The notes under the pieces: generated by a model
What the model was told of the DNA's origin: nothing
Database searches by the model: none
Seen by the model: only the letters and a program-made list of their open reading frames with translations
Program-made: the position numbers and the translations under genes
Assembly: GCA_013115145.1 (NCBI GenBank)
Contig: JAAPAO010000014.1
Coordinates: 77,854 to 141,853 of the forward strand
Reading direction: 5' to 3'
Source of the DNA: Perkinsus chesapeaki ATCC PRA-425
Lineage: Eukaryota > Protista > Perkinsozoa
Length of the DNA stretch: 64,000 nucleotides
Shown here: in pieces, positions 1 to 64,000 of the stretch
Layout: every line of letters starts with the position of its first letter
How positions within the stretch are numbered: position 1 is the stretch's first letter

Positions 1-1183
1 CTTAACCCGGGAGCTATCACATTCTACCGCACACAAGGAGAAGTATTCCCCTTGCTTATACTGTGTAATGCAAACACCGTCCTCCCCCAGGACATCCAGC
101 TCGCGTGCCTGTCGAATTGGCAGTGCTAATTACAATTATTTCTTCTCTTTGTACAAGCTACTTCGTGTCCGTCGCCCCATTCGTAGAGGTTATCCCCGGG
201 AGTGAAGACGCAGCCGCTCCTGTTCCCTGCAGCTGATATGAATGTTATTTTTCGGGCACTACCGAGGGGAACGATCTGATGTAATCAGCGCGATACATGG
301 TTGCGTCCTGGAGCTTTTACTCGAGTAACTTGGTTATGCCCTTTAACGTCAGCGGCCGTAGGGCTTAGTTGTCCTTGCTGGTTCGAGCCGCATGAGAATA
401 GCTCGCCAGTATTGGTTAGGAAGAGAGCGTGTTCAAGGCCAAATGCCACACACCGCACTTGACGGGACATCCACGCTAGCCATGGCTTAGGCCTCGGGAG
501 GAGCCCACCGAGGTTCAACACCATCATGCTTCTAATGGGCCACGAGGGTTACGCTGCATAGCAGGGCATTATGCTTACTCGTGTTTGCTGGAGTGACTGG
601 ATAATGGTGTGGACAAGGCCCACACTCCGTCGGGCCCCGAGATTATCCTTGGTTGTGGGGGAGCCTCCTGAAGTACCCGTTCGAGCAGTCTAAGAGACTG
701 CGTTATTTACACTTGTCTCGTCGTCATCTTCCGGTGGGCATATCAATGACTCTATATCAACTCTAGATTGTCCAGCTTCATTAAGTAGTGCGTCTAGATC
801 GTTATATGCCGCGTCACCATCGCTAACGAGTAGCTAACACCAGTGTATCATCTCGGGGTAGCTGAGTCACGGTCCAACCTCGGTCCAGTGGATCTCTACA
901 GGCTGACCCTCTGCGAATTGGTGTTCTATCGGGTACCATTCGAACAGTCTAAAGTGCTTTGCTCGGATTGTCTTTGTCTGTTTTCCCCTACCTCTCATCC
1001 ATGGTCACAATGGTGACCTTATCTCCAGTTACCGATGCGTCTGCAACACCATCGACAGGGACCCGACAACGAAGCGATCTAAAGCGGCAAATTGAGGGAA
1101 TATGAGCAAACGGGTAGCTACTTTTGGTCCTGAGAAGGCCTGTGGGCGAAGCAGTAGGCCGATAACCTTGTATCAACTGTCAT
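1..1183 (-). CDS. RCC1/BLIP-II repeat protein, multi-exon, 3' end outside window
   Basis: Exon 285-527 encodes FGLEHALFLTNTGELFSCGSNQQGQL (RCC1 blade: H.L.L...G.LFSCG.N..GQL). Upstream exons traced by eye through GT-AG introns to an ATG at 1183 (MTVDTRLSAYCFAHRP...). Confidence 0.7.
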
Positions 1184-1204
1184 TGACGCATACACAACGC
1201 TTAG

Positions 1205-1260
1205 GCACGAATAGCTGGGAGAGCAGAGGCGCAGGTTCGAACCCCGGGAGCGGCATTTTT
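1205..1260 (+). pseudogene. Internally deleted tRNA-like element (A-box, B-box, T5 tract; no anticodon arm)
   Basis: gcacgaaTAGCTgggagagc...GGTTCGAACCCcgggagcggcaTTTTT resembles the ends of tRNA-Phe-type genes. The stems pair poorly and no anticodon arm is present. Confidence 0.4.
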
Positions 1261-1335
1261 ATGTCAACAACGCGATATTGCAAAATTGTGATCGCATCCG
1301 ATCCTTGCGTATCAAACCGCAGTTCATTCCCTACA

Positions 1336-3789
1336 ATGCAACCATCCCGTCGCATATATGCCAATGGACTAACTCGTCAAGTTCGCCGGCACAATGATCT
1401 CCAGAGTCGTCTCATTACCGCCGATAAAGAAGGTAAATAGCTATTCCCAAGGATGGTGGTCCAATGATTCTCAGAATTCGAAGAGGCTTGTCAAGAGCTC
1501 CTTTCATCGACCAACGCCTGCCCATCAGAGCTGCTGTGTGCTGCCGGCCGGGCCGTGGCCTCGACCAAGCTCACAGTGTCCCCGAGGACCAAGGAGGCTT
1601 TGTGTACCGCAGCTGGACGATTATTGGAGATCAGTACTAATTTAACAGCAAGTGATGTAGTAGGGACACTCGCATCACTGGCATCTGCCGGACGGGCCTC
1701 CGGGGTGGCTGCACGCCATCTGATTGATGGTCTCAAGGGACATCTACCCTCCATGGTCCCGAATATGAGCCCTCAAGAGCAACTCAAGGCCATTGCCGCC
1801 TTACAGAAGCTCAAGGAGCCCTTCAGCCCCACAGTCCAGCTGTTGCTCGACAACCTAGCCTCCAAAGCCGGGTTAGATACTCTCAGTGACTTTGCCTTGG
1901 CCTCTCTGTCCAGGACGGTTGCTACTTCGGGCTGGAAGGCAACTGGGTTCCCTGAATCGCTGGCGGCCTCGTGGAAGCGTCGAGTCCTGACCCATCGTGA
2001 GGTCAAAGCAAACGTGCACACCGCAGTGATATTCGCCCTTGGCAAAATAGCGGATAAGGGTGTCGTTAGGGATGCGCTGAGAACCTCCAACAGCTCTCTC
2101 GACTTTACCAATTTCACCTTCACGGAGCTGTCGCAGATCTTATGGGTTTATGCCAATAATGGCGACGTACACCCCGCAGAGTGCCTTTGGAAATGCCTTC
2201 TTTCAACGGTCTCAGTGGACGGTATGATTGCCTGTGGTAGGCAGACCATCGGTTATGCCTTCTGGGCCGCTGGAGTGATGTCCCAGAAGTACCAGGGGGC
2301 CGAGAGCATCTTGCCACTGCATCTCATCGAGGTCATGGCTGACAGCGTCGTACTAGGTAGCGTCAACGGTTTCCAGCCCTCCAGTGTGAGCTATATGGTT
2401 TGGGCAGCGGCCCTAGCCGGTGAGGAAGAGCGGGTCAAAAGCTTCTGTTGTCATATCCTTGGGGATAACTCGACACCCGAGGCCGTCGGAAGGTTCAAAT
2501 CTCTAGAGCTAGCGAACGTCTTCTCGACTATTCGCGCTTTGGGCCTGGAAAGTGCCGTCCCAGACTTCGCAGCATCTGCCCGACAGTACTTCCTGGAAGC
2601 TGCTGAAACTGCTGCTGGTACCGCGGCCAATGGAAGGGCATTCACCCAAGTAACATGGGCCATGGTACCTGACGGTGGCCCGGAGATAGAGGCATTTATG
2701 AAGTGGTTTGTGGCCAACTCGGCGGGAGTCAGCGTGAGGTCTCTGGTCAGGATGCTATGGGCTGTCTCGAAATGTGATGGGCTGGCGGAGACCACAGCGG
2801 GTCGGTCGGCCATGGTTGTTTCCTTGGTCCAAGCCGCTGGGGAGAGGTTTATGGGCGAGAAGGGAGACAGACTGGTGCAGCAGGATGTTGGTTTGATGGC
2901 ATGGTCGTTGGGTACTTTAAGATTGTCCCATTATGACTTGGAAGATAAATGTTGTTTATTTGGTATAGATATGTTATTTAATAATATAATAGATAGTCGA
3001 CATTTATCAATGTTACTTTGGGGTATAACATCTAATTCACATACATCACCAAAGGCACTACAACTTATCAAACATGTTGTATCAGCCGTTAACGCCGGCA
3101 GCATCACCTTCGACCCTGTCGACGTGGCGATGGTCCTCTGGGCTATGGCCGCCCTGGACGTCTATGATGAGTCTGCCTTCCGAACCCTCCTGTCGGTGTT
3201 GTCTGCCGGCATTGACCAGCTTCCCTCGACTGAGAGACGGTCTAGCCTGAGCAAAGCCCACCGGGCCTATCTATGGGCTGCCTCATCGCATGGATTTGTA
3301 TTTTCCTCCGAAGAGGTCGTTGGCATCGCTGAGGCTTTGGAAGAGTCCCAGCGATCTAGCGGTGCAGTCTGTGCCAACGGTGCCTTCCAAACGGAGGTCT
3401 GCCAGGCCCTAGCGAGAGTGCTTCGGCGATCAGTGCTACCTGACGCCGAGATTTTATCTGAGGTCGACCTTGCTCCTGCCCTACCTGGTTTGGTGGTTGA
3501 TGCTGCCATAGTCGATCCTAAGACAGGCTCGAGGGTCCTTCTCATCGAGGTGGATGGTCCCCATCACTACGTAGACGTCCTAGGCTCCACAGGGATAACA
3601 GCTCGGCAGTATAACGGTCAGAGCCGGCTAAAGCAGGACCTTATTCGCCGTGCAGGGCATAAACTCCTTTGCGTTGAAGATGCCAAGTGGCGCATCCTGA
3701 AGGATCCAGCCGCCCGGCACGAGTACCTGTCCCATGAGGTGGCCATGGCCCTCGGTTTGGGCTCAACTAAACAATTGTGTCCGACATGA
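1336..3789 (+). CDS. OPR-like helical repeat protein with C-terminal RAP domain, copy 1; join(1336..1432,1475..3789)
   Basis: A 42-bp GT-AG intron joins an Arg-rich N-terminus (MQPSRRIYANGLTRQVRRH) in frame to the 744-aa ORF. Repeated 'S.ILW..A' helical units. RAP signature VDAAI...IEVDGPHHY...KQDLIRRAGHKLLCV...W. Confidence 0.85.
2890..3076 (+). repeat. AT-rich in-frame cassette, copy in RAP gene 1 (partner 5590-5776)
   Basis: 187 bp with 2 mismatches to 5590-5776 (offset exactly 2700). Hand count gives 59/187 = 32% GC, against ~60% in the flanking coding sequence. Confidence 0.97.
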
Positions 3790-3851
3790 GTTTCCGATTC
3801 TCCTTTGCCTTCTGTTGCCTGCTCGTCAATAAGGCTCTCTGCTTCAGCTTC

Positions 3852-6462
3852 ATGTATGTCACCCGGCAGCTCAGATCGGCGCTATCGACTAAGGATGCTG
3901 GCCGCCAAGTGAAGGAGCTGCGCAAGCTTCTGGACTCCCGGGATCGAGGTCAGTTACCAGCTCTTGTGCCTAGTCTTGCTGCTTTAATAAATCGGGCTCA
4001 TCTACCTCCCCGATGGAGGGAGGCTCCAGATTCCATTAGCTCCTTGGTATCTTCGAAAGTTTGCGGGTCGTCCAGCTAGGCGCTGTTGTGGGAATAACTG
4101 AGGATGGCTTAGATATTCCAACACTCCCCTCTTAGGAACCTCCACAGCGGCCTGTAAGAGGGTAGCCGACATTCTCACCAACGCCTCCGATTCTCCCATT
4201 CGTCTGGAGTTCACACTATTGGCCGCTGCCCTCGGCAAATGCTCGCAGATGCCAAGCGGTCCCCAGCAGCAGCATCGGATGCTTACGGCTATCAGCGAGG
4301 CTATGATCCAGCGCCTGGAGGAAGACAAGTCCCATGGTCTCTCCCCCAAGAGGCTCGCTGAGACCCTCAGAGTAATCGCCGTCATTGGCAGGTCAGCTCC
4401 CGAGGCTGTGGTCAAGCTTCGCGGCATGTTGCGGCCCCAGCTGCTGCCTGCTATCCCAGACATGGCCGCACTCCAACTCCGACACGTTGCGTGGGCCATT
4501 AACAGACTGTCGTTGCCGTGGCGCGATGAGGTCCGCTTAGCCGTCTCCACCCTACTAGACCGCATTGGCGTATCATCTGTCGGCTCCGAGGAGCTGGCCA
4601 CCTTTGTCTGGGCTGCGAGTCGGATGGGGTGCTGCACCCCTCAGTTGGCTGCCACAGTAGCCCTTGATTGGACCGGTCGAATTAATAGCCCAGGTGTCAC
4701 CCCAGAGGCCCATGCCATGGTCCTGTCCTCGCTGGGGGCTACGGCCAAGACCCGAGACGATGTCCTGCTGCTTTTCGACACTTGCTCGGCCCAACTAGAC
4801 TTATCCTCCCTCAACACAAGCAGCCTAGCGTCCCTCCTATGGGCCTTCGGTCATGTCACCAATGCCCCTCTAAACGCTCGTGTCTGGAAGACCTGCTTGG
4901 CTACCTTCACTGAGGCCACCGTACGAGATTGTCCGCTATCCAGCCTCGGCAATGCCTGCTGGGCAGCCGGCACCATTTTCCAATGCACAAGCTCGGATCT
5001 GCCGCTGGTCTTCATCCGTCACATCTGCGGTCTGATCGCATCCAGCGATCTGGGGCCGTTCCCCTCCTCGGCTATCTCGAGCATCGTTTGGGCTGCAAGC
5101 CTCGCTAATGACGGCGGCCCTTGGGTCGAGGGTGTCTTCCGTCACCTCTTGGGCAACGGTACCTTCCCACTAGAAAAGGTGCATCTCTCATCACAGTGGA
5201 AGCCCCTCGAGCTGGCCACGGTCCTCGCCTCTATAGCCGACGCCAGCCTCGATCAAGCACTCTCAGGCTTCATCGACTTGGCAAGAGCATCCGTAGTCGA
5301 GACCGTCAATTCCTGGCCGTCGACCTCCCAGAACGCTCTCGCAGTCTCGCAGCTTTCTAGGGCTCTGTGGTCCTCTGGTGAAGTGGCCATCCTTCCCATG
5401 GTCGAATGGGCCCTGGCCAATGGTCACGTGCTGACGCCTCAGAGCGAAAGCAGGATACTGTGGGCTGCTGCCAAGATGTTTGAAGCCTCTGCTCTCCGGG
5501 AGCAGCCGGCCTGCGTAGTGGCCTTCATCGAGAGACTGTACCAACGATGCTGCGAGCGGCAGGCGCAGGAGTACTCCCAGCAAGATGTGGGTTTGATGGC
5601 ATGGTCGTTGGGTACTTTAAGATTGGCCCATTATGACTTGGAAGATAAATGTTGTTTATTTGGTATAAATATGTTATTTAATAATATAATAGATAGTCGA
5701 CATTTATCAATGTTACTTTGGGGTATAACATCTAATTCACATACATCACCAAAGGCACTACAACTTATCAAACATGCTGTCCATCGAATCGAAGATGGTA
5801 CCTTCCGACCGCTGCCCGCTGATGTCAGCCTTATTATTTGGTCACTCGCCGTCGCCGACCACTACAGCGACAGGGCCCTCCGACAGCTGCTGTGGGCTCT
5901 GTTCACCGATGGCGCGGTCATTAGCCCCGCAGCCCCACACACTGAGCGAGGGGCCTCTCTCATTAGACTTCATCGAGCCCTCTTGTGGGCCAGGGTCTGC
6001 CATGGCTTCGTACCAAATAACGAAGAGGAGGCCAAGCTTATGGCCATAGCCAAGGCCCAGAGGGTTCCTGGTGGTGGGATACTCAACAGCAGCACTTTGC
6101 AGCTGGAGATACGAACCCAGCTGCAGAACATCATCTCGACTGAGACGCCGACCGCTAGTCTTCGGGATGAGTACGAGCTGCCATGTCCCTTGGAAGGCAT
6201 CTTCGTCGACCTCGCCGTGATCGCTCCAGATGGCCGAGTGGAGCTTGTCGTGGAGGTCGACGGCTACTCGCATTTCTCGCAGGTGATCGGTTCGGGAACG
6301 CTGCCATCTCTGCAGTACAACGGTGCCACCGAGCTCAGCCGGCGGATACTGCGAAAGGCAGGGTACAGGGTCCTCAGCATCAACACTGTTGACTGGAATA
6401 ACACACAACGACATGAGAGAGGGCAGTTCTTGACAAGACTCTTCCGAGAGGCAATGTCATAG
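3852..6462 (+). CDS. OPR-like + RAP domain protein, copy 2; probable join(3852..4066,4113..6462)
   Basis: ORF 3777-4079 (MYVTRQLRSALSTK...) joins ORF 4219-6462 through a phase-compatible 46-bp GT-AG intron. Repeated 'LA..VWAA..L' units. RAP motif VDLAV...VEVDGYSHF...ILRKAGYRVLSINTVDW. Confidence 0.85.
5590..5776 (+). repeat. AT-rich in-frame cassette, copy in RAP gene 2 (partner 2890-3076)
   Basis: Direct sequence comparison; differs from the partner only at 5626 and 5668. Confidence 0.97.
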
Positions 6463-6541
6463 TGTTTCCGCAACCTTCAAGTTTCGCAGCTCTCTAGCTC
6501 TGAGTTGTCCTACTACCTCGCCAGGTTGGCAGTTCCACTTG

Positions 6542-9019
6542 ATGGCTTCGACCACCACAGCTGCCCTCTGGCAGCATGCACGGACATGTACCACGACAGT
6601 GGCGACTGGGCATGGGTTTGCTGCCATCTCGGACCCGTTCAAACTGCGCAAGATACTGCTGGATGCTAGCAGGCAGAAGAGGAAAAGCGGTACGTCTCCA
6701 CGGCCTGGGCATCTCATTGGTTCCCTTTCAGATATATTAGCAGTCTGCCGTCGGGCTCTGGTTCTCAGTGCCACAAGTGCGAATTCACCCTCCGTGAAGT
6801 TGCAATTGTTGACCACCTCACTTCACCGATTGGTCAAGCATTTTTATAACTCTCATGCGGAGCTTGTTGATTCCCATTGCGAGGAACTCTCGAAATCGCT
6901 GGAGCCCTCGGAGATTGCCATCAACGACATCGCTGATGTGCTGTGGTCCATCGGTATGGCCGGCGCGGCCTCTCCGTCACGCGCCGCCCTCTTGAGCATG
7001 ATGAAGCCCTCGGTACTCGGCCTCCTCGCTGGGGCCTCTCCAAGTCAGCTCAGCAACGTAGTTTGTGCCATTGCTAAACTTGACCTCGACTGGTCTGAGG
7101 AAATTACCGAATCTATGGCACAGTGTCGTGACCGACTTGGTATTGAAACCACAGCTGCTGGAGTCATCTCTAACATTTGCTGGGCAGCTGCTCGTACTGG
7201 CTGTCGTGATGATGCCTTCCTCAATGACGTGGCGGCGACTTGGCTCTCCCGCGACGCGAAATCTGTCCCGCCATCGGCGACAGCAATGGTCTTCTGGTCC
7301 CTCGGTAAGCTCGCGCCCGAAGCTTCCTACGTAGCCGACCTCTTTTCTAGAGCTCGCTCCCATGAGGGCCTGTTTTCCGGTTTCGGTCTTCGGGAATGCA
7401 CATCAGCCCTCTGTGGGTATGCTTACTCCGGGAAGGTTATCCCCAGTGTTGAGCTCTTCAAGTTGGCGTTCGGGTCACTTGAAGCGGCGAGCCAGGGGCA
7501 TGTCTCCACTCAGACCATCGCCAACTGTTGCTGGGCATCGGCGACGCTAGTGAAGCACCACGGGGATCAGATGATGGCACCTGCCAGCTGTCTCACCCGA
7601 GCATTAACGGAAACCATCTCTAACGCGCGAATAAGGTCCTTTAATCCACAGGAAGCATCCAATGTCTTGTGGGCCTCAGCGCAGCTGCTCGATGCCAATC
7701 ATGTGGCTTCAGTGGCAAGTGCCCTATTGCCAGCCAACCAGCAGCACCTCGCAAGCTACACCCCCCAGGACATAGCTGTGTGTCTAGCTGCATTGACCCA
7801 GGCTGGAGTTAGAGGGGCATTCGAGACCTTCTTCGTGTTGCCAGCGATGCAGAAGGTTCATCAGACTATTCACACTTGGCCCTCGGACAGCACTCACGTT
7901 CATGCCGTGGGGCAGCTGGCTTGGTCCATGGCCGGGCGGCAATTCCAAGCGATATCTCCACTCCTACAGTGGGCCTCGTCGAAGGCTATAAGCTCAGAAA
8001 CTTTTGTGAAGCTCCTCTGGGCCACCGCTTCGACCCCAGAGGCCCAGAGGGGCTCCTTGGTTACCCCTCCAGAGCTCCTGGACCTTCTCGACAAGAGGCC
8101 TGAAGGCACCCTCAACCAACAAGAGCTGGCATTGACTCTGTGGTCCCTTGCAACCCTACGACTGTCACACCAACAGCTAGAAGAGCAGTGCGCTATTGAA
8201 GCCAGAGAAATCCTTAGCAGTAGCGGCTCATCCTCAATCACCAGTGGGCACTTGTCAATGGTCATGTGGGGACTGGCCTCCAATTCACATCGCTCTGCAG
8301 CAGCAAAAGAACTCATCCAGGAGATTGTCGAGCAAGTCGGTTCAAGGCGGTACCGGTTTACAGCGGCCGACTCGCACCATGTCGCTTGGTCCCTAGCAGC
8401 GTCTGGCGTTTTCGACCCCGCAATCCTGGAATTGCTTCTGTCCGCGGCGGCCACGGTTGATATTGACAACACTGCCCTCCAAAAGGTGAACCAGCTCGCA
8501 CTGTGGGCTTCATCACACGGTTTTCGGCCTTCCCCAATGGTGGCTCATCTCTTAGCACGAGCATCTGTGGCAGCTAACATGGAGGCAACGGTTGCCGACA
8601 GTATATTCCAAAAGCAGATCGCTGCATGTCTGAATGCGGCTGTCGGCAGCATCAACACCTACAGAGTTTCCCCGGAACTCGATCTCACTTCTTTCGGTTG
8701 CCCCGGAGTCATAGTCGACCTGGCAGTTCTACGTCCCAGTGGCGCTCCTCAAGGCGAAGTGGCATTGATAGTTGAAGCCGATGGTCCTTCGCATTACATT
8801 AACGTGGTGGCTGACAAGGCCGTCCAAGGGCAAGTTCTAGATGGCAAAACCATGATGAGACGAGCCGCTCTGAAACGGCTCGGCTTTGCCGTACAGGATA
8901 TTAATATATCTCAGTGGAAGAGTCTGAGTCGGAGCGATAGGCAAGAGCTTGTCGATTGCATGGTCAAAGAGCAGTTGGATTACGGAGGAAAGCCTCCTGA
9001 ATTAAGTGGCTGTTTCTGA
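6542..9019 (+). CDS. OPR + RAP domain protein, copy 3
   Basis: 825-aa ORF from the ATG at 6542. Clear OPR-type units SFNPQEASNVLWASAQL, SYTPQDIAVCLAALTQAG and LNQQELALTLWSLATL. RAP motif VDLAV...VEADGPSHY...LKRLGFAVQDINISQW. Confidence 0.88.
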   Translation: MASTTTAALWQHARTCTTTVATGHGFAAISDPFKLRKILLDASRQKRKSGTSPRPGHLIGSLSDILAVCRRALVLSATSANSPSVKLQLLTTSLHRLVKHFYNSHAELVDSHCEELSKSLEPSEIAINDIADVLWSIGMAGAASPSRAALLSMMKPSVLGLLAGASPSQLSNVVCAIAKLDLDWSEEITESMAQCRDRLGIETTAAGVISNICWAAARTGCRDDAFLNDVAATWLSRDAKSVPPSATAMVFWSLGKLAPEASYVADLFSRARSHEGLFSGFGLRECTSALCGYAYSGKVIPSVELFKLAFGSLEAASQGHVSTQTIANCCWASATLVKHHGDQMMAPASCLTRALTETISNARIRSFNPQEASNVLWASAQLLDANHVASVASALLPANQQHLASYTPQDIAVCLAALTQAGVRGAFETFFVLPAMQKVHQTIHTWPSDSTHVHAVGQLAWSMAGRQFQAISPLLQWASSKAISSETFVKLLWATASTPEAQRGSLVTPPELLDLLDKRPEGTLNQQELALTLWSLATLRLSHQQLEEQCAIEAREILSSSGSSSITSGHLSMVMWGLASNSHRSAAAKELIQEIVEQVGSRRYRFTAADSHHVAWSLAASGVFDPAILELLLSAAATVDIDNTALQKVNQLALWASSHGFRPSPMVAHLLARASVAANMEATVADSIFQKQIAACLNAAVGSINTYRVSPELDLTSFGCPGVIVDLAVLRPSGAPQGEVALIVEADGPSHYINVVADKAVQGQVLDGKTMMRRAALKRLGFAVQDINISQWKSLSRSDRQELVDCMVKEQLDYGGKPPELSGCF

Positions 9020-9079
9020 GCTTCTTGTTTCACACAGTGACTGTATCTTTTCGTGTTTACCACTGCGGCGTATTATAAC

Positions 9080-11615
9080 ATGGTTTCTGCTAGTATCACG
9101 TCACTTCGGGCTTCGATGTATCGTCCTCTCGTGGCATCGTTGTCCAGCAAACCTGTGACGGTTTTGGCCTCGGCACCTTCGAGGTTGCTGTCAACGACTG
9201 CAGTGGCAGGTAAAGCCTCTAATCATATGGCTGTTGTGCCCCTGCATTCCAGGTTCCCGACGTTCCCCCATGAGCTTCGTCGAGGGCTACGAGTACACCG
9301 TACAGAAAGAGCTTGTGAAGGCGCTGAAGCGAGGCACCGATGAGAGCCTCACCTCCGCTCGTGGCTTTTGCATGACCTTAACTGACGTCCTCACATTAAG
9401 GCCCGCCAATATGAAGCTTGCCAGAGAGCTGCTTCTCCTGCTCTCGGAATCGAAGCACTTTGTCGAAGGCCATCGAGATGTCGTGGATCTACTCGCTGAC
9501 ACCTTGAGGCCCCGGCTTACCGAGGAGACCATTTCCCGTGTTCAAGGCCGGGCACTGGGCCAAATGGCCGCATCTATCGGCAAGCTCAACCTTCCTTGGT
9601 CCGAGGAGGTTACTCTGATAGCTCGACACTGCACGGAGCGCATAGGTCTTGAAATGATGTCAGCTACAGCTGTAGTCAGTCTCGCCAGCGGCATGTCGAA
9701 GTGCGACGGTAAACTGGAAGGCTTTGCAGAAGCGTTGGCCCTTGATTGGAGCAGGCGGCTGAATGGTGACGATGGATCCTTAAAGCCGGCTCTACATGTT
9801 CTCTTCTTCCGAAGTCTTGCCCACTTATCGGCCGGTCAGCCCAGTACTGTTGCTCTGATGCACGAGTTCAATCGGGTAGCAGATATCAGTGCATTCACAC
9901 CACACCAGAAGGCTCAGCTCTTTGGGGCGCAGAAGCAGATCCTTGGCGACGGAAATGCCCGGAGCGGTGAGGTCGATCACGAGGACCCTGCCAAGCTATC
10001 GCTGCCCGAATTAATGAAGTTGTTCGCCACGTGTGCACGGCGGAAGGAGATTCCCCGAAAAACGATCGTCGTTGGCCTAGTCGAGATCCTCCAGAATCCC
10101 GGGCCACCGATCGAGCCTCATCTATTGGCAAACCTGTGTCGAAGTGTTGGGAGTCTCCTCAGTAACAGAACCACCAACTCCAAGGACCTTCATCAGCTTC
10201 TTGAGCTCCTCAATTCCACACTGGTCCACTCCCCCAGCCCCCTCCAACTCACCGATCTTGGTAGCATCCTGTGGGCGAGCTTGTCTTCCCCTTCCCCGAA
10301 AGTGAAGCGTCTGGCCTCGGTGCTCCTAAGCAAGGTGGATGCTGATTCATTAGCCCTTGCACAGCCGCAAGTCCAAGCACCCGTCCTGTCGGGCATTGTA
10401 GGACTCGGTCTCGCCCAGGACTTTGCTGATCTTGTCGGACGCATTGCCGAGCTGCGTGGCATGAGTTCTTGGTCGTCCGACGATGTGAGGGGGGTCAGCC
10501 AGCTTGTCGGGCCGCTGTCGCGGATTCCTGGCATGCGGCCGCAGGTCTTGGCCATGGCTGCGTGGCTAGGGAACAAGCCCGAGTGTTTGACAGGCTACGT
10601 TGCCGGAAGGGCATTGAGGGCTATCGCCAACTGCAATTCTGCTCGGCAAATCCTGACTGAGTTCCCTGAAGCTGCCCACAGGTTCTGCGATATTCTCGGC
10701 AGTCACTGGGATCAGCTCGATGCATCACCAAACCTGATACTCGCCGACGTGGCATCGATAATGTGGGCTCTGGCAACACTTCGGTTGTCCGACTACGACC
10801 TGCAGGAGAAGTGCTGTCAGTCAGCTGTTAGGCTCCTCCGACAAGCTAGTAAAACTCAACTCCTTCAAGCACCAGTACTTCTGTGGGCACTGGCTTCCAA
10901 CGCTCATCGGACGCAAGGCTCCCGAGCGCTCCTTCTGGAAGTGACGCAGACCAACGCAGCTTCACAACTACCTGTTCGTGAGCTGCCGGTGATTGCATGG
11001 GCTGCGGCTGTTTTCAACGTCTACAATGAGGCCTTCCTCCGAGATATTCTCGAGCGCTGTTCTTCTGGCACCCTGGACTCTGCCGCCCTTTTCCGACTTC
11101 ACCGAGTGCTACAGTGGGCCACAGTCCAGCGTGATTTCCAGCTTCACGGTCTGAAGGATCTGGCGGCGAGGGCTGCCTCAGAGGCAATGAGTAGTGCAAT
11201 ACCGTCCAGCAGCTCCTTTCAAGACGAGCTCATCAAAGAGCTTGAGCCTCTCGTTACGGAGGTGTGGCCACAGTGGGAAGTGGTCTCTGAGTACAACTTA
11301 TCTCCTCACGCTGCTGGGGTAGTCTGCGACATTGCCTTGCTCGATAAAGTGTCCCGAAGTCCTCTAGTGCTGCTAGAAGCCGACGGCGCGCCGCACTTCG
11401 TCCACTGTGTTTCATCTGATGGTACACGCCGCCTTGCCTATGATGGTAAGACTGAGCTCCTGCGCAGGATCCTCACGGCGCTGGGCTACAACATTGTGTC
11501 GATAGACACTAATTCATGGAAGTCTACTGCACGGTCAAAACGGCAGAACATGCTAAAGGAGCGCATCTATGCGGCGCTAAAGGGCAAGGTGTTTCAGGAT
11601 TCCGTTTCAGCATAA
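9080..11615 (+). CDS. OPR-like + RAP domain protein, copy 4; join(9080..9209,9253..11615)
   Basis: A 43-bp GT-AG intron joins a Ser/Thr/Arg-rich, acid-free leader (MVSASITSLRASMYRPL...SRLLSTTA) in frame to the 793-aa ORF. RAP motif CDIAL...LEADGAPHF...ILTALGYNIVSIDTNSW. Confidence 0.87.
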
Positions 11616-11733
11616 TTTCTGATAGTGTTTTGTTGTCATTATAGTGGCGAGTTCTGCGCGAACAGAGCTACAGCTGGGTATATTAAACTACCTTCTATTG
11701 GGGGTCTCACGCTACCATCAGTTTTGGAATTCG

Positions 11734-12639
11734 ATGGGCTCTGCAACTGACGATGATCTGATAGAATTCGATACCATGGTGTCGGCATACTCGCTGCCGC
11801 TCGTTTATCAGCAACGCTTCCGGCGTATCGAGGAGCGGCTCCATCGACTAACTGATGCCTTAAGAGAACAGCGGCGATCTACGCCGAGCTGCAGTCCAAG
11901 CGGGAGCCCACAGCGCATGGCAAGGAACAGAAGTGTGGTGAACCTCTCCCCTAATGACGCTCCTCGGACGCAGCCCAAGTCAATTTACCACAGAAGCTGC
12001 GTTCCGCCACCTCCTCTACATTCCCCTAAGACTAATGTATCATCCTACAGTGGGAAGTATCGGTCCCCTACTCCGTCGAGGAAGCTACCGGAGTGTCATG
12101 TCGATTTGTCCCCTTATCTACGTCAAGCAGCAGCGACACCGGAGAAAAAGAGCCTTGTGGATGCCCCACATGAGCATCGCGTGTCGGTTGAAAGTGAGAG
12201 AATATTGGCCGACTTGCACGCTATGGACGAACGAATTGCCACTATCGAGCGTGAAGTGAAGGGCTCTTTGAAACGGCAAACGCCACCGTCGTCACTTGCG
12301 GAGACGCATAACACTCAAGCTGCTGCGTCGCAGGTTGAGAGGAAAGTGCCGGTGAACTATTCTGGAGCTCCGGCAAGCTTGCCTCCCAGCCGACTCCCAC
12401 CAGGACGGATACAACTTAGCAGCAGTGTCAGCACGTGCGGTGAGATGCGACGGTCACCACGCCTGGCAGAGTCGAGACCACCAAGTTGGAGGGATTTGGC
12501 GGCCACTTCAGCCAAGCATTCCACACCGTCGGCCACATCAAGCCATAGCCCGTCCGAGCCGGTCCTCTTAGCGCCTCAGCTTGACAACTCCCAACGTCGT
12601 CCAGGGCGTATCGGTAAAATCGGCAAGAGTGTTCAATAG
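11734..12639 (+). CDS. Hypothetical Ser/Pro/Arg-rich low-complexity protein with short coiled coils
   Basis: Long uninterrupted ORF 11644-12639; first in-frame ATG at 11734. No recognisable domain. Confidence 0.55.
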   Translation: MGSATDDDLIEFDTMVSAYSLPLVYQQRFRRIEERLHRLTDALREQRRSTPSCSPSGSPQRMARNRSVVNLSPNDAPRTQPKSIYHRSCVPPPPLHSPKTNVSSYSGKYRSPTPSRKLPECHVDLSPYLRQAAATPEKKSLVDAPHEHRVSVESERILADLHAMDERIATIEREVKGSLKRQTPPSSLAETHNTQAAASQVERKVPVNYSGAPASLPPSRLPPGRIQLSSSVSTCGEMRRSPRLAESRPPSWRDLAATSAKHSTPSATSSHSPSEPVLLAPQLDNSQRRPGRIGKIGKSVQ

Positions 12640-12749
12640 CCTGTAGCATTGCTATCAATGTCTGTTGTGTTATTAGTTCATGTTTTATAGCTGTTAACTA
12701 TTTGAACTCGGTGACTAGTGCGGTACGAAACGTGAATAGTTGGTACGAG

Positions 12750-14935
12750 ATCAAAATGCACCAGGGGCCGCGGAACGTTTGCCCCGTCGCCTCGATGGAG
12801 GGTTCTGTCTCTCAATCATCGTTCGGAAATCGATTTGGGCATCAGACCGAGGCCACGTTTTTTCCAGGGCCGATCGCAGCATCTCGACAACAGCGCGGGG
12901 AGGATCGGATGGACCACCCTGCTCACCGGCAGCGAACATCGAGTCCTCGATGCAATCCATAACCTAAAAACAAAATGCTAAAATGCCATAGCTGAAGCAT
13001 ACCGATCGAAGCTCCAGTAAACGATGGTTAGCTGTTGGCTGAACTGGTAAACTATCAACACCTGAGCGAGGGGACTTAATGTAGGGAGTAGCCGTGGAGC
13101 TACCTTCCCTGACGGCCCGTAATGTCCGCCGAATTTCGATCTTCATTTCTCCTGACCCAGCTCGCCGAAGCCGTGGCGGTCGGGCATCAGTTATACCGCT
13201 CGGCTAAAGGGAAATGAGACTCGTAGGAAGGTCGCCTCGGGCTCTTACTCTATCGGGCCTCGTCACTGCTGGTACGATCTCCTCTAGCATGTCCTCTATT
13301 TTCCATGCCACTTGCCCAAGGGTCTCCCATTCATTCCACACTGGTATGCCTCCTGAAACATGACAACAATAGGAGGCAGGCAATCCTATATGAGAGGAGA
13401 ACGACCCATTGAGTCCGCAAGTAACCAAAGTCGACATCTATGAAGCTCACTTTGGGTATCAACCTGCGATGATGTCGGTATGGATTTGTCATTAGCTGAT
13501 AAGCGGGCTGTTGATTGCTGAGGATCAGGGAAGACAGGCGGCGGCCTCTTTGAAGAAGAGGAGGAAGACCTGCAACATGTTTATTTCTCGTCACGAATGG
13601 GTGACGTTCCTACTGAGGCGGATGTTGCCGTTTGTCTGGCTGTTGGGCATCTTGTTGCCGTTGCTGTCCTGCCTCCTCTGCTACTCGATTGTTGGCTAGT
13701 TCCATCATGAAGTATTCTACTTCCTCGAGCTTATCCTCCTGTTGCATCTGGAACCAGGAAGCTCTCCTCATCGACCTATCACCACTCAACCCACCTGCTG
13801 CCGTTCCCATTCCTCACAGAGTTCCCGTGCCATCCGGAGCAGCTCCGGTGGCAGGCCGGAGGGAGGCAGGGGGACTTCATCGTTCAAGAAGCTCTCGAGG
13901 ACGTCAACTAGAATGTTGCACAATAGGTGACAGCATTCTGACTATATTCTTACCCTCAAATTCGCTCAGGTCCTCACCTGCTTTCTCTCTGTTAACCAAT
14001 TCCATGATGGCGCGCTGTCGCTGTCGAGCTCTTGCCTTACGCCTCCGCTTTTTGGCCGCCTGATAAACCCTTCTTAGCTTTTCCTAGATATCGAACGATA
14101 CTTTGCTGAGTCTAACAGGCTCCTCCCCCTCCTGTGGTGCCTCTGATTGTCGAGGCTCATCTAGGTGCGGTGGTTCGTGGTCTTCCTGTTCGGGTTCATC
14201 GTCGATAACTATAACCGTACTTGATGGGGAGTTGTCGTCGCCGTTTTTCAAAGGTATCGGTGCCAAATCTGCGACACTGTTCTCAGTGTCTGCCGCCAGC
14301 AGCAGCCGCTCCTCACCTTCGTGGTTCAGCTCTTCTAGCTTCTGTGAAGGCGAGCTCCTGTCGGCAACCTGGAAAAGATGGCGATGTGTTTCATACGACC
14401 CATATGATAATGATGATATGAGAATGATGTCGCCTACATCAGATGTTGAGCCGTTCTCGTTTCGACCTACTTTTGGAGCCGGAGCTGGTTGGCTTTCCGT
14501 GCGAGCAGGACGGATGTTCTGCCAGCGAACGTGATGGCGATGACAGTAGTAATCTGTACCTCTCTCGATGGGGTCTCTGTCGGCGATGGAGAGGATCGAT
14601 CGTCGTCAGATACCTCAATAAGTATCCGAACTTTTTCGCTCAGTGAAGAAACCGACAAAGCATGCTCCTAGAGTGGTGAGATCATATACTGGTTTCGGCA
14701 ACATGCTTACCGTTAGAATCTGGTCGAGAAAGATGAGCTCCCCGATCAGTTTGTCTTTATCGGGCTCATCACCCTGGCCTTCGCAGATGTCACCACCTTC
14801 ACCGGGAGACAGTCCCACCAACTGACCCTGCAAAGACACACACGGTCCGTCTCTGGCACTATGTAGCAGACACTCACCCGTATGCCGTCCACGGCCGATA
14901 TCGCACCGAGGAGGCCCTGCATTAAATTGCTGCAT
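12750..14935 (-). CDS. Hypothetical multi-exon protein (acidic/charged, coiled-coil segments); boundaries approximate
   Basis: Chain of minus-strand coding-like ORFs (14615-14935, 14467-14658, 14084-14266, 13610-13810, 13204-13437, 12751-12960) separated by short intron-like gaps. Confidence 0.4.
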
Positions 14936-15569
14936 GCCAGACGAGACAGCTGCTGCAGGACTGTGACGGATGCCTGATGAAAGTGGGTATCTCAGTGGGC
15001 GAGAGAGGGTAAGAGGAGCTCTACCGATGTATTGCTGGCAGGGGCTTGCCGACAGTGATCGGTCATTAAGTAATAACTTTAGGAGACTGGATAAGAGCAG
15101 CTAACACGGAACTGATGGTGAGGCACACGAAACGAGCTGCTAGTAACAGTGGTGGTAGTAGTGTAGTGGTAGGGGGTAGTAGTAGGTACTATTTAACTAT
15201 TATCAGTTATCAGCCTACACACAACAATAATGCAGGAACAAGGCATGCTGATGATAATGACGACAACCAGCAGCAGCAGTGGAAAAATAACAGACGAGTC
15301 CAGAATGATGACAAGACTGCTGCCATTTAGCGGCAAGGGGAACGGGAAGGTCGTCATTAATTGCCGTTGCGGCCGTCCCTTTGGTAAAGTGATATCTGCT
15401 TCTGATGATGATGATGCTGCTGCTTCTTGCTTAGTATTATTATAAAGGTAACAGCTGCTTTTGAACATTTGATTCGTTCTGGATAGCAGCCCCTGTTGGA
15501 GTCAAACAATGGTTACCTATAAAAAGCTTCTTTAAACTAAGCTATTATCGTCGTCGATATTATTATGAT

Positions 15570-16483
15570 ATAACGAATACCTTAACAGGAACCAACAACA
15601 ACCATACATCATCAAGCCACTATGCACAAATGCCCTACCTGACCCTTCTCCTCCTCTGGCAGTTGGACAATCCACTTGCTGTCCCCCTCTGCTGATGCTG
15701 GTGGTGGTGGTGGTGGTGTTGTTCTGTTATGTACGACAACATTAACCCCGGCACAGTCCTGTTCGGGGATAGGGATGTGCTCCCATGGCCGAGTGTAGAC
15801 GAACCGGAGCTGACACGACCCGGGGCGAAGCGCCTGAGTATGTGGCAGTCAGCTAGTGGGAACGGTGAAGCTTACTTGATAATAAAAATAATAAATGCCA
15901 CCTGTGCCTACATACCCTACTGGATGAGGATTCACCTACCGAACATCCTACCGCTCCTTCCTCAAATCTAGGGCAGGTGACCTACCTTATAAACTTTAGC
16001 TAAGTACTCTAATATCTCAGAGGAACCTTCCCGTTCCTCTGGTCCCTTGCCGGATACCACTTGCCTTCCAGCGCCGCCGCCGACTAGCCTCACCGCACCA
16101 AGAGACCGCCTCTCGATGCCGCCACCGTTACTGGTGAGCCAGCGGCGGTCGGCATCCTCCCAGCTGTACCCCGTCGTCGGATTGCCTACGAGCGATATCT
16201 CAACAATATCACCTGACAGGAAAGCTGTCTCCAATAATCGCACAATAGGCCTACCGACGTTCGCCGTCAAATTGATAACAGCGGCCGGCGCGAGCTGGAC
16301 TTTGAGGACGCCCTCTAGCGGCTTCGGCAAGGTGTGGCTTTTGAGCACATCCGGCAGTGGCACACTGCCCTCCTCCACGGTAATGTTACTGGGGAGGGAA
16401 GGGGAGGCCAGGCACCCACAGTGATGGTGCCGGCCTGCGCTGAGGGCCAGTAGGAGCTCCAGTGAGTATCGAGGCAACTTCAT
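15570..16483 (-). CDS. Chagasin-family (MEROPS I42) cysteine protease inhibitor with N-terminal extension; 3' end approximate
   Basis: Spliced translation gives all three inhibitory loops in order: EISLVGNPTTGYSW, NPHPVGYVGTGGIYYFYYQ and ALRPGSCQLRFVYTRPWE. Confidence 0.85.
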
Positions 16484-16699
16484 ACCGAGGCAGAGGGAGC
16501 GGAAGCTGGAAGCTCTACAATACTTGAAGGCTTCGAGAGAAACTCAATGAGCAGTAGTGTAGGAAATGAAGGATTAAAAAGCAATTGTGAGTTGTTGTTG
16601 TTGTTGTTGTTGTTAAGGTAGAATACAGCCAGCGATGAATCACACCTTGGGGGCTTCTACCTCTGAGAATCGAGAGCCCTGTCACGCCCACAGTAACAC

Positions 16700-19600
16700 A
16701 ACTTACCATCAACTTCCTTCTTATCCTCGGCCTTCTTCTCCGATGCCATACCGACCTCCTCGGGCCTGACCACCACCGCGCCTCCTGGGCTGGCCTTGGC
16801 ATGCTCCACTTGCAACTGGAACTTTCGTGCCTGCCCATCAACGACATCATCGGCAAAGACAGCGGCGGCAGGCTCACCGTGGCCTCCCTCGCCTTCTCAT
16901 TTTCCTCTTCAAGTTTCCTCATCCTGGCCTGCAACTCCTCAGCAGCCTTCTTCTCCTCGGGCTCCAACTCTCGACGCTCTTGACGAATCTCAGCGAATCT
17001 GGCCGTCCGAGTATCACCAGCAGGCATTAGCGTGGAGGCTACTACCGAGATCGAGCGGTCGGGGTGCCAAAGCTGGTCTTAAGATATGATGAAATCATCT
17101 TGAAGGCGTTGGAGTCGGACTTTGCCGGCGAGTACGTCTGCAGGAGCCCCCGTCAGCTGCGCATCTTCGATGGGGACCTTACCTTGATTCTGGAGGCACT
17201 CGGGTGCCAATCGTATTTCATATATTTGATCTTAGGGGTTTTATCAGCTATTTCGGCACCAATCTTCCAGTCCTCTCCGCCATACCTATTCCCACCATCT
17301 CCTCGATCTCGCGCCCACCACGCTAACCTTCGGAGATTCAGCAACATGAGAGCGTCGGTGCCGCCAAAGTCCTTCTTATACCAGCTGAATATCTTATTCA
17401 AATGGAGCACGTTCTGATCGCCATCGTACTTCACGTTGCTCTCATCCGTTACCTAAATACAGTGAGTCTCGGAGCAACTGCAATATGTGGTCTCACAAAG
17501 CTCTTGGCAGCCTCAGCGGCCAGGGAGTCCCAACGGTCGTCGCTGAGCTTGGCGATGGACACTGCCGGTGGGCAGCTTTTAGCACCGCACGATAAGAGAA
17601 AGTGGATACGGGGGTCGGCATAGACAGGATCTGGAATAGGTAGACTAGTTATCATGAAAGCAGATTAAATGGTCGGGAATGAATTAGAGGGCTCTTCTGC
17701 ACTAGTTGGGTCGAACTATCCGTTATCTGTTGCACTCTACGGAGTTCAATTGAGTTTCACAGGGTTCAGGCGAAAACCTGCTTAACGACAAGCGTCTTTC
17801 ACAACACGGGTGTAACTCCACTGAAGCGCTCATGGTCATCGGTTTACCGACATTGAATAACGGGGTAACGCTCTAGTAGAGCGGCTCCACACACACTCAA
17901 AAACGTCTATGGACTGACTTAGTAAGGCCACGGTGTAGGAAGTTCCCAGCAGAAAACTGATGTAGGAGAAATACATTGTAGCAAATGGAAAGGAAAACAT
18001 TATGCACTATGATTCATGCTGGAAACCATGTATCATCAGTGATTGGTAAAGCATATGTATTTAAACCTCATATGCACAAGGCAACTAATAGTCCTTCCCA
18101 ATAGGCTCTCTCAGGCTTACTTAGTGTGAACCCTCTCCTGGGGTCGTCCTTTCCCATAACTCTGAGCAGCTCCCCTGGCGGTGGATACTGATTGCCACGC
18201 AGAATGGCATGCTCGATGTCCCTCAAGGAGAGCAGGAAACCACCGAGGTCGTACGTGACGCTGGTGAAGAATCTGGAGGACATTCCAAAATGACTTCAAG
18301 GTTCCTCGATTACTCCCAACGTGTGTAAGTCGGAGCATCGGTGGCCACAGTGCCGAGGTCGGCCATGGCGTGGTCCACCATAAGATGGTATAATGCTATC
18401 ATAAACCGACGCCAGAACCTGTACCAGAAGTGTTGGAGGTATACGTAGGTGACAACCCACTCAGGGCGTTGCTGCGCCACTTTGAAGAGCATCGAGTCCG
18501 CGGAGCCCTCGGAGCTGCCGCAGATGACCTGCAGTATACAGGAGAGCTCTTGGAACCTAATGAAAGTAGAACAGTGATGTGCAATCGAGGAGCCGAGCTT
18601 CGACCTGAGATACTGCGGATCCTCAGATAGGAGTAACCAGTCTGTCAGTAGAGTGCCGGAATCGTCCAGCTTGGAGTAGAAGCCCTGAAGAGATGAAAGT
18701 GGTCATGAGGAAGGATGAAGTGTAAGAACGGCTACTGAACGCTGTTGTTGATGTTGAGATGAACAATGAGCAGCTCGATACTATAACACAACCGCTATAT
18801 AAGCAGTAGAACGGAGCCTCTCGAACTAACACGTTTCTCCAAAATGAAGTCTGAGGAAAATTTTACCGATATAATAGTGTTGGGATAATTCCTGGCGAAA
18901 TTTCTCAATCAGTAGTTAGACATAGGGTCGGTTCCCTAAACTACGTATACTGTATCTCTCTGCGTGATGAACTGCGTTGACTAGCTGGAGCTTCACTTAG
19001 GTATATTAAGGGTGCGCTCACCTTCAGGCGGTTCATCCGATTGGTAAGCTTAACGATAACATCCTGCATTTGCTCCACTGCCTCATCAACAGTATCAACC
19101 TCAAAGGCCGCGCCCGAGCGGACAAATCTTACAGAGTTGAGTATCTATTGGAGAGCATATGGTCGCCAGATCAACCTCTTTAGAATCTTACATGCGGCTT
19201 CATATGATACACCAAACTGTATTCGTATTCGGGCTCGAACATCTCATTCTGAAGAGTTGGGAAACAGTCGTGTACCAGAGAAGTAGCATTTCCTACAAGC
19301 CATCGAGCAGGTTAATAAATAAAGAATGGAACGGACACGCGATGAGGGAAAGGGAGGCCGAATTTGGAGCAGAAAAATCTATCGGCTGCAGCAGCACCAG
19401 AATGCAGTCATGTGGGTATGTAACTATGTTAGTGAGCAACAGTGTGGGAATGTCGCAAACGCTCCGGCCGGTTTGTGTCCCTTTAGCCACCAAGCGTAAC
19501 TACTTACTACGGCAATCTGATGGGAACAATACAGGCATGCTCTATCGATGCAAAACACTCAAAAGACATTTTGCTGTATATTGAATATGAGCCTAGACTT

Positions 19601-20084
19601 ACTTCGTGAACACCGTCAGTTCGCACCATAATAAGGTCCAGCTTGGCCAACTCCTCACACAGAATCGCTCCGTCCTTCTCTGACTTCAGCTGGGAAGCGT
19701 CAAAGATACAGTACTTCAGTGAGAAGCTCTACTTACACTCAGATTTCGCTTGAACGCATCAATCATGTACTGGCCCGGAAGAACTGCGTCAATCTCAGAG
19801 TCTCGCTCCAATGACGCTCCCAAAGTGCGGACAATGTTTACTATAAGGGAGGACCAACTAAGCAGAGAAAGCGGTAATAATGCCACACTAACAAGTGGAC
19901 CTTACGTCCACTCCTTCTCCATGAATAACAACTTGGGTAGAGTGAGCCCGTCATCAACTGGCTGCAGGTAGACTACAGGGTGCTGCTCCTTCTTATCGGC
20001 ATCTGTCTCCTGGGTAGACGGTGTCGCTGTCTGTGGCATCATAAACAAAGGGCCCTTTTGACCCGTACCAGACTTTGGTGACAT
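16700..20084 (-). CDS. DUF547 domain protein, probably with N-terminal glutaredoxin-like and DEP-like parts; multi-exon, ends approximate
   Basis: DUF547 motifs YDLGGFLLSLRDIEHAILRGN, DPRIHFLLSCGAKSCP, LNKIFSWYKKDFG and IKYMKYDW. Upstream exons YSKHCPH and GAILCEELAKLDLI are weakly Grx/DEP-like. Confidence 0.65.
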
Positions 20085-20412
20085 TATCTATTAAACACAA
20101 ACTGATCTTTCAAGCTGTATACACAGACAGACAATGACTAGTCCCGACGAGCTTTTTTAGAGTCATTGTTTCGGGTATGAAATTTGCGTGGTCGTGATGA
20201 TCCTGACGCTTTTACACGGCGAAGGCTACACCCTAAATCTCTTTTCTTGGCCTTCTGTAGCAGACCTCCAATGTATGCATAGGGCAGCTCACACAACTTG
20301 GCCATTAATGAACGTTTCAAGCGATACTATATAAGTATAAAGTATACCCAAAATGTAAAGGCGTATAATTGTACGCTGTACTGTAACACAACTCTATACA
20401 GGAGATGCCATT

Positions 20413-23400
20413 CTAACCCGGAGCGATTCGATAAGAGCTAGGTATCGATCTAGTGACATACTCCCCACCAGGATGCCTTTTACTAATGGAGACTATTACG
20501 AGGATTGATGAACTGGGCCGATAAACACCACTAGTAGCACTGTGTAGGTTGGTAAAGTGTGGTGGTATACACAACAGGGGGGGGGCAGAGAAGGTTAAAC
20601 ACTCAGTGAGTTCATGAGATAAAAACAATATAAAAAGTATAAGGCAACCAGTGAGCAAGCAGTCAGGCCTGATGAACAACAGTGAAAGGATAGTGACTAC
20701 GAACGGTAGACTCACGTGTGAATTTCAATGCTTCAATTCTGGCAAAGACGACCACGACAAGCAGAGTCGCCGTTAGCCACAATATGCTGCCCCTTATCCG
20801 AGCTGAAAGGGCAATGTGGGAAGTTATGGACGAGCATCTACCTGATATGGTGACACCGCCGAATAAGGCCAGCGGCAAGGAGAGAGCTAGGTAGAGATTA
20901 CGGATACCATAGTCGAGGACGTCCATGATGCCTTGGAGTGATCTGATAGAATGGAAACTTGAACTGGGCAAGGGAAAAGAGCGTCACCTTCTATACCGCA
21001 AAGTCGTGCTAGTGCACCACAGATTGCCAGCGTTGAGGCCAATCGAGTAAACTGATAGGCTCATCAGCGATAAAGGCACTTCGCTACAGTCTGCAATGGC
21101 AACGAGCGCTTTACTGGCTACCAAAGAGAAGATCTGAACAGCGAAAAGTGAGCTTATACTGAACAAGTGAGCCTACCATGACCAATGCAAATGCTAGGAG
21201 CATGACAAATGAGGTCCGGCAGAGTCCTACGGTGTGATGGCTGGGGATCCAGACAGCCAGAATAGGATACAACGGAACATCCAAGGTACAAGTGATGGCG
21301 AACCGAACCTGATGGAGAAGTACCAAAGATAGATTCACGCGGGTGAAAGCAGCGCCTACGCTTCAAGCATGCATTTACCATTTCAAATGACGATAATGTA
21401 ACACTTACAATTGACGATTTACGAACGTGAAATTTTAGCATCAGCGGAGAGGATGGCTTCAATGGCTAGCCAGGAGCGTAGCAAGTCTTACCCTTCTGAA
21501 CCACAGCAGCATACTGTTGTTACTATCACCATCGACTTCGTCTTGTCCCACTCTACTAGAGCAATTCACGGACCTGCTGCTAACGTTCCCAAGGCCAAGG
21601 GAAGTAGACTTTACCAGTAGCTGGACGCTGTCTCACGGATGGACAGACCATCCCCTTCAACCCGAATGCCTTGTGCGCTGATTTTGCTCAGTACAGCACT
21701 CTTCGCCTGTTGAAAAACTCTGGCGGTTGTAATGTTCAATAACCTGCTTACGTCTTCGCTGATAGTGCGCAGGTCAACGGCAATCTCGTCGCCTAGGTCA
21801 GTCGAAACGTAAAGGACAAGTCGATGTAAGGGCCCACGGATATCTTGCACGTAGACAATCCTATTGTAGCTAATTTTCCACCGTCCGGCGCTGACAAATG
21901 AGGAGGTTTCCGAGGAGCAATCAGCGCGTCGGTTTTACACCAGTGAGTGGCTTTGTTCAGCGTGGCTTATCAGTATTTCTGGGCTCGGTTGCTGGTCGCT
22001 GGCCTCGTCCTGTCGGAGTAGCTGCTGACGCTGTAGGTGATGGTGCGCCAAAGGGAGATCAGTATCGTAAACAGGAGAGCCAACTGCGGGGAAAGGATAA
22101 GGAAATGAAGGAGCGGTAGTTGTTACGTAGAAGGCTGGACGGCTGCACATCGCGGTCCTTGTCGAAATGCAACTAGAGGAGGCAACGTCGAACATATCTG
22201 AGTTAGCCGAATTCTTACCTCAGGAGAGCCTAGCTCCAATAAGCTGTTGGCATTGCGCACATTACGCTGCTTCAATGGTGAGAACTCCAAACCATGTGTT
22301 CCAGCCTGAACTGGTGAACTGAGGATGCCGAGTCCCTTCCGGGGAGCTCCTAACCTGCATCAGCCGCCGTTTGCTTTCGACATCGTAAATGTCATATAGC
22401 CGATTACCGAGGAAAACCTGAAGGGTAAATCACACTGGAAGCGCGGTGCTATTATTCACTTTGATCTCAACAGGCCAGGTGTGAGTTTCTCTGCACAAGA
22501 GGGGCGAGCTCAACTCTAAGGAGAGATGATGGTCGTAGAGCATGTGCGCTTCCTTACCACCACGGATGGCAAATGGCTTCGGAGGGCTCCTGCAGGCGGA
22601 GATTACGCAGACGCATGCACCGATGGTGAGGAGCAGCCACCACCAGCCGGCACTGGAGTATCCTCCTCGTTGAGCTATCAGGATGATAACCTACAAAACG
22701 TGATTGCATCACCACCACCCCCGGGAAGCCGTGACGTGACGCACCAATGCAACTGTGTAGGTTAGCACTGTTCCCGTGAAGGCAGCCGAGTTGAGCTTTG
22801 GAAGGGTGCCCTCACTAGAGAAGATACCAGCGGCAAGGACAGCAGAGAGAGTAAATATGTTACAGCCAATTACACAACCTGCATGCAGACATCAACATTG
22901 AGCCTCTCGACATGGGCCATAGCATCCTACCAAGGCCTAGAGTCGGTCGATGAAGGAGGATTGAAGATACGCTAGTGCAGAGCTCAGGGCTGACCGAGGC
23001 TGCTGACATGAGAAAAGCCCCGATAGGAGCCAACCAGCCAGAGTGAAGTCTTTTAGTGGTGGCCTGAGGATGTCTGGAGTACCTTGCCCTTGGCTGAGAC
23101 GGGCTTACTCTACACGATGTTATCAGGTACTTGTCAGACACAACGCACTGAGCTCTCATACAGTATCTGGATGAGAAGGTTGACAAGCTGGCGATTGCGA
23201 GGGAAGGGCCATTCTCACAGCAAAAGCATCCACCAAAGGCACATCCACCAGCGTTCGCATTCACTGCCTACTTCTGTTACCATGGCGAAGGCAGGCTGAT
23301 GGGAGGAGCGGTAAGCCGTGGAGCACTAAACTCAAGAGGCCTTCAAGTGAGAATATTCATATCCACAACAACAAGAGAAATGAGCGGAAATAGATGAGGT

Positions 23401-23668
23401 CGCAGAAGTGAGCAATAACACGGCCACGACCGCTGGGTACTTTCTACCAAGAAGTACAACGACGAGGACACAGAAGGGCGGACATCCCTTTGAGGTGTAT
23501 TATATTAGATTGAAAAGAAGGTATCATAAGAATCATCAGCTGCAGTCTTTTTTGCATGGAGCCTCGGTCAGAGCCGGAGGCAGATAGGCCGAGCCTTGAA
23601 GGACTGCGCCGAAGGTGATGACCGACGAACACGTTGACGGGGTACCAAGAGTATAGGAGACAATACAT
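20413..23668 (-). CDS. Hypothetical multi-pass membrane protein(s), multi-exon; boundaries approximate
   Basis: Several hydrophobic minus-strand exons (20413-20715, 20663-20971, 20984-21166, 21111-21338) plus soluble upstream exons. Family not recognised. Confidence 0.35.
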
Positions 23669-23700
23669 TGAAACTGTTATTATGTTGAATTAACGAACAC

Positions 23701-26700
23701 TTAGGACTGCCATATAGCAAACACAAGGTAGAGGACGTAGGTGGCGATGAGGATGTAGCCGGCAGTACCTAAAGGGGACAGTGTCATTTACGAGGCCGGC
23801 AACGATAACTTTACGATCGAGGCTGAACTTCCCCTTGGCCACGAGAGCGAGCAGTACTAGTAGAGTGACGGCCATCGCAACCACGTTACCAAATATCCCT
23901 AAAGGAGGAAATGAGACAGGAAGGCCGATGGGGGGCACTTACCTTCTGAGCCAACAAAGAACGGGTGTGGTCTGGGGAGCATGGTCCTGATGGTCCACGG
24001 TAAAGCAAGAGCAATGAAAATGTTCTGAATGTTAGAGCCGAGGGCGTTGGCGATGGCCATGGAGGATCTGATAAGGTTTGTATGGCGAGGCAAAGAGGGA
24101 GCCATGTTACCTGCCGGCCTTAGCCATTATTATACTTGCATAGAAGTTGGGGAAGCTGGTGCCGACAGCGCACACTGTGACACCCATCAGGGCCGAGGAG
24201 ATACCGAATGCATCGGTAATACGGTCAGAGGAGAAACACATAACGTAGGAGAATACCTGCCCCGAAAACTGCTGCTCCGAGATGCACGGCTGGGAGGGCT
24301 TACGGCCAGCCACGCCATGGAGAGGATGAATCCAGCGAGCCATCTGGACTCTTTGCTGGGATCTCGGACATCACAGAAGCCCATTGTTAATGCTAATACG
24401 AAATGTATAGGGAAGCAAGCGATATTCATCAACTGAGGAGGACTAGAGGTAGTTACGAGGTCGCCGGTGCGATACGAGGCTACCTTCCTCAGCCACTCTC
24501 TGGTCGCAGACTTCTCCTTGTCTGTAGTGGTGAGCTGATGGCGCAGTCTGAGACAGGGGCGGTACAGCGAAGGCTACAGGGAGTACCAAGTACTTGTTAA
24601 GGCAAGGACGCCAGCCGCCCACGAACTGCCTTTCCTCCTCCTCCTTCACAATTGTGTCGAGCTCACCAAGAAGCCTATCCTTCTCCTACAAAGCACTTAG
24701 CTACCAGTTGCTGCCCTCAACCTACTGTAGGTGACTCAGCGTCAATAACAAAGGTAAGCAGACTGCCGTGGTTGTCCTCATCCTTCCAAGGCACATCCAT
24801 CTCGACAAGTGTATCTCCTTCGCTCACGGAACGAAACTTCACAGGTGTCACCACACAGGTGCTGTCCGAGGCCTCTGATTGCCAATCCGGATGGCTCCTG
24901 AAGCCGCCATCTATTCCTTTCCCTGACGGCAACACCCACCTTAAAAATGGTGGAGTCTGTGGCGTCAAGTGATGATAGTGCAAAGAAGAGCCATGCCCGA
25001 CACTCGGTACTGTAGAGATGGGCTAACATTAACAACCCATACTGCAACACAATCAATTGTCTCCCACCATCTGAGCGTCATTCCACTTCTCCGCTCTAGC
25101 CGGGGAGACCTCCGCAGCAGTGCTCGAAGACGTAGCAGTTGATGCTCGATGTAGGTGGAACACGACATTAGGCCCTATGACCTACACCACATTAGTCACG
25201 CGCCACAAAATAGGCCAAACCTACCTGAACATCCATAGGCAGCTCCTCTCCCTTCTCCTTGATGCCCCTAACTCGGCCATTACCATCCACCACCGCCTAA
25301 ACGCGCACGATCCATCGACTACGGGCCAGGGCTTTATGGCAATAGTCCGGCAAGATAAGTTGAACTCCAACAGATTCACAAGAAATATGTATGTATCCAG
25401 GAATATATACAAGACCGTTGGAGATGGAGCGGTATAATTACATTTATACTAATTAATTCCGAATAGGAAGCGGAAAGGATAGAAAGTTGAGATTTCAAGT
25501 GTTATTCCCCATAAGTGTCCATTCCTCGCCACCAACACATCTACACGGCCACATACATGTATCCCAATACTCACCTTAACAGGGAAGGTTCTTCTAATAA
25601 CACCATCCTCAACCTCTGAAGCATTCGAGTGGCCCGCCATACCCTCCTCTGCCTTCTCATCAAGCAAAGGCCTCTTCAACGAGTCTAAGCAACGACACTA
25701 TAAAAGGGAATGAACTAGCAGCTCATACCAGCCATCCAATTCTCCACCCAAGACGTCATCCTCCTAGTGTAGGCCACTACGAAGGCGAAGAGTGCCGCAC
25801 AAGTAAGGAGGATCCATGCCTCCACTGGCGACACTTTCCCATCCCACAGTGTGATAGTCAATAACACCTATATATACTGTCACGATATCGATCAACCGTT
25901 TCATTATTACTATAGAGAGGGCATAAAAGCTCACATCTCGAACGAACGGTGTCTTCTGTAACCATAGCGGCAGCTTCGGTGCCACCAGTATAGAGCCACC
26001 AATGATGGCGAGAAGGTTGAATATCTCAGACCCGACTATAGTGCCTATGAGGAAGTCCACACTTAAGGAAAACTTGCCGATCGCAAAGTTGGAAGGTTCG
26101 AACACGACTTTAAAGTAATGAAGGGCTGCAGGATTACCCCGATAACGATTGCCAGCATTTTGCCGAGATACGATTCGGGTACCCCTCCGAAGCTAAGCCC
26201 TCACCCCCATCCAACGATAAGACAAGACACTCAACAAGCTGACCCCAGGTTAGGTATTACCTATGCCAACATCCGAATGCGTGACAAATATCGATATAAA
26301 GTTGGTGAATAGTTCAGGGCCATTGCATCCCAGAGCCATTAGTGTTGCACCAGCTACATCCTCTGGAATGTGATACCGTGCCACAACTACCTAATGAAGC
26401 ACTATATACGATTGAGCGGTATAGACTGATACACGGGGTAATGCCTTAATCAACGCCAATGAAAATATATATATTGACATCACGTATATTGATATATATC
26501 TGATAAAACAGCACTCTGGAGAAGTAACGAGATGGACAAGCTAGGCGACATACGTTGGTGAGAGAGGAAATTCCGGGAAAATTCCGGGAAAATTCCGGGG
26601 AAATTTCATAAATTTCAGTTGATCTTCATTGTTTCTAGCATTGAGTTGCATCCTAGAGAATGAAGGTGTTATTGAGGAAGGCGGTCAATAGCTTTGGGAC

Positions 26701-26996
26701 ACTACCTTAATGCTTTCGACAAAGTAATCATCACATATCGTCGCCTGGGCCTTGAACATATACCTAAGCTCATTTAGCGAAGCACGTCTACAGTAGCTGC
26801 CCTACGCTATTAGGAGCCACCACAACCAGGCAAACCATGGTATACCAGCACTACTAACTTCAGGGATCGCTATATGATCCTCTATCGGGGCAACACCTGC
26901 AATAAAACGACAGGTCGGATAGGAAGATGAATCTAAGGGATGCTCCAAAAGGGCTGCGAAGGACCCCTTCGGTACTATTCCAGACCATGTAGCCAT
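23701..26996 (-). CDS. K+-dependent Na+/Ca2+ exchanger (CaCA/NCKX family), multi-exon
   Basis: Alpha-1 repeat ICDDYFVESI...EDVAGATLMALGCNGPELFTNFISIFVTHSDVGIG...TIVGSEIFNLL. Alpha-2 repeat GVTVCAVGTSFPNFYAS...MAIANALGSNIQNIFIALALPW. Stop after ...VFAIWQS at 23701. Confidence 0.88.
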
Positions 26997-27299
26997 CGAT
27001 TTCAATTTGGGGCGTCTATTTGCCAGCCGTAGCCGAACAGGTCAGTTGGACGGATAAAGAGATCAATGTTAGAAGTCATGTCATGTCATGTTAATAAGGT
27101 CGCCATGAGTGTAACAATAATGACCAGTATGATGATATTACCCCACTCATACTAAATAGCGCCTCGAGGCGCGAGACAACCTCAGACAGGCTCGTCGGGA
27201 AATGGAGAGCAATAACAACACTCAGTCATTTCCCAATCTATTTAACGACATCATCATCTACGATCTGCGATACATTTCTGTCTCAGCTCATAACTAAGG

Positions 27300-30200
27300 T
27301 TTCAAGCCGCGAACTTCAAGCCCACCCGCACTGCCAGTCAAATACTACCAGATCCCTCAGACAACACAGAAGCTTCTCCCCCTCCGATTGCCGCTAGAAC
27401 CGGTAGCACGACGACCAGTAGCAGCAATGATCTCATTACTGACATTATAAACCACAACTGAAACCCGCTGCCGATGTGATCAACTCAAATCCTCAAATAG
27501 CAAGATTAACGCGCCTTTTGAAACGGCCGCATAGGCCCTCCTGAACAGTGGTTCTGATCACACTCCCGCGGCCACCACCCTATGGCCGGCCAGCAGCTCA
27601 TTGATGTACTCGGTTCCTTGCTGCTCTCTGAACTCATTGAGCATATCTTCCCAAACCTTCTTAGCTTCCTCCTCTCCCCTTGGTGCACCGGCCAGATGGG
27701 GGTCTATGGCGTCATATGAACGAGTGCTGGCATTCCACAAACGGAGAGCGTTGACCTGAATAACATCAGCCTTAGGCCGGGAAACCTTTATAGCCCCAGA
27801 GCCTATACAGTAAGAAAAGGACAAACCCATAATGTACGATAATGCATCCCATCATCCCAACCAGAACGTATCCCCGTCTAGATCACGCTATTAACTCCGA
27901 TAGACAATTTACCCCCAAGTACATTCCCCCCTCCTCCAGTGCCAGCCGACACATGTCTTATCGGCTATGTAAGCCCAGGTGGCCCCCCCTTACTGGATGC
28001 GGCAAGTCGATGAGTTTCCCTGTATTCTCATCCTCCACACGATATTCATTTATCAAGTGCTCAGGTGTCGGGAACATGTGCCTACCAAAGACCACTACAC
28101 CACGCTACTCCTGCAGGCGCACTTGTCAAAAACATTAGTGACGAGCCCTAGTTGCAGTAACCGTCTGAATGCAGCCTCACAGGAGGGATGCTCCAGTTGC
28201 TCCTTCCATATCGCTGATGACAGACATACCGATAAAACAAGTTCTATTATTAGTACCAAATTTCTTATCCCTAAACTGCAGTACAGGGTCCAAAGTAACC
28301 TGTGATTGCCTCCAGGTAAGATCATCTTTGAAGTTGTATTCCAAAAATCTCGTGCAAGGCTCCTCAGAGTACCTATGGTTAATACACATCCTCTTCTATT
28401 AAACCCGACTAGGGCAACAATGTTCAGCTGCTCAAGAGGTATGTAACAGCTTTGTTTCCTAAACCGTAGACCAACACCCCAAATTAAGATTAGGATTAAG
28501 ATCGTCGTGATAATTAAGATGATCTTAATCCTAATCACATTGAAATTCTTAATACGCCTGCCATATATTTATTATCTAGTCTCGAACTTTATATATGCCA
28601 ACGATAACGCTTTGCATCTCCCTAATACCACTCAAGTACCAGCCTAACCCTGGTAGCATCACTAGTCTCCAAACTGATGCCTACTCTACGGCGGCATTAT
28701 AACTTACATCACTTGACAAGTGCCCATAATAGGCTCCAGTGTCCCACTGCCAGTGTTGATACAATCGTATCTGCATAACCGCAGATGGAGAGATCTCCCC
28801 CACTCGCCTTCCTTATTACTCAACAGTCTCGCCATCGCTCGTTTGGCACGTCACGGCGATACCATCCCGCCCTTTGTCTCCCGGAGCGAACGTATTAATG
28901 TATCGCTGAAAGGATATTGGATATTAGTCGCAAAGTGATTCACCAAATGAATCGATAACAGAGTTACAGAAGCCCTCAGCGACGCCCTTGGGAAATTGAG
29001 AAGAAGCAAGAACTGAGCACCAATATGCGCAAATGGTAGCAATGCCGTAAGGAAGATCCCTGGTATACATTACTAGAAGTGCAACTATAAAGGGAAGATG
29101 CTGCTAATGGCATAACCAACATGGGATACAATTGTGGTGAACTCAGTTCCGTGTCAAGGTTACTATATCTAGTACGAGAAAGAGCGTCGAATTTACCATT
29201 CGATACCGGATTTGACCTCGCCACCATAGGCGATTGATCCTATTATATTACCTCGAGCCTCTCCTTATCCAAAGGGCTATCCATTAAATAGTATCCAGTT
29301 ATTTTAACAGGATCACCGATATCATCAACAAGCTCAAGCTTACTAACAGCCTCAGCTATACGCTCGCTACTACTCATAATAAAACAACAACAACAACTTA
29401 AAGTTCTGTGATTGAAGAAGGACGGAAAGAAACCTTGAACGCTCACTATGATCCAAGCTCTTATCTTCACCGTCTTCATAGGTGTACTTTCGTAGTAGTA
29501 ATTCAATTATGCAACGAAACATGTAATGGATTAAAGGATAAGCAACATCAGTAACAACGATGGTCATGACAGTGGTCATCACGCAAAGGGGTATCTGACT
29601 AACACTAGCCCTCCCTCTTCGACGGAATCGCCCACCTGAATCGCTGCCGCGAGCGCTTTCTCCTTGAAAGTATCAACTCTAGAATCGAAGCCAGCTGTGG
29701 TGTGCAACTCATGACGAATTCCTCCTGTCTCAGCTGACAAGTAACCCTACTATTCTCCAAAGAACCGCCCTTGCCTACTAGCCCAGTCTGTCGTCCCCTA
29801 TCCAAGAAGTCAAATAGGTGATGAGGACGCAACGTCCCCAATGGGAAAGCAACTTCCCCTTCATCTGGCACCCCTTCACCGTCCGTGTTTCGTGGGCTGG
29901 AAATCGGCGCTACGGTTGTGGCCACCAGCGATGACCAGTCCCGGTACTCTTCACTAGAGCACACCACAACAGGTGTAGTAGATCTGATGGATTAATGCCA
30001 CAGCAGTCGAGGCGGCCCTATGCCACTACCCGGTGACCTCTCCCTCAGCGAAGAAAGTCCTCATATCCGAGAGAGTAACAAAACCTTTGTTATCCTAAAG
30101 CGGCCGGGTCCTACATAACGCGTAAATGACCCGTACAACATCCATCTTCTTGAACGCTGTTCTAGCGGTAAAGGCAGAACCACTGAAGGTGTTCTTGGCC

Positions 30201-31164
30201 AACCGCAGCTCATGGCCCAAACGGACAGCTTCCTGCCCCTCTTGTTCTTCTAGTAGACCCAGACCAGACTGCAATATGGGGCAAGCCTGCTTGAATGCTC
30301 AATGTATTTAGTGTTGGATTATCTATCACATCAATGTACTCCATCTGATGGTCTAAATCACATCCCAATCTTTCTAGCGCTGCAGCCATCAACCCTCTGG
30401 AAATGAAGGCTGTATGACACGACTACCTCGAGAGCATCACTATTACCCAACAGAGTCGTCTCCACTTTGTGAGATTTTATCTTCAACTTCAGCGGCCCAC
30501 TCCCTTAAACACCGCGGTGTATCGGCCTCTGGTGACCCCAGTATGGAGAGTAGCGGTCCGGCACCAACAGCGCTACTTCTATAGAGCAGATTGATTTGTA
30601 ATTCTGCTGATGTCCAAATGCTACCTCGCGACACCAGAGCCTCGACCTACGAAAGGCTTCTCATCGCCTAACTGCCGCTTCAGCATGGATATGAACTGAC
30701 AAGGGTTAGGCAACTCGAAACGATATTATTCGGCCGGGTATGGTCACCAGAACAATAAATCTTAGCGACTGTAGGGGTATGATACGATCGGTAGTACCTC
30801 CACCAAGTTTTTCTGGTGTACTAGACAATCATTAAGATATTTTATCCTCTCAGATAAGATGGACAACCTTTCCTCATCGGTGCCTACCAACCGAGATCAC
30901 TAGCGCTGTCGAGAATCGGAGTAACGCACCCAGATCGACTGCATCTCCACCTGGCAGTACAGGGAGTATTAACGAGCTGCCGGACCGCGTATCGAGACAA
31001 TACAGCGACCCCGGAGACGCTCTGAAGTTCAAAATGGGTCCGTAAGGTTGTGAAGATCACCTTCGACGATAGAGCCTTCGGTCTGGTACACAGAAGTCGC
31101 AGCCGAGCCGTTTAATAAAGTCTCTCGGATCTCCACCAACGTCTGTTATATTGACATTACCCAT
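27300..31164 (-). CDS. Hypothetical large multi-exon protein (starts MGNVN...); 3' end approximate
   Basis: Series of coding-like exons joinable through short GT-AG introns. No family recognised. Confidence 0.4.
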
Positions 31165-31259
31165 TGTATAACATGAAAAGATCCCTGACGCAACTTCAGC
31201 TAGTGTCGACAGACTACTTACATGAAATTCGGTTCGGAAGATAATTAAATGCATAATAA

Positions 31260-31335
31260 TGTTTCGAGCTGGAATCGAACCCGGAAGACGCGAGTGTGGC
31301 CCCTGAGGTTTAACGTGCTAAACTACGCATATGAC
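31260..31335 (-). pseudogene. Degenerate tRNA-like element (tRNA-Val-like ends, B-box GGGTTCGATTCC)
   Basis: The reverse complement reads gcgTAGTTTAGcacgtt...cacac..gcg...ccGGGTTCGATTCCagctcgaaaca. Fragments match tRNA-Val-type genes, but the stems do not close. Confidence 0.33.
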
Positions 31336-32519
31336 AATTCTCATGCTCACACTTTTTCTAAGCCGTGTTTGTGCGTGGCATATTCGACAACCTCTTACGT
31401 TGTCATGACTTACATGCCTCTCACACTCTTGCTCTTGAGAGTGCCAGAGGGCAAATGGGATACACTTTGCCGCTAGAGACGTGTTTGTTTGACTGGAGTT
31501 TATATCTCGGGATAGGCGCACTCGATGCAGAGCTTGTCTCATATCCGAATCGGATAGGAGGCAAGCTCGGATTAAATCGGATAATCCGATTTATGGGTGG
31601 CAAGTTGGCATAGCAATGTTGGCACCGCTAGCATTGCTAGTATTGGGCAGCCCAGTTTGTGCCATTGTTGCCATATTAGTTGTACGCAAACCCGCATTTT
31701 TGTTCCAGAGTATACTCGGCGCGTCCTACGCCACACGTACGCCGACCCCGCTTAAAATGATGAGCTCAGCTTGATGAAGGTTTCCACCGATATTGTCGAG
31801 TCACAGTTATATGCACTGGTGTAACACAACGCTTACGGATGTGGGGGAATAGCAGATAAGGCTGCTCTGCATCTCTAGGGAATGAATCGATCAGCTTGAG
31901 CACATGGCAACGCGTTCTGCGCACGCGTGCTCACCATGCTAGCCTAGCATGGTGTCCGATAGGCTGACCACAGTCATCCTCTGCAAGGGTTAACTCGCCG
32001 ATAATCAGAGTCTGATTGAAATGGAGCTCAACTGGAACGTGTGTGATCCCAAATCTAATCGTAAACACCGACACCAAGGCGTTCATACTTGGAGCCCCCT
32101 AGTATGAACGCCGGGATTCCCGGCCCGGGAACCAGGAGCTGAAAGTAGTACACCTACTTCAGTGCACAACCATGCCCTTAGTGTAACTCGCCGAGAAGGA
32201 AAACATCGGCAAAGATCGACTGTCTCCACAGTTTCACCAAGCTGTCTATTGTCAGTAATAATGTGCATCGAGTAGCTTAGCAGAATTAAAAGGATCTCGT
32301 CAGAGATGGGTTTCACGCACAGGAGTAGGATCTCTTGAGACTAGCTGCATTCGCTTTTGGTTAACTCTACAGTGACAATAACAGTATAGGTATTAAACTC
32401 TCGCTCGGAAGCTGAACATAGAATGGATAGTCTAACTAAGCCAATTTCGACGTTGGACTATAAACTCACACACACGCACAGCGACATCCATTCGAACATA
32501 GAATGTGACAGCATTCTAC

Positions 32520-32790
32520 TGTACAGCATTCTACTATACAAACTGTCAGACGGTACATGGTACATCGAGCAGAAAGGGTATGACTACCTCCCTAGGCTGG
32601 CATTCGATATCGCTAGTCCTAAGGCTAGTACAACGATACTCATCCCGCCTAGTCACTACACGGAAGATTGTGACGGTACTTGGTGTGCTCTTCTTCTACA
32701 ACATGGTAACTCCCCCGAAACTATACTTGGTGTACGTTTTTTACAACCTATTTTGCTTCGTTCACCAAGAAGGAGGGTGGTGATAGGACA
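32520..32790 (+). pseudogene. Pepsin-like aspartic protease C-terminal lobe fragment, frameshifted
   Basis: LPRLAFDI...TILIPPSHY...C.LLLQ...ILGVRF, followed in another frame by TYFASF. Resembles the C-terminal ILG..FL..YY..F motif. No DTG catalytic motif seen. Confidence 0.35.
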
Positions 32791-34619
32791 GTCACCCTTG
32801 CCCCGTACATAATGCACTAGGTACCTGTGCGTCAGTGAGAACTTGCGACTTGATAGTCTTCATTTTGAGGTTATCTGTGCAAATAACACATGATAGTTGG
32901 GTGGTATTCTATTCGTCATGAATAGAGGCCGTCTCATTGACATTATTATTGTCATTAGCAGTTAGCGAGGTAGTGTTGAGTTGGCCACGTAGTCGGGCCG
33001 ACTAAGTTGGCTAGTACTGATATAGTATTATTAATGCTTATACATCGCGTTTAAAAATACACAACACACTGGCATGCGTCGAATAACGTTAGCCTATTCA
33101 GTCTGAGCAGCATGCATTGCCTACAGAGGAGCACGTAATCGCGCTTATTTATCTGATGGGCTAGCATCCCAACCTCGTGTCTTTGTCAAACTGTCAATTT
33201 GCCCAAACAGTTGAACCCAGTCTCAAAGTGGGTGATGCTGAAATGCAGACGTGACTCGTCTTCACGGTATGCTGCGTACGGTATGCGTACCGGCGACCGG
33301 TAACTGATGCACCGGTGCACTGATGGTTGCAGCATACCGTACATAAAGGAACCAATGGCAGCTATGTCATATTCAATTTGTTCAGCTAACACTAGCCAAG
33401 AATCAGAGCGGAAGGTGAGATAAGACATGTTTCATGTCAGCTATGCTAGAATCACTTCTCTCTTATTCTCTATTGTATTTACATTGCCTCTATTTTAGGA
33501 ACTAAGAGGAGCGGTTTGTGCAGCCCGTTGTGATCCTTTCTTTCATAAATGCCATGCCACCCCAGTTGGGCGTCCCGTGTGCATTAAAGGGTCATGCTTC
33601 ATTGACTGCAGCCAAGCGGTAAGAGCCTTCCTTTATTGATTGTCACCATCACTGACATATGATACAGGTCTTCTTTCTGCTCAGTTATGCCCCGATGAGG
33701 CAACGTGCTTCGATGTTGATGAGTCATCCTTGTGCTTATTCAAGTTTTAGTACAGTTTGCGGTTCATAATATCGGGGTTCATTTAAACTGGTTACGTAGA
33801 CAGATACAATATAGTAGAGGTTCTTCGTGAAAGCCACACCAAAATCCCCCGTGAAGAGAGTTCAAGCCTTTCAACATCATTAGGTCTCGATGATCCCAGT
33901 CACTGAGGCGAGCCAGCCCCTGTCACTAAGTATTGACTTTTCTCATTAACTCTTTATGCTTGAGTTAGTTAATGACCATTGCGCTGCATCATCCTCCTAT
34001 CACAAGTAATAGTGTTAAAGAAAGCTATCAAAAAACACAAGTGCTTGTTTTGTGAGCAGTGTGACAGGTAACCGGTCCTCTGCCCATGGGTTATTAATGA
34101 GGTTAACGAGCTAGATCATTCTTAGCATTAGGGATCGGATTCAGGCTAAGGCACTTAACACTGATCTCTCAAGCTGACGGCCTACTGATCTAGCGTTCCG
34201 GGCTGAGCCCGAGCGGGCATGCTGGGGAATAGGATGCATGTAAGGCCACTTGGCTAAGTATTCAACTTCCATAAAGTGCCAGAAGTCGTACTAACGAGCT
34301 ACAAGACACAATACTCAAGCAGCACCACGGTCGATGCTATCTAGTATAACGCTCATCTAGGCCCAACTAACCCTAGTGTGTTGTTAGCCAAAGTGTCTAA
34401 TTCATTCTTGCGCGTCATTATCACAAGTGTGCAACTGAGAGTTCTCCCGGAGAGCTCTTTGCGACGGAGAGGGTAATCACATCCACTAGGCTCAAGATCA
34501 GGATAACTCGGTTATATATTCACAACTGTTGTACTACAACACAACAAGGGAAGTTTGAGAAAGCCTTTCTTAGAAAGCAGAAAGTTCCATGAATGCCATG
34601 AGGGATCACATGATACGAT

Positions 34620-37600
34620 TTATAGATCAAGGGAAAACGTTGGTCGCTCGACTTCGCCTTGCTCAGCTCTTTTCTCATATTCGAGAAATTCTGCTTCTTT
34701 AATCTGAGTTAATCTTCATAACCTAAGTAATCTGAGCCCATCTACCGTGAAGAAATTCTGAGATGCTTCCAGCTCATTCCTTAGCCGCCATGCCTTCTGC
34801 GTCTCGTTTGCATAAATCTCCCGATGCTCGGTGAGATTCCCCCGCTGATACCACACTTCAAGTCGATGTGACATGGTAGTGTTCTGCACTAGACGCATAA
34901 CACTAATGCCCGCTACGCCAAGTCTACTCTGATAATCTGGAAGTCTGCCTCGACAGATCGGTATCCTAGTCGCCGATGTACCTCTTCGACCTTGATCATT
35001 GTCTCGTTCACCTAGGATGCTGTTTGAATGACTATTCAAGGGGAGTTGTTCCCTTTACTTTCAACATTGCGCGATACTGCTTCTGACGTTCATGCTCAAG
35101 AGCTTGCTCGACCTCAGCATGGCGCGCCCTCCACTTCAAAGCCTTTCTCAACTTCTCTTCTTCATAAGTCTCAGCCTCTTCTAAGGATCGAGCAGCGCGT
35201 AGAATCTGTTCTGGCCTTCTTCAAAGAATCAAATACTTAAAGCTCCTCACCTCAATCTTCTCGTCTTCTATACCTTTCTTCACTGCTATCTTCTCATCGA
35301 GGAGATTCACCACGGTGTCGTTCAAGCTTATGACATGCGCATGAGCCTCTTCCATTTTTACGGTAGCCTATTTACTGATGGTTGCCAATGCCTACAAGCT
35401 AGAATACCCTTTCACACTCCGCGTTCGCCTCCTCTTCCATTTTCTTGACTGTACGCAGCTGTTCTGAGTCAAGGAAAGGGATGAGAAAAGTGGCATCTCC
35501 TCCGTTGTAGGATAGTTGTTACCCAAGCATATTGTCATGTTATGCGTAGCGTTCTTGAGACGCCCATCTAGCTCGATGTACTGAGATGTCCCCATCACTG
35601 TTGTGAGAGATTCTGCGGCTGCATCAAATCTACAGCAGCACTCGCCACCTCGAGCTTCCACACGATGCTCAACTTTTCTTCTGCTTCTGCCTGGTTCTGT
35701 GTGGCTCGCCTCGCCTCGCTTTCCGCATGCCTATAATGCGCCTCGGCCTCCCGCAAGTCGGAATCGCCAAAGTGACAAGCTTCGGAAGCTGCTCGAGCAG
35801 CCTCCGCGAGAGCTAACTGTGTAATCGAGAAAGATTACAGTCAAGGGCCCCTCACCCGAGAGCCTTTCGTGTTTTGTCCTGCTTTCCGCGGTGGCCTTTT
35901 CCATCATTAACACAGTTCGGTTGAGGCACTCTTCCCGATCCTAATCAAGAATTGATGCTGCTCACATCCGCTTGTCTCTCACTGTCATTATCTCCTCTGC
36001 CATGACGATACCGTCTAGGACGGCGTACCTCTCCAGCTCCTCACGAGCTTTCGCCAGGGCATCCGCCGCTTCTGCAAAATCCACCATTTGTTCAGTTGTT
36101 CATTCCTTCGTCTGCAACGTCTACTAGCTCACCCATTTCAACGACGGAAGCCTCGTCACTTCTGCCTTCTGCATTTGTTACAGTCAACAAAATATCTCGC
36201 AGTGTATCTTTGGCGACTTCCAGATTCTTTTCATAAGCCAATGCCTTTCTCGTCAGTTCAGACTGGCGTGAAGTTAGTGCCCTGAAGTGATGTTCACAGT
36301 AGGCCGACTTAGTCTCCCTTACTCAGAGCGTTCATGGGCATCATTCTTTCGCTTAACAACGTCTTGTAGCTCAATCTCAGATCTGTGCAGCTGTTCGCTC
36401 GAGCCATTAAATTCTATAGTTAACTCGCTGCGTCGTCGTTCAACTACGAGCTCCTCTGAGCAGCAAATGGATGGTTTCATTGAAGAAGGGACTCAATTGC
36501 TCAGGAGTTGGATTACCTTCGAGCCCTTGCTTCGTCCGCTCTGCTGATGATATTAACATCTTCATATTGTCTGCTAGCTTATCATTACTATCTCGCGCAT
36601 TCTGTGCTGACTCGCATTCTATCTGCTCGAAAGTACATTCATTGCTGACATTCATTGCCCGTCGATTGGCGTAGTTAGCAGATCCTACTTCAGCTTTGGA
36701 ATCGTCTCCAATGCGGAACACCCATGAGAGAGCTTTCCTTATGCCCGCCGCTAAACAACTTGTCGTAAGCTGAGCTCTCGAAGTCTCGAGAGTCATTGAT
36801 TCTTGCGATTCTCTCCCTCTCTCCTCAATGGATAATAGTGTTTCACGAAAAGACCTTGAAGTTCCGAGTCAATCTTCAGGAGTGGCTAAACCTCCTACTC
36901 AATCCTCTCGGTAACTTCCAACAAATCTTTTTCTATCGCTACTTTATCTCTTTCATCGTCTCGGAACTCATTCAGCTTGGAGCGAAGTTCCTCGACAGCT
37001 CTTGCTTGCTCTTGCGTTCTTTCCGTTAACCGATCGGCCTCTATCTCGAGCTGATCGATCGTTTCTAAAACCTCTGTGAGCTCCCCTGATATGTGTCCGA
37101 TCTCTTTCTCGATGCGACTCAAGCTTGAAGCCAGTTCATCGACATTTGTACTGGCTGTAGCCTTAGCAGCAACAAGCTCTTCCAGCTGCGAGTGTATGTT
37201 AGTTAAATCTAAAGTTGTACACTTCTTATTGGAGAGGAAGCCGTCGTTCTCCCCACCGAGACACTACAATGGCCTACTGAAGGTTCACCCTTACTTTCAG
37301 TGGCCCCAGTGTAAGTTTTATTAGCCTTTAGGAACGCTTCTCTTGCGGCTTGCCAAGCCGTTCCCTGGGCCTTAGCAGTTCTGACCTCCGTAGCAGCAGA
37401 ACTTGCGTTCAATGATGCTAGAAGAGAATTTAAATGCGCAGCGCGAAAGCCCGGCACACCTTCCGTCGATTTCTCAGCTAATACATCTTGTGCTTCCCTG
37501 GCCTCTATCGCCTCCTGTTCAGCAAGGCTTCGCTTAATTCTCAGGCTATCATGTTTCGCGCACTCCTCCGTTTGTATCGCTGCACTTGATACCGTATCGC

Positions 37601-40338
37601 GTGGATCCTGTGGTGCTCTGATCTAACCTATTATCTCGGACTGCCTCCTGACAGCTGCTCCTGCTCCTTTTATTTCTTCGTCTGCTGCGATAGCCACGGC
37701 CAGCGTCTCATTGAGTTTTTGAGCAGCGACTGTCTTTTTGTCTATAAGCTCTTGGATTCCGATACTTTCATTCCAAAGGGCCAACGCAGCTTCGGCCGAT
37801 TCCATTTCTGATCTAGCTGACTGATATGCGGCACTTGCTGCCTTCAGATTATTTCTGATGGTGCTAATCTCAGAGCCATTGCCTGAGCGGCTAGTTGCGT
37901 CAGATACAGGGTTCTCAACTTAGCTTACAAGCTGCATGGAAAGCTGATAACGTGACCTCGGCGATTTGCTTAGCCTGCTGGAGCTCTTTCTCCCTATTGG
38001 GCAGTTCCTCCTCTATCAAATGGGGGAGCTGAAGTGCAATTGCTCGCAACACGGCTCCGCAACCTCACTCTTTCCTGCATAGCGTGCAGCCGGCGAGTGG
38101 TTTCAATGAGAGTGTCATTCGCCTCCCGGGTAGTTCGCACTGCAACACTTAGCGCTTCCTCAGCGGCCGTTAGCGACTCAGATGTCTTTCTACAATGACT
38201 TGAATGCGGGCGGATCAGCTAGTTCGAAAGCCTCACGTGAAGTTGTTGACTATTGGCGGCATTGATACATTGATGATGTAATGTAAAGACTCTTCTGCTC
38301 TAGCCAAGTCAAACGTTGCAAGTCGGTTCATGTCATGGTTTATAATAGGCAGGATTCGAGCCTAGGAGGAGCTCTATTGTCAGTAGAACAACCGTGACAT
38401 GCGACCTGTTGATGGGCATGAGCTCTTTCCGATGCATTCAATCTTTGCTCAGCAAGCGTGAGATTCGCCACAAAAGACGCTGTCTTATCTTCCAGCTCCC
38501 CTAGTTTTCTGAGTAGCTGCACCTTGGGCGATGGAGAGGTGTGGATTTACTTCAGCTGGGCGTTGTAGGCGTACAGGCTTTCGTTCATAACGTGCCATGC
38601 TTTGACCATCCTGAACTTGTGCTCTTCATCACAGTAGTAACTAAGGGATCTAGGGCAGTCGACGCAGCCTTCCTCTTCCTTTCGGATTTCCTGAAAACGA
38701 ATCCATAGAAGATGCACTCGGGAATAGTGGTACCTCGCACATGATCCCCTTGAAGTCCTGTTGGCAGCATCGCTCATAAGTGAAGGGCCCGTTCCAGCAA
38801 CGCTCATCTCCATAGGGACCACGTGAAGGGTCACAACAGAAACTGTATATCCATGTTAGCTGGCGGAAATAGGAACGATCAGCTCATCACTAGCAACTCA
38901 TATATTCGAATTGAGAGTGTTGTGGCCAACAAGTGCGGTCCTTCATTGGTGTACATGTCTTCACCTTTGGCACTACGCTCTTTCGGCGATGAACAAGAGA
39001 CGCCCCATTGTATGCCATACCTACTCTCAGACCCACTACAATGATACACTGATACACGGAAAAAAAGCACTTGCAAGGTCTATCTTGCCAGTTGTCTGGC
39101 TGTAGGAAAGACGGGGTTCCTCCCCTTTCTCTGGGTCTCCAGCCCAGTAGTCCGCCCTGGCAACAATGGATGAGGTTTTGCCGGAAAAACGCTTCCTACC
39201 ACGCTCTGAGAGAATTCCCATTATCTTTCCAGAAAGGAAAAGCTGTACGGTTTAGGCAGGACGTGATCTCGGGCAGCAGAAATCGTCTCATTGCATCGAC
39301 ATGCTACGGAAGGAAGGCCATGCATCGCCACAGACTGATACGTTTTCTAGCGCTTCTTTGCACCTGATACCAGCCTTGCAGCCTTAGCTGCTCGTTGAGC
39401 CCATCCACATCATCATATTTTCGCGGCTCAGGATCGCTCAGTTTTATTAAGTACTGGTGAACGCACCTAAAGTAGACTAACAATCTGACGAATGAACTCG
39501 GTATGGGCAGAGCCAGCTGCCGCTCTCGAAATTCTGCTCGTACCAGAAATGCAGGAGCATATTTCCCACAGGGCAAGCCCATTTAATCATTTCTCTGTTA
39601 TAATCTCTCCAGGCTTCCTGTCCAAGGTCCACTATACTCTGTGGACTGAACGCGTATCTGCCGTTCCGCATGCATTCGGGTAGGGTTTAGTAGCTGACTT
39701 CTTCCCCTCCTGATTGAATAGGAATGTGTGTATTTCATGTGGACAGGTCTGGTCCATAATCCACTGGTAGAGAGGGTGCTCTGGGTTTCCTAATCTCGCT
39801 TTGAAGCCTCCATCCTGTGGATCCCCCACGAAACTGATCAGCAACGTCCGTAACTTCCCTCTAATGGCAAATGCCAGACTAGTCGTCCCAGTTCAAGAAG
39901 GTTCAAGAGTGCAACATACGGTAATGGCGCACACCGGAGAGCTGTTCGAGGCGCTCGCGGCGACCTTAGCGCCCCTTGGGCCAGTTCGCGACCAATGAAA
40001 CGAGGAAGAAGAGGCGATGTGCTTGAAACAGTTGTTAAGCATTCGGAAGCAGCTGCCAGTGTCGCGGCTCACTTGTCAAGCATTGTTATGTGATGGAACC
40101 AATAGTTATCTCTCCAATCACATTCACACATCGACCAGTCTGGTGGGGTACATCCTTCAAGTGATAGGGCCGCTATTATGACCAGAGCCCGCGTTATAAT
40201 GGTATATAACGTGCGGACTGGGGAAGAGGGTTTCGTGTTATCCGGATACATAGGCGGTGTTACAGTCCTTGTAGGAACACTAATGCCTTTATAGCCACTC
40301 AAAACAAAACATAGAAAGGTGATAACAGCATTTATCAT
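34620..40338 (-). CDS. Large multi-exon protein: hydrophobic N-terminus, Cys motif (FCCDP..G..GD..CWNGPFTYERCC) and very long coiled coil; could be two genes
   Basis: Heptad-rich exons at 34620-38520 join through ~44-bp introns (e.g. 36855-36898). Cys exon near 38740-38850. Leader MINAVITFLCFVLSG at 40338. Confidence 0.5.
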
Positions 40339-40599
40339 GATTAATATTTTCAGTTGGTTCAAAAAGCTAAAGCCTGGCAGTGTAAGATGCACGTGCGACA
40401 GTTACTCAACAGTATACGAAGCCTCCATGGTAACCACCAGCGAAGGGTCTGAAATCACAGGATGGGGACAAGTTGCACAATACTGGCAGTGAAACAAGGT
40501 CGTTTCCGTCATTAGGATCACGCTGGGGATAAAAGCTTACCTTTGATCAACCTGCGTGAAGGTGAATGGCGTTGGTGATGTGCACAGTGGGGTTCCTTG

Positions 40600-41400
40600 C
40601 TTCGTGCTGAAAGAGTGGTATGAGCCAATCATAGGCAACCGCCAGCTTACCACGCTGTCTCCACAGAGAGAAACGATGGCCTCCTATTGGACGTTTCTGT
40701 AGCACCTCCAAAATTGTCACCAATGGTCCGAGCCATAGGTGGCAGGCTTTTCACACGGACACTTGCGTTCTGGTCTCGTCGAGCCATGGCGACGATAGGC
40801 AGGTGATCGGTGTAGAAGCGCAGCCTAAGGTACAGCGTCGGTGAGCGTGGCGTTAAGTTGCCTACGGATTTCTCGGCTTAGATCGTTCTCTCCATGATGG
40901 ATTTCGCGGTGGATCTTTCACAAACTGAGTAGCCATGGCAATGTCATCAGACTTCAATGCTTACTCCTGCGTTGAAGTTAGGCCCCATAATATTCTCTTT
41001 TCGTATAGCCGCCTTAGTGGCTATATCGGAAAGTAAAGTAGAACGGCCGAAACCAGGAGGAGCCGCCGAAGTGGCGTCCAACGACTGAATAAAATGAGCT
41101 ACTAGCGGCGGTTCGTGAAGCTAAGACGCGCCCCGACCTGTGCTGACCATGCGTCTGCAAGGCGAACTAAACTGTTGCTCCGTCGTGGTCGCGTTGTTGA
41201 CATGGTTAACAAGACTGTCCAAAACAGCGAAACGATAGTAAAGACACTACACTGCTTTATTAGAGAGTTATCCAGAGCTTCATAGCTAAACTGTCTACGA
41301 GACGCGGGAATCGTGACGTTCGCAATTCCGCGCTGAGCGGAGCGAAGCAATTCATGTTTGAAATTTTTTGTCTGGCAAGTCTCATACAACGCTCCAAATT
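40600..41400 (-). mobile_element. Degenerate Ty3/Gypsy pol relic (RT connection-RNase H)
   Basis: LADAWSAQVGARL (cf. TDAS..GVGAVL) and FYTDHLPIVAM (cf. VYTDHKPL) occur in the expected order, broken by stops and frameshifts. Confidence 0.45.
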
Positions 41401-41959
41401 GCTCTATCTCATCATGTAAGCTACAGTACCCTCGAAGACAGCCAGATGCACTCTCGAACCTTAGTCGAACTTGTACGAGCTAGCTACGCGGATCAATTCG
41501 AGTTTTGCTGGGCTTAATCCGGCTTGATGGACAACTCGGTATGATTCAAATGTGATAAGAGATACCGCCAGGAATTCATAGTGCGGCGGCATACATCATC
41601 TGAGGCCTCTCTAGTGAGCATAATTCCCCCTACGGAGCAAGGCTGTGCTCTTGCTGGTACCCGAATCAGGTTGGGAAGAGTCTTAACGCGTGGAGGCATT
41701 CGTAGGGCACGGCTGGGCCAGAAGACAACTCTATGATACCCTTCAACAGTGTATTGCAGTCCAAGCCTTACGTAGGATACACTAGGGAAAACCAACTCAC
41801 TTGTTCTTACGTATCTCCTACACACGAACTAATTTAGTCCGTAGTGATATGTTCTAAAATACGCTTGGTGCCTCATACTAGGTTTAAACCGTTTAATGTG
41901 CTTTGGCGTATTTGCTCCATATTGCTGTTTTATTGTTAGTAGGATATTTGGCCTTTCAA

Positions 41960-43269
41960 ATGAGTACTCCCAGTACAGACGGAGAGCCATCATTAACTAA
42001 GATAGCATTGACGAACGCTGAGCGTAGAGAGGTTGATGCCAAAGGCAACCTATTTAGTATCATCAAGGCTGTTGACGCAGTTGAAAAGGCGTTTGCCACT
42101 GGTAGTAACATCGGGCAGGATGGCGGGGGAAAGCATGGGAACAGCTAAGTGGATGTAAAGGGCGTCTCGGAGCCTTCTCCCGGCTAATTTTGAGCTTTTC
42201 TAGCTGATCAAAGAACTGATCGTAAACTGAGGAGATCGAAAATGAGATTTCAGAATTTGAACGAATAGGGTTTCGGGGGCCTTTGGGTCGTATCATAAAG
42301 AATTTAGCTGAGAAAAACCACCACCGCCGTGCCGTGCGCAATTTACTATCAGGGATCTCCGATTTAGTGAAGGTGCTATAGGAATAGTGGAACCCTTTTG
42401 CTGGAATGGGAAATTCCTGTATTGTACGCTCAAGGTTTATTGCCACTTAATGGAGAATGTTAGGCTTAGTCGGCGATGAGGCTTATGAGAAGCAGTACCA
42501 GCAGTTGCTGACGCAGTATAAGGTAGGGTTAGTGTTGGTTAAGTGGAGGGGCAAAGTATAAGGGTTAGGTTATAACAACAGCATTGACGCAGGGAGCAAC
42601 GCCATTTGATGTTGAAAAGTTTATAAAGGATAATCATATGCAGGCAATGATGATGCAATAGTGGTGTTGGTGGTTAAAATAATGGTGGGTGCAGGTCCAC
42701 TATGCCAGAGTACGGTTACTAGGAACACAGCTACCGGCTACTAAGATGTATCATAGCGGAGAGAAGGTAGGGGCTGGATTAAGATGTTATGGAATGCTCT
42801 GTCAGGGGTCGCCTGATACTGTTAATATCTTGGACGCGGGGCAACACTTTGTCACCTTGGTGGATTGCCTTAAGATGGAAATGGTGCGTATTGTTGTTGA
42901 ACAGTTTTCTACGTTATAGTTGGTACTAGGTCTCAGTGGACGATCTTCTACCTATAGTTCGAGAGCTCTGTGGGAGCCTGGCCAGCATATCATCTCTACC
43001 TGTGGATTTTGAAGCTAAGGTGGAGGGACTATGCGTGCTTCTGGTGATGGTGAAAGATACTCTCGTTGTTGATGTTGGCAGGTAACTGTCCAGAAATGGC
43101 TCACCAAACTGAATTCAATGCGAGCATCGGATAAGCTATCGGAGGTAACAACGACTGTCTGATTCTTCGTTCGTATCCGTTTTTGTGGTAGGATGATTCT
43201 CGGCAGTTTTCCTTGGAGCTTGATGGTGCCTATGCAGCGTTCCATAAGGCAGTGAGGAATATTCGATGA
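41960..43269 (+). CDS. VPS28: ESCRT-I subunit VPS28, multi-exon
   Basis: Spliced translation: ERREVDAKGNLFSIIKAVDAVEKAF...AYEKQYQQLLTQYK...QHFVTLVDCLKMEM...VDDLLPIVRELCGSL...LPVDFEAK...KWLTKLNSMRASDKLSE...RQFSLELDGAYAAFHK. Confidence 0.92.
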
Positions 43270-43880
43270 TGCTGATTGGGGAGGGACACTCTCTGTTCTT
43301 GTACCTTTTCTGTGAACATTTAATTCACCTTTTGTAGTAGCAATACTTTAGTCGATCGTTGAGTTGTTTATACAGGGGCGAGTGTGGCTGTTGCCGGGGT
43401 GAGTACTAGTGGGTAGTAAGATGCTTCCGAACACTAAAGGGTATTAAGTAGCTCCTAGAGATTACAGACCTCTCATGCCAGGTTAACTCGTAATCTAAAT
43501 GGAGCTTGTAGTAAAGAGGGACTTGCTCGAGACTATTACTGCCCGGCAAGCCTCACACGTTGTGGAAGTGCATTATCAATCGCGATTTCGAGCGGAGATT
43601 CTTCGAGGACAACGATGAAGAGTTGGCGACCAACCATTGAAGCCTTCAAATTTCCCTGTTGGACGTTCTTGGTTCTAGGAATTTAGTAGGGTAGGAAATT
43701 GGGACTCGGGGTGAAATCTTGTGACAAGAGTAGCAGCCAATATGGGTACTTACTGCAGCCAATACTGACATAGTAAGCTGTATGGTAGCCTAGCATTTGC
43801 GGTATCAGTTTATTTTAAAAGGGGCATATCATCGTCCCTTGCACTGTTCTATCAGTGGAAACCACCTATTGTTTTCTGCA

Positions 43881-46800
43881 ATGGATGAGCTATACGAAGA
43901 GGACCTAGAAGAGTGAGTTATTAGCGCAACACACCGTCACAAGCGGGTCTCATCAGGTTGTCTCCGTTGCCTTTGGCTAGCGGCCAAGAGGGGTATCTAT
44001 CTGGCAGTGGCGGAGGCATCATATACGATAGGCTTCAGAGAATCTTTAGGCTTTATACCACCGACTCTATGTGAGCTACTTCGAGGGAGCTGCGCTGGAC
44101 TGAAGGCAAATAGGTATGCCTTTCGTATTACTACTACTGGTCAATTGGAGCATCTTTATTGGGGACCGAGTATTCCACCGGAGGATGATTTAACATTCTT
44201 ATCCCTAAACTCATTGACTATGGCCAGCCCGTTCGATCCCACTGGACAGGCCGAGCCTGTCGGCATAAGGGTGAGCGTAAAGCCATTTTCGAGGCGCGTG
44301 ACGATGTGTCTGTGTAGGAGTTGACGTCGGACATGGGTAAAAAGCTCCAAGTTGAGGATCTGAGCGAGCGCTGGAAGACTTACACTAAAGAGGCTAAGAG
44401 CGGCATTGGTATTTTCGTGGCGAGTGACAGTTTGTGGATCTTATGTGAGTAGGTGAAGATGTTAGGAGAGAAAACGCCTTTTGGAGACGATGGAGGATGG
44501 CACAGCTGGGCAGAAGCGATTCTCCCAAAGTCGAGATTGGCGCTGATCTAGATGGACAAGGAGGTAACAGTGAGAGGAACTTTACAGTTTACCATTGAAG
44601 AGCGCACCACTGACTGTAGGCTGCGTTCAGTACGTGTATGAGATCACGACAAAAAGCGACAAAAGTTTATATGTTTTTGGAGAACAGTTCCGTGGGAACT
44701 GTACCAATATTACTGTTGTTCACTGCTGTTGAATGACCTCTTGCGCTCTCTGCCCGCTTTGTTGTTCTTTGATCGCTCTACTACACATTTCGATGACGTA
44801 GGTGAAATTAAGGCTAAGAGAGACCGCACAGTCAATCCATTGAAGCTGCGCTCAAGTAAGATACCGTAGTCTTGAACGGTGGCTGCCGCCAGATTGAATC
44901 GATTGATAGATTGCCACATTAGATACGCTTGACCTTGAGGTTTGTGAAGAGGATAAGCCACTTGGCTGTGGTAAGAGCGATGGGCGAGGTGGTGAGGCAA
45001 CACGTCCATCCGAAGAATCTTTGTCTACCGAATTCTAGAAAGTTGCTTATAACCTTTCACTTCTATCTTTTAATATTTTCGGTGTGTCACTGCGATTCGG
45101 TACAAGACTGTAATGCTCCTTATCATACTACTGTACATGGAGATCATCGGTCGTGGTTTTAGCCCCTGACGCGGCGCCTGTCGGCCGAATATCATCTCCT
45201 CTGGGGACACTGCGACATGATCGTAAAGCACAAGATGGGTCGCCGACGAAGGCCTTGCCCAGCTGTACGGTAGCCTTTTTGGAAGTGCATTGAGATATCT
45301 CCTCTTAGGGGTGCATCAGCATGCACGACGCCAGAGGAGCTCATCAGCCGCTGTGGGTCCAATGTTAGAACGAGGGAAGTCTGTGGGTCACGGGAGACGA
45401 TTCACTACGCATGCGGGGAGACCGTCTAGCCCATCTAGATCAGAGGAAGAGGTAGGTGATGTTATAGACTTAAGGGTAGTAGCTAATAAACTCCTTAGGC
45501 TGGAGCTACACATGTAACACAACAGATAATGGGTAAAAACTCCCTTATGTTGGAGTATAGTGATTATGGTACCGGAGACTATAGGCTACCAAGCTTTAAG
45601 GTAAACAGTAACAGGAACACCCATGCAGTTGATTGGTAGGTTCGATACAACGCAGAGTCGAGGCTTGGACACAGTGACATATCACCTTTAGAGTACAGAG
45701 ATCATATCATAGTCCGAGGGAAGCCGCTCATAGTCGGGGACCCGGATGCATCACTACCTCAAGTAGGTATGGAGGAACTTTATCGCGTTATCAATGAGGC
45801 GACCATAGACCATAGGCGTCGATTGAAATGGTCCTTAATAACGAGCAAATAGATGATACACCAACTACGTCTTCCTGCTCTATACAGACCATGGGCTCTA
45901 TAGTGTTAAATGTCTGCTATTAGTAGCAGCCTAGTACGGCATTCAATACTCAAACATCGTATCCTTGTTCTGTGAATGATAAGTGATCGTGAGCCCGCAG
46001 TTCGTTCGCCAATTGAGATACGTATTCACAAATATTTACAACGGCATCCTTGGACCTATGTCATTGGCCATGGTGGACCTTGGAAACTTCTAGGCAAATA
46101 GCTCAATGTGCTATGCTGACATGAAAGTGAAACGAGGTATTATTCTACTCGCGAAGGTATCGAGGCACTCCTCAACGACTTCCTACCCCGACGTGACATT
46201 TCCAACAACACCAGAGTCGAGAATGCGAGACCATTTAACCGTTGAATTTCTAGAACTTCCCCTTGAATTTCAACGTTGGCTAGCCCTTGGCTAGCTATTC
46301 ACAGACAATGAAGCGAAGTTGGAGCGTTGGCTAGCCTATGATTCACAGACAATGAAGCGAAGTTGGAGCGTTGGCTAGCCTATGATTCACAGACAATGAA
46401 GCGAAGTTGGAGCGNNNNNNNNNNNNNNNNNNNNNNNNNNNNNNNNNNNNNNNNNNNNNNNNNNNNNNNNNNNNNNNNNNNNNNNNNNNNNNNNNNNNNN
46501 NNNNNNNNNNNNCGTTGGCTAGCCTATGATTCACAGACAATGAAGCGAAGTTGGAGAAGTAAAGCATTGTCTAGCGAAATTGTCGACTACCGAATAAACG
46601 AGCAGTTGACAAACTTCCACTACCAAAGATACTTGTTGAAGGCAATCACCGCAGCGCTGATGTTAGTGATGCTTTGAGCAGAAATACTTATAAGTCTTGG
46701 CCGGCTGTATCCCGAACTTGAGAGCTTTTATGACAATATTTAATAGTACGGTTGGCTAAGTCCATCTCTTACTTGTCCCTTCCATAAAAGGGCAGTGTTT

Positions 46801-49800
46801 GTCGTATTCTCATTCTGAGATTGACCAAATGCTCATACGGTTGCTAGACAAGCAGGACACAGTTGAGGTGAACGACGAACCGCTAACTACAAGGTGAAGG
46901 CATAACAGTGATAAAATTCCCGTTGTTTGGCCATCAAGTGGAGTTTCAAGATAACCCTCCCCTGTGTTCATCCTTTATCTTGGGCGTTGAGAAGCAGTAG
47001 GGTGAATCCACTCATTGTAAAATCTGAAATTGATATCGAAGATATCGTGCCTGCCATCGACAATTCCCTCCGATTTTGATCCTACTTTAGGTGCGATGCG
47101 AGAATCAAATGGATGCGGTTACACTCGAGCTGAACTTGCAAGACAGAGTCTCTGGCTTGGTGGTCACTTTATATTACTCTGTATTCCCAGAGTGGGATGT
47201 CTTGGTCCGGCGCGCCAAGATGACCAACCCGCGATCCTCGGGAAGTGCAGTTGGCATCGATCGATTCGTCAGCGTCACATCTGACTTTGAGGCCGGTAAC
47301 TACTATTTCACGCATTTCGGAGGTAGATGCCGGTAGCTGCTCCTCGCTGTAGTTTGGACATACTGTCAGGCTCGTGGGGGAGAGAGGGCCAGAGGATGAG
47401 CCAAGAACTTATGGCTGGTGCGATGTCGATCGGCTCCACTCGAGGCGTTAGTAGCCACATGCATAACCCTATGGGGATCATCAGCAAAGGAGCGTATAAT
47501 GAGGATGCAGGATACCATTGGGGTTTCATTTTTATGTACCGTACATTTCTCTGCTGCTTGTGGAGGAGTGTACAAGTGATTCTGTGGTCAGGTATAGCGG
47601 CAGCTTCCTTATAGAGTGCGAGATCAACGAGACGAACCGACTCCGCGTTAATGTTGGGTAAATGCTCACAGTACTGAGTGTTGGTGGTATAACGTAGCCA
47701 GGTTCAACCCAATGACTTTTAAATGGAAGCTTTTTCCTGGGGAGTCTCTGAGTACCCCTGAAACACTTATAATTTTCAGTTCTTCTGGTGCCACTGGACT
47801 AACTCACAAGTGTCATCGAATACTGCAAGACAGAGTTATGCCTCCTAGGTGAGTACAGACCACCTTAGCGGATAGCTTGAACGGCTGAGTAGGTGGCGGT
47901 ATACTAGGCCACCGGTCGTGTGCAACACGTGGGAGTCGATGTATTTTAATATTACTGATGATAGGGTGAGCGGATGATGCTCTTCCCATTACCGAGGTAG
48001 TTATGGTTGTTTGTTTAGGTTATGCAGCTGGCAAAGCATGCTGCAGCTGTTGGTGCTGAAATGGTTGTTATTGATGATGGTTGGTTTACTAATAGAAATG
48101 ATGATACTGGAGGGTTGGGAGACTGGGAAGTTGATAAGGAGAAGTTGCCTCTCGGCATACCTCATCTGTGTAAGCACGTGCGCATTGTAAGCGTGGTATG
48201 CTATTGTGGAGGGCTTTTGCAGGTAACGCTATCAATCAGTTAGGTCTTGCCTTTGGTATTTGGATTGAACCTGAGATGGCCTCTCCAGGATGTCATCTTT
48301 TACAGAAATATAATGATTGTACTTTACAGGCCAAGAATAGACCAATGACGATGAGAAGGCATCAATTCCTATTAGACTTCAGTCAAGAAAGAGTTAGACG
48401 ATATGTTCTTAAAAAACTAAGGTAGGATAATATTTATATTCAATATATTTATTATTATTAATAGGGGTTTATTATCATGCTGCAATATAGCCTATGTTAA
48501 ATGGGATATGAATCGTCATTTAACAGAAGCTCAAAGTGCATTATTATCAGATGATAGACCACAAGGAGAGACCATGCATAGACATATGCTTGGTGTTTAT
48601 CAAGTAAGGAAACGATCTTTGAGTTTTTTTATCGAATCATTATTTATCAGGTTTTAGACTCTATCACTTCTGAATTTCCTCTAGTACGTTTTGAAACCTG
48701 TGCTGGTGGTGGTGGAAGGTTCGATGCTGGTATGTTATATTTTGGTCCCCAAATTTGGGCATCAGACAACACTGATGCATGCTGTAGAGCACGTATACAG
48801 GCTGGATTATCTGTTGGATATCCAATGATAACAATGGGAAGTCATATAACTGCAACACCTAACCATCAAGTAACATCGATACGAAGGCCTTGGCCGTGCT
48901 TTCGCCCATTTCCCCCATTAGACTGGTCGAATCCTCCCCGGTAACGTACGAGGTGTGATGTCAATGTTGGGTGCAATGGGGGTAGAGCTCAATCTTATGA
49001 AGGCTGATGTCGAGCTTTTAACAGAGATTAGAGCTCTACTGCATGTCTACAAGACAACCCTGGACTTCAACCTTCTCAGGGGAAAGTTTTACCGCCTCTG
49101 GGACCCCTTTGATGCCCATTCAACACAAGTAAGAACTACTCTATGTCAATAGCCTCTTACTCACACGCTGTAGCGGGATGTATCCAGTAGTATCTTTAAC
49201 CGCGGTTGGTTAGCCGTCAGTGTATAGAATAGAGAGGCGCAGATATGGAGTTCACATTGTGGGTTCTGCGACCTAGTTAATCTACCGCCCCTTTAATCAA
49301 TAATCGGCACCACGCGGCACAGTCTAAGCAGTCTCTCGGTTCTCTAAGGAGGCGTTTTTAAAATAAACTTGTGTGGCATCGGAGCTGTTTGGTAGCCGCT
49401 GGCATTATACACGAAACTTTGCCTCAGGTGTATGGTGCTGAAGTGACTGCGTGGATGCAGGTCGCAGAAGATCAATCTCGCGCGGTTGTTATGGCGTGCT
49501 TATTGCACCTAAAGGAGGTCGCATTGGGCCATCGGCTCGTTGTTGGTTATTTCACTTCATAGGTTGGGAAGATTATACCAAGGCTCCAGCTAAAGGGCTT
49601 ATCAGAGGATACACTATACGAGATTATTGACCTTGCTCCTAGCTCGTAAGTTATATTAGAGAAGTAATTTAATGTGATGATATCAGATACGTACGAAACC
49701 CTCAAACTCTACAAGTTGTATGTAATCCGGTACCAGTATCGAAGTTTAGTGGTGTACAGTTAATGGGTGTGACACTTATGAAAGCTGGTTTACCATTACA

Positions 49801-49939
49801 ATTCTTATTTGATGGAGACTGCAGTCTTTTCGAGATTAGAAGTGTCGAACTAGGAGCAAGGCCAGAACCGGCTGGCAGTGTAGATTTTACAATTCTGAAG
49901 GGTGCTAGGAGCCAAGCCGCTCTTCTACAACATTATTAG
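43881..49939 (+). CDS. GH36 alpha-galactosidase, copy A, multi-exon, with two enlarged introns
   Basis: YAFRITTTGQLEHLYWG, EYSDYGTGDYRLPSF, VIDDGWF, FGIWIEPEM, YVKWDMNR (nucleophile), FETCAGGGGRFDAG, IWASDNTD (acid/base). Confidence 0.88.
44112..44252 (+). repeat. Homogenised tract 1 (partner 50418-50558)
   Basis: 141 bp, 2 synonymous mismatches. Confidence 0.95.
45420..45640 (+). repeat. Homogenised tract 2 (partner 51116-51336)
   Basis: 221 bp, 3 mismatches, spans introns. Confidence 0.95.
45800..46700 (+). mobile_element. Degenerate Ty3/Gypsy RNase H relic inside an intron of GH36 copy A
   Basis: Motif remnants in order: LRLPALYRP, YSTREGIEAL, AKLERWLAY, GNHRSADVSDALSR. Absent from the equivalent short intron of copy B. 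Confidence 0.55.
46273..46556 (+). repeat. 44-bp tandem repeat spanning an N gap (46415-46512)
   Basis: The unit cgttggctagcctatgattcacagacaatgaagcgaagttggag appears as one variant and two full copies before the gap and one copy after it. Confidence 0.9.
48220..48875 (+). repeat. Homogenised tract 3 (partner 52880-53534)
   Basis: ~656 bp with about 11 substitutions and one 1-bp indel. The core ~48250-48610 is identical, including an extremely AT-rich intron; ~31% GC in the core. Confidence 0.95.
49553..49887 (+). repeat. Homogenised tract 4 (partner 54133-54467)
   Basis: 335 bp with no mismatch found, includes an intron; ~39% GC. Confidence 0.95.
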
Positions 49940-50184
49940 ACGATTGTCGTTCTCATGACCTTGTGCATCATCCAAACGTTATGAATGCCACACAACAGTT
50001 AATCAATTTATCTGTTAATCTCGAGAGTTGTTACTTAGTTCGTCCTCCTCAGTGTCAGTGTTATCAATGTGGTGCTATCTCATACAGCTATGTGTTGTCA
50101 TGTTACGGCCGTGTTATGTTTTATCTTGGTAGTCGTTATTTTTATTGTTGTTATTCATTAATCCGACTATCCCCTTGTTTAGCT

Positions 50185-53100
50185 ATGGATAGTATATCGG
50201 AGAGATCGGAAGAGTAAGCCGGGGATCCAGCCAGGGGGTGGTATCCCGCCGACTCAGGACGAGCGAGTCGTCATTGGAGGACCATCGCTGGAAGAGTGCT
50301 GATGGCAAGTTTGGCAGTGGAATTTTATACGATCGTGATCAAAGGATATTCCGGCTCTATACCGCCGAAACTCTGTAGCGAGCTTGAGATGCTTTACTGA
50401 GGTCACCCAATGGTAACAGGTATGCCTTTCGTATTACTACTACTGGCCAATTGGAGCATCTTTATTGGGGACCGAGTATTCCACCGGAGGATGATTTAAC
50501 ATTCTTATCCCTAAACTCATTGACTATGGCCAGCCCTTTCGATCCCACTGGACAGGCCCGCCCTGCCGGCGGTATCAGGGTGAGTGCATTGTTGCCTTCC
50601 TCGTTCCTTCACATTTTATCTGTAATAGGAGATCACCTCTGCGTACGGGAAAGGCCTGGAAGTAGAGGACTTAAGTGAGCGATGGAAGACCTACAGTAGA
50701 GAGGCTAAAAGCGGCATTGGTGAGGCGGCGGCTGGTCGGTAGATAGTGAAGCACTGTATGGTTGGCAGGTGAAGATCTCCGCCGAGAGAACGCCTTTTGG
50801 CGGCGCTGGAGAATGTCTCAATTGGAACGAGCAGAGGAAAATGGTAGACAAGCTCCCATTCGTTGAGGAGCATAGTATCATTCTCAGTTGAGCCTGGCAG
50901 TATCGAAGAAACCGAAATGCCAGGTGGTCAGCAGCAGGACGGTGCTCTGCCGAGTTGTAAGTATAGGGTAACTGTGGTATAAAAATCATCGCCTTCTATC
51001 TCAGGGAGTAAGCAACATGTCAGACCACGCCGGGGGTCGTCAATAGGGTCGCCCGCTTTCGGCAGAGGCATGACCATGGCTTTCGGTGGTCGAAGAGCCT
51101 CTGCCTTCGCAGTCAGACCGTCTAGCCCATCTAGATCAGAGGAAGAGGTATGTGATGTTATAGACTTAAGGGTAGTAGCTAATAAACTCCTTAGGCTGGA
51201 GCTACACATGTAACACAACAGATAATGGGTAAAAACTCCCTTATGTTGGAGTATAGTGATTATGGTACCGGAGACTATAGGCTACCAAGCTTTAAGGTAA
51301 ACAATAACAGGAACACCCATGAAGTTGATTGGTAGGTCCGATACAACGCCAAGTCCAAGCTTGGTCACAGCGATATCTCTCCGATGGAATACGTTGGGCA
51401 TAGGATACACCACGGCAAGGCTCGCATTTCGGGTGCGCCGCACTCGGCACTGCCTCAGGTAGGCCCTCATGTCTGCGTGTACTGAAGACAACTGCGGCAG
51501 GTGCGTTGTGAGAGCGACGAGGAGGCGGTGACTCTTGAGGTTGATTTGATGGACTTGGTCTCTGGTCTGACGGTCACTCTCTACTACTCGGTGTTCCCTA
51601 AGTGGGACGTGATAGTTCGGAAGGCTAAGATGACGAACCCTGAGTCGGCGGGATTCCCTGTGGGAATTGATCAGTTCGTGAGCACTACCTCCAGCTTTGA
51701 GTCTGGCAACCATCACCTTACGCACTTTGGAGGTAACATTACATAGTTAGTCCTTCAGACGGCGCACGGAGCTAGCTCAGGCTCTTGGGGCAGGGAGGTC
51801 CAGAAGCTGAGCGTGAAGCTCCAACAGGGATCAGTGCGCATCGAGTCGACTCGTGGTGTTAGCAGCCACATGCATAACCCTATGTGCGTTATCAGTAAGG
51901 GACAGTATAATGAGGATGCAGGATACCATTGGGGATTCATGTTCGTGTAGGTTGCCACTCCTTCTTTGGGGAAATGTGTTTGATAGAGTTCGGCGCTTTA
52001 GGTATAGTGGCAGCTTCCTTATTGAGTGCGAGACCAATGAGACTAATAGACTTCGAGTGAATGTGGGGTAAGTTATTTAACTCTCTATCAATGTTTACTA
52101 CACGTTACAAGCATTAGTAGTCCTTAAGCGTCAAACTCCACATAGCTAAAGAATGCGTGAAGAATCATTTTCTCAAGCGGATGAACCAATCTTTCAGTTT
52201 CAACCCTCTCACGTTCAAGTGGAAGCTTCACCCGGGTGAATCCATCACCACTCCTGAGACCATAACAGTGTTCAGCAGCTCTGGTGCGACATCGCTCACT
52301 CATAAGTTACACCGCATACTGCAGGACAGGGTCATTCCAGCGCGGTAAGCCATTACCGCCCCTCCATCCGTCACTGCCGATTTCAGCTTCCGCTACACCA
52401 GGCCGCCTGTGGTCTGCAATACGTGGGAGTCGATGTACTTTGACGTCACCCATGATAGAGTGAGCGAAGCTTAAGAGCGTTAGGGCTATGTCTGTTTAGG
52501 TTATGCAGCTGGCAAGGCATGCTGCAGCTGTTGGTGCTGAGATGGTTGTTATTGATGATGGTTGGTTTACGAATAGAAATGATGATACTGGAGGTTTGGG
52601 AGACTGGGAAGTTGATAAGGAGAAATTGCCATTTGGCATCCCCCATCTTTGTAAGCATGCTTTCGCTCGGTCGCGCCATAGCCTCTACCAGCCAGAAAGG
52701 TTAGGAATTTATCTGTAGGATTTGTCTTCATACCTGTCGCTTGGAAATTTCTGTCCATTTGGACGTGCTGGGTGCGCTCCTTACCACAAGTTGAAAAGGC
52801 GATAATGTTACAGTGTTGTTCGATGCCGCTCGGCTGTAAAGGGGTTCAGCTCGGCAACTTCGTCACCGTTAGTTTCCCTCAGGTAACGCTATCAGTCAGT
52901 TAGGCCTTGCCTTTGGTATTTGGATTGAACCTGAGATGGCCTCTCCAGGATGTCATCTTTTACAGAAATATAATGATTGTACTTTACAGGCCAAGAATAG
53001 ACCAATGACGATGAGAAGGCATCAATTCCTATTAGACTTCAGTCAAGAAAGAGTTAGACGATATGTTCTTAAAAAACTAAGGTAGGATAATATTTATATT

Positions 53101-54483
53101 CAATATATTTATTATTATTAATAGGGGTTTATTATCATGCTGCAATATAGCCTATGTTAAATGGGATATGAATCGTCATTTAACAGAAGCTCAAAGTGCA
53201 TTATTATCAGATGATAGACCACAAGGAGAGACCATGCATAGACATATGCTTGGTGTTTATCAAGTAAGGAAACCATCTTTGAGTTTTTTATCGAATTATT
53301 ATTCATCAGGTTTTAGACTCTATCACTTCTGAATTTCCTCTAGTACGCTTTGAAACTTGTGCTGGTGGTGGTGGAAGGTTCGATGCCGGTATGTTATATT
53401 TTGGTCCCCAAATTTGGGCATCAGACAACACTGATGCATGTTGTAGAGCACGTATACAGGCTGGATTATCTGTTGGATATCCAATGATAACAATGGGGAG
53501 TCATATAACTGCAACACCTAATCATCAAGTAACAGCGCTATGAAGGCCTGTGCTTTCCCCCAGCTTCCACATCTTTGCTTGATCAAGCCATCGGTTTGAG
53601 AGTTCATTTTCTCCTCCACTCAGACCGGACGGACACTGCCTGGGAATGTAAGAGGTGGAATGTCGATGCTTGGGGCAATGGGCGTCGAGCTGAACCTAAT
53701 GGCTGCGGATGTACAACTGTTGGAGGAGATAAAAGACCTTTTATATGCCTACAAATCCTCAATAGACAGCAATCTCCTGAAAGGCAAATTCTACAGGCTC
53801 TGGGATCCATTCGATATCCACTCAACACAGGTGAGCAGAGACCGTCGCATTATTATTGGTAGCTTGTACTGAATTGTTGCTGAGGACCAGCGTGAGCAGG
53901 CGGAGAATAGTGCTTGCTATTATCCTCCGCTCTCGGCGTCCTTCCTATGGCGCTGCAACGACCATTACTCGATGAAACTTGTACTGGCTCTCTCTCGTTG
54001 CTAGGTATTCGGTGCAGAGGCAACCTCATGGATGCAAGTGGCGCATGATAAGTCGAGGGCAATTGTAATGGTCTGTATGTTGCACTTGAAAGAAGTAGGC
54101 GCGGGTCAGCACGCTGCTGTGAGATGATGCGCCACTTCATAGGTTGGGAAGATTATACCAAGGCTCCAGCTAAAGGGCTTATCAGAGGATACACTATACG
54201 AGATTATTGACCTTGCTCCTAGCTCGTAAGTTATATTAGAGAAGTAATTTAATGTGATGATATCAGATACGTACGAAACCCTCAAACTCTACAAGTTGTA
54301 TGTAATCCGGTACCAGTATCGAAGTTTAGTGGTGTACAGTTAATGGGTGTGACACTTATGAAAGCTGGTTTACCATTACAATTCTTATTTGATGGAGACT
54401 GCAGTCTTTTCGAGATTAGAAGTGTCGAACTAGGAGCAAGGCCAGAACCGGCTGGCAGTGTAGATTTCACAGCCATACGATAG
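50185..54483 (+). CDS. GH36 alpha-galactosidase, copy B, multi-exon
   Basis: Same motif series as copy A. Starts MDSISERSEE and ends VDFTAIR*. Confidence 0.9.
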
Positions 54484-55264
54484 CATGCTTATGTACGACG
54501 ATCTCTAAGCTTTTGCTGCCGATTCCTATTATATCTTCTGATTTACTGTTGGGTGACTTGTTCGGTACTCCACTTACCCCATACGATAAGTATCGAGCTA
54601 CTTCTCCCCTTCATAAGAATGTACGGTGGAGGCCGATCCATAAGGTCTTGAGACCTAACTCTTTTATGAATGTTCACATCACTGATTGTGGCACAATCAT
54701 TGTGCGAACGGATTTCCATTTTCGGACGGGAATTAGTGTTGTAAATGATCATCAGTCTGAAGGTGAACGCGGAATATCCAAGGACGTCGCAGTGGCGATA
54801 GGAAATGATTTCTTATTGATTCTCAACGATTTCTTCATTATCACATCTTTTAGAAATGCTATGACGTAGTATGCGATGTTCTACCTTCGACGCCTTTCAG
54901 ATTAATACCAGGTAACACGCAGTGGCAGGAGCCTGGTCTTCAGTACCATTCCGCTCGCTGGCATCCGTGCTTCACATGGAGCACGAATGCACCCCGGCGT
55001 ACCTGAAGTCATGAAAGATCTCACACTCATCAGTTATGTGATGCATGGCACCATCAGTAGTCATCGACACTGATTTCTACCCCACTGCACGCTCCTCCGG
55101 AGGCGTCTACTTCGCTGATACCCCTACACCGTCCCCGTCACCTCGTGGTTACATCCCAAGGCTCTCAGGGTAGACCGTCGCAGCTGCAGTTATGAGCACG
55201 CTCAGTTGCACCCGTTCGTATTAGGTATATTATCGATGGCGTTTCTAGGAGTCAACTAGCAGAG

Positions 55265-56514
55265 GTGAATGACGATGGTGAACTTGCGAACGAGATGGTT
55301 CAGATAGCTTGTCAGGTTGTGGCACCGATATCACCTTCAAGGAAAGCATCGCCTCGTACGATCAGACGAGACACTTCCCGACGAACAATGTTGCCTGAAG
55401 GTGCGGGATGTTATTCGACCTCGAGCATGTCGTATTATGTCTTGTAGGAGTTCTGTGCGACAGCTTCTTGAAGAGCACCAGATGCTCCGTGGCGAAGAGG
55501 GAAGACGTATGGAGAGCATGGGACCTCTTTGAAAAGTCCCAAGAACAACATTCGACTTCGTCGTTTCCATGGTTGCCTTCAGATTCGACTGTGAAAGGAC
55601 TAGACAGATTTCACGACGGCAATTCTTCAGTGGCCTTAAAGTGGGAATCAACTTTGCACGATCGACTGTGGTTGCGATCGAGTTCTCTCAGATGTGCAGA
55701 CATAACGAGGAGTGTGATGATGTTACATGCCCTTTCTCACACACTGACATGTCTCTTGACGACCTGCGAATGCTTCGTCGCTCAGGACTGGACTCTAGGT
55801 GATTCGTCGTAGCCGCCTGACTCGGTCCTTGTCAAAGATGTTCCAGGTTCTGCACAACGAGCTTGCCTTTATCTCTTCATGATTACTTCAAACTTATCTG
55901 GCCTAGAGCAACCCCTGACGACTTGGATATAATGGTCCGGTGGTCTGAGTTGCGTGAGGCTCGCAATGCTCTACAAGCGACTCGCTACCGAGTATCAGTA
56001 GCTGATATTAAACGAGCGTTTGAACTGATGGACATTGATGAGGGTAAGTTTGCGCCCTCCAAGGACATGGGTTGCCAAAGGAGAATCGACACTGTTTGGC
56101 GACCGGCAGACTCCAATTTCAGATGGAACGATCTCAGAAGACCAGATTCGAGATTCTATGGTGTTCCCCGAGAAAAATGTTGCCGCACTTCTCAGATACA
56201 GTAACGCGATCGGCATCTTCATGCCGCACTACTGGGATTTCACATTTCTTGTGTTTTCAGGAACGCAGATTTCTCTGGAGGAGTTCATTACTATCTGCCA
56301 GTCCTACACAGACAAACGTCGTATAAGGTTCATGGAAGCTAGAGGTGTCAGCAAGGCCAGCATGGTTGGTTGTTTGTTATCTATGAACCCTGACGAAAGC
56401 GCTCTTTCTCAGGACATGGCGTCAGCACCCGTCAATAACTTCCACGGTCGATTTAAGAAGGTCCGAGCATTCGTTAAAAGCAAGTCTTCATTACTCAAGT
56501 CTGACAACCGTTAG
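55265..56514 (+). CDS. EF-hand calcium-binding protein, multi-exon; start approximate
   Basis: IKRAFELMDIDE/GTISEDQI (EF loop split by an intron) and QISLEEFITIC. Confidence 0.6.
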
Positions 56515-56849
56515 CCAGGAGCTTCTCGCTCTGCATCATTCCCCAATCCCACCTTGAGCATTCTTCTGTCAGTTGTTGGAATCTAACCTCTTGTTGCGTT
56601 GGATGGTCAGCCGCTGACCAGGATACATAGCACCCGAGGATTGCTCAGCTGGTATTGTGAAAAATCCTTCCACTACATGACATACTGTATGCATGATATC
56701 ATATACATATTTATACGCACTATAATACATAACTGTTTGTCATATGGGAGACTTAGTTTACCGAATCGCGTTTGCCTCCACGTTGAATCTCGCCCACTAG
56801 ACGGGTGGTGTTCTCCGACTCCGCTAGATGCACATGATGTAGTTGAGGT

Positions 56850-57717
56850 ATGATCGCCCACAATGCTGGTCGGCATGTATCGGCATACGGCACTATCGCT
56901 CCAGCTCAAAGAGGCCCAGCTTCCCATGCCACTGACCGAAAGCTGAAAGGACTGCTCAAAGATATTACCAGGTCAGTGAGAAATGTTAACTGCTCCACTA
57001 TAAGTCGCATGTTTCGGTCCAGATCTTTGAGTTCTGTCCGGGACGTACTGTACGACACTGAGGAACAGTCCAGCGAAAATGATGTGAGTGGCGTTTGTGC
57101 TGCTCTTCTGGTGCTCTATACATTTTGTTCAGATATTCGGGTGGATCCTCTGCACGGTTTTACCATCACTTTTCATCTTCATGATGCTCGCACTGAGTAA
57201 GGCGCCCGATGGCTGTCGTAGTCGTTGAGGCTGCGTAAAGTTCATGTTATGGAGAGACTGGCACATGTATGAGTTGCTGTTAGCTGCCCTTCTATTGCTC
57301 TATACTCCCTCGCGGTGCCTGGCCTTCATTTGGCAGTACTCCAAGAGTCACAGTGTCTTACATGTTTCTGGTAAGATTGTTCCTCTTTACCAAATTATTC
57401 TTCTCCACCATCATGCAGCCGACATCTTCCCCACTTTTAGCATCCATTGTCATTTCAGGCATAGTGTGGTGTCTCAACTTGTTATTTATAGTCTTCTGTC
57501 TACCTGGTGGAATTATGCTGCAGGTAAGCATTTCCGCATTTCGCTTCTCCGTACGTCTCCTGTCCAGCAGCTGTTCGCCTGTTGTTCGCCTTGCCACCCA
57601 GTCCGCACTCTCTTAGCAGCCGTGTCAGATACTCTCCGGCTTTATCCTACCTTACGGGATCGCTTGTACTGTCTGTTATTCGAGGTAGCTTCAAGCTCTG
57701 TCATTTGTCAAAAGTGA
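56850..57717 (+). CDS. Hypothetical membrane protein, multi-exon
   Basis: Hydrophobic ORFs 56850-57200 and 57244-57717. No family recognised. Confidence 0.25.
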
Positions 57718-60285
57718 AGCCCTTCGCGATATCTCAGTTCGTTATTGGGCCTCTCTCTGTGTACATTCCTCGCTCGAGCCGTACTGATGGATAGGTGTAA
57801 GCGTCAGATAATGAAGCACGAGAACGGGTAAGGGAGTCACCTAGCAATGAGGTTACAGATCGTTGCTGTTCCTTCTATCAGGCGTGTACTTGTTACCGTT
57901 CTCTCTGAGAAATCGTTCATCATGCTTCTTCTCTTTCGCTGCCTTATGCTACCAGCATGGATAAAGCACTTCCTCCCCGGTTCTTTGGGACTTGAAGCCT
58001 CTTCTATAATCCGTAGGCATTTCTGTAGTCTGTTGCTCGGGTTTATCAGTTCATCTGTTTCAGTGGCTATTGCTATACAGTCTTTGCCGTCTACACTCCT
58101 CAAGTGCTATTTCGGCTCCACATTCAAGTCGGTGTTCGACATAACCGGGACTGGAGGTCTACTCTGGAAACTTCTGCCCCCGCAACCGTTTCCTGCTAGG
58201 CCACCAAGTGGAGAGTCTGTCGACCAGGAAAATGCTTGCACAAGGCCTCGCATTCGCCTTCTCCATGCTTAGTTGTGTATTACTCATAATGTAGGTCCCA
58301 ATGCTCCCTAGATCCGCTCAAAGTCTCGTACCACATTCAGATATGCCCTACACTGTTTCAACTCCAAGTACGAGCAGATGAAAGGCCAACATGCAGCCGA
58401 TAAGAAGCCTCGTGCCTGGGGAGTGTCGACTTCTTGCAAGGACCCAAAGTTGAACGAAATTGAATCGAAGATCTCATTCTAAGTTACCCTAGTTGTTATT
58501 CTGTTGATGTGTACATGTTATATGTCCTTGCTCTGTACATGAGTATGCTTACTGCTGCTGTCAAAGATGTTGCTGGAGGGCGTGTTTTCGTGTTGAGCTG
58601 TAAAGGAATGTCAATACCTCAAACAAGCCGGGTATATCGGTCTGTGGCGATTGCAAATCGATGATCCCTCGTACTCGGTTTATTCGGTTTGAATATGCTT
58701 CGATCCTATCGATCTTCATCGGGGCCTGCAACGCTCACGGACTCCATACCCGATTTCATCTCGGTTCTACCACTGATGCCCGACATGCCCGGAACGGTGG
58801 GTACAATTACTAAAGCACCATAGTCCGATAGTGTTTCCTCCTTGCACTGCGCTCAGACTGTCGCTCCTGTGGAGTGGGCATCAATAAACCGTGAAGCCTT
58901 GCAAGCGGCTTGTGGGTCGCATCCTTACCCATCTACCCCGCGAGCCGTTTTTCTAACGCCATCAGCCGGAGCTAAGATACTCAGTAGGTCACCAATTATA
59001 TAGAGCCCTCGACCATTCGAACATTGCTCCATCTACAATGCTGTCCCCCGTTAATGTTCTGTAATGCCCTGTGACGGTGTAACAATAGCAGTCTCTCAGG
59101 CGCCGCCGGAGAACTGTCTCCAGCCGAGTTACCGACAACATGCCCACCCTTCGAGTTCTGGTTGCTGAAAAAGCTCGATAAAAGCGTATGTGTTTTCGAC
59201 TACTGGGTGCGGGTAATCTGCAGCTGCAGGATGCGATCTCTTGTGTGGTTGCTTCACCGTTTCTCTTTGTTCAGAGCTCCGAATGCTGGGATACCGAGGG
59301 AATCCTCAGCGATCTCAGCTTGGCGAAAGCCGAAACGGAGCAAAGCAAGCAGGAGTCGCTCGAATGCACTGGATCATCGCCCGCTCAGCGCGGCATTTCG
59401 TATCGGGAGTGAATTAGTGCCATTTTGAGTCTTTTCTAACACACAACCCATCAGAAGTCTATAGTGTATGTCTGCGTGTTTCTTTACGTTGCATAGTTTA
59501 GTTCTAGTGCCCCCTTGAGAAGACGCTACTCAAGATACAGTATGCTCCGAATCTTGTATTCCGACTTTGCGGGCAGTACAAAAATGCTCCCGCAAGTACA
59601 TTTGAGTTCAAACTGAACTACCGCTGGTAGTAGCTCGACTCACGGTATCGTGGTCGCTCGGAAATAGCAGCACCAGCATATTTGTTGCGACAAGAATGGG
59701 GCTGGCAATAACAGGCTTTTATTTAACACCGAGTGGTACACACCCTTTTTCATGTCATCACACCAGAAGCGTCACGCCTGTCGGCCATTAGACAAAGAGC
59801 GCAGCTGAACCGGTGTAAACTATACTGTGCAGTGCCGCATAGAATTTTAGCCTCTAAGATCACGAAAATAGAGAAGACTGCAGCTTTTAGGATTCAATCA
59901 AGCTCCTGTGATGAGTTCAGATGAAGGCGACGACCGTATGTGGCAGTTTCTCGGTGCTCCGTTGCGTTGAGAACACCGCTCCACCAAGGAAGACATTCTC
60001 CCCCTTCCTTACGAAGTATATGTTACAAGATATCACACCTCAAGTAGTTGCTACAATACCATAGAAGCTTTTTTCATGTACTGCCTCGAGTCTGAATGAA
60101 GGGCACCAAAACATTGGATCAATGCCCTCTTTTATTCCTTTCATTCGCACGATCGTAACACTGACGCGGCGCGTTCACCGCATGCATACAAATTGTCGAC
60201 GCGTGCTGAAACCAACTGGGTTGAATTTCAACAGTTGAAGCCTTCGATTGCATCACGGTTAGCCTTCACTTCACTTCAACTTATA

Positions 60286-61151
60286 ATGCATTCTCCTCTC
60301 CTTCTCCTACTGCCAGTAGCGGCTGCTCAATCGACTTGGAGCTATGGAGATCAAGCAAACTGGCCCGGGCGATGCACGGCTCTCGCCAGTCGCCGATCAA
60401 CATCCATGACTCCGCCGTAGACAGCTCGATGCGCGCACCCGATCTTTCTATGAACTACGGTATTGCAAACAACGTGTCACCTTCGCTCGGGCCTCACTTG
60501 GAAGGTGGCATTGATCCTAACGAGAACTGGTATCTGTCTGGAGTATTTGGCTTCACTAATGACAGGTACCGCCTTGCACAACTACATTATCATTGGGGCT
60601 CCAACGACTCTACTGGCAGCGAACACTACTTAAATGGTAACTCGTTCCCTGCGGAGCTACATATGGTCCACCATAATATGAAATACAGCAACCTGAGCGC
60701 TGCTGCTGGCAAAGAAGGAGGCATCGCTGTCCTAGGCGTTCTGCTTCGCATAGGTGCTAGTAATGCTGGAGTAGAAGCTCTTTTGAGTAGCTTGGCAGAA
60801 AACAGGACTAAGTTCTCAGTCGATCTTGCCGGGCTCATTCCCTCTGATGGTGCCACTAATTACTACACCTATAACGGTTCCTTCACAGTTCCTCCCTGCA
60901 CTGAACATGTATCATGGATTGTAGCTGGAACTGAGCTAACTATTAGCGAGACACAGTTGGCTCGCCTCCGTGCATTAACTATTAATGGGAATCCCGTCGG
61001 GCCAAACTATCGGGCACTCGCACCCCAAAATGAGGAGCGAATTCTGACTGGTGGCAGAAACGGCGACAGCAGCTATGCCTCAGGGCTTTTCTTATCGTAT
61101 ATCGTTACGTCACTTATTTTCTCGTATAGTGCTTATGTGCGGCTCTTATGA
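60286..61151 (+). CDS. Secreted or anchored alpha-carbonic anhydrase, intronless, with an apparent 1-bp frameshift near 60377
   Basis: Signal peptide and WSYG...WPGRC in one frame. GSRQSPINI, QLHYHWG, GSEH, ELHMVH, YNGSFTVPPCTE and NYR in the next frame. Hydrophobic C-terminus. Confidence 0.85.
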
Positions 61152-62615
61152 GCACTCAAGTCTCTTGTCATGATTTCTATCCGAGTAGTAGTCGTCATCC
61201 TATGCCTATTTGTAAAGTCCGCATCCGTGTATGCGTGCCTATGATACGGCTTCGTGTGGCGAGGGATTGTTGCTCAGCTACTCGTCTGATTGTCTAGTCG
61301 ATGGGTGCCAGTCCGCCTGTCTCAGCGCCTCTAATGGACATCGAGTTGTAGTAGTATAATTACTTGTTAATTCTTGCTCCTTGCAACTGTATAGCACCAC
61401 AGCTAGGCATTCCTCGAAGTGCTTGGAGGTATAGTTCGAGCTGGAGTCTGTTCCTCATTTGTATATTCGTGTTGCCGCACAATCCTGTGCAAGCTAGATT
61501 GTGCTTTTATTTCAAACGGATGATTGTTGTCGGAGCATATATTGTTGCCATCCTGGCTCAAGTTTGTGGTGAAAACTCACGATTTTTCCTCTCTTTCTTA
61601 CACCATTTATTTTCTTCATGTCTGCGACCATTTTTTCCTGAACAAGGGGTGAATGACATGTGATCGGCTACGGAGCTCACTACTTCGCACCTATGCGCCT
61701 TTGGCCAGGCTTTCTGTTGTGATTTCTTGTTCGTCGCTGTGTAGCACTGGCTACCGGTCTTCCGTCAATATCCTCGGCTACGACATTACGAATACTCGAG
61801 GCGAAGGAGCCAATATAGTCGGTGAAGCCAGCATTGAGAGCACTTGGATGATGTGTTGAAGAAGTCGAACCTTCCAAGCGCTACACGTGACGGAGATATA
61901 TCACCCCTCATGAGTTGCACATTTCATGGCCTCTGCCGGGTGAGTTCTATCTGAAGTATTCTTCAGGCAGTAAGTACAAGACGGCCGTGATAATGCTCAG
62001 CCGTATGTCAGCACACATGTCCTTTGTTTAGCACAAATCCGATCCCTCCTCAGGGGTCGGATCCAAGTCCACCGATAATGCCTCGAATTCTAGCTGGCAC
62101 TTGGTAATAAGAGCTCTCGTAAAAGTAGCTTGCTGCTCTCATCCTTCTCAAACTCGGGTAGAACATGCCTCAGCTGCATAGATATATCACAGTAGATCTC
62201 ACATTAGTAGCTCTCCTGTATGGCCATGTCGGAGGTGGTACGAGCCAGCCGTTCAAGCTTCCATTCTTTGTCAATCTGAAGCGAAAAATGATGTGCGGCA
62301 AACTGTTGATAATACTATATCCAGCTCAGCCGTGACACGACTTGCCTGCGCCAGGTGACTACTTCAAGACTCATCATCGATGTAGAATTGTTTGAGAGCG
62401 TGTTTAGCACTCGGCAAGCACGCAAACACAAAGATACTTCTCGACGAAAACAGTCGACGGTTTCATAGCATGGCTCCTCCTATTGAGGATATCCGCTTAT
62501 CAATTTCAGGGAGTTGGGTGTGCTGAGGAAGCAAGTATATCATCAGCTCTTCCTACCACTCCATCAGTTAGTTCATTAATGTGATGTTTGTTAGCTTTGC
62601 CAGCATCAAGTCTAA

Positions 62616-63494
62616 ATGCTTAGCATTCGCAGCATCGTCGCCTTATCTGCCGTCCACACAGTCGCCTCCTCCATCAACCCACGTCCTGTCAGCATCTGCC
62701 TCAGCGAATGTTCATCGATATTCTTTGGGTCATATTGCAAGTATTGGCAGGATCAACCGACTTGTCATGGCACAAATGTGACCTGTTCCTGTGATGTGGC
62801 TATCGCTGCCCCTTTGCCTGTCGTATGCGATGCTGGTTGTGATCAAGTTCAGTCTGGATCATATTGCAAGTCGTGGCTTAACCCAAGCGTCTGCTCTAAT
62901 ACGGACATTCCTTGCACTTGCGAGAATTCCCCCTACACTACAAGCGCTCCCTATCCAACGACGACGACGATGGCACCAGTTAATACTACTAATTCAACTA
63001 CTGATGTTAACACCACGGAATCCTACAACTCCACGACGACCACAACAACTATGGAAAGCCCCAATAAGACTGCAGTATTCACAACGGAAAGTCCGACCTC
63101 AGTTACGACTGCTCCTCCAACTAATACCACAATGTCGGATCGAATGACACAACCCGTCAACTTCACCACCTCACCAGCTGAGGCTAACAGTACGGTGACC
63201 ACAACCGCCTATACGACATATGAGTCGGCAGCCTCTACTGGCCCAACGGTGACAACGACAATGCCTGGTAATTCTACTGATGACTGGACAACTCCATCAA
63301 CCTTCACAAACACAACTGAAGCATCATCAAATTCAACTGAGAAAGCTGACACCTCATCAACTCAATATACTACATCTGTGACAACAACATCAATGCGCAC
63401 TACTGGACTGAATACCACTCAGGCTCCATCGACTGGGACTGTAGACCCTTCCATGTCTACTGAGACTACCGGATTTAGGGTTAGAAGGGTGTAG
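62616..63494 (+). CDS. Secreted Cys-rich repeat protein with Ser/Thr mucin-like stalk
   Basis: Signal-like N-terminus, two C...C.....GSYCK.W.....C..T...C.C repeats, then ~190 aa of Thr/Ser/Asn-rich sequence with many N-x-S/T sequons. Confidence 0.75.
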   Translation: MLSIRSIVALSAVHTVASSINPRPVSICLSECSSIFFGSYCKYWQDQPTCHGTNVTCSCDVAIAAPLPVVCDAGCDQVQSGSYCKSWLNPSVCSNTDIPCTCENSPYTTSAPYPTTTTMAPVNTTNSTTDVNTTESYNSTTTTTTMESPNKTAVFTTESPTSVTTAPPTNTTMSDRMTQPVNFTTSPAEANSTVTTTAYTTYESAASTGPTVTTTMPGNSTDDWTTPSTFTNTTEASSNSTEKADTSSTQYTTSVTTTSMRTTGLNTTQAPSTGTVDPSMSTETTGFRVRRV

Positions 63495-64000
63495 CTCGAC
63501 ATCTCTATTTGAGGTTTAGCTTGGTAATCGTACTGACTAATCCTCTTTTGCATGCGACTGAGCATTTTTGAACACTGATTAGTGAGCAACGAGCAACAGG
63601 CTCATTGGATTGTCTCACTTCATATATATACATGTTGCGTATCACTGAGTGGAGAATCTCAGAGATAGGAACACCCCAATGCAGTAGCGCATCTCTAGGC
63701 ATGTCTCTATGGCACCCCTCAGCTCACGAAGACTTCGTACGAGGCGCAAAAATGTCAACTTTTGAAATATCTGCAGTACAGATTCTGTAGTCTGGGAGGA
63801 ATTTGAGCAAGCAAAATGTAGCCACATGAATGGCAACATCGGTCACCGATGTGGCCCACAGCGGGATCAAGCCACTCGTTTTCTAGTGCAAACCCAACAG
63901 CCGAGATGTTAGACGAAGGAGTAACCATGTAACGCTCCATCCATCCCTTGACTATATCGATCAGTATGGCTAGCGCCAACTTATGTGACTGGCAGTTTCA

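Follow-up and report, generated by a model that had tools for sequence, protein, structure and literature searches.

An old, conserved tandem quartet of FASTK-like helical-repeat/RAP proteins in Perkinsus

The mitochondria of myzozoans, a group in which Perkinsus is a tractable model, have fragmented rRNAs and unusual mRNAs, and the proteins chiefly suspected of dealing with them are of the RAP and HPR type. The species examined here, P. chesapeaki, is a relative of an oyster parasite. In a 64,000-nucleotide stretch of P. chesapeaki contig JAAPAO010000014.1, here called the window, four neighboring genes had been predicted to form a diversifying cluster of OPR-RAP proteins aimed at mitochondrial transcripts and independent of the NCL cluster of Chlamydomonas. 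Is this cluster a new, rapidly diversifying system, and on what would its proteins act?

Gene models and the RAP domain

Four head-to-tail genes on the + strand, encoding proteins of 803, 807, 825 and 830 aa, fill positions 1336-11615, and a six-frame scan found exactly these four copies in the whole window. The long ORFs on this strand span 1555-3789, 4219-6462, 6539-9019 and 9234-11615. Gene models and introns were derived by comparison with the annotated P. olseni orthologs; these ortholog-guided models were used in place of an exhaustive one-intron enumeration, which did not discriminate, since the fitting GT..AG combinations were too numerous. ORFs and models together bear out the coordinates, sizes and head-to-tail order originally proposed.

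1336..3789, + strand: RAP gene 1 (W1), 803 aa, start ATG 1336, stop 3789; exon 1 1336-1432, intron 1433-1474 (42 nt, GT..AG), exon 2 1475-3789
3544-3732, + strand: Pfam RAP match of gene 1, 26.3 bits
3852..6462, + strand: RAP gene 2 (W2), 807 aa, start ATG 3852, stop 6462; exon 1 3852-3948 (97 nt), intron 3949-4135 (187 nt), exon 2 4136-6462
6250-6432, + strand: Pfam RAP match of gene 2, 35.6 bits
6542..9019, + strand: RAP gene 3 (W3), 825 aa, without intron, same as public gene call P0001
8771-8941, + strand: Pfam RAP match of gene 3, 27.7 bits
9080..11615, + strand: RAP gene 4 (W4), 830 aa from ATG 9080; intron 9210-9252 (43 nt)
11376-11552, + strand: Pfam RAP match of gene 4, 27.2 bits

The length and peptide of gene 1 exon 1 are kept in the P. 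olseni ortholog. For gene 2, P. olseni exon 1 is annotated at 97 nt and the intron at 48 nt; the P. chesapeaki exon 1 peptide and first exon 2 residues align with this model. An alternative start of gene 4 at ATG 9116, used in the public P. chesapeaki call FOL47_001637, gives 818 aa and is matched by P0008. The stop-to-ATG spacers between the cluster genes measure only 60-79 nt, which suggests that the four genes may be co-transcribed. Scans of window positions 1-13000 for tRNAs and Rfam families gave no match.

The predicted RAP domain (PF08373) was found at the C terminus of all four proteins, each match exceeding the Pfam gathering score of 24.2 bits. The published RAP block, NpNpNpAcNpAcGPxHF (PMC8190603), is matched by LLIEVDGPHHY, LVVEVDGYSHF, LIVEADGPSHY and VLLEADGAPHF in copies 1 to 4, respectively. 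The RAP signature E...D...ExDGxxH is kept in the four copies and in the P. olseni orthologs, with N for D in P. olseni gene 3, and its E, G and H are invariant in all eight sequences of the two species. Copy 1 alone retains the consensus Lys of the helix that follows the ExDG strand; the loss of this residue from copies 2 to 4 makes their nuclease activity doubtful. Pfam FAST_1 scored below its cut-off of 27.4 in copies 1 (14.0 bits) and 2 (16.7 bits) and was absent from copies 3 and 4, and FAST_2 and DUF1601 had no Pfam match in any of the four.

Predicted fold, repeat type and leaders

In the AlphaFold2 model of protein 3 (pLDDT 91.8, pTM 0.87), approximately 34 helices at residues 32-702 make up about 14 hairpins and lead into an alpha/beta domain (708-812); residues 1-23 are disordered. 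The model, the Pfam RAP matches and the fold alignments uphold the architecture first proposed, a helical-repeat array with a terminal RAP domain. Residues 708-812 align inside the matches to 9gek and 9i05_Xi, which points to a Vsr/restriction-endonuclease-like alpha/beta fold. Over 284 residues with 18% identity, residues 507-823 superposed on the FAST1-FAST2-RAP region of human FASTKD4 (9gek 303-633; Z 21.4, rmsd 3.8 Å). Residues 415-812 superposed on the T. gondii mitoribosomal RAP protein 9i05_Xi (Z 22.6, rmsd 3.6 Å, 336 residues), and residues 28-519 on the trypanosome RESC chain 8fni_6 (Z 22.7, rmsd 4.8 Å, 440 residues; all three by VIA). The best solved matches are mitoribosomal proteins of Toxoplasma, Chlamydomonas, Polytomella and Tetrahymena, trypanosome RESC and human FASTKD4, which supports the predicted membership in an organellar RNA-binding class. 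Over its full length, the model is structurally closest in the ESM Atlas to chlorophyte RAP/FAST_1/RESC6 clusters (TM 0.71 over 699 residues).

Some members of the fold of protein 3, such as Polytomella ASA2, are not RNA binders.

The hairpins are spaced by 35-46 aa (mean about 40) and carry an F.PQ..SN.LWA.A-type motif common to HPR, OPR and FAST_1 repeats, with two to nine occurrences of xWAxA per protein. The OPR class is characterized by 38-40-aa repeats with a PPPEW motif; the repeat length is compatible, but a search of the four copies found nothing resembling PPPEW except one PMVEW in protein 2. HPR repeats measure 37 aa, versus the mean of about 40 over the 14 or so hairpins here. DUF1601, a 37-position Pfam repeat model that we take to be HPR-like, is matched by 21 of 45 relatives but by none of the cluster proteins. 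A profile built from the cluster retrieved 742 proteins at E<=1e-10, and among the 45 best non-Perkinsus matches scanned, FAST_1 was present in 42 and RAP in 41. Since PPPEW is absent and the nearest relatives are FAST_1+RAP proteins, the OPR label is too loose, and FASTK-like HPR/OPR-class RAP protein describes them better.

At the N terminus, the stretch free of acidic residues extends over 53 aa in protein 4, 30 aa in protein 3, 20 aa in protein 1 and 14 aa in protein 2, and internal acid-free stretches of at least 31, 21 and 15 aa occur at 2.7%, 11% and 22% of positions, respectively. Judged by composition, leaders that appear clearly presequence-like occur in copies 3 and 4 only. Acid-poor leaders had been attributed to copies 1, 2 and 4; this stands for copy 4, copies 1 and 2 are ambiguous, with short basic N termini that are statistically not unusual, and the leader of copy 3 has to be added. 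The acid-free leaders of copies 3 and 4 are poorly conserved; the R-L-[LF]-S-T motif noted in copy 4 is kept in the P. olseni ortholog.

All four proteins have a near-neutral pI of 6.4-8.7 and a net charge between -6 and +7. In this they are unlike many rRNA-embedded mitoribosomal proteins.

The top Foldseek match of the protein 3 model was the Polytomella ATP synthase ASA2 (6rd4_2), which raises the alternative that the cluster encodes non-RNA-binding helical scaffold subunits of a mitochondrial or cytosolic complex, with a degenerate, non-catalytic RAP fold. The neutral pI and the missing Lys of copies 2 to 4 would fit such a role. Nevertheless, the VIA rmsd to ASA2 is 21.7 Å, compared with 3.6-4.8 Å for FASTKD4, the T. 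gondii RAP protein and RESC, and the acidic and His signature of RAP is kept across paralogs and species apart from the single N for D. We regard the scaffold alternative as highly improbable.

Age of the quartet and a homogenized tract

The four paralogs are mutually 24-35% identical in amino acid sequence. In the tree they form one Perkinsus-only clade with 1:1 orthogroups (SH-aLRT 99), apart from the other 93 best matches, which agrees with the proposed origin independent of the NCL cluster. P. olseni has a 1:1 ortholog of each gene in unchanged tandem order, and protein 1 is 60% identical to its P. olseni and 58% to its P. marinus counterpart. In P. marinus all four orthologs are present, split 3+1: Pmar_PMAR007492, Pmar_PMAR007491, Pmar_PMAR010197 and an adjoining 795-aa gene (gene 1, at 7113-9556 of its P. 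marinus locus). Loss of gene 4 from P. marinus was considered and ruled out by an intact ortholog on another contig. Upstream of the cluster, tblastx of window positions 1-1335 against the P. olseni locus gave no match. For P. olseni against P. marinus dN/dS is 0.12-0.20, and for two P. olseni assemblies compared with each other it is 0.26-0.28; dS between P. chesapeaki and the other species was saturated or undefined, and these other pairs were used. Paralogs of this age, with 1:1 orthologs in three species and dN/dS of 0.12-0.28, contradict the view of the cluster as diversifying. The quartet consists of old, conserved, lineage-specific members of the known FASTK-like helical-repeat/RAP class, whose members elsewhere act on mitochondrial RNA, and is not a new, rapidly diversifying system. 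The corrected picture is that of a stable quartet under purifying selection rather than an NCL-like diversifying array.

The most unusual feature of the cluster is a tract of about 200 nt in copies 1 and 2:

2878..3080, + strand: homogenized tract in gene 1, 203 nt, 98% identity to 5578-5780
5578..5780, + strand: homogenized tract in gene 2, partner of 2878-3080

In gene 1 the tract encodes the two helical hairpins that open the FAST_1-equivalent region. The two genes are 98% identical across it in P. chesapeaki, 93% in P. olseni and 97% in P. marinus, versus 40-43% in the rest of the genes. In gene 2 its GC content is 0.32 and its GC3 0.24, versus 0.57 and 0.64 for the whole gene. An assembly artifact was rejected because the tract recurs in independent assemblies of three species. 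Selection at the nucleotide level was also rejected, identity between species not being above that of the flanks for P. chesapeaki (0.65-0.67 versus 0.58-0.64). The persistent tract offers a clean natural case of very long-lived short-tract gene conversion within otherwise saturated paralogs. A speculative reading, which we think quite unlikely to be correct as a whole, is that the quartet comprises Perkinsus-specific mitochondrial RNA factors that co-evolved with genus-specific traits of mitochondrial expression, for example rRNA fragments that are missing or encoded in the nucleus and mRNAs that are frameshifted. Both protein 1 and protein 2 would dock on one partner, RNA or protein, which would oblige them to retain the same two-hairpin FAST_1-like module through short-tract gene conversion in all three species since before their split, with an unexplained strong AT bias in P. 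chesapeaki.

Proposed role and comparison with known systems

The mitochondrion is the only genome-bearing organelle reported for Perkinsus. The best overall explanation, which we consider probable, is that the genes are ancient Perkinsus-specific tandem duplicates of a FASTK-like helical-repeat/RAP protein acting on mitochondrial RNA; binding to such RNA is inferred from family and fold. Each protein comprises a short N-terminal leader, about 14 degenerate hairpins and a C-terminal module equivalent to FAST_1/FAST_2/RAP, whose alpha/beta fold is Vsr/PD-(D/E)XK-like. After import into the mitochondrion, the solenoid would bind a defined single-stranded stretch of RNA in an rRNA fragment or at the terminus of a cox1, cob or cox3 transcript, and the RAP module would cut beside the bound site or hold and protect the RNA end, as in human FASTKD4. 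The paralogs share only 24-35% identity, yet purifying selection has retained every one of them in three species, so each most likely serves an RNA target or partner of its own, four in all and none redundant. Mitochondrial rRNAs are fragmented in Perkinsus (PMC9550989), and myzozoan RAP and HPR proteins bind mitochondrial rRNA fragments or stabilize small mitochondrial RNAs (PMC8917122; PMC11742926; bioRxiv 2026.01.22.701003).

Alternatively, the proteins could be structural mitoribosome subunits and not free processing or stabilizing factors. Like Toxoplasma mL138, they would then serve as "joints" that keep rRNA fragments together. The closest solved structures include mitoribosomal helical-repeat/RAP proteins of T. 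gondii, Chlamydomonas, Polytomella and Tetrahymena, and many uncharacterized proteins co-migrate with the mitoribosome in the P. marinus complexome (PMC13623125). We consider this unlikely: the cluster proteins are near-neutral, they have roughly double the length of the T. gondii RAP subunit that they match (825 versus 444 aa), to which they are only distantly related (E 7e-4), and their clade is restricted to Perkinsus, whereas mL138 is conserved across Myzozoa. When the cluster profile was run against PDB sequences, that weak match to a 443-445-aa T. gondii RAP protein was the best, and orthology to conserved mitoribosomal RAPs was not detectable. Three RAP proteins are reported to migrate together with the P. 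marinus mitoribosome; as far as can be judged, the cluster proteins do not appear to be their orthologs.

That the quartet acts in trans on the programmed +1/+2 frameshifts of Perkinsus mitochondrial mRNAs seems barely credible. Its clade is genus-specific, like frameshifting itself, and "binding molecules" were left open as frameshift cues by the authors who described it, but the mechanism they published relies on unused codons and absent tRNAs, not on trans-acting RNA-binding proteins (PMC9550989). Moreover, HPR/RAP paralogs restricted to single lineages are frequent throughout the myzozoans, which lack frameshifting, and there are 18-19 frameshift sites for four proteins. For the preferred role in mitochondrial RNA metabolism, the locus provides four concrete candidates that are both genus-conserved and genus-specific.

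Among known systems, the trypanosome RESC helical-repeat proteins (8fni/8fn4 chain 6; PF26188 "RESC6") align with the N-terminal two thirds of the solenoid, and the ESM Atlas neighbors of protein 3 often carry PF26188. Unlike the cluster proteins, the RESC chains carry no RAP module within the aligned part; they work in complexes for guide-RNA/mRNA editing, which Perkinsus is not known to possess.

[quoted passage not shown] Boulouis et al. are reported to have described it in 2015 as a large array of closely related OPR-RAP paralogs; by this definition, four paralogs at 24-35% identity are not of NCL type. NCL proteins have a highly conserved central region in common (PMC8635915). The Perkinsus cluster differs in its lack of PPPEW and in its four old paralogs with 1:1 orthologs in three species and low dN/dS (0.12-0.28).

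Human FASTKD4, of the FASTK family (9gek; PMC11879112), shares the C-terminal FAST1-FAST2-RAP module of about 310 aa, which superposes, the N-terminal leader before an all-helical region and the Vsr-like D/H signature in the RAP core. The cluster proteins differ in having a far longer solenoid upstream (about 14 hairpins) and, in Pfam, a FAST_1 match that stays under the threshold and no FAST_2 match; their lineage is Perkinsus-only, with genes in tandem.

The myzozoan HPR/RAP proteins (Plasmodium PfRAP01/21, Toxoplasma mRSiC and the mitoribosomal mL136, mL138 and mL147; 9i05_Xi) have the same architecture. The cluster repeats measure 35-46 aa (mean about 40) rather than 37, with no DUF1601 or other HPR-type Pfam match, and the proteins are twice the length of 9i05_Xi. 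Lineage-specific HPR/RAP paralogs are reported for alveolates including perkinsids (bioRxiv 2026.01.22.701003), and the quartet belongs to the same kind.

Gene models and intergenic sequence

The region holds four long open reading frames on the + strand, and a profile built on the C-terminal module, scanned against all six frames of the 64-kb window, found these four copies only. The annotated P. olseni orthologs served as the guide for placing the 5' ends of the genes.

Gene models of the RAP cluster (window coordinates)
Gene 1, + strand: start ATG 1336; intron 1433-1474 (42 nt); 803 aa; from the P. olseni comparison
Gene 2, + strand: start ATG 3852; exon 1 of 97 nt; intron 3949-4135 (187 nt); 807 aa; from the P. 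olseni comparison
Gene 3, + strand: 6542-9019; without intron; 825 aa; identical to the public gene call P0001
Gene 4, + strand: ATG 9080 (9116 in the public call P0008, FOL47_001637); intron 9210-9252 (43 nt); 830 aa

These models confirm the original prediction of four head-to-tail genes of ~800 to 850 aa. The introns of genes 1, 2, and 4 are those we infer from the comparison between species. Exon 1 of gene 2 has the same length as its P. olseni counterpart and encodes a similar peptide; the intron that follows is 187 nt long (the P. olseni intron at this position has 48 nt), and neither ARAGORN nor Rfam gave a match within it. Upstream of gene 1, the stretch 1184-1260 contains a T-arm-like GGTTCGAACCC string, where no tRNA was reported by ARAGORN or by an Rfam scan at E ≤ 1.

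The stop-to-ATG spacers measure 62 nt (3790-3851), 79 nt (6463-6541), and 60 nt (9020-9079), are rich in pyrimidines, and contain AG dinucleotides; those of P. olseni measure 87 to 134 nt. Such short spacers suggest that genes 1 to 4 are cotranscribed, with the transcript possibly resolved by spliced-leader trans-splicing. Annotation seems to have merged adjacent genes into one 2,401-aa P. olseni model, KAF4660706.1, from the gene 1 cluster. The next gene downstream (11644-12639) encodes a Ser/Pro-rich, probably disordered product for which a Pfam scan gave no match. Synteny of this gene extends to P. olseni (55% amino acid identity over 281 residues) and to the second of two P. marinus segments (~48%).

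Orthologs, selection, and a shared tract

The tandem order of the genes recurs in two P. olseni assemblies; the longer contig (L002) spans all four plus the gene that lies downstream in P. chesapeaki, and the other (L001) ends inside gene 4. In P. marinus ATCC 50983 the quartet is split: GG687015 has genes 1 to 3 in tandem and, after them, a 3' remnant of gene 4 of ~220 nt (14931-15153 of the contig segment L003), and an intact gene 4 (Pmar_PMAR010197) with the same downstream neighbors lies on GG670562 (10001-13501 of L004). The P. marinus gene 1 encodes 795 aa (7113-9556 of L003), and the other two members of the trio are Pmar_PMAR007492 and Pmar_PMAR007491. Both segments contain an I42 inhibitor gene and a Na/Ca exchanger gene. 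Since their DNA is only 68 to 77% identical, they appear to stem from an old segmental duplication followed by reciprocal loss.

Identity matrices gave clean 1:1 orthogroups. Orthologs share 55 to 60% amino acid identity between P. chesapeaki and P. olseni, 53 to 58% between P. chesapeaki and P. marinus, and 66 to 72% between P. olseni and P. marinus; paralogs share 24 to 35%. A maximum-likelihood tree built from the C-terminal module groups all 13 Perkinsus sequences in a single clade (SH-aLRT 99) relative to 93 best-matching proteins from elsewhere, that is, relative to the nearest sequences among the top 150 matches, outside which other Perkinsus RAP paralogs may fall. Tandem duplication in the stem lineage of Perkinsus would account for this grouping. 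Because dS to P. chesapeaki is saturated, dN/dS was taken from the other two species: it is 0.12 to 0.20 for all four genes between P. olseni and P. marinus, and 0.28 (gene 1) and 0.26 (gene 2) between the two P. olseni assemblies. The picture of a diversifying cluster is thus not borne out, and these comparisons point to an old, stable quartet under purifying selection. Gene 3 DNA is 100% identical between the P. olseni assemblies (L001 10177-12537 versus L002 6055-8415) and genes 1 and 2 next to it diverge by 4.5 to 5%; at this locus, the assemblies therefore combine identical and diverged DNA in a mosaic.

The more curious feature is a tract common to genes 1 and 2; the interest of the cluster itself is moderate to low.

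Shared tract (~200 nt, 98% identity between the two copies)
2878-3080, + strand: copy in gene 1
5578-5780, + strand: copy in gene 2

Outside the tract, the two genes are 43% identical at the DNA level. The homogenization extends to the other two species, which is new: over the same columns, genes 1 and 2 are 93% identical in P. olseni and 97% in P. marinus, while between species the tract is 65 to 67% identical for P. chesapeaki versus the others and 83 to 86% for P. olseni versus P. marinus. The pattern is one of concerted evolution through recurrent short-tract gene conversion, going back to a time before these species diverged. The product of the tract is a pair of hairpins that open the FAST_1-equivalent region, where conservation is highest in all four paralogs.

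In P. chesapeaki only, the tract is AT-rich, with GC of 0.32 and GC3 of 0.24 versus 0.55 to 0.57 and 0.58 to 0.64 for the genes. Relative to P. olseni, it shows 47 to 50 strong-to-weak and 7 to 10 weak-to-strong differences; outside it, the counts are much closer (281 to 332 and 267 to 275). The G/C-to-A/T excess of 5:1 to 7:1 is confined to the tract. GC-biased conversion predicts the opposite bias.

Fold, family, and RAP core

The predicted architecture of a helical-repeat array with a terminal RAP domain was borne out. RAP passed the curated Pfam threshold in all four copies; FAST_1 gave subthreshold scores, and these in copies 1 and 2 only. An AlphaFold2 model of copy 3 (pLDDT 91.8, pTM 0.87; 83-sequence alignment) has a disordered N terminus (residues 1-23), ~34 helices over residues 32-702, and a compact alpha/beta domain at 708-812. 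Its Trp-bearing helices recur every 35 to 46 residues (mean, ~40), giving ~14 hairpins.

The solved structures resembling this model (Foldseek and VIA-align) are almost all organellar RNA-handling proteins.

Closest solved structures to the copy 3 model
Trypanosome RESC chain 8fni_6: Z 22.7; rmsd 4.8 Å over 440 residues; model residues 28-519
T. gondii mitoribosomal RAP protein 9i05_Xi: Z 22.6; rmsd 3.6 Å over 336 residues; model residues 415-812
Human FASTKD4 FAST1-FAST2-RAP module 9gek: Z 21.4; rmsd 3.8 Å over 284 residues; model residues 507-823

Mitoribosomal helical-repeat proteins of Chlamydomonas, Polytomella, and Tetrahymena rank next, and generic importin-like solenoids score far lower (Z 11 to 13). 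In the ESM Atlas, the structural clusters nearest over the full length are those of chlorophyte RAP/FAST_1/RESC6 proteins (TM 0.71) and of vertebrate FASTKD4 (TM 0.51). A search of 1.84 billion representatives with the cluster profile returned 2,942 proteins at E ≤ 1e-3, of which 742 reach E ≤ 1e-10. Among 45 of the best non-Perkinsus relatives scanned with Pfam, 42 carry FAST_1, 41 carry RAP, and 21 carry DUF1601, a 37-position repeat model. Their consensus repeat, F.PQ..SN..WA.A, is recognizable in some Perkinsus hairpins (e.g., FNPQEASNVLW in copy 3). The label "OPR-RAP" was a near miss rather than an error; a motif scan of the four copies found no PPPEW, the defining OPR hallmark (PMC6212722, PMC8635915). 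The name that fits them best is FASTK-like, HPR/OPR-class helical-repeat RAP proteins.

All four copies carry the RAP signature block NpNpNpAcNpAcGPxHF (PMC8190603). The upstream E and D are kept across paralogs and species with the sole exception of P. olseni gene 3 (L002), which reads EANG versus E.DG in all other copies, so that N replaces the Vsr-type Asp; this hints that at least that product is noncatalytic. Of the four copies, only copy 1 retains the Lys found in the relatives' consensus T.LK.R.L, and it is the best candidate for a nuclease. Catalytic activity is, however, unreadable from sequence, because human FASTKD4, with the same fold, is reported to be noncatalytic (PMC11879112) and FASTKD5, in work cited by that paper for a "recently discovered nuclease activity," is reported to be a nuclease.

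Targeting and function

Arg/Ser/Thr-rich, acid-poor leaders had been proposed for copies 1, 2, and 4. This holds for copy 4, and copy 3 also qualifies: their acid-free leaders (53 and 30 aa, respectively) are Ser/Thr/Ala/Arg-rich and poorly conserved, and those of the orthologs span 38 to 39 aa. Acid-free runs of at least 31 aa occur at only 2.7% of internal positions. Copies 1 and 2, with first acidic residues at positions 21 and 15, have short, basic N termini that are not unusual. An R-L-[LF]-S-T motif, present in copy 4 as well as in its P. olseni ortholog, resembles an R-3 processing site. The Perkinsus plastid is reported to lack a genome. Mitochondrial localization is plausible from these N termini.

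We infer function from family, fold, and published work. A role in handling mitochondrial mRNA frameshifts shares with the quartet its genus specificity, the sole point in its favor, and the published frameshift model needs no such factors (PMC9550989). In Plasmodium, RAP proteins bind fragments of the mitochondrial rRNAs (PMC8917122), and the Toxoplasma mitoribosome incorporates five RAP proteins, with mL138 joining rRNA fragments (PMC11742926). Against a comparable rRNA-embedded role stand the near-neutral pI of the quartet and an orthology to the Toxoplasma subunits that is undetectable by sequence search. P. marinus has 19 RAP proteins (PMC8190603), and three conserved ones comigrate with its mitoribosome (PMC13623125). 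Alveolates, including perkinsids, have many lineage-restricted HPR proteins, and one lineage-specific member, mRSiC, stabilizes two coccidian-specific small RNAs (bioRxiv 2026.01.22.701003); the quartet would fit this category of lineage-specific factor. UniRef already labels the P. olseni and P. marinus proteins "RAP domain-containing protein," and the four genes are genus-specific additions to a well-known protein class.
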